DNA from: Neoechinorhynchus agilis
Lineage: Eukaryota > Animalia > Acanthocephala
Direction: 5' to 3'
Length of the DNA: 64,000 nt
Assembly: GCA_051530055.1 (NCBI GenBank)
Contig: CM121342.1
Span: 10,369,480-10,433,479, forward strand
Part shown: positions 1-64,000 of the stretch, piece by piece
Layout: each line of letters opens with the position of its first letter
Numbering within the stretch: position 1 is the first letter of the stretch
Position numbers and translations under genes: made by a program
The notes under the pieces: generated by a model
Database searches by the model: none
What the model was told of the DNA's origin: nothing
The model's input: only the letters and a program-made list of their open reading frames with translations

Positions 1-1
1 C

Positions 2-199
2 AAAGATTTCGATTATGACCAAATTGTCATCTCAGTTCGTTCAGGACGAAAGTACCACCTAAGCGATCCAGAAGTTCAAGAATATGCAAGCAAGATAAAG
101 TTGGCGAGTTCCTTTATTAATGTAGAGGAACCGCTATACTTTTATAACGTCGGGCGATCAGTGAATGAGCGCCGGCATTTTTATCGTTTAAGGATCTAG
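2..199 (+). CDS. 3' end of an unidentified gene running in from the window edge
   Basis: Stop-free frame from base 2 to TAG at 197-199 (KDFDYDQIVISVRSGRKYHLSDPEVQEY...FYRLRI*). It has no ATG, so it is absent from the ORF track. No family recognised. Confidence 0.35.
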   Translation, partial: KDFDYDQIVISVRSGRKYHLSDPEVQEYASKIKLASSFINVEEPLYFYNVGRSVNERRHFYRLRI

Positions 200-426
200 A
201 TGAGAAGTTGAAGTACGTTGAAATCGGAAATTGAAATGAAAACAAAGTCAAATGAATTATGAGATGGAGTACAAATGAAATTTGGATTTGTACATGAAAC
301 TGGTCCTTCGTTCAGAATATTGGATTTAGTCGGCATGAGAATAAAACACCCTAATTTGTGTATTAAGCATTCCACCTTGCGAATTTCGTAAAATTGTTGT
401 AACTCTGAATCAACCCTGATTTACAG

Positions 427-2008
427 ATGACATTTTGCCGCTCGTTTTCAGTGATTTATTCGAGCGCGAATGAGAACACCATCGATGTTATAACGGATGA
501 AGGACTTCCAACAGAATTGCAGAAAAGTCTAAGCCTTCACACTGGTTCGTTCGCAGTCTTTGCAACATCATTGTCGCTATATCCTGAATTCGAGCGACAT
601 ACGTATTTCGAACATGATTTGATTGAGCATATGAAAACAATTTTAAATTTGAGAGTACCCATAGCGCTTGTTGCGTCTGAGGGCAATACGCTTTTCTTCT
701 TACGTGATTGGCTCGGTCTTAGAAGTCTTGTAATGGAATCAATAAACAAAGAGGGCGAGATTGTCGTTCATTTAAGTAGTACAGATCGATTTGGCAATGG
801 GGATGAAGTTGAATATGGAAAAGTGTGGTCTTTCGACCTAAAAACTAGACAGACAAAATGCCTATATGCGGATAAGTACGTCGTATCTTCAATCGAGAAG
901 TTAACGGATCAATGTTTAATTCCACGATTTGTACAAATACTTCGACGAACTGTGAAAGCTCGGTTAAAGCAGAAAACCTTACCTATTTTATTCTCTGGAG
1001 GTGTCGATTCGTTATTATTAGTCAAAATCTGCCTCCAAGAACTCGAGTCGGTAAAAAGAATTTGTCTCATTAACGTAAGTTTCGACGGTGAACACGCACC
1101 TGATAGGATATCCGCCAAAGAAATTCTCGGAACTTTGATGGATAAGCGCATTTGTAAGCACTATATTTGACGTAGGGTTTCTTTTTAGAGCGTCAAATCT
1201 TTAGTCATTACTCATTGGATTGAAGGCTCAATCGAAGATCAAAATGAACTTATCCCAATCGCTCAGTCATGTAAGCCGAACAATAGTGTACTTGATTGGA
1301 GTTTGGCGCGTGTTCTTTGGGTCGCGTTATGGAAATATTCACAATCAAAATGTTGGTCTTCAAACGCAGTCGTTGTAAGTGGACTCGGAGCCGATGAAAT
1401 TTTCGCTGGATATGCGAGGCATTCGCGAGAAACTACAGCCAGCTTACGAAAATGCTTAATGAGCGATCTTGGGAAAGTTGGGAAACGAAATGGAGGCCGC
1501 GATGATCGTGTTGCGCTTTTATCAACTAAAGGAGGCGAATTGTTTTGTCCGTTTTTAGAGAAGGAAGTTGTTGATTTTGCCATGAACGAAGTCAAAGATG
1601 ATTTTAAATTGAAAACGGAAAACGGCAAAGTTGTTAATAAGTTCATTTTGAGGCAAACTTTAAAGGAATGAAGTTCTCAATTCGAATCAGTTTTAATATT
1701 ATGGGAGAAAAGAGATTACTTAAACATCTATTATATTGTTGATTTTTGGTTGATCTTCTCTAAAATTTGTACATATAATCCTGCGCAGAATTTTTTCTAT
1801 AAAATCAAAACCTAAAAGTAAATTTGAGAAAACCATTCCAATAATTAAGCTCGGATGTCCTGAGGATATTGCGATGCGTCCTAAACGAGCAATGCAATTT
1901 GGTTCTAATATAGTTAAAGATGACAAGACGAGATTCGGTTACAAGTGTAAAAAAGGAGCATGCGAGCTGAATAGTGAAGAAATGATAAAAATTTTGAACA
2001 GAATTTAA
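427..2008 (+). CDS. ASNSD1: Asparagine synthetase domain-containing protein 1 (3 exons: ~427-1153, 1205-1665, 1850-2008)
   Basis: Motifs FLRDWLGLRSL, ILFSGGVDS, APDRI, SGLGADEIFAGYARH, RNGGRDDR, PFLEKEVV, NKFILR and LGC..PKRAMQFGS match ASNSD1/YML096W. Intron 1 is GT-AG (1154-1204). Intron 2 appears non-canonical (see findings). Confidence 0.9.
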
Positions 2009-2324
2009 AGCCTAAAAGAGTTCGTATTCTAAAGATTATTAGTCGATACCGTTTAGAAAAACATAGGTGTAAATAAATTTCAATTGTGCTCAACTTTAAA
2101 AAGACAGTTAGACTCCTTAACATGATTATTTTTGAGGTGAATGCGAAAAAAAAACGGTAACGCCATGTTAGAAAAACGCATATAATTTAACCGTTTTAAC
2201 TAGGCGACTCGTGCGTAAAGGAAAGATCATTTTTGATTAGTCACGACGAGACATATGCGACATTGTTAAGTATAAAATACCTAAGAAACGGTTAAAAACT
2301 CTAAAGTCGTCAGCATTCGTAACT

Positions 2325-3688
2325 ATGCCCGCAAAATTTAAAAAGAGGTTGGTTTTTGATCATTTTCTACAACTATCAAGTACCATTTAGAAGCTGTTCC
2401 GCAAATACAATCGCTTCATTAGTCCTCATCATTCTAGGAATAGCTTTAGTAATTTTAGGTATATTTTATTTATAGACGGCCGAAAATATAGTCGCCTTTA
2501 GTCCTCGCACTGTTGTTGACGGATCATCCGACAAAACCAGAATTCAGTTGGTCTTACAATAATATCGACGAATGGAAAGACCATTTTAAGAACTGCGGCG
2601 GAAAAAGGCAATCTCCGATTAATATTAAACAAGTGCATCCGAACGATGATAATACGACAATACGATTTCACGGGCAATCTGCTCAAAGTGAGTTGACGCT
2701 GTGAAATATTTAACCGAAAAATGGAATGCAGATTTGCTGGCAAGATTGAGATTCTTTAGAAGAGTTTTAGCGCTACATGAGGACAATACGAACTAATAGA
2801 TTGACACTATAAATCGCTTACTTAAATCTATATCAACGCTACCATTTATCGACCGAAAAAAATTATTTTTTCTTCTATATTTAAGCCACCGTTATCGTCG
2901 AACTTGAGGAATTTACGGTTATATCGATTATTCAAGATGAAGCAAAAGCCCCAAGAGTTGATCTTCTGAATCGAAACGGATTCAACAATAGATACCAATT
3001 TGATCAGTTCCACTTCCATTGGTCCGACAACAACAAAAACGGCTCCGAGCATCAAATAAACGATACGAGTTACCCACTAGAGGTTAGTCTTTATATTTAT
3101 TATGTTCGATTATTGCAAAGAACACAAGATGCACGCTGTATTCTTCAATACGAAATATAGTGGCGACAAACCTTTGATCGAATTAGACGGTCTTTTAATT
3201 TTTTCAAAATTATTTCAAGTTCGTAATGAAACATAGTGTACATTCAATCTAACAAAATAATATCCAGATTAGCAATAAAGTTTCGAATGAACTTGCATCA
3301 TTCGTTGAATTACTGAATGACATAAACGAAGACCATGAAGTGGAGCATACACTCAACATTCTAAATTTGTTAGACATTCAAGACAAATTGTACATGTACG
3401 ACGGATCACTAACTACACCGGGATGTCATGAAACCGCCACATGGATGGTTATCAAAAACATAGGACATATTCGACCAAAAGACGTAATTTTTTGATAAAA
3501 AAACCCCCGAAAACCCACGAATTGGTTTAGATGGAAGAGTTTAGAAAACTAAAAGAAAAAAATCCACAGGTAAGAACAAATTAAGTATTGCGCTCACAAG
3601 CTACCATGTCCAACATCAGATGTTTCCAAATCATCGACAACCTCAAGCGCTCAATGAACGGATCGTAAAACTTGCTCACATCTCATAA
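2325..3688 (+). CDS. Alpha-carbonic anhydrase with an N-terminal hydrophobic anchor, multi-exon
   Basis: Hand-spliced GT-AG exons give MPAKFKKRSCSANTIASLVLIILGIALVILVLALLL, then WSY..CGGKRQSPINI, QFHFHW, GSEHQ, YPLEMHAV, YDGSLTTPGCHE and NHRQPQALNER. These include the zinc-ligand histidines and the Thr199 loop of alpha-CAs. Confidence 0.9.
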
Positions 3689-4632
3689 GTCAAGCTTATT
3701 AAATATAATTTTTTCAGATAATTTTGAAAATTCGAATGCCCCAGTGCATGGACATAGATAAGTCAATTTTGGGCCCATTGTAAGATAAAAGTACAGATTC
3801 TTTTATAAACTCTATAACTATAATTTGTCCCTGTCATTAAAAGAGAATATAAGGAAATAAGGTGCAAGTTTATTATCATAGCATTTTGCTGAAGTCTTTG
3901 AATGAAACAGATAACCGTAAATCAAAGAGTTTGTACATTTGGGTTTAAAAGAAAAGGTTCAATCGACCGTAGGATGCGATCCGACCGCTTTACGTAGGAT
4001 AGATTTCAGGAATTATAAAATGACGGCACAGTTAGTTTACTTATTTTGAATATTGTAACGTTCATCTACATTCACGGACAAGTATTATAAAGGTAAATTT
4101 TAAAACGTTATATCAGCCATTTGAGAATCTTTAAGCGGTTAAATAAACGAAAGTTGCGATTTAGGTTGGGATCGTAAACGTAAAATACGTTAAAGATGCA
4201 AATTATAAAAAGCTAGACGTAAGCGCTTGAGATTGGACCGGAAAAGTAATTCTCTTGCACTTCATGTGCTTTAGTGTTCTGCGATTTCTGGAGAAAGGAC
4301 CTATAAAATACTTGATATAATTCTTTTTATTTTTAGTGAAAATACACAATCAATCCTGGCACTAAAAAAGTAATGCTTTTTAGCGTCGTCTTTATCTAAA
4401 TTTGAACGTTGCTGATGGGCAAAATACGTGAGTCTTGAGAACTCAGAAAGTGTTTTTAAGACCTTGTGTGGATAACTTGATAATTTCAAACTAAACTAAT
4501 TATTTGTTATTAAAAATCGATTCGTTTTAACGCTTCTCATTCGAATTCTGGATTTGGTTTGCTTGCGATTGATACAAGTGTTCAGCTTTACGAAAAAGCT
4601 TCTTTATTTGATTTTCAACATATTTATACAAA

Positions 4633-5530
4633 TTACTTTCTCATCAACTTCAATATCACTCTTTTCAATTCTATCATGAGAGCAAGATCGAAAAGTAAAA
4701 AAAGAATACATGTAACACGAACAAACCATTAGATTCACTTTCCCAGACCACTTGAACGTTCCAATTTACGGCAGCTTCTTTAAAAGCAGGAACTGATCCA
4801 CCTACTCCAAAATAGTGATACTTGGAAGCCAACAGAATCACGCCTTGTGATTTGAGAAGAGAATCGAAAAAAGCAAGAAGGTGCGCGTATGATTTTGTTT
4901 CATAAATGGTTTCAGCACTCAATATTAAATCATATTTTCTTAATCAAGTAGAAAGTGTTATAAATCTAATTGTTTAATTTTACCTGTTTATTTCGTTACT
5001 GAATTCAGGAGACCACTTCCCATAAAAGAACCTGGACTTGTTTTCGCCAACATTCTCACGAACGCTGTAAATTGTCGCCGAGGTAAGGACGTCCTTGTTC
5101 TTTTACAAAACCAATGTTAATTTTTAGAACTAATCAGACGTACAAAATCTTGAAAATCGCATAGCCAATCATTGTGTAAAGTAAGCAGTGTAATTCCCGG
5201 CAACCCAAGTCCGCATCCGACCTTCGAAAGATAACATGAACGAAAACAAATTCCTTAGTTGCAACCTCGATTGCGTCTCCTTTTGTACAAAAGTCGATAT
5301 TTGAAATATAAGTGGCTAGATCAACACTGCATTCCCAGACACTAAATCCACCTTTTAAATAAATACGAAAAGATAATTAAAGTAAATTTGCACAATAACA
5401 GACATTTACCTTCATATACATTTTTAATTAGATCGCTCTCATGAGATTGTGTTCTTGCTTCAGACGGTCCTTTTAATTTGCGATAAAGGCGAATGCTTCG
5501 ATCGGTCTTATTAATGAATTTACCGAAGTT
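4633..5530 (-). CDS. METTL18: Histidine protein methyltransferase 1 homolog (METTL18/Hpm1), multi-exon; start codon not located
   Basis: Spliced exons read NVYEGGFSVWECSVDL, EVGCGLGLPGI, DFQDFN, YDLILSAETIYE, ASKYHYFGVGGSV and LKRVILKL*. All introns are GT-AG. Confidence 0.85.
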
Positions 5531-5844
5531 TTAATTTTATTATATATTCTCTCTACTATATAAAAAGATTTAATTTCATTCAAAATATTTTTCAAACAGT
5601 TCCTTTTAATTCAATTTAGTTTAACTAAACATTCAATGCAGAACTTAGCAATGAGAAGCACGCAAAGATTTTTAGAATACTTCAAATCCCTTATTGTTTA
5701 AATAATAAAGCAATCAATTTTATCGAACTGTGATAACTGCATTATGAATGTCAAAAATGTGTTAATGTTCTTAATGGATGATATGAAGGATTTTCAGGTA
5801 AATTTCTACCAGGATTGGTCGATTATAATAATAGCTCAATGTTT

Positions 5845-6045
5845 TCAGTGTTGAAGATGTAGTGATCACAATCCCGGATAAAATATAATTTATTGAAATA
5901 TTTCGAAAGAGAAAGCCTTGCCTTATCAGTCATCTAAAAAGGTTTTATATAGTATGACTCGGATACGGGGCGAAGGTTCCTCTCCAAATTTTCAATAAAA
6001 TATGTTGTATCCGGGGGATTATGATCACCGCATCTCCATCTTTTT
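5845..6045. repeat. Diverged ~200 bp fold-back (imperfect inverted repeat centred near 5940)
   Basis: The + arm agatgtagtgatcacaatcccggataaaatataatttattgaaatattt aligns with the - arm agatgcggtgatcataatcccccggatacaacatattttattgaaaattt. Similarity continues almost to the centre. Confidence 0.7.
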
Positions 6046-7689
6046 TCCTGAATTTTTGTCAGGCCAAATGAAGCAAAATCATTAGTGAGATGACTCGAGT
6101 TCACTAAATTAACATCAATCTTTTCCAATTCCTAAAATGTAAAGAAAGTGTTAGACAACAAACAAAGAGTTATACATTTCTCATCATTAATTCTTGGATT
6201 TGGAAAGATAGATATTTTAGCTTCATTTTGATTGACGATTTATTTTTTGAAATGGATATTCACTAGGTTTTTTTAAAACAACAAAATTTCCATTATAACT
6301 TGAAAAAAATCCGCGTTCAAAATTTGTCGAATAGATCGCTGTACTTTACAAACTTTTGCATAACTCTGGTTAGTGCAGCAATCGCACAACTTTAGATGTG
6401 ACCTTTTCTGTTCGTAGTTTTAGTTGGTCTAAATATACTCAAGCGGGCAGCCTACTACGGAGTTGACGAACCCGTATAACCGAGTCAAACGAACATTTAA
6501 GTTGTCTTGGATCATAATCTTAGGGGGAAAAGACTTTCTTTTGGTAATTATACTACCCCTCCGGATTCAAAAATTCACTAATTTATTTCCCCGATATTTA
6601 ACGTCTGAAAATTCCGACATTTTCCTAAGGATTGTCACTTTTTTACAAGTAAATTATTAGAGTTTCGTTTCATTACTTCCACATAATGACAAACCCACGG
6701 GAAAATGTCGCATTTATCGGAGAAATCAATCAATGAATTTTTGAATCCGGCATTGTGGTAAAACTAAAAAAGAAAGGAACAATTATGTCATGAATTATTT
6801 AGTGACAGATAAAGCGACATAATAAGATTGAATTTGATTTGCCTCATTAAAAATAGGGAATGCTTAAGAAGGAGCGCGTATTAATACTGGATTGGACTAA
6901 AGACTATTTGTAATAAATTGAGACAAATACGTTATCACTTTACCAGTAGAACTACGAAGAAACCTCAACGAAAAACACCTTATCACCGAGGGCCATCCCA
7001 GAAAAAGGACAAAACCAACGGATACAATTTCATTCTAGTGTCTATTCGATCGCAACAAAAACACTTTTGGCTGTTGTCGGCGGGAACTTACATTATGTTG
7101 ACTGTCACGCCAAGACACCTGCCCGAATTCATGAGAACAATCCGGGTCACGTCTAAAGTCGTGAGGAGTATAAATGTTTTATTTGTGATGATGGCAAAGT
7201 TACTTGTCTCTGCTGTCACTTTCGGCCGTCTCCTGTTGATGCGAGGAAGCTTTAAGGAAATTAAATACGTGTCCAGGCATTCCAGAGCGAGAGACAATAC
7301 TCTTGTCTCACTTCACACACACAAACCAATGGCGTATACTCAGCAAATTGCGTAATGTCTGAAAGAGAAGACAAAACGGGTAAGCATCCACGAGAAGACA
7401 GCTATCGTCCGTAACGCGCATTGGAGGACAGCGGTCTTCTTCGTACTACGGTGAGTAGAATTTTGTCTTTAAAATGTCTGTGGTATTCAAATTTGTTTTG
7501 TTGACGTGAGTATTGAATTGTTCATAAGAATTTATTAGATCCAATGTTTCGGCAAAAACAATCTTCTGTCAAGGTTGTAAATCTTGACAGATGTACTCCT
7601 CAAATTGAGGAATTTCGAAAATAGAGTTCGAAAAACATCCATGCCGCCGTTTTCGAGTAATTTTAGTTCTTTAAAAAGGTTCCATACTT

Positions 7690-8745
7690 TTGTGTTTAAT
7701 TCAGAACGAAATATTTACCAAGTGTTCCGTTAAAAAAAGGACCTGTCTAGAATATGTAAATTTGCAAAAAAAGTTGCTCATTTATATGTATTTTTGATGA
7801 TGATAAGAGTAGATATAGATTAATTCTGAATATTTGGTCCGCTTCATTGGACTTCTTTAGTTTTTAATACATATAAACAAAATTGTATACTTTATCAAAA
7901 ATTGCAAAGATAACACGAGATTCTGAAAAGCATAGTGATTAAACTGTGTTTTTTTGTTGAATCTGATAAAGATTTGACTAAGATAAGATTGATGAAGAAT
8001 GTTAGATTTTAGTCAGAACTTTTAAAGTAATCAAAAACTTCGTGAAAATTCGGATTAGAAAAATCCATGGGACATAGCACAAACATAAACAGGCTTTTTC
8101 AACCTTATTTCGATCAGTGCAAAATCGAATTAAATAAAATTCACCCCTTTTTTATACTGACAAAAATGTGATTAAAAAGATTTCTCAGAGTTTTTACCAT
8201 AAGAAATTGTTGTTGGCGATTACTGCAAAAGTTTTTCTTTTTAAAATCTAAGCAAGCGCTAACGTGCTTAATGCTGAATCGATCTTAAGCTTACCATTTT
8301 TATTCTTGTACAGTTAACTTTTATGTAAAGAAATATCTGATTGATTCTTTTTACATTTTTACGGGATCCCCTTGTTCCTTTTCGATTTTAAAAAAGCGAA
8401 ATGCGTTCAATCTCCTATATAAACAATTTTTACCTGGTCCGTTTCGTTGGACTTCTTTAGGGTGTTTTTTGCTGTAGGTACTCCAGGGATCACGGTGAAC
8501 TTTTAAGAATTAATAAATCAATCTCCATTTTATCTCATCAGCAAAAAATAAAGGTTTCAAACGTTGGTGTTTAATTCGGAACGAAATATTTGCTCAATGT
8601 AGATCCAAAAAAAAGGAGCTGTCTAGAATATGTAAATTTACAAAAAAAAGTTGTTAATTTATGTATTTTTTGATGATGATAAGAGTAGATATAGATTAAT
8701 TCTGAATATTTGGTCCGTTTCGTTGGACTTGTTTAGTTTTTTAAA
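7690..8745. repeat. Pair of ~175 bp direct repeats (7690-7865 and 8565-8745), related to the dispersed hairpin family
   Basis: Both copies share gtctagaatatgtaaattt...gatgatgataagagtagatatagattaattctgaatatttggtccg...ttggactt. The 3' part matches the arm of the hairpin at 39420-39563. Confidence 0.85.
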
Positions 8746-9364
8746 GTGATTTAATCAATATCTTTTTTTCTTATTACCAAAGAACAAATGTGTAAATTAA
8801 AAAAAACACTCAACTTATAAAGCAAAGTGCAATATCTACTCCTTTTTTGAAAAGGAAGAGGAGGCTCGAGTACACTTCAAAAAGCGCAATTTAATCGTGT
8901 CATCAGCCTGCTTGTACTCACAATGTCTCCAAAACGGGAAATGATATTCTGAGACGGTATAGAGAACGTCTTTTATGACTTCATATTAAAACGAAGCCAG
9001 TCCTCCGAACTGCGTTCTTTATAAGACGAAAAAGAAGTGACTTCGAACCAACATCGCTCGTTGCTTCCTACGAGATTAATCGACAAGGTGAGAAATGGAT
9101 TGCAAGGATGACGTAATTTGAAGCGTATCGCTGTGACCATTCATATCTATGTGGTTCTTTCGAGTTTAAACGGCGCGTAAAACACGTACCTTGCTCCACG
9201 AATGGCCAGTTCGCTTCAAAATCCACCTTCCAACACGCCAACCACCACCATTTGTAGCCAATGATATTGTGGAGGGTTTCTTCAATATTCAATGAGATTA
9301 AGCTAATGCTTTGTTTTATAGAATTTTTTTGAGCCAATGATCTATGTTCTACAAATATTCGGTG

Positions 9365-9501
9365 TGACGTCAACTAATCGAGTTTGATCTTCAAAAACTT
9401 TTTTCAGTTCTACTGAACAATTCGCCTCTTTTTATGACGTAGATTGTTTTTAAATAAAAGGTCTACAAGCGAGAATGCGCTTTCCAACTTGGGTGACGTC
9501 A
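9365..9501. promoter_or_regulatory. Two TGACGTCA (CRE/ATF-type) palindromes upstream of actin
   Basis: Exact TGACGTCA at 9365-9372 and 9494-9501, about 260 and 130 bp before the actin ATG. Function is inferred. Confidence 0.5.
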
Positions 9502-9611
9502 CACAACGTCCTGCGCCTAACATCGATGTACTTTCTTCCGTGTGCGTTTGCACACACACACGCTCGCGTCGAAGATTAACAACAGCTACACGCTGGTGGT
9601 GACCATAATAA

Positions 9612-10757
<1,146 letters not shown>

Positions 10758-10819
10758 AAAATGGCGCTCATATTGATGATGATGATGATGAGGACGATGA
10801 TAGGTCGAGTGGCCTAACG

Positions 10820-11170
10820 CGAATAAAACGAAATGCATTCGTTGATCGGTGATGATTTTGCGGGAAATCTCAGAAACGACATGGAGGAGAAAACCCATTC
10901 GTTCAGTGTTTTGCCTTTATCTCTGTGGCAACACAGAATTATGTTTATTCGTTCTAGGAAATGCATAATGTTCACGAGATGTACGACTGGAGCATCCCAG
11001 TATGCGATAATTTTCGCAATAGCGACTATTTTTCCGGGTGCTAACATAAGGCATTATTTAATAGATTGCAAAAATTATCGGATCTGATATGTTCGACGTT
11101 CAAAAGAGATAAACGTTGATCGTACCTAATCGAATTAAGAGAAATTAATAATTAATCACTTTATTAAATA
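10820..11170. repeat. Composite dispersed repeat
   Basis: 10820-10980 recurs at ~14772-14915. 11040-11085 recurs at ~20572-20620. 11092-11160 recurs at ~20848-20917. Confidence 0.75.
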
Positions 11171-11399
11171 GTTAAATACCGAAAAATCGATACTGTAAAT
11201 TATTAATAATTAACTTAGTTTAGTTTTATTGAGTCCATATTCGATAAACGGTTTGCTTTGGTCACTTCCTCGTACGATATTGGAGAGAATATCAAAAGTG
11301 CAAGAAATAATTGCACCCAGTAACACTTTGGTACTTCGCATTGATCCGCAAACACTTCGGATTCACATAAAATATCTGCAAAAATATGCTTAGCTTACA

Positions 11400-12000
11400 G
11401 GTTACCACAGGCTGAAATACGTTTGATTTCTCAAGCTCTGAGAGAAATTATCTATACCAAATCGGCGATAAGAAGCGACTTCCACAAAGCCAAGAACATC
11501 GCAAATAGACATGAGAAAAGAATCCTGACATGTACTGAGAATGACAAACCCAAATATATATGGATAAAATTTGTGGACAATGATATTCAATCGCACCTCA
11601 AAGGGGATTTTCGTAACCTGGACAAGATGATCAATGTGTATAATACAAAGGGTTGCAGGTATCCCTGAAAACAAGTCGAAATATGAGCTGCATGAAGTTG
11701 TATATGAGGTCCACTGCAAAGACTGCCCAGTCAAATATGTGGTACGGGCCAAACAGGGACTTAGAAAAAGGATCTCACAGCGCAGATATGCATGTGGGCG
11801 TTATGATGCTTCCTCAGCAATAGCCAATCACAGGGTGAATTGTGGACATGAAATTGATTTTGATGGCGCTAATGTGTAATTAGCGTATAACCATATATAC
11901 GGAATCGGTTGATAATGGAAGCCATCGAAATAGAATGCTCAGTCCAACCGATGGAAGGTAAAATAGTAACAAGGGTTTGACAAACATTTTACCCGATGAT
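11400..12000 (+). mobile_element. Penelope-like element, degenerate 3' fragment (GIY-YIG endonuclease)
   Basis: VVYEVHCKDCPVKYV...SAIANHRVNCGHEIDF followed by RLIMEAIEIE is the typical Penelope GIY-YIG C-terminus. The frame is disrupted. Confidence 0.75.
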
Positions 12001-12020
12001 AACGCTATGATGTTCGTGTT

Positions 12021-14422
12021 GACGAAACTGTCCCCAAACGCGAAAGAATCAATGAGGTGTAGATCTTTCTGCGATTTTTCTGATCACATCGATACAGCAA
12101 ATTAACGGATTGGTTGTTTTTAGATCTCATTTAAATGCGACTTTGACATTAGCGTTGATTGCCCAAAAATATCAAGCAGTACTTTTTTCGTTAGGAACTG
12201 TCATAAACTGCATTCTTCCTTTCGTGTCGGCAAATTAAAATATATCAGAATTGCTCGGTAATCGTTCATTTTAGTGTTCTTTTTCCACTGGTTTCATTGG
12301 CCCTTCTTAATCTGGCCATTTTTCGTTCCTTTAAACTTGACGTATTTTCTGTTGTTTTGCCAAAAGTTTATGTCTCGGAGTAACCTCAGCACGTTATAAA
12401 CCTCCAGCTTTTTATATGGCATCTACCCCTCTTGCCTGAAAACTGCCAATGTATACTCTTTTCAAAAAAGGGCATCCTATTTCGGCCGAATCATTCCCTC
12501 CAATTTCCATTCTACCCGCCCTTTCAAAAGTCATCGAAAAATGTTTAAAATCTCGTCTTCCTTCACTTCTCCACGAAAAGTTATCGCCCCTACAATTTTG
12601 GCTTCCGGCTCAGATTTTCTGCAACCGATGCCCTACTTTGCATTTATGACACGCTTCTACGTAACATCGACAATAATCCCTCCCATGTAACCCGTCTCAT
12701 TCAACTTTATTTATCTAAGGCTTTCGACTCAGTGGACCATTCCCTCCTTCTCCGGGCCTGCTCCGATTTTGGTCTCAACTTGTGGCAGATCCGCTGGCTC
12801 GATTCTTATCTTTACAATCGCAAACAGTACATTCACTGCCGTTCTACCTTTTCTATCGGTCTATCCCTCTCCAAAGGCGTACCTCAAGGTACTGTCACCA
12901 CTTATCTTTAATATTTTCCTAAACCACTTCAAACCTCTCTCCTCTCACTCTAAACTCTTATACGCCACGATGTCACCCATTCACCACCCCACCTCTCCCT
13001 TTCTTTAACCTCCAAAGAAGGCACACACATAAAAAATTTCTGCACTGATTACAAACTCCATCTCAATTTCTCTAAATGCTTCGAAATGATCCCCTCTCTC
13101 CCGCAACCCCACATCATCCCCAGAGCTTCTAAGTGACATCCCGCGAGTAACCTCTCGAAGAATTCTGGGTATCCAATTTCAATCAAACTTGAAATGGGAC
13201 TCGCACATCACTCTCTCCCTCAAGCGCAATACTTTTAAAATTCATCTCCTCAAGCGCCTCCGACATTTAGGAATCGCTTCCATCTCTCACCTACGCTTAC
13301 CCCGTATTTTGCAACCTTTCCAAATCGCTAATCCGCCATCTTGAAATTCTTCACAAGCGCATCTAAAATTTGCACAACTTACTTTCCCCCTCTCACCGAA
13401 TGCCTTGATGCTATTTTCATTGAACAATCAAAACGCCTCTCAAGCCTACCACCACAATTTCTTCCACATATCGCCCCTTTTCACACGAGCACAAGACTCG
13501 TAATCCTAATTCGTTTCATCCTACCTCGCACCTCCCTACACCTACGCTCCTTTTCCCATGCTGCCCATAATTTCTCTGGGATATCATAAATTAAAATGAA
13601 CCAGAGGAAAGATCAACCTTACAAGCGCTCCTGTAAGCAATAAACACGAATTCAAACCAGGACCCTCCAACCCAACCGGATATTCTCAATCGAACGGACA
13701 CTTGCTCACCAGGACGAACCGTCACCGACTGGATAGTTCCCACCCGAATAGGCACGAGCAGATATTAAAACCCGAACTGACATCCCTCGACTGCATATTC
13801 CCATATTAACGGATGACGACCCGAAGGTACATGGGTCCTCCTAAACCTTTCTTCGTATCCAATAAACGTGTTATTATCATTATTATTCTGATATGTTCAT
13901 TAATTTGGATGATTCTTGCCCTTTGAAGATTTAATTTTCATATTCTTATCGGCGGATTGAATTGTTCATGTTTATATCTGGCGTAAAAATTAGAAGAATT
14001 TATTGATTCGAATATTCTGGCACAATCTTGTGCATTTATCGAGGTTGTTTAAGTGTTTTATTCCCACCGAAATATCGAATTAAATAAAATCTTTCAATTT
14101 TTCTGCCGCCGTATAAAAACAGATCGAAATATCGTAAAATGATGATTAAATTCATATTAGCACATTTTATATAGCCCTCGAATTAAAAGATCTTAATCGG
14201 GATTTTTCGTCTAATGTTTTTACTTGTGTTATAATTTGGGTTGCTTATGAACAGTCATTATCAATTCGCCGAGTTCTGAAACTGTCATTCATTTTTTCAT
14301 AAGGTTTCCTTTCGTTTGATTGATTGTTTCACCTCACTTTGTGTATCTTGGCGCAGTCACTTATTGAACTTTATAAATTAATTCATTCATTGATCCGTGG
14401 ATTCAAAACTTATCGCGTCGAG
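12021..14422. repeat. Copy of the ~950 bp segment at 22821-23769, split by a LINE (12021-12381 and ~13895-14422)
   Basis: Near-identical sequence on both sides of the LINE, from gacgaaactgtccccaaacgcg to aaaacttatcgcgtcgag. Confidence 0.9.
12382..13890 (+). mobile_element. 5'-truncated, degenerate CR1/L2-like LINE (RT domain and 3' UTR with TTA-rich tail)
   Basis: PISILPALSKVIEK, LSKAFDSVDHSLL and GVPQG RT motifs with frameshifts. The 3' end gaaggtacatgggtcctc...aataaacgtgttattatcattatt is shared with other copies. Confidence 0.85.
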
Positions 14423-15556
14423 AGCTTTTATTTAATTATTCATTAAATGGAATCTCCGATAAGTTAATTGTTAAATTCGATTGATCCAATGGTTTATAGG
14501 ATACGTATAATCCTATTTAATCGATATGCTTAAGATTATTCTTTTTATCATACACGGCTGAATGAACGCATAGTCCACCGATTTCTGTCTGGGAAAGCGC
14601 TGATCTGCGCTCAATGGCCAAGACTGTACGATTATGAGTTTGAACATCCTTCCGGATTCTCAGATACCTCCCAGCCACGCATAAGAATGTTAAAATTGGA
14701 AAGCTAATCCAGGATAATGTGGCGATGTTTGTACATTCCGTAGTTGTGCTTAGGTGGTCAAGTAGCTTTACGCGAATAAAACGAAATGCATTCGTTGATC
14801 GGTGATGATTTTGCGGGAAATCTCATAAACGGAATTTTAGTGTTCCGTCTTTATCTCTGTGACAACACAAAATTATGCTTATGCGTTTTTGGAAATTCAT
14901 AATGTTCACGATATTTGTTTGTGCTTTCATCGTGCCGGAGTTAATCTTTTCTGCGAACGGAGTATATTCCAAATATGTTTGAATAAGATTGACCGTTCAC
15001 TTCTTATGCGAACGCTTATAGGATTTTTTCATGAGTTATAAATCCGACCCCAACTCGGCGTAGTGCGAAACGATAAAGCAATGTAACTTCGAGGTCCTTC
15101 GCTGCTGCTGGGAAACCTGAACATTAGTAAGCTATAAGTACACTTTTCGAAGTCCTCAACTGTGATCGCAAATCAGCAAGACTACAAAACGGCAGACTCG
15201 GACAGACTCCGGTGACCAAAGCAACCGCCAATCTTCACCATTGTCTCAACCTATATTTTCTTCGACATGAACCGTGATGATCTCGGGCCAAGAAATCGGA
15301 TCTGGGATCACAAGAGCAGATCTCAGTAAAATTCGCAGAGGCCTGCTCTTCTCCTATGATGGAAATCAATGTAAGTAATCGCAATATGGCTCGAGCGTCC
15401 CTCGGGGGAGACGCGGTGCCCGCAATAGCTGATAACGATCTGTACCCAAATCGAATTACGAAAGCCCTGACGAATCATCGAATCTAATGCGATTAGCGAC
15501 GATAAGTGCACGTCGAGAATGACACTAAAGACTTTGGGACGTCATTCCTCTTATAA

Positions 15557-15564
15557 TGACGTCA
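15557..15564. promoter_or_regulatory. TGACGTCA palindrome upstream of MECR
   Basis: Exact motif about 420 bp before the MECR ATG. Function is inferred. Confidence 0.35.
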
Positions 15565-15975
15565 TTTTATGAGCATAGTAGGAAAAGATTTAATACTTGG
15601 GAAGTATAGAAACCTTCTTTCTTGAAAAAGAGACGCATTTCAAATGGCTTCTAAAGATACAAACAGAATGCAGATTGACTCTCAAACCATTTTAATCTTC
15701 GAAAATCAAGTGATTCAGAGACTTTTTGCTGTTTTTATTTATGCGTTCGAATTCTTTATAACTGTTCTTTTTTAGGAAAAGAAAACCTTATAATCAAGCG
15801 TTTCTTGGGGATGGCGTTTCCGCAGACATTGCGAGGGAAACGCTCAGGTTTATGAATCGTCTCGAAAAACGACCATTTCCAAAATTTTCCTTTTGTTATC
15901 ACTCGTCTTCCAAAGCAGAACTTTTCTTTTAGATAGATCGTTTTCTATTCAAAAACAAACAAAAGAAACGCCGAG

Positions 15976-18408
15976 ATGCTCCGTTGCTCATTCACTGTTG
16001 CTCGTCTTGTCAGTCGATCTTTCACCCCTCGTCAATCTTCGGTTCGACTAAGCCATCAGTTGAGCATCAAGGAGTTGAAGCTTACCAAATACGGAGAACC
16101 TGCAGATGGAACTGTTAAACTTTTTGAACGTAACGAAAATGTTAATCTTCAGTCAGGTCAGGTTCTTCTCAAACTTATCGCAAGTTCGATCAATCCTGCC
16201 GATATCAATGTAATACAAGGAAAGTATGGACATCTACCTAATGCATCGAAGGTTTATAGGTAACTTTTAAAGTCTATTTGATTTATATTTCAGTTTTTGT
16301 TCATTGACCCCAATGACCTAAATGGATCGATTTTATGGATTTAGGTCGATATTTCGTTGTTGAAATGTCGGGCATGGCCCTTTGTTCTACAAATCATCTT
16401 CTACAACATATTAGATTTTTCAATTTTATACACTGTAATCTCACAGGCGTCGGAAAATTGCTAATTTAAGAATCTTGTAAATGGTTAAAATTATCTTAAA
16501 CTCAGACAAAATAATATTTATACGATTTTTCCAGTAATACGTAGACCGGAATCAATAGAACCTTAGCATTAATAATAATTCATCCTTAAAAAGTATTGCA
16601 AATCATTTTACACGACTCTTTCTTACTAGTTTCATGAAAAATCCATCTTAATTGACGAACTCTTTCAAATATGTCTTTGTTTGAAGTTTTGAAGGCATCA
16701 TAGAAAATTAATGCATTAGTCGATTAACGCGACTTTAAAGCTACTCATAAAACTTACTATTATCAAAGTGTCGATATGTGAGGCAGAATTATTGTTTAGG
16801 TCTACACCCGGTAAATGATTATTTATTAAAGACGTTCTGCAAACCTCATAGAGTTCATCATAATTTTGTTTGATATTAAAAGACGTGATCTTAAGCATCT
16901 TTTAATAACTAACAAACCGATGATGAACCCGACGAGGTTCGCAGAACGTCTTTAATAAAACATTATTTACCGGGTGAAAACCTAAGCAATAATTCTTACT
17001 ACTATTAACAAATTCTTTAAAATGCATAATTGTTTTTAAATATTTTCTTACACAAAAGTAATTCTACTTTCCAGCCCTTTATAAAAACAGAATTTGATGA
17101 CCAATTTCTTCAGAATTGCTGATTTGTTTCGAAGTCTTTAATTCTTCACGAAAATTTTATCGGAGGTAAAAAAGTAAGCATAAGAAATTAATTTCACTAA
17201 TTTTTTATATTAGTTGAACTATTGCAAAAATTATTGTGGTCCGTTAAGACATTCATGTTAATTTATTGAGAACGTTAAAAATTTGTAAAAATTCTGATAT
17301 AAATTAAGGAACATCTTTAGCCTCCATTGCCCTAGAGGATGCATCAAGAATTCCTTTTCTGAATTGCGCATCTGATTCTCTGATATAAATGGTTGGCGGG
17401 GTCCTTTGCTGCTGCGATCAACTATTTTCCAACATTGGTTAAAAATTCTGCGGTGCTTGGTCCGACGGCAACAATCTGCACCAATTGAACACGGCACCTT
17501 AAACATTTGCGCCCAAGACCACTTTCTATTTTAGTGTGAGATCAAATTTAAAAATTATATTTCTCCCTTATATCCTAAACACCTTTGTTGCTAGTGAAAC
17601 TCTCCCAGAAGTAATAGGGAATGAAGCTGTGTTCGAAGTGATGGACGTAGGTGGCAAAAGTGATCAAATTGTCGCAGGCGACAATGTTCTCTTGGACAAT
17701 GTTGGTCAGGGAACATGGTGTTCGCATCTGATAGCCAACGAGAATCATTTAATAAAAGTTCCAAAAACTCTACCACTTGAGATAAAATCCACTCTATTGG
17801 TAAATCCATCAACGGCATTTCTGTTACTCCGTGAATTCGTTTCCTTAAAACCAGGCGATTCTGTGCTTATAAACGCTCCAACTACTCAAGTCGGTCGATC
17901 TGCGATTCAAATTGCCCGAGTCAGAGGTCTTAAAAGTATTTGTGTCGTTCGGTCGAAAACTGATGATGAAAAACAAATTGAGCACTTGAAACCTGATGTC
18001 GTATGTACCGAAGAGCAACTTAGGATTAAGAACGCTTGGAAAGACGTCGGCAAACCCAAACTAGCCTTGAATTGTGTTGGTGGTAAGACCGCAACTGATA
18101 TGCTACGAGTGCTGGCCCATGGAGGAACTATGGTAACTTTCGGTGGCTTGTCGATGCAGCCTCTCACAGTTCCAACCGGGAGCTTGATATTCCGCGATCA
18201 AAAATTCGTAGGATTCTGGCTATCAACATGGCGCCTTACTCACGGGACAATGCAGTTTGCTAAAGTCATCGATGAAGTAGCCAAGATGGCGAGCGAAGGA
18301 AAATTGGAAAAACCAGCTTGTAAAACGTTTAAGCTAGACGACTTCCAAAATGCTTTGGAGTATTCAGTCTCACGTCAAAGAACGGAAAAGTGTCTGTTTG
18401 TAGCGTGA
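15976..18408 (+). CDS. MECR: Mitochondrial trans-2-enoyl-CoA reductase (2 exons; intron ~16260-17594)
   Basis: Arg/Ser-rich presequence, YGEP, SINPADINVIQGKYG, GNEAVFEV, GTW, LLVNPSTAFLLL, LALNCVGGK, GGTMVTFGGLS and IFRDQKFVGFWL. A phase-2 GT-AG join restores the frame. Confidence 0.92.
16786..16993. mobile_element. MITE-like hairpin (~97 bp arms) in the MECR intron; half copy at ~20650-20735
   Basis: gaattattgtttaggtctacacccggtaaat...ttaaaaga is complementary to tcttttaa...atttaccgggtgaaaacctaagcaataattc. Confidence 0.75.
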
Positions 18409-19228
18409 TTTGACAGAACTATGATTTGAGGCTTAGCAATGGTTGAATAAAAATGAAAAATACTCAAAATTTTAGTCGCGGAGTTCGAAAAGCCAGAAGA
18501 TGCGTAATTTTTGTTTGGATAATCGATTTCTGTCAATGAAAAAAGTTGATAAAAAATAATGAGCTGTAAATTGCTTAGTAAATGTCACATTAAAATGGCA
18601 TTCTCTGATTTCTATAAGAATACTTCTACCCTTTATTGAGTTCATTGCCATGCTCCATTTTAGAGATCTCGAACCTTTTGATTGCCACAGCTTAATATTA
18701 GAGCCTGAGTTCGCTTATTGGTTTCTGGAGAATGATCTGTAAATTGCTTCGAAAATTTCACATAATAGGTGAATTCTATTTCGTTTAGAATAATTTTATC
18801 CTTTGTTGAGATCATCGCATTTCGCGATTTGCGAGGCCTCGAAACTTTTCAATAAATTGCCAAGAAATCAGTAAAGTTGCTCTCACAACCCGAACGCATT
18901 GATTTTCGGATTCTGGAGAATGAACTGTAAATTGCTTCGAAAATTTCACAATAAAGATGCCATTGAGCAAATTTATTCTTCTTTAAGTTCATTGCCGTTT
19001 TCCCTTCAAGATCTTTCAAATTCGTCGGTATTCTCGACTCGAATTCTGGCTGCATTTGCGCCGGTGATTAATATTACACCGATAACAACTGAAGTTGGCG
19101 ATGAGCCGCGCTCTAAGCAGCTTATTCGAAATGAATTGCTTTGATATTTCAGCGCTCGTTTGATTGATCGCCGCACACACACATAAACTTGATCATTCCG
19201 TCATTTGGCACGCGAACACTGCCCGTTT

Positions 19229-19774
19229 ATGGAGACGAAAATTTCGATCTTGTTTTTCGCAGTTCATCTACTCACTATTGGATTCTACCATTATGTCGTT
19301 CTGGGATTGACTTATTTGCTAGTCGAGGAAGATTTCAACATTCATTTAAGTGCTTTAAGGATTGTCTTAGGGTGTATTGTTATGCTCTGTTCGTTATACG
19401 CTCAACAAGTCGCCACTACAAAATCATTTCAAAACCAAAAAAGATTGTTTATGCCCTGCGATTATTTCAGTAAAACAAGACTGCGAAAATATCTCGGTCT
19501 ACTTATTATGACAGTCTTACAAGCCGTAAACTCTTCGGTGTTCGCCGTTGTATTTGTCAAATTATCAAAACTGAATAGAACTCTTCTGGTTTTTGAGGAA
19601 TTTGTGTTAATTATAAAATTAACAATTGACCTTTTGGGCTCATTGTGCATCGCTCAACATATTTACGCCATTGTATGGACAAATCAAAGAATGGTACTTT
19701 TAGACGAACGTTGGTATCAGGCAATCATTCCAAACTACCGGAAGAGATGTGACTTTATATCAGCTATTGTGTAG
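19229..19774 (+). CDS. Orphan membrane protein with about 4 predicted TM helices (181 aa, intronless)
   Basis: Uninterrupted ORF with four long hydrophobic stretches, preceded by a CA-repeat tract like those before other genes here. No family recognised. Confidence 0.6.
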   Translation: METKISILFFAVHLLTIGFYHYVVLGLTYLLVEEDFNIHLSALRIVLGCIVMLCSLYAQQVATTKSFQNQKRLFMPCDYFSKTRLRKYLGLLIMTVLQAVNSSVFAVVFVKLSKLNRTLLVFEEFVLIIKLTIDLLGSLCIAQHIYAIVWTNQRMVLLDERWYQAIIPNYRKRCDFISAIV

Positions 19775-21504
19775 ATTTATTTGAATAATTTAGAGAAGAA
19801 ATCGGTTCTTTGATTTGAAGTATTCTGGTTTAAAAGAAAGTCAGGAATTAAGAATTATTAGCTTATAAGACTATCGCCTTAAGAACTGACATAATATCCA
19901 TGAACTGATTTAGTATCTGTCACTGTTTTTTATGACTATATCGATGAGATTTCACTTTCAATGCTTATTCTACAAAATTCTCTTTTGAAGATTTAATTAT
20001 TCATGTTTTTTATGGCGGAAAAATAGAAGGATATTTATTAAATCCGATATTTCTGGATCTCTACCTCTATCATCATTCGTAACGAAAAATCCAATATTAT
20101 CTAGATAATAGGTTCAGAAACCTAGGAGCAATTGAAGCGCTACTTCCATTTTTGTCTCTTTGTTCGCTCAATAGAACATTAAGAAAAGGAAACATCCCAT
20201 TTGTCAAAGGAAGGCTGTATCAAAGCGGAGGGATTGTTTGGTTCAAAATGTGTCAATACCTAATACTATACTAAACGTTTTTGCTCGAGTAGCATATCCG
20301 TCCGTCGATATCGAAATACTTTATAGTATTGTACACTAACTTTGAAATTCTGCAATTATTGCCTTTGCGAAAAATCACTAAGTGCAAAAACGTTAAACTT
20401 ATCTGCCTAACAAATTGAATACTTCCAAAAATTGTTATACTATTTTTTACTTCAAAGGTGCAACCATCATTATTTGGAATTTCGATGTCAAGTTACGAGT
20501 GATCTGTGTGCCACAGATTAAAGAGGATAATTCATACGTTCCGATAACCAGAAAGCAACTTTTCTTCAGGGCGCTAACATAAGGCATTATTTAATAGCTT
20601 ACAAAAATCATTGGATCTTGTGTCGATATGTGAGGTACCGGGGAATGTGATTGAAATTATTGTTTAGAACTCTTCATTCGGTAAATAGTTATTTCGATTA
20701 AAGAGGTTCTGCGAACCTCATCGAGTTCATCATCAGTTATAAAATACAAGTGGATGAGTAATTATTTCGCTCTCACACGCAGTTGTGCAGACAGAGTTTG
20801 TATCCTCGTTGACCATTCGTGTCCGATTTCTGTTCTTTGATTAAGAAGTTCGACGTTTAAAAGAGATAAACGTTGATCGTACCTAATCGAATTAAGAGAA
20901 ATTAATAATTAAGCACTTAAGATTCATCGATAAAACTTGTGCGTAAAGAACACAGAAGGTAAATGTTTTAACATTTATGGACTTCAATTTCGTACATTTT
21001 GAGCATGAAACAGAGGTTATTTATTGGAGAGAAATCCGTTGGGGCGAAAGGTATGAACGTTCCCATTCATTGTGACAGGCATATTTTTTGGACAATTAAA
21101 GTTGACTGATTGAAAAACTTACAGACAATAATGACCGATACAATCAGTCGACACTTATACATTCGACTTTAACGATCCCCCCTTTCAGTTGTCGACAAAC
21201 GACCAAAATAATAACAGATCTCTAACCACTCGATCGAATGCAATCCTCGATAAAAAGATTATTTTCGATATAATATGACATTAGTAAATAAAAATAGCAT
21301 GGATCGTAATTGGGTGAATCAATTTCGGTATTAGTCCAACAAAATCGGTTGTGTCAAAAAGCGCCATTAAAGATTGAATTCGGATTGAGTATAAAGCACA
21401 ATTTAATGAATTGTGTGACTTTTCTCGCCCATCTTCTCAGTCGAGAAATGCGCTGCGTTGTCCTTAGGGACAAATCCAACTTGGTTAGCAGTTAAGTCAA
21501 CGAT

Positions 21505-21640
21505 TACGTAAATTCGCTTCTTGAGGACACGCTCAAATATCTTCATTGTAGGCAATAAGAATCCAATCGGGCGATAGTTAGCGCATTCTGCTGAATTGCC
21601 TTTATTTTTCCACCACAGTATTACTACATTGCCAGTGGTT
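21505..21640 (-). mobile_element. Short RTE LINE fragment
   Basis: The minus strand reads WKNKGNSAECANYRPIGFLLPTMKIFERVLKKR, homologous to the start of the RTE at ~38185. Confidence 0.7.
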
Positions 21641-21929
21641 CAGTCTCATTAGTGATCTTATTGAACAATCCTATCAAACGCCACACTGGATTCCAGCTCT
21701 TGGCTTTAGAGAGTTCCGTTGCTATATAATCAAGACCGGTTCTTTTTCTGCTTTCATTTCAATGATCGCAAAAACCCTTAAAAGCAACACAAAAATTCAT
21801 ATGGTTAAAAGTACACAATACAATACATTTATGCTATTATGTACGATCGATCATGGTCACTATTGGATAAAGACAAATCTACAATGAACAAAAATAAATA
21901 AAGTTCATTTTTTTGTTCACAAATTCCTC

Positions 21930-22640
21930 CTTTTCGTCCAATTCTGCAACTCTCGTCATGATTCGCAGCATTGTCGCGTTGGATCGCCCCGTTGATTCGC
22001 TGTAACAGGAAGCTGCTGGATCGCATATCGCCGGTGGCATGTTTTAGCATCTTTCCCAGTCGAAAAAGGAAATAATCAGCTTCTTTTCCGAGGCATCCCA
22101 GCGTTTCCACCGCAATCGGGATGAACATATATTGATGCCCATTCCTCACTGAAGCTGGCGACTGCTCCCGACTTTGAAGTGGCATCCCGTAAGTGGGACG
22201 CTGCGAGTGTGTTGAGGCAAGTAAAATCCCAAGCCAGTATTTTCCCGGAACACCATGGGAGGAGCGTTTACCGTCATTCCGGGAGAGTCCGACTGGTTCG
22301 AATCGAGCGAGAAAACCGTCCGTTGAGAGGGCCTCCCTGATTATGCGGTTGACTGCTGAGTGCCGTGCGTGGCGAGCATTTGAACGCTTGCAGTCAAGGC
22401 CGTGAGTTCTCGACCTCCCCGCCGACATATATGAGCCTGATAAATTGATGCCAACTGAAGTACCACAGCGACGGTGATGGCTTGGCCATCCAGCCTCGTG
22501 CCAACAGCCGTGATCGGGAAAGCCTTCAAGAAGTCGCTTGAGCGTGGAGCCGAGACTGCCAGGAGACGAGCTCTATCGGTGGAAGATGAGCATGAGTTGA
22601 GAAGCCGCGGATAGGACGCAGTGTGAAGCGAGGCAGTTCA
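21930..22640 (-). mobile_element. Degenerate CRE-type (RLE) non-LTR retrotransposon, 3' fragment
   Basis: GLDCKRSNARHARHSAVNRII, FIPIAVETLGCLG and LLQRINGAIQRDNAA: the CCHC/RLE C-terminus, with frameshifts. Confidence 0.8.
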
Positions 22641-22820
22641 ACGAACAAAATAATCATAAGAATTTCATTGGCCGAAATAAACTTAACATTTCTCAATGTT
22701 TTTAATCGCAGAAGTTTCTTCCGCCAGTATATTGCAATCTTGCGGAGAAAATGGCACCAAGCGCTGATTTGACTCGTTAACACGAAAAAATGAATTTTAA
22801 AAAAGCAAACAGTGTCAAAT

Positions 22821-23769
22821 GACGAAACTGTCCCCAAACGCGAAAGAATCAATGAGGTGCAGATCTTTCCGCGATTTTTCTGATCACATCGATACAGCAA
22901 ATTAACGGATTGATTGTTTTTAGATCTCATTTAAATGCGACTTTGACATTAGCGTTGATTGCCCAAAAATATCAAGCAGTACTTTTTTCGTTAGGAACTG
23001 TCATAAACTGCATTCTTCCTTTCGTGTCGGCAAATTAAAATAAATCAGAATTGCTCGGTAATCGTTCATTTTAGTGTTCTTTTTCCACTGGTTTCATTGG
23101 TCCTTCTTAATCTGGTCATTTTTCGTTCCTTTAAAGTTGACGTATTTTCTGTTGTTTTGCCAAAAGTTTATGTCCCGGAGTTTTCTTTTCTAATGGGTTC
23201 ATTAATTTGGATAATTTTCGCATAAAAAGTCGAAATATCTTTGAAGATTTAATTTTCGCGTTTTTATTTGACAGCCGAAAAATTAAAGTAATTTGTTCGA
23301 AGATTGAATTGTTCATGTTTATATCTGGCGTAAAAATTAGAAGAATTTATTGATTCGAATATTCTAGCACAATCTTGTGCATTTATCGAGGTTGTTTAAG
23401 TGTTTTATTCCCACCGAAATATCGAATTAAATAAAATTTTTCAATTTTTCTGCCGCCGTATAAAAACAGATCGAAATATCGTAAAATGATGATTAAATTC
23501 ATATTAGCACATTTTATATAGCCCTCGAATTAAAAGATCTTAATCGGGATTTTTCGTCTAATGTTTTTACTTGTGTTATAATTTGGGTTGCTTATGAACA
23601 GTCATTATCAATTCGCCGAGTTCTGAAACTGTCATTCATTTTTTCATAAGGTTTCCTTTCGTTTGATTGATTGTTTCACCTCACTTTGTGTATCTTGGCG
23701 CAGTCACTTATTGAACTTTATAAATTAATTCATTCATTGATCCGTGGATTCAAAACTTATCGCGTCGAG
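22821..23769. repeat. Uninterrupted copy of the ~950 bp duplicated segment
   Basis: Matches 12021-12381 plus ~13895-14422 and lacks the LINE. Confidence 0.9.
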
Positions 23770-24134
23770 GGCGAATCTTCGGCCAATGAAAAATAAAAAT
23801 GAGATTTTTATTCTAGTTTTTGTTTGCACAGGTTTAGTATTTTTGATAGAATGAACAATTCTCTTTCATTATCCATTAAATCGTCTGATGTTGTTTAAAG
23901 GCAATCAAATTTTATCTCATAATTCTGAAATCAGTTTTTGCAAGGTCTCAATTTAGATGATATTAGTCACAATTTTAAATTTCGGTCAAATTCTTAAAAC
24001 GTTTCCTAACAATAATAGTTGTCCAAATATTTCATTGAAAGCGTGATTTTACCGATCAACGAGTAGCTTGCCATCTCCCAATGGTCGCCGCCGATTAAAC
24101 AGAAGCGTTTCTTTATTTCAGAGATTCTGTATCA

Positions 24135-26997
24135 ATGGCTCGTTCATCTGTACCCTTGTCGGATTTAAGAATAGAACGAATAAAGAAAGTAGTAATCGTG
24201 TTGGATATCTACAATACTTCTATGTGCCCTTTAACGAGTACTTTACCGGTTGCTTTATGGCCTGTTGCCAGTAAACCTCTTATTGTTCATTCATTGGATC
24301 AACTAATGCGATCCGGTCTTCGAAATATAATTTTAGTTTGCACTAGATACATGGATGAGATAAAGGGTGTAATAGACAACGCTGGGTTTATTTCAAAACT
24401 GATGCGGATTGATTATGTATTGGCTGGAAACGCTCGTAATGTCGGAGATGCTCTCCGTGAGCTTGACACTCGTGGCGCTCTAGGAACCGATTCATTTCTT
24501 CTATTCGACACTCCTTTCATAAGCAACGCAGTGTTCGATTGTGTGTTCGATGACTTTCACTGCCGCGTAAAGGATAAAAATGCAATTGGTCTTGTCTATT
24601 TAGCCAGCGGTCAACATAAATACCTGAACGAATCATCATCGATATCCGTAAAAATGAGTTCAATTACTAAAGACGACGGTAAAGGGTCAGGAGGCATATT
24701 AGGGAAACTGAGACGATTCGATCATCGTGGTCAATGGTCGGAAAGTGGCACTGATGAAGTTTCCGTTGAGTATCGTGATTTAGATGAACATTGATCGTGT
24801 GCGTGCCTTTCGATATGCATCATAATCAGTGTTTTAACCGAATGCCACATAACCTTTTGTACTCCTCAATTCTTATCCATGTTTTCCGATAATTTCGATT
24901 ATGAAACCCTCAGCGATGCCGTCCGAGGAACACTCGGCGATGAGCAAATCAGTCAGTATCTTCTTTTTGCTCGTATTGTATCAAATGAATTTGTACATTT
25001 AACCATAACGGACGTTTCATCGTACCTGCAATCTTGTATTCAGACTGTGAGCAATATGCCAATGCGGCTTAGCCGGAATGGGCAAGTGTGGACAACATGG
25101 GCTCTTTTGACCACGAGGTCATTTAAAGCAGTATTGGGAACTGGAGTTTGAGTTTTGGATATTTATAATTTAGGATATCGAACGACCTGTAGGTTTCGAC
25201 ACTTTGAGCGCAAAAATTGCAGCACTCAAAACAAAAGCATCGGGTCTGATATTGACGAGTTCATAAAAAAATCGAAAATGGCTCAATCGCCACAAACCAG
25301 AAAAGTTACTGACCAAAGTGTCCTTTAATACAAAGCCGATGATATTCCGAAAAACTTGCCTATTTCACAATAATTTATGTTCGGTTAACGAGATATTTAA
25401 AAGCGCTACAGCGATTTTATTAAGACTTTTATGCATCGTAGTCTCCTTACTCATCAAGTCGATTCGCTTTCCTGCGGAATTACAGAGGAAGTTAAGCGAC
25501 TGCCGTTAAATTGAGCACATACATTTTTTAGAAGTATAACTTTTATTATTTTTCATTGCCAATTTACGACTATTACCAACCTCATTTTACTCAATGGCAA
25601 TTATTAACGGTCAAATTTTGTCTGGACACTCGCTGATAGTTTGTGTAACCTCGTTCAATTTCTTAGTTGATGCCGATCATTATGACTCGAAAATTTTTTG
25701 GCAATAGTAATAAACATGATCATAAAATCTCGCGAGGCTGACAATTACCAAAATGCTTGACTTTAAATAATCTAGGCTGGCGAGTAAATCGTCAAATCGT
25801 TGTATTTTCACCCTATCAACAATTATTGATTAATCCGAATTATTTGTTTGAATGTTTTATTCTTTTTGATTGCGAGAATTGAAAACCTACATTTCTAATC
25901 ACCAAACTCCAGTCTATGAAAGGAATCAAGATGAGAGGATCAGTCTACGTTGGCGACGATTCTCATGTGCGTGGAAATGTGTTCAATAGCGCCATTGCAG
26001 ATCGTTGTATTTTGTCGGATTCAGTTAGTTTGATTGAATGCGTTTTATGGTCGGGAGTCATTCTCGAACCGGAAAAGGGATCTGGCTTAAAATTAGAAAA
26101 ATGCGTTATTGGAAACGACGTCGTAATTCGATCCTCCATGATAGCCGATCACCTTTTCATTTGTCCCAGAGTGCGTACATGCGCAACGGATTAAGATTTT
26201 CTTTTTTCTGACAAAAACTTAATCTGGATGCTAATATTGAACCGGGATGTATCATTCCTTCCCACAGCCTCGTTGTTCCTTCAGAGAAAACGGGAATTGT
26301 CGTCTACGATACGCGAATTGGTTCCCAGCAGGTGCGGATTTCGATTGACAATACCGTATTGTTCAATAGAGACGGGTTCTCGATGTGGGGCAAAGCATTA
26401 GAGGAATCTGATTACGGAGTCGATACCGATCAAGAAGATACTACCGATTCTGTCGATGAAACAGAGCCCGAATTAGGCCAATCCCTACAGGCATTCGAGA
26501 TCCACCAAACGATATATCGAGCATTTCTCGAAGAACTTCCAGACGACCAGCTAGTTCTTGAAATCAACGGAATCAAATTAGCTTTTAATTTGGTTATTCA
26601 AGAGATTATTGAACAAAGCGTGGATAGCTGTCTAGGAATAATCCAAGCTACTCTTGAAAAACAGCACGATTTTGTTAACGCCGTCGCTCGAAAGTTTCCG
26701 TTCGTGTTTATGAAAGCCTACGTTAACGATTGTCAAACTATGATCGAATTCATTGAGGCGTTTGAAATTAGTTCTCTTAGAAATGAACTTGTTTTACAGC
26801 GGGCACCTGAACTAATGATGCTGTTTTATGAAAACGATCTTGTGGATGAAAATGCAATTGTCGATTATTACGCCCAACCACGTTTAAGTGAGCAAAAATG
26901 CATCGAACGGAAATATCGAAAAGATAGACTGCATTTATTGAGAACAGCGATAAAACCGTTTCTAGAATGGCTGCAAAATGCCGACATCGAGGATTAA
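24135..26997 (+). CDS. EIF2B5: Translation initiation factor eIF2B subunit epsilon (multi-exon; middle exons uncertain)
   Basis: N-terminal nucleotidyltransferase-like domain (PLTSTLPVALWPVASKPLI; ECHITFCTPQ..FSDNFDYET), left-handed beta-helix repeats (SVYVGDDS..NSAIADRC) and a C-terminal W2 domain (QLVLEINGIKLAFN; KPFLEWLQNADIED*). Confidence 0.88.
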
Positions 26998-27074
26998 ACA
27001 TGTGTTGAAAAATTAAGTGTCGGGACAGCGTGGCTCAGTGTTTCATTCATCTTAATTCTATCAACTTTTCGCCG

Positions 27075-27372
27075 ACAAAAAATTTCAATTTCTTTGTGGC
27101 GTCAAATTTTATCGGGTTTTTACTCCCAATTTGACATTCATGACTATGCAATCACCATTATTTGATGACGTCACCCATTTTGTTCATTCAATGCTTTAAC
27201 CAACAAAAAGGTTAATATTTTTTTGTTGCGTCAAATTTTGTCGGGTTTTAACTCTCAATTTGACATTCATGACTATGCAATCACCATTTTTGGATGACGT
27301 CACTTATTTTGTTCATTCAATGCTTTAGCCAACAAAAAGATTAATATTTTTTGTTTCGTCAAATTTTATCGT
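27075..27372. repeat. Tandem duplication, ~129 bp unit, ~2.3 copies
   Basis: gtcaaatttt recurs at ~27101, ~27230 and ~27358. Each full unit contains a TGACGTCA. Confidence 0.85.
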
Positions 27373-27647
27373 ATTTTTATTTCTACTCCGACTAAATCAG
27401 AGATTTCGCACCCGTGTTGATTGCGTCCAGTACCCATCAAGATGAAATCCACGAGCTTCTGCTTCTCCGCTTCTAGTATAAACTTGCTAGTCGGAGCACA
27501 GCTCCTAACGTTAGAAAGAAAAACTCTCCAAGTTCCAATCGTTTAAAAATAAGATGTTAGCTAAAGATAAAAACCTGCATGATCACAAAATTTAACCCCA
27601 TAATCAACAATGCGTCAAAATAGTAAGGGTTCAGATCAACGAAAAAA

Positions 27648-30600
27648 TTCGAAGAAAAATTCGAGTAAAAGCTTAATCGATTGATCTCAATTACAGTGAT
27701 TATTAGAGTTACCGCTTGGTTTATGCAGTACAACGAGGCAATGCTGCCAGCGTGATAGCGACCGCCGAGGAAGGAACAAAGCTCCAATTTCACGGACGGT
27801 GGTTATTGCACGTTTTGTGCTTTATTATTAACGGTGGAATGATTTGACCGTTTCCTAAAATAAACTCGTCTCCCTAGAAAAAGGTACGAATGCCACTTCA
27901 AAAATATGCCTTAATCTTAGACGAAAAACTAATCCAATTTATACTTTTAGTGACCATACAAACCCGGCCATAACCAATTTGAATTATTTGAGATATTTAG
28001 AAGGAAGTAACCTCGCCTTATCATTGTTTTCGAAGAAAAATTCGAGTAAAAGCTTTCTACTGATCTCAATTATAGTGATTATTCAAGTTACCGCTTGGTT
28101 TATGCAGTACAACGAGGCAATGCTGCCAGCGTGATAGCGACCGCCGAAGAAAGAACAATGCTCCAATTCTACGGACGGTGGTGATTGCACGTTTTTTGCT
28201 TTATTATTAACTGTAGAATGATTTGACCGTTTCCTAAAATAAGCTCGTCTCCCTAGAAAAAGGTACGAATGCCACTTCAAAAATATGCCGTAATCTTAGA
28301 AAAAAACTAATCCAATTTATAGTCTCAGTGACCATACAAACCCGGCCATAACCAATTTGATTTATTTGAGATATTTAGAAGGAAGTAACCTCGCCTTATC
28401 ATTGTTTTCGAAGAAAAATTCGAGTAAAAGCTTAATCGATTGATCTCAATTATAGTGATTATTCAAGTTACCGCTTGGTTTATGCAGTACAACGAGGCAA
28501 TGCTGCCAGCGTGATAGCAGCCGCGAGGAAGAGACAATGCTCCAATTCTACGGACTGTGGTGATTGCACGTTTTTGCTTTATTATTAACTGTAGAATGAT
28601 TTGACCGTTTCCTAAAATAAACTCGTCTCCCTATAAAAAGGTACAGATACCACTTCAAAAATATGCTTAATCTTAGACGAGAAACTAATCCAATTTATAC
28701 TTTTAGTGACCATACAAACCCGGCCATAACCAGTTTGAATTATTTGAAATATTTCGAAGGAAGTAACCACGCCTTATCATTGTTTTCCGAAGAAAAATTC
28801 GATGAAAGCAATCGATTGATCCCAATGATAGTGATTATTCAAGTAACCGCTTCGTTTATGCAGTACAACGAGGCAATGCTGCCAGCGTGATAGCGACGGT
28901 CGAGGAAGGAACAAAGCTCCAACTTTACGGACGTTGGTTATTACACGTTTTTTTGCTTTATTATTAACTGTAGAATGATTTGACCGTTTCCTAAAATAAA
29001 CTCGTCTCCCTAGAAAAAGGTACGAATGTCAATTCAAAAATATGTCTTAATCTAGCGACATTTAATGAATTACAGCCTCTATAAGTTTTCTATTTGGTTA
29101 CTTTTCTTTACATTCACCACCTCCCACCAAATTCCAGCTTTTGTCCTTCCTCGACCGTCGCCATCACGCTGGCAGCATTGCCCCGTTGTACTGCCAGCGA
29201 GATATTTTGTCGAAGAAATAAGCCTGCTCTTGAGTCTCCGGTTGCCTCTCTCAATTTCTTCGAGAGATCCTTGAGCAGAGAGAGTGCCGAGCTGCCGAGC
29301 GCTCCATACGTCTCTACCCCAAAGGGGACAAAATAGTGAGCCCTCGATGGCTGCATATATTTTCGTACCTTCCTCCCTTCCGCTGCACTGGCGGCACCAC
29401 CGGCGATTTCGAGGGAGTAGGGGATGTTGCTGGCTGCGAGGGTGTCCACACACGTGGCGTCCCAGAGAAGGCATTTGCCCTCCCGCCACGGGAAGACCGA
29501 AATTCCATCGGGCCTACGGCCGTCTAGTCTGCAGAGGTGGGCGGGTTCCAGGATGTTCGGGAAGTTCGCCGTTCTCAACGCCCGAGAAATTGCGTTATTG
29601 ATTTCAGAATGGCGTGAAAACCTTCCTGCTGACCTTCTGCAGACGAGACCGTGTCGCCCGAAAGCATCAACCAAAGACCCACATCGACAGCGATGGGGCG
29701 TGCATATCGGGAGACCGAGTCTTAAGGATACTGCGATCCTCGTCACCTCGTCAGTAAGAAGAGTTCCCACAGATGCCAGAGGAACAGCCTCCAACCACGC
29801 CCCAGATTCTCGTGTTGAAACTGCCAACAGTCTAGCTCGGACGACCCCATCGCGAGAACCTGAAAGAAGAGGCTGTGAGCTCTCGCGACAAGAGGTCCGT
29901 CCCAGATCGACTGTCTGAGGCCATTCACGGGAACTTGGTTAGCGCCTGTCTGCTGGCACCATTCCTCAACCGCCACCACGAAATCCCGGTCAAGACAAAA
30001 CTTTTCTTTCAAAATGTTCTTCGAGACTGGTAGGCTCCCCTCAAACGATCCAAGAAAGGCCGGCAAAGCAAGGTCGACTAGTGCCCGAATTACCAATCCC
30101 CCAGATGACACAGGCAAAGAAGCTTGTCGCCACGCCTCATCTGAGAGCTGGACATTTAAAATACGCTCGAGGCAAGCCCTCACCTTATTGTCCAGCTTTG
30201 CCAATCCTTCTTTGTGTTTGAAAAATGTTGCTGTGCGAACAATGAATTACAGCCTCTATAAGTTTTCTATTTGGTTACTTTTCTTTACATTCACCACCTC
30301 CCACCAAATTCCAGCTGACCGTTTCCTAAAATAAACTCGTCTCCCTATAAAAAGGTACGAATGCCACTTCAAAAATATGTCTTAATCTTAGACGAGAAAC
30401 TAATCCAATTTATACTTTTAGTGACCATACAAACCCGGCCATAACCAATTTGAATTATTTGAAATATTTCGAAGGAAGTAACCACGCCTTATCATTGTTT
30501 TCGAAGAAAAATTCGAGTAAAGGCTTAATCGATTGATCCCAATGATAGTGATTATTCAAGTAACCGCTTCGTTTATGCAGTACAACGAGGCAATGCTGCC

Positions 30601-33600
30601 AGCGTGATAGCGACGGTCGAGGAAGGAACAAAGCTCCAACTTTACGGACGTTGGTTATTACACGTTTTTTTGCTTTATTATTAACTGTAGAATGATTTGA
30701 CCGTTTCCTAAAATAAACTCGTCTCCCTATAAAAAGGTACGAATGCCACTTCAAAAATATGTCTTAATCTTAGAAAAAAAACTAATCCAATTTATAGTCT
30801 CAGTGACCATACAAACCCGGCCATAACCAATTTGAATTATTTGAGATATTTCGAAGAAAGTAACCTCGCCTTATCATTTTTTTCGAAGAAAAATTCGAGT
30901 AAAGGCTTAATCGATTGATCCCAATGATAGTGATTATTCAAGTTACCGCTTCGTTTATGCAGTACGACGAGGCAATGCTGCCGGCGTGATAGGGACGGAC
31001 GAGGAAGGAACAATGCTCCAATTCTACGGACGTTGGTTATTGCACGTTTTTTTGCTTTATTATTAACTGTAGAATGATTTGACCGTTTCCTAAAATAAAC
31101 TCGTCTCCCTATAAAAAGGTACGAATGCCACTTCAAAAATATGTCTTAATCTTAGACGAAAAACTAATCCAATTTATACTTTTAGTGACCATACAAACCC
31201 AGCCATAACCAATTTGAATTATTTGAGATATTTCGAAGAAAGTAACCTCGCCTTATCATTTTTTTCGAAGAAAAATTCGAGTAAAAGCTTAATCTACTGA
31301 TCTCAATTATAGTGATTATTCAAGTTACCGCTTCGTTTATGCAGTACAACGACGCAATGCTGCCAGCGTGATAGCGACAGCCAAGGAAAGAACAAAGCTC
31401 CAATTTTACGGACGGTGGTGATTGCACGTTTTGTGCTTTATTATTAACGTAAGAATGATTTGACCGTTTCCTAAAATAAACTCGTCTCCCTAGAAAAAGG
31501 TACGAATGCCACTTCAAAAATATGCCTTAATCTTAGACGAAAAACTAATCCAATTTATACTTTTAGTGACCATACAAACCCGTCCATAACCAATTTGAAT
31601 TATTTGAGATATTTAGAAGGAAGTAACCTCGCCTTATCATTGTTCTCGAAGAAAAATTCGAGTAAAAGCTTAATCGATTGATCTCAATTATAGTGATTAT
31701 TCAAGTTACCGCTTGGTTTATGCAGTACAACGAGGCAATGCTGCCAGCGTGATAGCGACAGCCAAGGAAAGAACAAAGCTCCAATTTTACGGACGGTGGT
31801 TATTGCACGTTTTTTTTCTTTATTATTAACGGTGGAATGATTTGACCGTTTCCTAAAATAAACTCGTCTCCCTAGAAAAAGGTACGAATGCAACTTCAAA
31901 AATATGCCTTAATCTTAGACGAAAAACTAATCCAATTTATACTTTTAGTGACCATACAAACCCGTCCATAACCAATTTGAATTATTTGAGATATTTAGAA
32001 GGAAGTAACCTCGCCTTATCATTGTTCTCGAAGAAAAATTCGAGTAAAAGCTCAATCGATTGATCTCAATGATAGTGATTATTCAAGCTACCGCTTCGTT
32101 TATGCATTACAACGAGGCAATGCTGCCAGCGTGATAGCGACGGTCGAGGAAGGAACAAAGCTCCAACTTTACGGACGTTGGTTATTGCACGTTTTTTGCT
32201 TTATTATTAACTGTAGAATGATTTGACCGTTTCCTAAAATAAACTCGTCTCCCAAGAAAAAGGTACGAATGCCACTTCAAAAATATGTCTTAATCTTAGA
32301 CGAAAAACTAATCCAATTTATACTTTTAGTGACGCTACAAACCCGTCCATAACCAATTTGAATTATTTGAGATATTTAGAAAGGAAGTAACCTCGCCTTA
32401 TCATTTTTTTCGAAGAAAAATTCGAGTAAAAGCTTAATCGATTGATCTCAATTATAGTGATTATTCAAGTTACCGCTTGGTTTATGCAGTACAACGAGGC
32501 AATGCTGCTAGCGTGATAGCGACAGCCAAGGAAAGAACAAAGCTCCAATTCTACGGACGGTGGTGATTGCACGTTTTTTGCTTTATTATTAACTGTAGAA
32601 TGATTTGACCGTTTCCTAAAATAAGCTCGTCTCCCTAGAAAAAGGTACGAATGCCACTTCAAAAATATGCCTTAATCTTAGAAAAAAACTAATCCAATTT
32701 ATAGTCTCAGTGACCATACAAACCCGGTCATAACCAATTATAATTATTTGAGATATTTAGAAGGAAGTAACCTCGCCTTATCATTGTTTTCGAATAAAAA
32801 TTCGAGTAAAGGCTTAATCGATTGATCCCAATGATAGTGATTATTCAAGTTACCGCTTCGTTTATGCAGTACAACGAGGCAATGCTGCCAGCGTGATAGC
32901 GACAGCCAAGGAAAGAACAAAGCTCCAATTTTACGGACGTTGGTTATTGCACGTTTTTTTGCTTTATTATTAACTGTAGAATGATTTGACCGTTTCCTAA
33001 AATAAACTCGTCTCCCTAGAAAAAGGTACGAATGTCAATTCAAAAATATGTCTTAATCTTAGACGAAAAACTAATCCAATTTATACTTTTAGTGACCATA
33101 CAAACCCGGCCATAACCAATTTGAATTATTTGAGATATTTCGAAGGAAGTAACCACGGCTCATCATTGTTCTCGAAGAAAAATTCGAGTAAAAGCTCAAT
33201 CGATTGATCTCAATTATAGTGATTATTCAAGTTACCGCTTGGTTTATGCAGTACGACGAGGCAATGCTGCCAGCGTGATAGCGACAGCCAAGGAAAGAAC
33301 AAAGCTCCGATTTCACGGACGGTGGTTATTGCACGTTTTGTGCTTTATTATTAACGGTGGAATGATTTGACCGTTTCCTAAAATAAACTCGTCTCCCTAT
33401 AAAAAGGTACGAATGCCACTTCAAAAATATGTCTTAATCTTAGAAAAAAAACTAATCCAATTTATAGTCTCAGTGACCATACAAACCCGGCCATAACCAA
33501 TTTGAATTATTTGTGATATTTCGAAGGAAGTAACCACGGCTCATCATTGTTTTCGAAGAAAAATTCGAGTAAAAGCTTAATCGATTGATCTCAATTATAG

Positions 33601-35110
33601 TGATTATTCAAGTTACCGCTTGGTTTATGCAGTACAACGAGGCAATGCTGCCAGCGTGATAGCGACCGCCGAGGAAGGAACAATGCTCCAATTCTACGGA
33701 CTGTGGTGATTGCACGTTTTGTGCTTTATTATTAACGGTGGAATGATTTGACCGTTTCCTAAAATAAACTCGTCTCCCTATAAAAAAGTGCGAATGCCTT
33801 GCCTTCAAAAATATGCCTTAATCTTAGAAAAAAAACTAATCCAATTTATAGTCTCAGTGACCATACAAACCCGGCCATAACCAATTTGATTTATTTGAGA
33901 TATTTCGAAGGAAGTAACCACGGCTCATCATTGTTCTCGAAGAAGAATTCGAGAGTAAACTCAATCGATTGATCTCAATTATAGTGATTATTCAAGTTAC
34001 CGCTTGGTTTATGCAGTACGACGAGGCAATGCTGCCAGCGTGATAGCGACAGCCAAGGAAAGAACAAAGCTCCGATTTCACGGACGGTGGTTATTGCACG
34101 TTTTGTGCTTTATTATTAACGGTGGAATGATTTGACCGTTTCCTAAAATAAACTCGTCTCCCTATAAAAAGGTACGAATGCCACTTCAAAAATATGTCTT
34201 AATCTTAGACGAGAAACTAATCCAATTTATACTTTTAGTGACCATACAAACCCGTCCATAACCAATTTGAATTATTTGAGATATTTCGAAGGAAGTAACC
34301 ACGGCTCATCATTGTTTTCGAAGAAAAATTCGAGTAAAAGCTTAATCGATTGATCTCAATTATAGTGATTATTCAAGTTACCGCTTGGTTTATGCAGTAC
34401 AACGAGGCAATGCTGCCAGCGTGATAGCGACCGCCGAGGAAGGAACAATGCTCCAACTTTACGGACGTTGGTTATTGCACGTTTTTTTGCTTTATTATTA
34501 ACTGTAGAATGATTTGACCGTTTCCTAAAATAAACTCGTCTCCCTAGAAAAAGGTACGAATGTCAATTCAAAAATATGTCTTAATCTTAGACGAAAAACT
34601 AATCCAATTTATACTTTTAGTGACCATACAAACCCGGCCATAACCAATTTGAATTATTTGAGATATTTCGAAGGAAGTAACCACGGCTCATCATTGTTTT
34701 CGAAGAAAATTCGAGTAAAGCTTAATCGATTGATCTCAATTATAGTGATTATTCAAGTTACCGCTTGGTTTATGCAGTACAACGAGGCAATGCTGCCAGC
34801 GTGATAGCGACCGCCGAGGAAGGAACAATGCTCCAATTCTACGGACGGTGGTGATTGCACGTTTTTTTGCTTTATTATTAACTGTAGAATGATTGACCGT
34901 TTCCTAAAATAAACTCGTCTCCCTAGAAAAAGGTACGAATGCCACTTCAAAAATATGCCTTAATCTTAGAAAAAAAACTAATCCAATTTATACTTTTAGT
35001 GACCATACAAACCCGGCCATAAATATTTTGAATTATTTGAGATATTTCGAAGGAAGTAACCTCGCCTTATCATTGTTATCGAAGAAAAAGCTTACTCGAT
35101 TGGTCTCGAA
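27648..35110. repeat. Satellite array of ~382 bp monomers (~16 copies), interrupted at 29054-30316
   Basis: The unit recurs about every 382 bp (gcagtacaacgaggcaatgctgccagcgtgatagcgac...gaccgtttcctaaaataaactcgtctccc...) with only SNP or indel variation and no unique spacers. Confidence 0.97.
29064..30316 (-). mobile_element. 5'-truncated CRE-type (RLE) non-LTR retrotransposon inserted in the satellite
   Basis: Post-RT region (QASLPVSSGGL), CRCG..GRHGLVC..RHSEINN knuckle, RPDG..PW..GKCLLWDATCVDTLA endonuclease and AVQRGNAASV terminus. One frameshift between the two ORFs. 76-bp direct repeats at the ends. Confidence 0.92.
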
Positions 35111-35454
35111 TAAATCAAATATGACCGAATGAATACTCACTGAGAGCTTACATTGATTACCCGAATGATTTTCTTTGTGGACCTCCGGTATGTTGTCCAT
35201 CTAAAACCACGGCTTCTTCCATACTTTCTGCCCGACCACAGCTGCCTCTCTGCCTGTTTGCTGCTGCTGACAACGCCGCTTTGTGTGTGTGTGGGTGCGG
35301 CGCGTGTGGTGTAGATAGAACGAGAAGCGCGTGCAGTACGTGTCTCGCGCGCGCGCGAAAGGGGCTTACTTTGAGAGCAGCGACAAGCTTCACACCTCCT
35401 ACACTAAAGCCTTCTCACCGCACCCAACTACATATTCTCTCGCTCTCTCTCTAG

Positions 35455-36213
35455 ATGGATACAAACGAATCTACCGGAGCAGGACAGCAACGTAGGACCC
35501 ACAAACCCAAGGGCCGGATGTCTGCTTATACGTTCTTCCTTCAGACCTGTAGAGAAGAATTCCGGAAATCGAATCCAGAACAACCTCTTAGATTCACGGA
35601 CTTCTCTAAAGAATGCTCAAGCAAATGGAGGCAACTAAGCGAACAGGACAAAACCAAGTTCTTTGATATGGCCAATCGAGACAAAATCAGATATGAACGA
35701 GAAATGGACTCGTACGCTCCACCGCCGCCGTCAACAACAACAGCGACCAATTTAAACATAAATGATAATGAAACAAAACGAAAACGAAAAAAGGATCCAA
35801 ACGCACCCAAAAGACCTTTATCTGCTTTCTTCATCTTCTGCTCTGATCAAAGGACTAAAGTCAAAGAAAAACATCCAGAATTCTCTGTGGCAGATATTAG
35901 CAAACATTTAGGCACCGTTTGGGCCACTATGACTGATGAAGACAAAAAACAGTATTATCAACGAAATCAGACGGAAAAAGAACGGTATCAGGCACAAATG
36001 CTCGAGTATAATGCAAACATAACAGCTACTAAAAGAAGTCGACCACCGGCGGCTGCATCGGCGGCGATGGTGGTTGTTGATCAAGTCACTGGTAGTGATT
36101 TAATCATGATGCAACAACAGCAGCAAGCGATGATGTTCAACCCGGACGGAGGACATAATGTTATCCAGCAACCCAATGAACCATCGTCAGACTATAGACG
36201 AAGGGCCATGTAG
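35455..36213 (+). CDS. Double HMG-box protein, HMGB/DSP1-like, intronless
   Basis: KPKGRMSAY..CREE box A and KDPNAPKRPLSAFFIFC box B. The tail is Ala/Gln-rich rather than acidic. Confidence 0.95.
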   Translation: MDTNESTGAGQQRRTHKPKGRMSAYTFFLQTCREEFRKSNPEQPLRFTDFSKECSSKWRQLSEQDKTKFFDMANRDKIRYEREMDSYAPPPPSTTTATNLNINDNETKRKRKKDPNAPKRPLSAFFIFCSDQRTKVKEKHPEFSVADISKHLGTVWATMTDEDKKQYYQRNQTEKERYQAQMLEYNANITATKRSRPPAAASAAMVVVDQVTGSDLIMMQQQQQAMMFNPDGGHNVIQQPNEPSSDYRRRAM

Positions 36214-36576
36214 TAAAGAAGACGTCATCGATTCATGTTGTACATATACCAAAAAGTGTCAGTAATGCGAATTCATCATCCAAAACGCTGCTGAAGCTGA
36301 TTTAAGGAGACGACAAATCTAGCATTACAATATGATCGACCGCTTCTGGTTCTCTCTCAATCTACTCATCCATTTACACACACAAATATAAGGCCAGCGC
36401 TTAATTCTAAGATTGGAGTTGGGCATACAGGGCTGGAATTGCTTTTTTTTGCAAATATTTATTATAGAGTTCAAAAATAATGTCGCAAAAAAAGCCTACG
36501 GAATTCGCCGTCTCGTGCTTTACGTCATAAAGTTTTTAAACAAATTCCCGCGTGGAAACGAACACGGAGAAAAATG

Positions 36577-36750
36577 CGTCGCACAAGATTTCTCGTATTG
36601 CGCAATTGGCACGGAAGAATGGCTTAAATACTAATACGTCATGAAAATGCGAAAATTCCTTCAATTTTTTTATTTTGCAAAACGGACATAAAAACAAAAC
36701 CTTATTGAAAATATCGATTATTGGTATGGGGAAAAAGTCGAAATTAGTGA
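36577..36750. repeat. Dispersed repeat, apparently identical to 63828-64000
   Basis: gtcgcacaagatttctcgtattgcgcaattggc...gaaaaagtcgaaattagtga matches by eye with no difference seen. Confidence 0.92.
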
Positions 36751-37809
36751 TCATGTTAGAAATAATTTTTTGTCATCATCGATTTGAGATAAATCCACAA
36801 AGCTTTTACTTTCATTCAGCAGAGATGTTAGCAATTTTAGAAAGCATTTAAACTAAAATGAGCAATATTATCTAAATGGCTAATAGTTAACTCATTGCTT
36901 CAAATTATCGTACTGTCGGACTACATTTAGCCTCAGAACATTTTTAATCATGCACACTAAAATGTTTGTGTGTGTCGTATGAAACACGGAATAAAAAGAC
37001 GTTCATCATCGGCCGATTTATTGGAATGCCCTCAGTAATCCTTTGGTCATCACAATCAGACGAGTAAACGGTACTAAACATCACAGGGCTTACGCAGTAG
37101 TCCAAATAAATGAGAAAGGAACAACGTGTGGTAAAGTGCAACGGCACGAAAGAATTTTGAAAATAAAGCATTACGACGTCACTGGCAAAGACAACGCTTC
37201 GTTACGACACTGCAAAAAAATTGACATACTTTTCACTCTTTACATCCAGTCTATGATTCCTTCGAGATAATAAAGTTTGAATTGTGGTGATCATAACCAA
37301 TCTCAACCTCAGTCCCAATATTCATGATTATGTTTAAACTACGTCATAGCTGCCACGTCACAACATTTTCGACCACTAATGCCAAAATGCGTACGGTCGA
37401 AAGAAGAGTCTTCTTATAATGCGTCGAGAGTAGCACAGAACTAAGAGTACATATATTCGGGTTATATAATAGGCTTTGACACGAAAGAATCTTCAAAATA
37501 TGTTATCATCTCGACACTTTATCGTTAAAGAATAATGTAAATTTTGATTGATTCCATCTGTGTAACGAAAATCGACAAGGGCGTCGTGCGCCATTGTAGA
37601 AAAATAAGTTATTCACATACATATAATGCGCGCCCGCGTTTTGTTTGTCGAATAAAACCTTTCTAAAGGTCACTGATACACGATTACAACAATCAGTCTT
37701 TAAATAATTCGAATGTTACAAATTACACAACGTGAGTGTTCGTTTGATTCGGTTTTGCGAATTACCGACGTTCGTCGCATGCATTTATAAGATTTTCATC
37801 AAACAATCA

Positions 37810-38180
37810 TAACGCCTTTTAACACCACCACCAACATCATTTTTATCACATTTTATTCCTCTTTTCACATAAGCACACTACTCTCAATATCAATTCATTT
37901 CATCTTCCCTCTAATTCCGCTACTTTTTCCATACTGGCGAATCTTCTCTGATGTAATGACCCGAAATGAACCTGAGGAAAGACCCAACCTTACAAGCGTT
38001 CCTGCAAACAACAACCGCCAACTTTCTCACTCAACCGAGCATTCCCATCCGACCTAACCCGTAATTCACTCGAAAATCAACAACCGCATTCATTTAACAA
38101 ATCAGAACTAGAGTTCTCACGAAAACCTAGAGGTACATTGTTTCCTTGCTTTGAGCAATAAAATGTGTTATTATTTTACG
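37810..38180 (+). mobile_element. 3' fragment of the CR1/L2-like LINE family
   Basis: Matches the reverse complement of 59240-59420 and 13520-13650. Ends agaggtacattg...aataaaatgtgttattatt. Confidence 0.8.
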
Positions 38181-38184
38181 GTGC

Positions 38185-39385
38185 GGATATGGAAAAAGAA
38201 AGGCAATCCAGCAGAGTGCTGAAACTACCGCCCGATCAGACCCCTGTCGCATACGATGAAAATATTTGAGCGTGTCATCGACAAGCGGACTCGCACTATC
38301 GTCGATTTACCGGTTAAGCAAGCTGGATTTGTCAAAGGATGTGGCACCACAGATGCGATTCATGTAGCACGACTGCTTATCGAAAAGTATCGTGAAATAG
38401 GTCGCCCAAATCATTTGGCATTTATTGACCTAGAAAAAGCTTTCGATCGAGTACCACACGAGCTGATTTGATATGCACTCCGTCAACACAAAATCCCTGA
38501 ACAATTGATCGAATGGGTCATGTTGCTCTGCCGAAATGCAAAGGCTCGTGTCAGGAATGTGGCAGGAATCTCGAAACCGTATCCAATAAGCGTTGGAGTT
38601 CATCAGGGAAGTGCTGGGATAAGCTCAGATATCCAACGTCCAGTGCCGTTCACGATACTGTATGCCGATGACGTCCTCCTAGCATCTGAAGACAAAGAGG
38701 AACTTGAAAGGGTGGTCCAAGTATGGAGAGACAGATTTGCGCGATTCAGTTTAAAGATGAACCTGACGAAAACACAATATCTAACAATCGATCAACAAAC
38801 GAAAGGAACACTCAACATAGACCAAATAGATTTGCCGCTCGCGTTGACGGGAAATAACAAATAGAATCAGCGCAACTTGGATGAAATGGCGGTCAGCAAC
38901 TGGCGTCCTGTGCGATCAGCGAATCAAGACGCATTCCAAGTCGAGGATTTAACGCTCAGTAGTTCGCCCCGTGCCCCTCTATGGAGCCAAATGCCGGCCA
39001 ATCACCAAGCACGACGAACATCGTCTAAGCTTCATGGAGACAAAGATGCTAAGAAGGATGAGCGGCATCACATTGTCCGGTCGTATCAATCAAGCGACGA
39101 CATTCGAAATCGCTTCGGTGTTATGCCGATCAAGGATAAAATGCGTGAGGCCCAACGGAGATGGTACAGTCATTCGCTGCGTTCGCGAAGAAGGGATTGG
39201 CCATCGAAGTTGACGGAAGGCGCCCAGGAGGGAAACCAAAGCAACGTTGGTTAGACACCCTACACGTGGACCTTAAAGAATCGAAGCTGCATCCAGATCG
39301 GGCTTTCGATCGGGACAAGTGGAAGCAAAAGTCCTCAATAGCCGACCTCTCCCCCAAACGGGAAAAAGGCTAAGAAAAAGAGAAG
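38185..39385 (+). mobile_element. 5'-truncated, degenerate RTE LINE
   Basis: MKIFERVID, QAGFVKGCGTTDAI, AFIDLEKAFDRVPH, GVHQGS and ILYADDV motifs, with an AAG-rich 3' tail (aaaggctaagaaaaagagaag). Confidence 0.9.
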
Positions 39386-39419
39386 ATTATTGTTTGCTCG
39401 TATTTTTGGTGATAAGTAA

Positions 39420-39563
39420 ATATTGATTTATTATTCTCAATATTTCGTTTGTTTCGTCGGACTTCTTCAGGTTGTTTAAGTGATTCTAGTGCGAATAAAA
39501 CACTTAAACAATCTGAAAAAGTCCGACGAAATGGACGAAATATTTAGAATAATAAATCAATAT
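39420..39563. mobile_element. MITE-like hairpin (63 bp arms, 18 nt loop)
   Basis: atattgatttattattct...gttgtttaagtg is complementary to cacttaaacaat...agaataataaatcaatat. Fragments of the family lie at ~7830, ~8435, ~8705, ~14040, ~23390 and ~58375. Confidence 0.8.
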
Positions 39564-40147
39564 CTATTTTCCTTTTTTTCATCACGTGAAACATTGAAGG
39601 AGTTTTATTAAATTCGATATTTCGGAGGCACGAGATTGTGCCTTTATCTAGAAATAAAACTCCTTTATTTTTTTCCGTCATAATCAAGCATGAATAATTA
39701 AATCATGAAACGTTATTATTAAACGCATTAAATTGAAAAGACAGCGAAAATTCCATCAGCTTATTAAAGAGTCGATCTATATGGAAATGGCCAATACGAT
39801 GGAAGGAAACAAAGTAAAACATACCCTCTAATGACCTTTAGTTGGCCTAAATGCAGCCTACGGAGTTGATGATCCCGCATAACCGAGTCAAACGAATACT
39901 CACGTCGTGTGATTGCGTGCTAATTTTTAGATTTGAATTATTTAATGACTGATTCACATCTCTTGCAGGCTTCGAATACCGACCAAAATAATAACTTATT
40001 TTATCTTCATCATAATGTAATCTTCAATAGTCTAGACATAAATCAAAAAGGCTTCGTTCGTTGGTTCCCAGTATAGAATTCACATATCAATGGTTGTAAT
40101 TTAACGACATGTCGCATTGATTTTTTTCGCGTTTCGTTAGTTATAGA

Positions 40148-40471
40148 ATGCAATGTTCGACTGCAGGATCTCTAATTTACCTGGACACAACTATCGGAAT
40201 AGCGCTGAAGGAAGCAGTGAACGATCTTGTTGAGGAAAGAGTGCTTAATTCAATGGAAGGAAGTCTTGTCCTTGATGAATTCAATAAAATAATGATTGGT
40301 TTTATTAAAAGAATCGAAGTGAATGCTCGACTGGATGGCGAGCTCTGTTCCTTTCGGCATGTCGATGATACCTGGCAAATTACCATAAAGAACGCAAGGA
40401 TAATGTCAAATGGATTGCATCGGCGAATGCCTGAGTTAGTGATTCGAGCCTATGAAACTCGACAAGAGTAA
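40148..40471 (+). CDS. GTF2A2: Divergent TFIIA gamma (small) subunit, intronless
   Basis: YLDTTIGIALKEAVNDLV..LVLDEFNK..GELCSFRHVDDTWQI..LVIRAYE aligns collinearly with TFIIA-gamma (YRNTTLG..SLDELI..VLLQFDK..GSLNTYRFCDNVWTF..VKIVACD). The length of 107 aa fits. Confidence 0.75.
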   Translation: MQCSTAGSLIYLDTTIGIALKEAVNDLVEERVLNSMEGSLVLDEFNKIMIGFIKRIEVNARLDGELCSFRHVDDTWQITIKNARIMSNGLHRRMPELVIRAYETRQE

Positions 40472-40905
40472 TGAATTACAAATAATTTTTTTGTAAAAGC
40501 AATAAAATGATGTTAAATGTATTTTTCCTGGGTTATTAGTCCAAGTTTGGCAAAAATCGAGCATGAAAAGATGAGTTCTGAAAACGTCGATCATTGAAAA
40601 ATTCTTTTCCTGCGCTTTAATTATCCTAACCTCTTGATTAAGTATTTCGAACGGTAAGAGGACATTTTCCACGGCTCTGTCAATTGAGAGAGAGAGTTCT
40701 AATAGATGTTTTAGTTATACTTTACCAGCGAACTGGGCGACATTCCATCCGTTAATAAAAATTAGTTTACTAAAAGCGGAAAAGTTCAACATAGTGAGTA
40801 GTCATAACAAAGGCATTAAAACTACATATTTTGCATTTAAATGATTAAATCATATAAAGAATATCAATTATGGTGCATATACTCCCGGTTGAAGCGTATT
40901 TTGGT

Positions 40906-41033
40906 GTTATGAAATATTTTGAAAGAGAGGAAACCTCATCTCATGAGCTGAAAAGATTTTTTCTTGGTGTTAAAACCTTTCCTTTTTAAATTAATGATGA
41001 GGCGAGGCTTCCTCTTTCGAAATATCTCGTAAC
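40906..41033. mobile_element. MITE-like hairpin with arms related to the satellite monomer
   Basis: gttatgaaatattttgaaagagaggaaacctcatctcat pairs with atgaggcgaggcttcctctttcgaaatatctcgtaac. Confidence 0.65.
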
Positions 41034-41403
41034 AATAAAATCCGTTTATTTTAAGTAAATAATTTTTTTAATAAATAACCTTTAAATTCCATTTGCTAAC
41101 TCATGATTTACCCGATTTTAAGAGAAGAAATTAAAAAGGGCATTAGAATATTACTCAAAGTTTTAAACGAATTCTCAAAACATTGTTGATACATTCTCAC
41201 AAGAGCAAGCCTCGATGCAGCCATTTTGTTTCCTGTGCTGCAGAGTTCAACTTAAAAGAATGTACGCAGTCTTTTTTCTGTATGATGCACGCAAGATCTA
41301 TTTAAAACATGAAGAAAATGTACATTTTTACGTGCATTCAAACACATTCATCGCACGCGATATTTCCTGACGAACAAAAAGTATTCACTGTGTGTGTATT
41401 GCA

Positions 41404-42597
41404 ATGAGTACATCGCCACAAGCAGTTAGAAGAACAAATCGTAAGACGGTATTGACTATTCAACAACCCGACAACACTTATTTCTCCGATGAAACCATAA
41501 AAGGTGTTGTGGAACTTCCACTTACTGAAAAATTCTGCGATCTAAACGCAGTTCTCAAATGCTCATATCAATCGATTCTAAGGGACTATGGAGCTGATCC
41601 AACTAACCCATCATATTTTATCACAGTTCCGATAGAGCGACGAACACTTCATGAACTACGAACTAAGTGCATTCCGTTACCCGATAGAGATGATCAAGAA
41701 GACTACAATTTCTTCAACTTTAGTATTGAGCTGTGCAAGAATTGCCCGCCGTCTATCTCTAATCAAAAGTTTCGAATCTTGTATGTCCTTAAAATTCGAA
41801 GAAGAGGAACAGTTCGAAAACAAGTGACTCTTGCCAAACAGTTCGTGAGAGTCATTGCAAGGTCACCACCTCAGTCGTGCACCGTCCTTGCTAACGATAC
41901 ATTATGTGAACATGATCTTAAACTTGAAAAAGTAAACAATCGTGATTCCGTAATGCATCTACGAAAGGGGATGTGAATTGATGTACATAGCAAGAAAGTA
42001 AGTCCAATCGAAGGCTAATGAAACTGCCATGTATCTAGGGTTTTTAATTGCGTCTTGACCTGCGTAAATTTTTTTTGTAAATTAAAGAAATAGGGCTCTA
42101 AAGTGCTACTAAAGAAGAACATTTTGCCGTACCTTCCAAAATGCTTGTTTGCTTGGCATTTTCACATCCTCTGACTTGTAAAATGTCCTCGTCTCATCAC
42201 AATACCTTCAAAGAATGAAATCAGCTTGTTAATAGACAAATCGAATACATTAATAAAGTATGTCTCAATATCCTTGCGACAAATACATCGATGGCTTGAC
42301 TTGCCTATCGTTCGTGAAGAAATAGAAGTATGCAATTTTTACCGGAGTAGATCTGAGCCATCGATCGCCATAAACTGTCTTGTAACGAATTCATGCCTCT
42401 CGTCTACGGGGGTGTATCATCATCACCGAAAATTAGGAGGCTACAACAAATATAAAGAAGATACAATGCAATTCATGGTGTCTTATCGAATTGTTATTGA
42501 AATAAAACTCAAATCTGGTCGATCAATCGAATTTAAAATTCCTGTTATTGTACATAATCAATCATATGGTAAATCATGTTTTGTAGACGAAAAATAA
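41404..42597 (+). CDS. Arrestin-fold (alpha-arrestin-like) protein, 2-3 exons
   Basis: TYFSDETIKGVVEL and FNFSIELCKNCPPSI..ILYVLKI fit Arrestin_N. IDKSNTLIKYVSISLRQ and VSYRIVIEIK..FKIPVIV fit Arrestin_C. An in-frame TGA at 42172 needs a second intron or implies a pseudogene. Confidence 0.55.
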
Positions 42598-42937
42598 ATA
42601 AAATTTCCATATATGATGAGGCATTTGTAGTTGTCGAATCTTAGTTGAGTTTTCAAGCAATCAAAATGCATGACAAAAATTCACTAGAAAATAAGTCAAA
42701 TTTAAACATTAGAAAATGCGATCATGATATATTATAACGAATTCTACGCTTAAATATTCTGATTGCAATTTTGACATCAATACCGGTGCTGGGGTCGACA
42801 AATGATTTGTAGAATGATAACAATGGCTTTAAATGTATTCAACAGAATTTTTCGCCGCAATAGTTAATTGTTTTTATAAACATTTCATGTATTTTGCGAG
42901 ACTGTGCAAAGGCTCCATTTTAACAGGAAGACGAGAT

Positions 42938-43654
42938 TTAATACTCTTCTGATTGACAACAGGACATTGATGATTCGTCTTGATTGTTATCATCTTTTTT
43001 AGCCAAAGCGTCACTTGTAGCATCACAGTCGGATTTTTCAACCGAATCTTTAGTCGCTTCGGACTCGTCACTATCTGTTGTATCGCTATTTTTGCAATCC
43101 TCGTCTTCATTAGTAGAGACGAATTTTGGCATTTTTCGCGTACTTTTCGTTGTTTCATCTCTTGACTTTTTCATGAGAAATTCGATATGCGAAACCAGAC
43201 ATACGGCGTCTTCTTCAGTTGGAAGTTCAATGGTAACATTGACGTAGGGTGTTCGCTTGAGTGATAGCATCGACGGGACTGATCGTTCCTGAATAGTATT
43301 TCCGTACACTTGCCGAATCGTTAATCGCACAACACTATCTTTGATTATCTCCGACTCGACAATAGTCACAGGGTCATTAAGTGAGATTAAATAGTCGAAA
43401 ATGACAAATGAACTTGTACCGTCCGATAAACAGATAGTGTATTCGCCAATTCCAGTCTCAGTGTCAACGTGGTAATCAGAATCTATTATCAGATCGAAAG
43501 ATTTATGGAGTTGAGAGCAGTGGTAAAGACGACATGGTTTCGCTAGTAGTTGACTAACTTTACGTCGACCATCGCGGTATAATTGAGGAGGTGATTGGTC
43601 GTCGTCAGCAGTAACAGTAGCAGCAGCAGATATTGGGCCTATATTAAAAAGCAC
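42938..43654 (-). CDS. Orphan protein (~238 aa) with a beta-rich N-terminal half and an acidic Ser/Asp tail; ATG not identified
   Basis: Long stop-free frame with protein-like composition, 210 bp downstream of RANBP3 on the same strand. Confidence 0.55.
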   Translation of the reverse strand: MLFNIGPISAAATVTADDDQSPPQLYRDGRRKVSQLLAKPCRLYHCSQLHKSFDLIIDSDYHVDTETGIGEYTICLSDGTSSFVIFDYLISLNDPVTIVESEIIKDSVVRLTIRQVYGNTIQERSVPSMLSLKRTPYVNVTIELPTEEDAVCLVSHIEFLMKKSRDETTKSTRKMPKFVSTNEDEDCKNSDTTDSDESEATKDSVEKSDCDATSDALAKKDDNNQDESSMSCCQSEEY

Positions 43655-43750
43655 TTTTGAGACTCAATGAATACTAAAAGCGATTCAAATGCGCACCAAA
43701 AGAAACCAAGAGTTTCCCCAATGCAACTTTATTACGCTTTTGTTTATGAC

Positions 43751-43831
43751 GGTTAAATCCGAGATATTTCGGATCCTGTTTCGCAAATCAGGCACAAGAT
43801 TGTGTGCCTTCAAAATATCTCGGATTTAACC
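43751..43831. repeat. Short nested hairpin element; family members at 45140-45365, ~39610-39660, ~14010-14090 and ~23355-23440
   Basis: Arms ggttaaatccgagatatttcg / aaaatatctcggatttaacc around the inner palindrome ggcacaagattgtgtgcc. Confidence 0.75.
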
Positions 43832-43865
43832 AAAATTCCTTTTTTTTCTGCGAGAATATCTAAAT

Positions 43866-44799
43866 TTAGAACATCTCAAAAATGCTTAACATATCTCCCT
43901 CTACACTACTTAATTTTGTCCTTTTCCTCCTACTACGTTCATAGCAATCATTGGTATCTCCTTCGACTCCAGTTTTAATCCGTATTGAAAGCTTGTCCAT
44001 CAGTTCCTCGCATCCGCTATACGATCCACGTATACTAAATACTTTGAACAGTCGTCGTTGAGTAGAGTCATCCCGAACACATGCACTGAACCGAACGGAC
44101 GTTGCTGAAGTCCGCATGAGGCTCATTTTATCAAAGACAAGAGTGTTCAAGATAACACGTTGACTTCCTGCGGTTCTAAATAGAATTCTGGACGAAATCG
44201 GGCCATCGTTGAGGTACAAAGTCCCCGGTCCATGGTCCTTCCAACCGCCCTTTCCACTTGAGAAACCAAATAATTTGCATTTCATCTGACCCAACGGATT
44301 ATTCGCAGATTGAGATGAAATTTAAAGGAGGCAAACTAACCTCAACAATCGTATGCTCGCCGTCTTCATTTGAACTCGGCACCGCTTTGTCAACACTCAC
44401 ATCTCCAACATCTTTCCTACTTGGAGATGAACGTTTCCGAAAGGGAGATTCGCTTCTTTTTTCAAATGAACCTAAAAGGACGCAGTTAATTTTGTTTTAA
44501 AATGATAAAATACGCTGACCTTCTAATAATGTTGTATTAAACAGTGGTTTTGCGATTGGTGCTTTTGCATCGGATGAGTCACGGGTGCCTCCCGGTGATA
44601 GAAATGACTGTTTTATTCCTTGCTGCGATATTGCTGAAGAGAAATAATTGCCTTCGACGCACTTTAGGCAATCTAAACTCACAGCACCGAACAGGTGCTC
44701 CTGCTTCCTTTCAGTTCCTTGTTGCTGAGAACTGGAATCCTCATCGGTTATTACAGACTCAATTTCTTCGTTCCCTTGATCGCCACCACCAAATGACAT
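43866..44799 (-). CDS. RANBP3: Ran-binding protein 3-like (RanBD), 3 exons
   Basis: EDGEHTIVE|MKCKLFGF..WKDHGPGTLYLND..SRILFRTAGSQRVILNT..FKVFSIRGS matches the RANBP3 Ran-binding domain. GT-AG introns join the exons. Confidence 0.8.
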
Positions 44800-45010
44800 T
44801 TGTATTCATCGCATCGATTTGGCTGACAAAGTTAGAAAGGAACAGTGAAAACTTTCTTCCGTATATAAGCGGGATTCGGTTTTCAGGAAGAATATGCGAT
44901 CTCTTTCTTGTGCATGTTGCGTCGTCGTCTGCCAAAAATCAAGTGTCGCAAATTCAAATCGCTGCTTTCTCGAATCTACGTGTGTGTGCGCGTTAATGAG
45001 AATCGCTCAG

Positions 45011-45018
45011 TGACGTCA
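45011..45018. promoter_or_regulatory. TGACGTCA in the divergent RANBP3/SRP54 promoter
   Basis: Exact palindrome between two head-to-head genes. Function is inferred. Confidence 0.4.
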
Positions 45019-45479
45019 GTGTCATGTCATTCGATTTTTTATTTTTGTACACGAGCTCAAAAAGTCGCGATTTCCAAATCACAAAAACATTTCTAAATAT
45101 CGTAAAATATAAACTTGAGAAACAACCTTGGTAAAAAAGCGTACAAGATTGTGTACCTTTGAATTACCTCGGATTTAACCAAAATTTCTACAATTTCGTG
45201 GTTTCCATCCTAAAAAATGTAAGATTTGGAAATCACGATTTTTTTGCGCGGAAAATTGAAGTAATTTTGGTTAAATCCGATATATTTCGAAGGCTTTCTT
45301 GGAAGTGTCTTGGAAAAACTTACGAAGATTGTGTGATTTCGAAATATCTCGGATTTAAGCAAATTTAATTTAATTTTCTTCGGCCATTCTAAAACAAGAA
45401 ACAAATTTCAAACAAATCTTGTTTCGCTGTTTTTTCTTAGTTTGTACTTTTGTTTAAATATTGTCTCCGTCGCCCTTAG

Positions 45480-47443
<1,964 letters not shown>

Positions 47444-47898
47444 TAGTACACGACCGACTAAATGAGGTGTTTAAAATAATGTTTTATTTTGAGTTATTTG
47501 ATTGGATATGGAACTGTCGTTTTATAGCATAGCACCAAATCTATTTCTTAAACGGATAAAACACATAATGAGTTTCTTTATAATTTATTTTCGTTGAAAA
47601 AAATATACTTAAAATCATAACTATCTAAATATCTAGAAGAAATGGTTCGAAAAGGTCGGCTCAATTCTCTAATGAGTATCGTGTTGCTTGTTGACAGCAA
47701 TTCAACCTGAATACGACGTTGCTGCAATACTAACAGCCCATACAAAATTTCGCACTCAAGACTTTTTTTGAGTGGATTATGATTCTAGGAAATATTAGAT
47801 CATCACGTCCTCTCTCTCAATTCAACATCCTCTCTCAGTTCAACGTCCTCTCTCAGTCAGTCAATGTCCTCTCTATCTCAGTCAACGTCGTCCATTCA

Positions 47899-48351
47899 AT
47901 GAGCGGTGAACGAGAATCGGACAAGTATTCCGCTTTTATTGATGTTACATTAAAGAAATGCTTTGAAAGAGTTACTGAAACTCTAAAGGACTCGTTAATT
48001 GAAGTGATGAGCACAGTTAAGGACATATTAGCGGAGGCTATTCGGTGCGAAATGGAAGCTCTCAAAAATGAACAGTTGATCGAAGTAAAAAAGTGTAAAG
48101 AGAAGAAAGTTAACGGTTCAAAAAGGCAGGCAAAAGTTTCAAAAATGAATTTTAAGAAACAGACTAAGGGGTTACTGAAATCGGATAATGAAGTGGCCAC
48201 AATGGAAAATAAGGTTTTGGTAGATGCCATCGATACGAATAGTGTCCTAAAGACTGAGAATGTTTCGACTTTTACCAGGGACTTGGTACCACCCTTAGAG
48301 GATATTCAGCCTGTAGTACTTTATGATTCGAATATTACTGTGGAACGATAG
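47899..48351 (+). CDS. Unidentified coiled-coil-rich ORF (~150 aa), possibly retroelement-associated
   Basis: Stop-free frame preceded by an ~18-bp minisatellite (47806-47890) and followed directly by LINE fragments. No family recognised. Confidence 0.3.
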   Translation: MSGERESDKYSAFIDVTLKKCFERVTETLKDSLIEVMSTVKDILAEAIRCEMEALKNEQLIEVKKCKEKKVNGSKRQAKVSKMNFKKQTKGLLKSDNEVATMENKVLVDAIDTNSVLKTENVSTFTRDLVPPLEDIQPVVLYDSNITVER

Positions 48352-48379
48352 GAAAAAGAAGGCAATCCAGCTGAAGTTA

Positions 48380-49100
48380 TTATTTCTTTATCTCTCACAG
48401 GCTCTACAAAAACCCTATCTAGAATTCATCGCAGTCCATTTCACAGCTCCTCTGAGAAACGATCCTAGATAATTCATAACTGCTAGCATCTATCGCCCTC
48501 CGGCCTCTCGACCTGAGTCCTCCTTGCTCCAAATTGACTCTATGGTAGAGCTCATAAACTCCACAAATTCTCAGCATTTCTTAATTGCAAGGGACTTCAA
48601 TAATCTATTTCCTCTTCTATCCTTCTCCGAGTTGCGTCAGCTTATTGACTTCCTAACTCGTCTTGACGCTCACCTCGACAAAGTGTTCACAAATATCGAC
48701 GCCTACTCATCCGCCTCTAAACTCCCTCCCCGCGAACTCTGATCATTCCTCTGCCCTTATCACTCCCCCCACCCCACCGCAGCGTATGAAATCTCCCAGT
48801 TTATCCGTGTGGGATAAACGCGATTATCACATCCAAAATTTTATAAAATTGTTCAACTCTAACATCCGCACATCTCTGACAACATAAATGACCCTTCCTT
48901 GGCCATGTGCTCCCTAACCTAGTAAGCTTCTATGACATTGCTTCGTCAACCACCAACTCCAACCGACCGGACTCGTAATCCACTCCAAAATCGATAGCCA
49001 GATTCATGTATCCAATCAGAACTCGAGTGTTTATGAAGACCCAAAGGTACACGGGTCCTCTTCTTTGTGAATCAACAAATAAAACGTGTTGTTATTATAA
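48380..49100 (+). mobile_element. Internally deleted CR1/L2-like LINE (APE endonuclease fragment and 3' end)
   Basis: ITASIYRPP..FLIARDFN..LDKVFTN are APE motifs. The 3' end aaggtacacgggtcctc...aataaaacgtgttgttattat is the family tail. Confidence 0.75.
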
Positions 49101-49744
49101 ATGCCGAAGAAAAGACATTTGAGAATAAATTCGATTTCCGCTTCATTTAAAATTATTATTGCCTTACTTGACTTAGCCATCAAATTAAACTCAAAACGGA
49201 TGTAAATAATGTTTTCTCATTTGGCGGCCGATCCTCGTTTTTGATGTAAATAATGTTGCGTATTAACTAATATCGATCGGTTGATAGCCATATCGTGCAG
49301 CTATTTGTGTGTACGTGGTGTGGGGTGAGGGTGCGGTTCATAAAAATAATAAAAACGGTTATGAAGCATCTAACAAATAAAACTATGCACGAAGAATTTA
49401 TTAGTATTTTACATTTTGAAATTTGATAGTCACTATTTTCAAAAGGAATTAATGCTAGTTTTTACGCCACTCACTGATGAGTAATGCCTAATCGGGTGGA
49501 AGCCTTGAGAATCCGGAGGGATGTTCAAACTCATAAACGTATGGTTCACTGATATTAAGTGATTTTATGCGCTTCCATGAACCATTTAGGTGGGCTGTAT
49601 ACATAAAGAAAATAATCGTCTGTGTAAGCGATGGTCACTTTAAATACATTTAAATATTTATGTTCGGAAAATTTGGAGATAAAATTTTAATATATTTTGA
49701 AACACCTAAATTTTTTATTTATTAAAATTTACAAGTTTTGGAAG

Positions 49745-51300
49745 GTTATGTTCTATGCAACCGCGGATTTCCTCACACTGGCAGCATTCCCTCGTTGTAC
49801 TGCGAGGGAGATGTTTTGTTTGAGGAATGCTGTCGCACGCGGGTCCCTTTTCATCGCCATCGACTTCTTTGCCATATCTGAAACCAGCTGGCCCGAACGT
49901 TTCGATCCCGAAACGCACCAAATGGAAGCTCTCAGTCAGCTCAACGCATTTTGCCGCTTTCCGATGTTCCGCTGCACTCGCTACAGCGCTGGGGCCTTTA
50001 CCGGCTAAATCAGCGAAGGACTTGGCCATGGTGTCGGTGCAGGTTGCATCCCATAAGAGATACTTCCCTCGGCTTCAAGGGAAGACTGCTCGGCTCCAAG
50101 ATGTTTGGAATGTTGATGGAGGTCAGGGCACTACTCAGAATCGCGTTGATATCGGCAAGACTAGGCGACCATTCGGCTGCCCGAATGCATAATAGAGCAT
50201 GTAATCCTTTGGCTTCTAATTGCGAGCCGCAGCGACACTCGTGTGGGAAACAGATGGGGCACTCAATCTCAAAGAGAAAGCTATCCGGAATGTTTCGATG
50301 CCCAAAAGAGACCCCAACTTTTCGGCCGGGATGAGCAAAACCATGAGTCGCGAACGTGACCTCTCGTCCAGTTGGTCCAGAAATGATTTTTGAACCGACT
50401 GCTTTTGGCACTTCTGGGGTATTGTGGTTTGTCCTACTTTGGAGGTCTATGAGGAGAGGGCATTATTAAAATGTTCGTCGTTAGACTCCGGATAGATCTT
50501 AAGGGAGTTCTCTCGACTAGCCGAAATCGAAGAAAGAAAGGTCGGCAATGCGACGTCCTCCATGAGTCTGAGTCCTGAACTTCCGTAGTTGGAGGGTAAC
50601 GTCAGTTGTTTCCACGAAGAATGGTCGAAATCGATATTGACAATTTGGAAGAGCTTATTCCGGAGAAGATCATCCAGACTCGATAGATCATTCTTGCACG
50701 CGAAGGCGGGTGCAGATCTCGGCATGTGCGGCTTCGTGAGACTTTAGCTCCGAACATCTCTCACACAGCAAACTCAGCGCGGCAAAGATATTTGCTACGT
50801 CTCTCGGAACATTCTCCTTCAAAACGCATGAACCCAGGAGACTGAAGTCACAAATATTGATTCGTTTGATGCCCGGTGCGACATTTTTGAATTGCTAGTG
50901 TAACTGCGAGTTTCTGTTTCGTCTGTTCAACTCGAAGCCTATTTTGGAGCTGATCTCGATGATGCAGTTAAGATCAACCAGAACAGAGAGAGGGTCGCCT
51001 CCCAGGGTGCCGTCGTCCAGGTACCACGCGTTGAAGTTCGATTTTCGTTAACTTACCAATGGTTTGATTGCAATGAAGCCTTTCGGGCCGAGGGGGTCAC
51101 CAAGGCTTGAACGATTGCTTCGTCTCCACAAGGAGAGCAACAGCCGAGTTGCGCTGGGCGGAGTAGGCAGTCGAAGAAATCCTTTTCGAAACGATTTTGG
51201 CCACTAAACGCCTGAGTGTTGTGCCCAAGGAAAAATAAATTATCAGCCGTGAAAAAGGCAACACAGATAGATCCCGAAAAGTTACCGGCTGGCCAGACTT
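49745..51300 (-). mobile_element. Degenerate CRE-type (RLE) non-LTR retrotransposon including part of the RT
   Basis: GTTLRRLVAK, NAWYLDDGTLGG (RT catalytic motif), WKQLTLP, CRCGSQL..GLHALLC, GIETFGP and LAVQRGNAASV. Many frameshifts. Confidence 0.88.
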
Positions 51301-52000
51301 CATAAATAAAGTTTATTAGTATCTATGTGTGACCTTTTTCACGGCTGATAATTTTTCTTTTAGTAAACAGCACATTTCGTTCGAAACAACGAGAGTCACT
51401 TAGCCGTATCGGTTATAATATAAATATTCTTGATCAACGTCGGAAAATCGGTGAAATACCATCTCCGGCGTAGCATTAAGTAAATAAAGCAAAATAAAAA
51501 AGAGAGAACGCCCATAATCCGAAGCGTCAATTTTATCCGGATTGCTGTCCTACTCAACCACTGTTGCTAGAAGAGGATAAGAGACCTTGCAGCGAAAAAA
51601 AACAAAGGTGTTCAATGGGATACAGAGATCAAATAAGTGATTATTTTTAACAATAAAGCTAAAATTATGTAATTCTCTACCAATTCTGCTCATTTTTAAA
51701 CTACCTCCCCCGCGTGTTGTGAACTTTGATATATGTAGTCTAGCTTTAAAACTGGATACATCCGATTGGGTTTTCGGTTATCCGAAAAAATCTCGTATCC
51801 GAATGGTGTCCGGTCAGAATTAATTCGGAGTCCTATTGATGGGATAGCCAACTTAAATACAAAAGATACGTTATCATAGTTCACATTTCGAAAAAATGCA
51901 GAATTTGTGGGTGCAGGATGCCCAAAAACCCTTGCTACGCATGAAATCTCGACTTTGTTCATAAGCCAAACTCAATCGCGTGATCTGAGTAGTGTGTTTT

Positions 52001-55000
52001 CTACAGATCCGCCACCATATCTTTCCTTCCGGCTAAGATCAAGTTAACATAAGGTATTTCAATATCGTCGTCGTCTACAACATCCGTAGCGTATAGCTCA
52101 AGTACGAATGATTTGGCGCGATCGTTATACTCTGAGCCCTGAATTTCTTTTATGACATCTGAAACGAACATTCCAAGGCGCTTTTTCGTTTTCGCCTTGT
52201 CCAAGAAAAACGAGTAGATCATAGAAACGCCATGTGAAATCATCGATATCTTGATATTGTGATTGCGTTCAAAATACTCAATAAATTCCGCTAAAGTCAT
52301 GTCACCTTGGACATCAATTCTATCCCACAAAGTAAACGTCCTCTTATCACCAGCATTATTTGGTTTCATTTTCCGTTTGGGAGGTGGGAAAGGTTCGCAA
52401 AACGCAAAATGTGAAGTAGCTAAATTGATATAAGCGTTTCTATAGAGTTCTATCTTATCTTCCTTAAGATCATTGCGAGCCAATATTTTGAGTAACTCAA
52501 GGCAAACGAGCCCGACTATCATGGAAGTGGTCGTTGCGATTGCCGGTATAATCCGGCCGGCGATCAGTTTGCTCTGTATCTTATCAGCTGGTTCAATGTC
52601 GTAATTTTCAGCACGAAGGTTCGAACAACTCGTTATAAAGTCCATATGTAAATTGGAGTCACTGTCTTTCTCGAATTCTAATGGATACAATGCAACATTT
52701 GAATGACGCACTTCTTCGAAAACCGTGTCAACCATTTGTTCTATGTTGTCTACTTGAACTGATGGGGCTTGTTCAATTTCATTGTCTGTAACTGCAATCT
52801 TAACGCCAGACTGGGGCTTAAATTCATCTATTTCACACTTATCGGCCATATCTAAAATCGCTGACATGTCTCGGTTCTGTTCTAACCCGTAAACATCAGC
52901 AAATAAGTTAGCAGCACTCCACACAAACTGAGCATGAGTCTCGTTTGACCGGTCGTATGGAAACGAATGTGGACATCTTTTAGGTCCTGACCAAAATGGC
53001 ATCCCGGCGGATGTCACAGCATCAGCCGGAAAATTGTGCAGCAGCTGCTTTATTTGATTACAGAACAAATGTTCAAATTGTTGACGAGCCCATCGAACGC
53101 AATCATATATATCCTTCGGACGATCATTGACTAACGTGGCGCGAATTTGTTCTAATTCACTAACCACAACACCGCTGTTTCCCTTTAAAGATTTCTTTAA
53201 GTACGACGATTTGTCCTCAACAAATTCCATAGCAATTCGAACATTGTTTGTGAAGAGACCTTCAAACTGTTCACGAGCCCAATGAAGAGTGTGTTCAATT
53301 GTGTTTGGGAAATTCCGAAGAGTGCAAATCGGAAACGATTTCTCTGCTGGATCTTGAGATGTTGAATAACTTTCCGTTAAGAATGGTACAACAACTTGAG
53401 TACTGGCGGCTGTACCCAACGTACCAGATTCCAGGAGCGGTTTTCGATAGAACACACAACGGAGATCCATATAGACTCGACTAGCCACATTATCCAATGC
53501 GTTGCAGACCAAATCAAGGGATTGAAAAAACTCGTCGTCGTAAATCTGCTCAGAATCTTTACCTATTTTATGAATTCTCATATCTCAAAAGACCTCTGAG
53601 GCAAAATTTGCACAGATTAAATTAAGGACTTTATACGCTTAAAAAATAGAATAATTCGCAAGGACTAATAACTTTTTTAAAATTAGAAATCGATTCTATT
53701 AACCCAAAGAAATGAAAAGAGAATTCATACTAGACGCGGTTTTGATGGGCAATCAGATTCAATTTTGGATTCATGTACCGAACACTTTGGGCAGCCACAA
53801 TGCTCTTAAACTTACCGATATCTTCTGTTCGAAATAAGAACTGCCTGTTAAGATTTGACCGCTCAATGATATCCATATCGGTTATATAGGTAAGTCCATT
53901 CGACCCACTACTGACTCCCATCATTGCAAAGTTTTTCAAAAGTTCACAACCAAGTGCTCCAGCGCCAACAATAAAGATTTTGGCGTCCAATAGACGCATT
54001 TGTAATTCCTTTCCGATAACGTGAACTTGCCTTGAATATCGTCTATCAAGAGTCGCATCATCTTTTTCGTCTGCGCACACTTTTAGATGCTCAATAGCGT
54101 CAATTACTTCAAAATACTCAAAATATAAAAACTGTTTAATTGGCATGAACTTCCCGGTGCACGCCTTAATAACTTCTTGAGCAGCCACTCCTCCAATAAA
54201 AGAGACCATTGGGCACAAATCGCCAGCACAAGTGAACGCGAATCTTTTGATGAGTTTCTCGTTAATTTCTTCGATTAGTTTGAGTTCAAAATTTTTCTCT
54301 TCTACATATTTTAAGAAAATGTTGGCGTCTTCTTCATTGTAAGCAAAAGGTAATCGATCGAGGTTTTGTTTAAACATTTTCAATGCTTCATAGGCGAGAT
54401 GGAGGTGATGCGGATAGTCTATCTTGGCAAAATCATACTCTACACAAGTGGGTTTTGAGATCTCCGTTTCAAGATCTCGAAACGACAAGGTCACTGGTTG
54501 CTTTACATTTACAACCAAACCACCAGACTCGTATTCTTCGCCCAGATAAGTCAAGTCACCTATTGAAAAGCATGATGAACTTATTACTTCAACGATTTTA
54601 AACTCTTGATTGTTCAGTTTAGTAAGACCGCGAACTTCAGTAAACCGTACATGATCGCCGACGTCGTACCCATGTCGCTGTTCATCAAAAATATGAACAT
54701 GCCCATTAGTATGAATGGCATTTACAATGCATTGAACTGGAGGGAGTCCGTCAGAGTCGTATACAGTAAACGAAGGTCCAAGGTCAACGAAGATTCTACC
54801 AGACAGACCAAAGGTTTGAGCGCTTATAAATTTGACACCGTTTGCTCTACACATTTGTGCAATATCCAACTCGTGAGAAGTGAACTCTGTTAGAATGACC
54901 AAATCTTGCTGCCTTATTTGACACTTTTGTAGGAAAGTCGAACGGAACAAGGACCAATAATGAGCTAAACACTTCAAAATGTGTATTTCGAACACAAATG

Positions 55001-55809
55001 GAAAGAAAAGCGCCTTTAATGTTTGGCGATTTGAAAATCAAAAAAAAGTAAGAACAAATTGTTGGAGAAAAACACGCGGAATTGGTCAATCGAAGAGTAA
55101 AAAAAACACATAAGAAAATGAGATAATAAATTCAAAGAAAATTTTCATTTTAAGACGAAGATAGGTCGTGAACTTCAAATTAGTTTCAAATATAAATATT
55201 AGAAGGAAAAAACGGCACTTAAAAATCAAAAGTGTCTCTGCACAACATTTTCAGAGAGTTCATATAGGAAACTCGAAACTTTTACGTAAGGATTAAGTTC
55301 AGCCAGTTTATCCTTGCAGGCATTTACACGATTTTCACCGACGTCTTTTTCATTGAAATAAAAGTTCGAAGAAAGGTCTCTTTGGATATTGACAGTATCT
55401 TGATCATGCAACAGTAGACGACCAACTCCACCAAGAATGAGATTTTTGGCTACCTCGCAGCCGAGTCCTCCAAGACCACTGACGAGTACCCTTGCACCAA
55501 ATATGAGTTTAAGACCATCTTTACCCATCACATAAAGCATTCGTGAGTATAAACCTTCGTCAATGAGAACGTCATCCTCGTTTGTATTTGAGATTGGTTG
55601 TTGGTTGAAATTATCATTGCTTTGTGGACCACAGAGCGACATCTTTGATTGTTTAGGCAGCGAAGCCGGGGAGGAGGGACGATCCGATGGCTGATTGGAA
55701 GACGATGAGGACGTATATTTGCGCTTCTGTGATGTCAATCTTGTAGAGGCAGAGAGATTATGATCCCTAAGTGGTAAAAGCAGATTTTAGTGGGAGAAAA
55801 ACACGTCAT
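52001..55809 (-). CDS. UBA1: Ubiquitin-activating enzyme E1 (4 exons proposed; ATG probably at 55809 in a micro first exon)
   Basis: IDEGLYSRMLYVMG, GLGGLGCEVAKNLIL, VGAGALGCELLKN, DMDIIERSNLNRQFLFR, ESGTLGT, catalytic FPICTLRNFPN, FEKDSDSN..HMDFI, IAGRIIPAIATTT and the UFD domain. Confidence 0.98.
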
Positions 55810-56666
55810 TATAAACACAGAAAAACGCCGACGTAAAAGACGCTAAAACTAAAATATTCATGTAGACGGAAGAAACATTGAAAATTTTATGCGTCATCGT
55901 CGGTCAAAGAACGGTCCACAATGGATTATTAAACCAAAAAGTAGTAAAATGATTTAAAGAAATTTTTATACCCCTATAAAGGTATGTTCATAATAATTCA
56001 AAAAATTTGGAAATGCTTCTTTTGTAAAACGTGCATTAATAAAAAAAACCGAACTTGTTTTTTCAAAAGAAAAAACCCACCATGCCGACTACGTAAATGT
56101 TCGAATGCGAATCGTAAAGATATTGGGCGGAACTTTCTTTTTAAATTTTCTTTAAGAACACGGAAGACTTTCATGCATTTGCCTAATACGAAAAAAATAA
56201 TTGTGTTTTTGGTTGCATTAAAATTACGAGTAGAAGGTTCACTAATTTTGTTCGGTGTCCAATACATTTTTGAAAGAAATATTTCCTCAAAACAAAGTAG
56301 AATGCTGCTAACAACGTACCGAGATTTTACCATTTTGTCAAATAATTCCAATTTGGCAGTATGTAAAGTACAATCTTAAACACGAATTTACGCTCTGGAT
56401 TTACTCACTTTGATAGGACGTGTACCGACATAGATACACAGAGCGAATAATCATCTTCACAATGTCTTCCGTAAAACTCGTCGTTTTTGCCCTATTACGT
56501 CATCGGATCGATCGTTGTGTTCGTTTTCGAAACTAAAGATGGACAAATGTCGTTTATATATGTTTAATGCTGCACACCTTTTTTCTTTCGCTCGCTCGCA
56601 TAATAATCGGTTTTTTTGCAAAAGTTTTTAATCGGCCCTGGCCGCGTTCAATCTATCGACTAGGCA

Positions 56667-56674
56667 TGACGTCA
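56667..56674. promoter_or_regulatory. TGACGTCA upstream of UBA1
   Basis: Exact palindrome about 860 bp upstream of the proposed UBA1 start. Function is inferred. Confidence 0.3.
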
Positions 56675-57239
56675 ATCAGCACTACGAAAGAATCAGAATG
56701 TTTTGTTTCGTTTTCATCATCATGAACTAATAACGAGTGAATTTTACTCCGAGAGCACGGGATGTGTTCAAGCATTAAACTCGATTTTGAACACTTCTTT
56801 TTTAAATAACACTTCTAATCCTAAACTTCTCACACATATCGATCGACACATTTTAATTTCTGACGAGATTTTTCCTCAATAATCAATAACGCGAAAAGCA
56901 AGCGTTTGCTATTGCTCGGGTTTTTATTTGTAAGAGGGTTGTTGTAATGCCCGCTTGTTGAGTAATTTTGAAAATCAGCGCATTTCTGGGCTTTTCCATA
57001 ATGTCACGTGTTAAGACAATTCGTACTAATTGAACACTGAGCAATTTGAAAATCTTACATCAATGTAATGCGTCTTAGTGCAACTAATTTCTCACAATGC
57101 CCTTTACGTAGCATCAACTCTTGCTTGCGAATCACCCCGATGAAAAAACTTGGAGGATAATATTTATATCTTGATCAGATACCTCCACCATTGCTGCGGT
57201 GAAATGGCATATTCAATCCTCTAAATTCGGTAACACGTT

Positions 57240-57430
57240 TTATTTATTTTTGTTTGAGAAGAGGACCCATGTACCTCTGGTTCTCGTAGACGGATCCGGA
57301 AATTGGAGTGGATTATGTGGATGACAGATCCGGTGTGGATGACGGTTAACGACGAGAGGTCTTTGTAGTCGATCCATTATACCCAAATCGGGTTATTCTG
57401 TGATACTTAAAGTGGGGATTACCCGGTATG
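57240..57430 (-). mobile_element. 3' end of the CR1/L2-like LINE family
   Basis: The reverse complement reads gagaaccagaggtacatgggtcctc...aaataaaacgtgtta. Confidence 0.65.
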
Positions 57431-57699
57431 ATTGACAAAGATTGAGAAACTCGCTTGACATGGCGGTTCTTGTTATCTTTAGTGCAGCAGATTCCATACC
57501 CCTGCTCAATTATGGACCAGACTTCATTCTTGTTAGCACACGCAGCAACACGAGATTGTACGTTGAAATGAAAAAGATTATGAAAACATTACATATAGGA
57601 AACAGGCTAACCTGTCACGACGATTGATTTTAGCGATGAGTGGTTGTAATCGAATTAAGAATAAAAACCATCAAAGACAATCACCTTGTCCTTCCACAT

Positions 57700-58560
57700 T
57701 AAAGACGGTTTCCCTCCCGAAATAAGTTAAAAGTTATCATTTTATCCTTACACAAATATACCATAAATCGGCTCATCCACACAAATTTGCTACTCAAAGC
57801 TTGTTCCTATCAGTGTCAATCACTCATTGCAAGAAAAATCGATTCGCTCCCGGTCTTACCTCTTTTTGATAATCAGTCCTTTGATGTCGAAAACTTGTAT
57901 CGATTCCTCCCTTAATTTACTTTTCTAACACTCGAAGCCTCTTCCCACAACTGGATCCTTGTCCATAGTATTCTATTCTAACACATGAAACATGTTCTCT
58001 CAACTAGATGAAGCACCACTCATAAGCCGACGTTATCATCTTAACTGAAACATGGCTGAACCCCTTTTTCCGGATACTCTTCCTTCTATACGTAAGACGA
58101 AGACTGCCCATTAGGGCATGTATCAATTTTCGTACGGCAATCGCTACCATACTCTTCATCTCTCATATGATTGGCTGCAGTCCATTTCTCAGTTCCCCTA
58201 AGAAATGGTATTGGAGAATTTTACAATTGATGGCGTCTACTACCCTTCTACCTCTCGTCCCGAGTCCTCCTTACGTCAACCTGATTCCATGATGGAGCTC
58301 AGTTAAGTTAAAGATAAAATCCATGAGTATGTGAACGTGGGGAAAAAATATATATCCAAGATGATTTTATTGAAATATTTCGTCCATTCACACTGGACTC
58401 CTTCAGTCAATTATTGTTAAAGTGTTTTATTCGCACTTAAACGTCTCCGCGGAATCACACCATTCCCTCGGTACAGGGGACTTCAATAAACTACTTCCTC
58501 TCTCATCCTTCTTCCAATTGCGTCAACTAATTAAACTCCTAACACGTTTTAACTCGACAA
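57700..58560 (+). mobile_element. Degenerate LINE APE-endonuclease region, interrupted by a hairpin-family insertion (~58310-58470)
   Basis: DVIILTETWLNP, IDGVYYPS..RPESSL and GDFNKLLP, homologous to 48480-48660. Confidence 0.7.
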
Positions 58561-59420
58561 AGCATTATAATAATAACACGTTAATTTGTTAATGCACAAA
58601 GAATAGGACCATGTAGTTTTTGGTCTTCATAAACACTCGAGTTCTGATTTGTTAAATGAATGCAGTTGTTGATTTTCGAGCGGATTACGGGTCCGGCCGG
58701 ATGGGAATATACGGTCGGAGGAAGTCCGTTTATATAAACACGTTTTATTAATTTAAGAAAAGCACTTTCCATACACTTGCCATCACCTATCTTTGCTGAA
58801 GGTGTCTGGATGTCGGATGTTGAAGGCAAAGGAGGTGGGACTTGTCTTTGAAGGAGTTTTAATGTGCGATCGGAGGCTTTGTACAGGAGATGATGGATTG
58901 GAAATCTTTCATTGTTCTCCGGTTGTTAAGGAAAGATTGGGCTTGGGGGAGGAGGGATTTTTGGTAGAGGGTAGTACGAGCGAGGGGGATGAAAAAGGTT
59001 GGGGTTCCGGGTGTTTACGAGGGAAGGGTATTTAGAGATGAGGGAAGAAAATCGTGGAGGGTTTTTTTGGAGAAAATGGAGTGGAAGTGGGTGCCGACGG
59101 GAGGGAGTGAAGTCCCGCATATTCTCGCTGCTCTCTTGTGGAAGGTTTCGAGGGAATGGAGAGCATTGGCGGAAAGAGCGAGGAAAGTGGGGAAAACGTA
59201 TGTAAGGATAGGGAGCATCCCATTTAAGGTTTTCTTGTTGGCGGTTATTGTTTGCAGGAGCGCTTGTGAGGTTGGGTCGTTCCTTAGGTTCGCCAGTATG
59301 GGAAAAGGAGCGGAGGTAGAGGGAGGATGAAATGAATTGGGATTGAGAGTGGTGTGCTCATGTTAAAAGAGGAATAAAATGTGATAAAAATGATGTTGGT
59401 GGTGGAGTTAAAAGGCGTTA
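58560..59420 (-). mobile_element. 3' part of the CR1/L2-like LINE family
   Basis: PILTYVFPTF..LETFHKRAARIC post-RT region. The 3' UTR matches 37810-38180 and 49020-49100. Confidence 0.8.
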
Positions 59421-59439
59421 TGATTCTTGTCACGCACGC

Positions 59440-60419
59440 ATTTTTCTCTCTCACTCGAGAGGTTGGGGTTCCCTGGACAACCAATTTGTCCTGTTTGATG
59501 CAATCCACCCATCGTTTCCTCAGCCTTCCTCGTCCGCGATTTCCCGTTTTTCCAGTTTCTCCGTGCTGCACAGTATGTGATCTGCTTTGCACTTCGAAAA
59601 TTTATCGTGCCAGCGCAAACTTCTTTGAACGATCAACTCTGAACAGCGGCAAGTGCCAATCAGCTCCCTGATGTCCACATTTCTTTTCTTGTCCTTGAGA
59701 GAAAACTTGCTGCCTATCTCAGCATCCTCATCTCGTTCGTTTCTAATCTTCTGAGGTCGTCTTGCTTAGTCGTCCAAGTTTCTGTGCAATATAACATGGC
59801 TGGTCGCACCACGGTCTCGAACACCAGCCCCTTTAGTTTCTGTGAGATACTTCTGTCGCGTAGTACGCTAGACATCTTACTCTAGTTGAGCCACCCGCTT
59901 TGTATACGAGCAGTTATTTCGGGTTCGAGAGAATTTGTCATATTTACTTAGCTGCCTAGATATTTCACTGTTCTTCTCATCGTCAAATCGATAACTTCTA
60001 ACTTTAGCGCTTCCGGTCCCATGCATATAGTGTTAAACCTGTTTACCTTAAGACCGTTGGCTTCCAATGCCTCACGCCAGACTTCGCTGAGCCCCATCGC
60101 GTGTTTCAAGTGTCACAATAAAGTCATCAGCGAACAATAGTGTTCATGGAGGCTCTCGGGCGATTTGCTTAGAACCCAACCCATCCATGATCATGACGAA
60201 TAGGAACGGGCTGACGGCTGATTCCTGATGCAATCCAACTGTGACCTCAAAATAGTTTGTCTCTCCCACAATGCATTTGACACAAGTGCAGGATCCCTCG
60301 TACATGATCTGGACTGCTCTTATGTATTCCTCGGGACAGTTCTTTCTGAGGCAGGTCCATATTAAGTCTCTCGGCACTGTATCATAGGATTTCTCGAGGT
60401 CCACGAATGCACTGTATAG
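59440..60419 (-). mobile_element. Degenerate RTE LINE, truncated by the LTR element
   Basis: AFVDLEKSYDTVPRDLIW, GLHQESAVSPFLF, LFADD and VVRPAMLY motifs. Confidence 0.88.
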
Positions 60420-60567
60420 TGTTATAGATCGATACTGTGTATGGATCGATGCGCACGCACGTCATAACATATCAACGAGTGTGTGGTTGAGTGTTGTGAC
60501 ATAAAAAATAAAAGTCTGTTGTTATCAAAGGGGAACCAACCATCACATCTGGCGACGAGGGTGGAAT
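60420..60567 (+). promoter_or_regulatory. Short 5' LTR (~128 bp, TG...CA) and tRNA-Ser primer-binding site
   Basis: TGTTATAG start, AATAAA at ~60508 and end ...catcaCA at 60547. Then TGGCGACGAGGGTGGAAT, complementary to the usual tRNA-Ser(GCU) 3' end. Confidence 0.75.
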
Positions 60568-63500
60568 GCCCTTGGATGATCTGTTAAAAGAGCAAGCTGT
60601 GCAAATAAAGGAATTAGTACAACAGCAGCAGAAGCAAAACAGGAGTGTTGGAAATACTAAAGGCCATAAGCATGAATGGGCGATTTGGAATTCCAGTGGA
60701 AAAAACAGTCAATCCGTTCAGATCATTCCATGAAAAAAATGTTGGTCTGAGCATATGGAACAAGTCAATCAATACATGAAGACGAACGGTATTAAAGACG
60801 ACGATTGCGAGAAATCGAACTTGTTGACATGGGTGAGAGCAGACACATATGAAACAATAAAAAATAACAGCCGCTCAAGATTTGATTACGATGCCACATG
60901 GCGAGCTACTACAAATAATTGAGAGGCATTTTCAAACGGATATTCCTGAAATCTTGGCGCGATATGCGTTTAATTCTAAGAAGGAGGCTAGTCAAGCCCA
61001 TGAACAGTGGATTACCGAGCTAAGGGGAGCGGCCCGTGGTTGCAAATTTTTCTCAACGGACATCAAGGATGAAAGTGTAGTCGACGATCACATAAAAGAT
61101 CTCGTATTTTTGAACACACCCAATGACTCACTAAGAACAGTAGCGATACAATCTAAAGATATGGCACTAAAAAACTTTTGGATTTGGCAAAAGCGATGGA
61201 GGCTAGCGACAGGGCTCAAAAGATAATCAGTGCAAATGTAAGTGATGCTGAGAATCATGATGTCAATAAAAGTGAAAAGGAAGAGTTTCACATCAAGAAC
61301 ACAAAAATGGAAACAGCGTGGTTTTCTCAAAGAAAAAGACAATCAAAGTAATGAGGACAGTAATACGTGTACTAAATGTGGATGGCTGCATAAAAGTGAA
61401 TCAGGATGTTCAGCAGCTAAAGTACGTTGCCACAAATGCAACAAAATCGGGCATTATGCACGTTGCTGTAGATCGAAAGTTTTCCAAGTGAGGAAAAGTC
61501 GAAGCAATACGAGATCACCTTCCTTGTCGGGCATGAGCAACGTTGAAGCTGATAATATAGACTTGATCAATTGTGTGAGTGGTAGGAAAGTAGCAAGCAT
61601 AAACGTGCACATCAATGCCAAACCGATAAGGATGGAGTTTGATACAGGTGCTACTGTCTCTATCATCAATAAAAAAAGTATGGAAGGCAATAGGGAGCCC
61701 AAATTTCAGAACCACAGGCAAGTTAAGGGCGTACGGTGGAGGTGAAGTATCTCCATTGGGGAAGTGTACTGTTAAAGTGTCGACCATGAAAAGGACAAAG
61801 ATGTTACCTGTGGTAGTTGTAAGAGTTACCGGCGGAAATAATCGAGCTCAACAAATTGGATCAAACAAGTAGTCATGATGACGTGCTGATGCATCTTCAA
61901 GAAAAGTACAAAGCAGTATTCGAACCAAGTGTCTCGCCGATAAACAACAATGTGGTAAATTTACTCATGGATCAGGATAATCAGCATGTAAAATGGCCCC
62001 CCGAGAAGGATTCCTTATGCTCTTCAACAACCAGCCAAGAGCGAAATCGATCGACTAGTCAGTGCGGGTATCCACGTTCCCGTAGATTGCAGTAAAGAGT
62101 ATGTAGATTGGTTAACACCGTTAGTAGTCGTCAGGAAACCTTCTGGAAAAATTCGCTTATGTGGAGATTTCCGCGTTAGAATTAACAAGTATTTAAAAGA
62201 CGGAACTCATAGAATGCCGACCTTCGAGGATGTCGCACATCAGATCGCTGGTAGCAGATATTACTCTGTTATTGATCTAAAAGAAGCTTATCTGCAACCG
62301 CCAATGGATGACGAAAGTAGCAAACTATTGTCTATGAGTACGCCATGGGGCACATATCGATTCACTAGGTTACCATCTGGAATATCCGCGGCGCCTGCCA
62401 TCTTTCAGAATTATGTCGATAATGATTATTGAAATCAACAGAACAGAATTATTCGTCCATTGAACAAGAAGCATTAGCAGTACTATATGGGGTGAAATAT
62501 TTCGTTTTCAGTTACAAACTGATCACAAGCCATTGGAGTTTATTTTTGGACGAAAGAAGGAGTTGCCGAAATTGACAAAGGGTACTCTTCTTTGGACAAT
62601 ACGAATACGAAATCCATCATATTCCAGGAACCGATAATACAGTAGCTGATATGCTTTCTAGGATGCCTGATCAGACGGCGAACGATATGATCAGTGCTGT
62701 TGAAATCAAATTGATAAAAGCTATTCAAACGGAAAAAACTGAGAGATTCGATCTGAGCACAGAAAGTCTACGAAAAGCTATGATGGTGGATAAGCAACTA
62801 TCGAAAGTGAAACATTATGTGAACGAAAGATGGCCAAAACAATGCACAGAAGTACCGTGAGTTATTTACAACAAACGAGAGGAACTTAACCTGGAAGATG
62901 GCATACTAATGTATAATCAAAAAATGTTAGTCCCAGAGTTACTCCAAAGCCATTTCTTGGAAATGATGCATCAATGACACCCTGGTGAAAACGCCATGAA
63001 AGCCTTATCTCGTTATTATTGTTGGTAGCCTCAGTTCGATCGAGATATTCTCCGGAAAGTAGAGACGTGTGAAAATTGTCAACGATTACGCCCTGAAGCA
63101 CGTGAAGCACCAGTGATTAATTGGGATATACCACAAGGTCCTTGCAAGCGAGTGCACGTTGACAAAGCAGGACCAATCGAAGGAAAATGGCACTTGGTGG
63201 TAGTAGATGCATACACGAAATGGCCCGAAGTATGGTGTGGCACCAATTTCACAACAGAAAGCGTTGTCAATCGATTACGCGAAATGTTTGTGAGGTTTGG
63301 TGTCCCAGAAACGATTGTTTCCGATAACGGTCCCCAATTTTCGAGTCACGAATTTAGTGCATTCGGCGAATCGAACGGAATCGAAGCAGTACGATCAACG
63401 CCATATCATTCGAAAACTAATGGGCTGGCGGAGAGGTTTATAAAGACGCTTAAATTAAGAGCACTGTTGACCAAGACTAATGACCGGAATAAGGATATTC

Positions 63501-63780
63501 TGAAGTTTCTCCTAGCATATCGGAATACACCTTATAACACCAATGGACAAAACGCCATCGGAGCTGATGTTCGGCAGGAGAGCAGCGACATGTCTAGACA
63601 ATACACGACCTACAATGGAAAAGACGATTAAGCGAAAATTACGGGCGGAATGAATGGAAAGAAGGCATTGTTCTAGCCCAAACAGTACCAAGCTCGTACC
63701 AAATATAGATGGGCGATCCCGCGCACTGCAGCTTAAAACTTGGGTGGGAATACCTCGCGAAATATCTCCAATAAATCAAA
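60420..63780 (+). mobile_element. Degenerate Ty3/Gypsy LTR retrotransposon, Mag-like (gag, PR, RT, RH, IN); no 3' LTR seen
   Basis: Double knuckle CTKCGWLH..CHKCNKIGHYARCC, protease FDTGATVSII, RT RLCGDF / IDLKEAYLQ / RLPSGISAAPAIFQ, RNaseH NYSSIEQEALA and integrase VDAYTKWPEV..SDNGPQF..NGLAERF. Frameshifts and an RT-RH deletion. Confidence 0.92.
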
Positions 63781-63827
63781 TATGCTATTACCGGGATTAT
63801 TTTCACCAAAATTACACAAAAAGTGTG

Positions 63828-64000
63828 TCGCACAAGATTTCTCGTATTGCGCAATTGGCACGGAAGAATGGCTTAAATACTAATACGTCATGAAAATGCG
63901 AAAATTCCTTCAATTTTTTTTATTTTGCAAAACGGACATAAAAACAAAACCTTATTGAAAATATCGATTATTGGTATGGGGAAAAAGTCGAAATTAGTGA
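63828..64000. repeat. Dispersed repeat, identical to 36577-36750, running off the window
   Basis: Direct sequence match. Confidence 0.9.

Follow-up and report, generated by a model that had tools for sequence, protein, structure and literature searches.

A single-locus 382-bp tandem repeat of Neoechinorhynchus agilis that carries fragments of a LINE and a palindromic MITE

A tandem array of 382-bp monomers lies in a gene-rich part of a 64,000-nucleotide stretch (the window) of the Neoechinorhynchus agilis genome. It comprises about 16.2 monomers with 86-97% pairwise identity (about 93%), lying at 27648-29053 and 30316-35089 on either side of an inserted retrotransposon. The array is probably a locus-specific tandem repeat that arose when a 382-bp segment with two dead transposon fragments in it was duplicated at the DNA level; because it is present at one locus only, we favour local amplification of DNA over propagation of a mobile unit. 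The original prediction described the monomer as a fusion of two mobile-element pieces amplified in tandem. Two such pieces are indeed present, but the LINE piece comes from a subfamily (B) other than that of the inserted copy, and approximately 170 bp of the monomer belong to neither the LINE nor the MITE and are low-copy DNA.

Tandem Repeats Finder (period 379/382) resolved the left block (27648..29053, + strand) into 3.7 copies with 91% matches and the right block (30316..35089, + strand) into 12.5 copies with 93% matches, and a BLAST search with one monomer returned 15 full and three partial monomers. The left block begins at monomer position 185, within the MITE loop; decayed monomer-like sequence continues beyond the right block to about position 35115. 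The whole run measures about 7.5 kb with the insert and about 6.2 kb as array sequence alone, and its edges, at monomer positions 185 and about 232, both differ from the LINE 3' end. A search of the 46-Mb assembly found the full monomer only at C2:10397127-10404568; the genome-wide count proposed with the original prediction therefore gives one locus. A satellite in the strict sense would be present in many copies or form long arrays at more than one locus, which this single array does not. The monomers are nevertheless arranged head to tail at constant length and have significant homology to dispersed transposable elements (TEs), both features of a TE-derived tandem repeat or satellite. As the array occupies one locus of about 6.2 kb in a 46-Mb assembly, 'local tandem repeat' is the better name, and its 16 copies at a single gene-rich locus, 340 bp upstream of an HMG-box gene, make it an emerging tandem repeat rather than a classical satellite. 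No higher-order periodicity was found in the array and no open reading frame (ORF) of at least 100 amino acids lies within the monomers; ORFs of that size in the array region are confined to the insert or run out of it. No segment of the monomer stands out by higher conservation (pairwise identity is 92.3% for the LINE tail and 92.3-95.6% elsewhere), which argues that the array may have no sequence-specific function.

The LINE-derived part occupies monomer positions 262-367 (30577..30682, + strand, in a representative monomer). These 106 nt are the entire 3' terminus of a copy, truncated on its 5' side, of the abundant and dispersed LINE subfamily B, and retain the last 20 or so codons, the stop position and the 3' untranslated region (UTR). 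The monomer consensus is 88-92.5% identical over these 106 nt to 12 dispersed subfamily B copies (z 55-69 against shuffled sequences), and the match spans the stop codon and the entire 3' UTR up to the last base of the element. All 12 copies end at one common base, corresponding to monomer position 366/367. Among 866 candidates, more than 40 scored dispersed loci are matched by positions 262-367 alone. Dispersed subfamily B copies differ in their 5' ends (275-930 bp) and share a single 3' end. The inserted element belongs to a sister subfamily, A, to which the LINE part of the monomer is 72% identical overall; judged by sequence, the piece in the monomer is that of subfamily B and not of the element now inside the array.

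The similarity to the insert on which the original prediction was built is nonetheless real. Monomer positions 262-320 match 29136-29194 on the reverse strand (59 nt at 93% identity; E 2e-20 in a search of the window), the local alignment score of 42 far exceeds that of 500 dinucleotide shuffles (8.8 +/- 1.0; z 33), and the 60-mer quoted in the original prediction translates to AVQRGNAASVIATVEEGTKL as claimed. This 60-mer had been placed in every monomer, which is only approximate because it is exact in just two, at 28860 and 30577, which flank the insert; 13 more carry it with 1-5 substitutions. The insert is also closer to the monomer, as had been noted, than are the relatives near 22 kb and 50 kb, which are much more distant. 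The former (21683..22604, - strand) is an old fragment of a distant relative in the same LINE group, with about 45% amino-acid identity in the endonuclease region, and the latter (49773..50719, - strand) is an old fragment of another relative, with about 50% amino-acid identity and DNA similarity over 47 nt.

The low-copy DNA of the monomer has paralogues that retain the uninterrupted state. Piece B (monomer positions 34-93; 30349..30408, + strand) is 88% identical to four paralogues at C2:10.81-10.98 Mb, and piece A (positions 206-261; 30518..30576, + strand) is 84-90% identical to the same four. In these paralogues (L047-L050), which lie 0.4-0.6 Mb from the array, piece A directly adjoins piece B and the LINE piece is absent, with the gap starting at most 2 nt from the first LINE-derived base; L047-L049 lack the MITE as well. 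Their A-B junction looks like an empty site for the LINE piece. The four paralogues are copies of one segmental repeat and therefore amount to one independent observation, and no homology between their flanks and those of the array was found beyond pieces A and B. The gap measures 152-153 nt rather than the 106 nt of the LINE piece, so that an extra 47 nt must be assumed to have accompanied it. A stretch of 47-48 nt directly 3' of the LINE end (positions 368-382 and 1-33 of the next monomer; 30683..30730, + strand) matches nothing else in the genome and is not present in the empty-site paralogues; the LINE piece probably carried it in as a variable 3' extension. We found no clear target-site duplication around the LINE tail.

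The second transposon fragment, at monomer positions of approximately 94-205 (30411..30517, + strand), comes from a palindromic MITE flanked by TA, of which it keeps the loop and one arm but not the other arm. About 119 candidate loci, often inverted pairs, make up the family matched by positions 86-203, and the arm is 77-86% identical to many loci over 85-118 nt. In full hairpins of this family (L039, L041 and L044), the two arms measure 58-109 nt and are complementary at 93-95% of positions, and the family ends read TATA.../...TATA. With inverted arms that form a near-perfect hairpin, short length, many copies and TA at its ends, the family has the features of a palindromic MITE. A search of the right flank for the missing arm yielded only an AT-rich match of 17/18 nt (z 6-7). 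The hairpin arm at 40993, to which the original prediction had matched the monomer, is a weakly related copy (40983..41047, - strand; 77-81% identity). The match exists but is weak, at 81% over 36 nt (40993-41028; E 0.002), and far better ones occur elsewhere in the genome; the 11-mer GAGATATTTCG does recur, at 41018, 43761, 45340 and 63758 (11 hits versus 0.03 expected).

The element that interrupts the array (29054..30315, - strand) is a 1,262-bp, 5'-truncated non-LTR retrotransposon of subfamily A, of the type with a restriction-like endonuclease (RLE). The reverse transcriptase (RT) part is missing; what remains is the C-terminal linker with the endonuclease region, followed by the stop codon and 3' UTR, and the C terminus reads AVQRGNAASVMATVEEGQKLEFGGRW before the stop. 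Its orientation is as originally described, with the monomers sense on the + strand and the insert on the - strand. The insert is young and shares 99.65% identity with its siblings elsewhere. It lies at monomer position 73/74, outside the LINE-derived part, and its two junctions fall in different monomers. Monomer positions 1-73 to the left of the insert (28981..29053, + strand) recur to its right (30316-30388), and we rejected this 73-bp direct repeat as a target-site duplication, as the two copies differ at 3/73 positions, compared with the 0.35% that separates the insert from its siblings. The 3' UTR and variable tail of the insert (29064..29138, - strand) have an identical 75-76-nt copy at its 5' junction (30241..30316, - strand); this second copy of the 3' end is 100% identical but 10 nt shorter at its end, and it abuts the truncated 5' end of the body without intervening sequence. 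The arrangement suggests template switching by the RT of this family. It is not recurrent: among 13 loci, only L026 had an extra 3' fragment, about 225 bp from the junction. The family has approximately 4,150 candidate loci on all three chromosomes and all contigs, and the downstream flanks differed in 12/12 copies examined.

The single long ORF of this element (1179 amino acids; L037:998-4537, - strand) has a central RT, a C-terminal region with CCHC and PD..D..K restriction-like endonuclease motifs and no APE domain. RVT_1 was its sole Pfam hit; inspection of the translations by eye, guided by established knowledge of R2 and RLE elements, identified the motifs C-x-C...H...C, RRPDG, WDATC and K..KY. 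In the PDB, the RT weakly matched the Bombyx R2 structure 8gh6, and the N terminus carries about 18 MPPPPST repeats. Searches for a clade name returned only unnamed relatives in the atlas search, and unnamed proteins (26-38% identity) with one unrelated named hit in the word search. The original prediction called the element a CRE, and an RT with a C-terminal RLE and no APE domain agrees with that clade. CRE1/2, SLACS and CZAR are specific for spliced-leader genes. The element does not share this specificity: the roughly 4,150 loci are dispersed and the array is not a spliced-leader gene. The element is of RLE type; the CRE label is tentative and membership of the clade is unproven.

Together, these observations suggest a sequence of events for the birth of the array. 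The starting point would be a low-copy A-B sequence, the junction of which is kept in the same-chromosome paralogues. A palindromic MITE may then have inserted just 3' of piece B, followed by insertion between A and B of the last 106 nt of LINE subfamily B, probably together with the 47-nt 3' extension. A severely 5'-truncated, dead-on-arrival copy is what target-primed reverse transcription usually produces. A unit reaching from A across the LINE tail and B as far as the middle of the palindromic MITE would next have been duplicated head to tail, and unequal exchange or replication slippage could have expanded it to about 16 copies, which drifted to about 93% identity. The duplication mechanism is read solely from the unit boundary at the MITE loop, and the position of this boundary at the centre of the palindrome hints that hairpin breakage began the process. 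Finally, a copy of the active sister subfamily A would have landed recently and by chance, in antisense orientation and with its junctions in different monomers.

It is conceivable that the array instead serves as a source of small RNA or double-stranded RNA against the LINE family, its transcript folding into a 59-bp imperfect duplex or feeding a piRNA-like pathway. The window contains the inverted 59-nt LINE segments that such a duplex would need (28860-28918 and 30577-30635 versus 29136-29194; 93% identity), and the family of the insert is young and apparently active. We consider this improbable, given that only 106 of the 382 nt in each unit derive from the LINE, at 72% identity to the active subfamily A, and that this part is no better conserved than the rest. 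The antisense insert is moreover a single recent event of the kind expected by chance, as about 4,150 loci in 46 Mb correspond to about 0.56 per 6.2 kb. Still less probable is the more specific proposal that the array, which has sense LINE tails in every unit and a recent antisense copy, is transcribed to supply small RNAs (piRNA-like or endo-siRNA) that act on the retrotransposon family most active in this parasite, whose genome is very compact; if it were true, the locus would be a newly born TE-silencing locus at an early stage. Published RNA-seq for Neoechinorhynchus agilis comprises 74 mRNA libraries (PMC12690905). The original prediction also suggested that the array is a landing pad, that is, the preferred target of a site-specific CRE- or SLACS-like element. 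Many RLE-type elements target tandem repeats specifically (PMC4640811), and one copy does sit inside the array. This suggestion is contradicted by the dispersal of the family over three chromosomes with unrelated flanks, and by the lone insertion in the only array, the site of which (position 73/74) is not in the LINE-derived part. With about 4,150 family loci in unrelated surroundings, one insertion in some 6 kb is expected by chance (P ~0.43), and genuine targeting is very unlikely.

The complete LINE 3' end in each unit, and the neighbouring insert whose duplicated 3' end suggests RT template switching, could also be taken to mean that the 382-bp unit is a SINE-like non-autonomous retroelement with a LINE 3' tail, laid in tandem by the LINE machinery, for instance through template jumps. 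This idea is close to refuted and we give it very little credence. Dispersed whole-unit copies ending at a LINE-type 3' end were not found; the full-length matches in the 46-Mb assembly are all in this array. In the reconstructed ancestral stretch the LINE tail has a central position, rather than one at the end of a unit followed by target DNA, and it is evident from the paralogues that A and B adjoined each other in the genome before the LINE arrived. Neither array edge, furthermore, falls at the LINE 3' end. A unit of this length is typical of arrays of small-RNA genes, such as those for spliced leader, 5S or snRNA, or of hammerhead retrozymes, in which case the similarity to TEs would be incidental. 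Nearly the whole unit is, however, explained by TE pieces and paralogous DNA. Rfam gave no gathering-score hits in the window and, for three monomers at E up to 10, two chance-level hits (E ~7); ARAGORN found no tRNA, and none of the monomers contains the hammerhead core CUGANGA. Another 382-bp satellite, at C2:1.72 Mb, has no similarity to the monomer at E 0.01, so that the shared length is coincidental. It is extremely unlikely that the array is one of these known gene families. The original prediction had named such a gene array, or a CRE match no better than that of shuffled sequences, as grounds for refuting it, and neither was observed. Local duplication of a stretch holding dead transposon fragments remains our preferred explanation.

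On this explanation, the locus illustrates step by step how dead transposon fragments within a stretch of DNA can end up in a tandem repeat, with paralogues that keep the pre-LINE and pre-MITE states. It may be of use as an illustration in studies of how satellite DNA originates and in annotating the repeats of Neoechinorhynchus agilis, and changes no current view; the origin of a tandem repeat from TE scraps is of a known kind, and nothing here shows that the array has a function. The resident LINE resembles CRE1/CRE2, SLACS and CZAR, as well as R2, NeSL, R4 and Utopia, in having one ORF with a central RT, C-terminal CCHC and PD..D..K motifs and no APE domain. Unlike those elements, it is not specific for spliced-leader genes or a repeated target, and it is abundant, dispersed and equipped with about 18 N-terminal MPPPPST repeats. 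The unit resembles SINEs and other non-autonomous elements with a LINE 3' tail in its complete LINE 3' end, the part recognized in target-primed reverse transcription, but differs from them in having no dispersed copies and in that its tail is internal to an ancestral genomic stretch. The closest parallels are the TE-derived tandem repeats, a well-documented class (PMC5932611, PMC9659126, PMC6947457, PMC4079207). As in TE-derived satellites of this class (PMC9659126, PMC6947457, PMC5932611, PMC4079207), the monomers here are recognizably built from TE fragments; as in those that include the foldback-derived Tetris (PMC4079207), the unit holds a foldback or MITE arm and would have expanded at the DNA level after the death of the TE. 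In contrast to these satellites, the unit here is not one TE or a TE dimer but joins the tail of a LINE and half of a MITE to DNA of non-TE origin, and in contrast to the double insertion model from Drosophila (PMC5932611), the array did not come from double insertion into one site.

Genome-wide searches of the assembly (46,219,100 bases; of its 102 contigs three are large, at 19.4, 16.4 and 7.8 Mb) placed the whole 382-bp monomer at this locus only; the published N. agilis assembly is described as 46.2 Mbp in 102 contigs, with an N50 of 16.4 Mbp and 94.26% in three contigs (PMC12690905). The original prediction of a 382-bp tandem array at 27648-35110 was borne out by Tandem Repeats Finder, which reported a left block (27648-29053, 3.7 copies) and a right block (30316-35089, 12.5 copies), both with a period of 379/382, and by BLAST with a single-monomer query, which found 15 full and 3 partial monomers. 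The monomers are 86-97% identical to one another, with no higher-order pattern seen among them. Both edges of the array lie close to the unit boundary, the first at monomer position 185 and the second, where the repeat peters out, at about 232. The 60-mer said to occur in every monomer is present with 1-5 substitutions in thirteen, but is exact in only two, both adjoining the retrotransposon copy that splits the array (the insert). No part of the monomer is better conserved than the rest, the LINE-derived tail is among the most variable (92.3% pairwise identity), and the monomers themselves contain no ORF of at least 100 aa, all of which speaks against the LINE-derived sequence being under selection.

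Genes in the window are ordinary eukaryotic ones, such as UBA1 exons and an HMG-box gene. The array is located in the upstream region of a two-HMG-box gene (35455-36213, plus strand), which starts about 340 bp past its downstream end and is preceded by a GC-rich stretch at 35230-35420. Just upstream of the array, and separate from it, lies a 129-bp tandem repeat (27088-27371; 2.2 copies, 91%) with a CRE/ATF-like palindrome, GATGACGTCAC, in each unit.

The proposed match of the monomer to a CRE-type element held up against a shuffled control, scoring 33 standard deviations over dinucleotide shuffles, and monomer positions 262-320 aligned to the insert by BLAST at 93% over 59 nt. Positions 262-367 alone returned 866 first-look candidates and dozens of scored loci on all three chromosomes (85-88%), twelve of which we fetched for comparison. 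These twelve belong to a single family: they retain 275-930 bp, their 5' ends varying, and share one 3' end. A multiple alignment puts this end precisely at monomer position 366/367 and shows similarity to the monomer setting in abruptly at GCAGTACAACG. Over 106 nt these copies share 88-92.5% identity with the monomer consensus, against only 72% (76/106) for the insert, whose 3' UTR differs. The shared 3' end and the level of identity indicate that the LINE piece comes from this family, subfamily B, whereas the insert belongs to its sister, subfamily A (81-84% protein identity in the endonuclease region). Each monomer thus holds the complete 3' terminus of a 5'-truncated subfamily B copy: the last codons, the stop position and the whole short 3' UTR. 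The fetched subfamily B copies end ...CTTTATTAT(T), without a poly-A tail. One of two short motifs, GTAAAACC or GTTCTACAA, recurs after this end, perhaps as an alternative 3' end or as a sign of weak target preference. The relatives reported at 22 kb and 50 kb do exist, at only 45-50% amino-acid identity.

The A-type endonuclease region gave 4,150 first-look candidates in the assembly, many 98-99% identical. A full-length copy (998-4537 on the minus strand of fetched locus L037, C1:10323515-10332225) encodes 1179 aa, with RVT_1 as its sole Pfam domain and a reverse transcriptase that weakly matches the Bombyx R2 structure 8gh6. The N-terminus of the protein has about 18 tandem MPPPPST repeats (21-bp DNA period), along with one zinc-finger-like motif. 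The C-terminus contains C-x-C...H...C, RRPDG, WDATC and K..KY, which, from what is known of R2-type elements, we take to be a CCHC motif and a PD..D..K restriction-like endonuclease; this C-terminal region makes the family an RLE-type non-LTR element. In another copy (L032), an internal deletion has brought the MPPPPST repeat right up against the middle of the element, and within the window an 83% match to the full-length 5' region (reference positions 153-546) lies at 12900-13279, inside a stretch of strong negative GC skew (12001-14000). A word search found mainly unnamed proteins at 26-38% identity, and an atlas search found unnamed relatives only. Insertion into spliced-leader genes defines CRE1/2, SLACS and CZAR. 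That specificity is theirs and is not seen in the family here, since the downstream flanks of 12 copies all differ. RLE-type elements are described as often but not always target-specific (PMC4640811; PMC7650587).

The insert (29054-30315, minus strand, 1,262 bp) reads as the C-terminal part of the protein, ending in AVQRGNAASVMATVEEGQKLEFGGRW and a stop. Its identity to several siblings reaches 99.65% over 1,156 nt, which makes it very recent. Monomer positions 1-73 are present on both sides of it. As a target-site duplication this repeat was rejected: its two copies differ at 3 of 73 positions, against about 0.25 expected at the insert's age. The junctions therefore fall in separate monomers, and a net 309 bp, possibly with whole units besides, has been lost. 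The 3' end of the insert (29064-29138) is duplicated at its 5' junction (30241-30316; 75-76 nt, 100% identical), where the copy lacks the last 10 nt and is fused to the truncated 5' end. This arrangement, the sole clear case among 13 loci, would be explained if the reverse transcriptase had switched to a second RNA 3' region while the element was being inserted. The suggestion that the array is a landing pad fared less well. About 4,150 candidate loci spread over 46 Mb amount to some 0.56 copies expected in 6.2 kb, giving a probability of about 0.43 for one or more, and the insertion point, monomer position 73/74, lies outside the LINE-derived part, so nothing points to targeting.

Monomer positions 86-203 are 76-86% identical to some 119 candidate loci, which often lie next to each other in inverted pairs. 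Fetched examples of this MITE family have arms of 58-109 nt that are 93-95% complementary and spaced by 22-59 nt, with TATA.../...TATA ends; the monomer contains a single arm plus the loop, as far as ...AAATTCGAG, and no second arm. The 11-mer shared with nearby hairpins is real; the cited arm at 40993-41028 is a weak relative. A second tandem array built from this family (C3:101236-103213; 168-bp period, about 8 copies, 94% matches) suggests that MITE arms have given rise to such repeats more than once in this genome.

The remaining monomer DNA, piece A (positions 206-261) and piece B (34-93), matches four loci at C2:10.81-10.98 Mb, all copies of one larger duplicated segment. The flanks of these four paralogues share no homology with those of the array. 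Piece A abuts piece B directly in all four; relative to the monomer, the gap opens within 2 nt of where the LINE-derived sequence begins and closes 47 nt past the LINE 3' end. Because these 47 nt have no other match in the genome and subfamily A copies carry variable extensions of about 30-56 nt beyond the conserved 3' UTR, we infer that they arrived with the LINE piece. The MITE is absent from three of the four paralogues as well. The fourth has an independent insertion of about 1.5 kb bounded by inverted MITE-family arms, about 8 bp from the array's MITE position (C2:10808000-10813000, local ~2561-4091; TAAT/TA duplication). It may be a larger or composite family member, inserted at what could be a local hot spot.

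These paralogues also bear on what the array is. A SINE-like mobile unit is contradicted by them, with piece A joined to piece B, and by the confinement of the monomer to one locus. To the extent that Rfam, ARAGORN and a core-motif scan can show, the array is not a gene array with incidental CRE similarity, as these found no SL, 5S, snRNA, tRNA or hammerhead. Another 382-bp satellite of this genome, at C2:1.72 Mb, shows no sequence relationship to the monomer. A role as a small-RNA source is a remote possibility, as the sequence would allow a 59-bp imperfect duplex.

The proposed chimera of two mobile-element pieces thus stands for the LINE tail and the MITE arm, but the remainder is low-copy DNA and the LINE source is subfamily B. 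An ancestral A-B sequence would have gained a MITE 3' of piece B and a dead-on-arrival LINE-B tail between pieces A and B; the 382-bp stretch that runs from piece A as far as the middle of the MITE palindrome would then have duplicated in tandem and expanded. The unit boundary lies at the loop/second-arm edge of the palindrome, a hint, though no proof, that the duplication began with breakage and repair of a hairpin. There are well-documented tandem repeats built from parts of transposable elements, LINE pieces and foldback or MITE arms among them (PMC9659126, PMC6947457, PMC5932611, PMC4079207). The array is a new instance of this type, unusual only in how cleanly its steps can be read.
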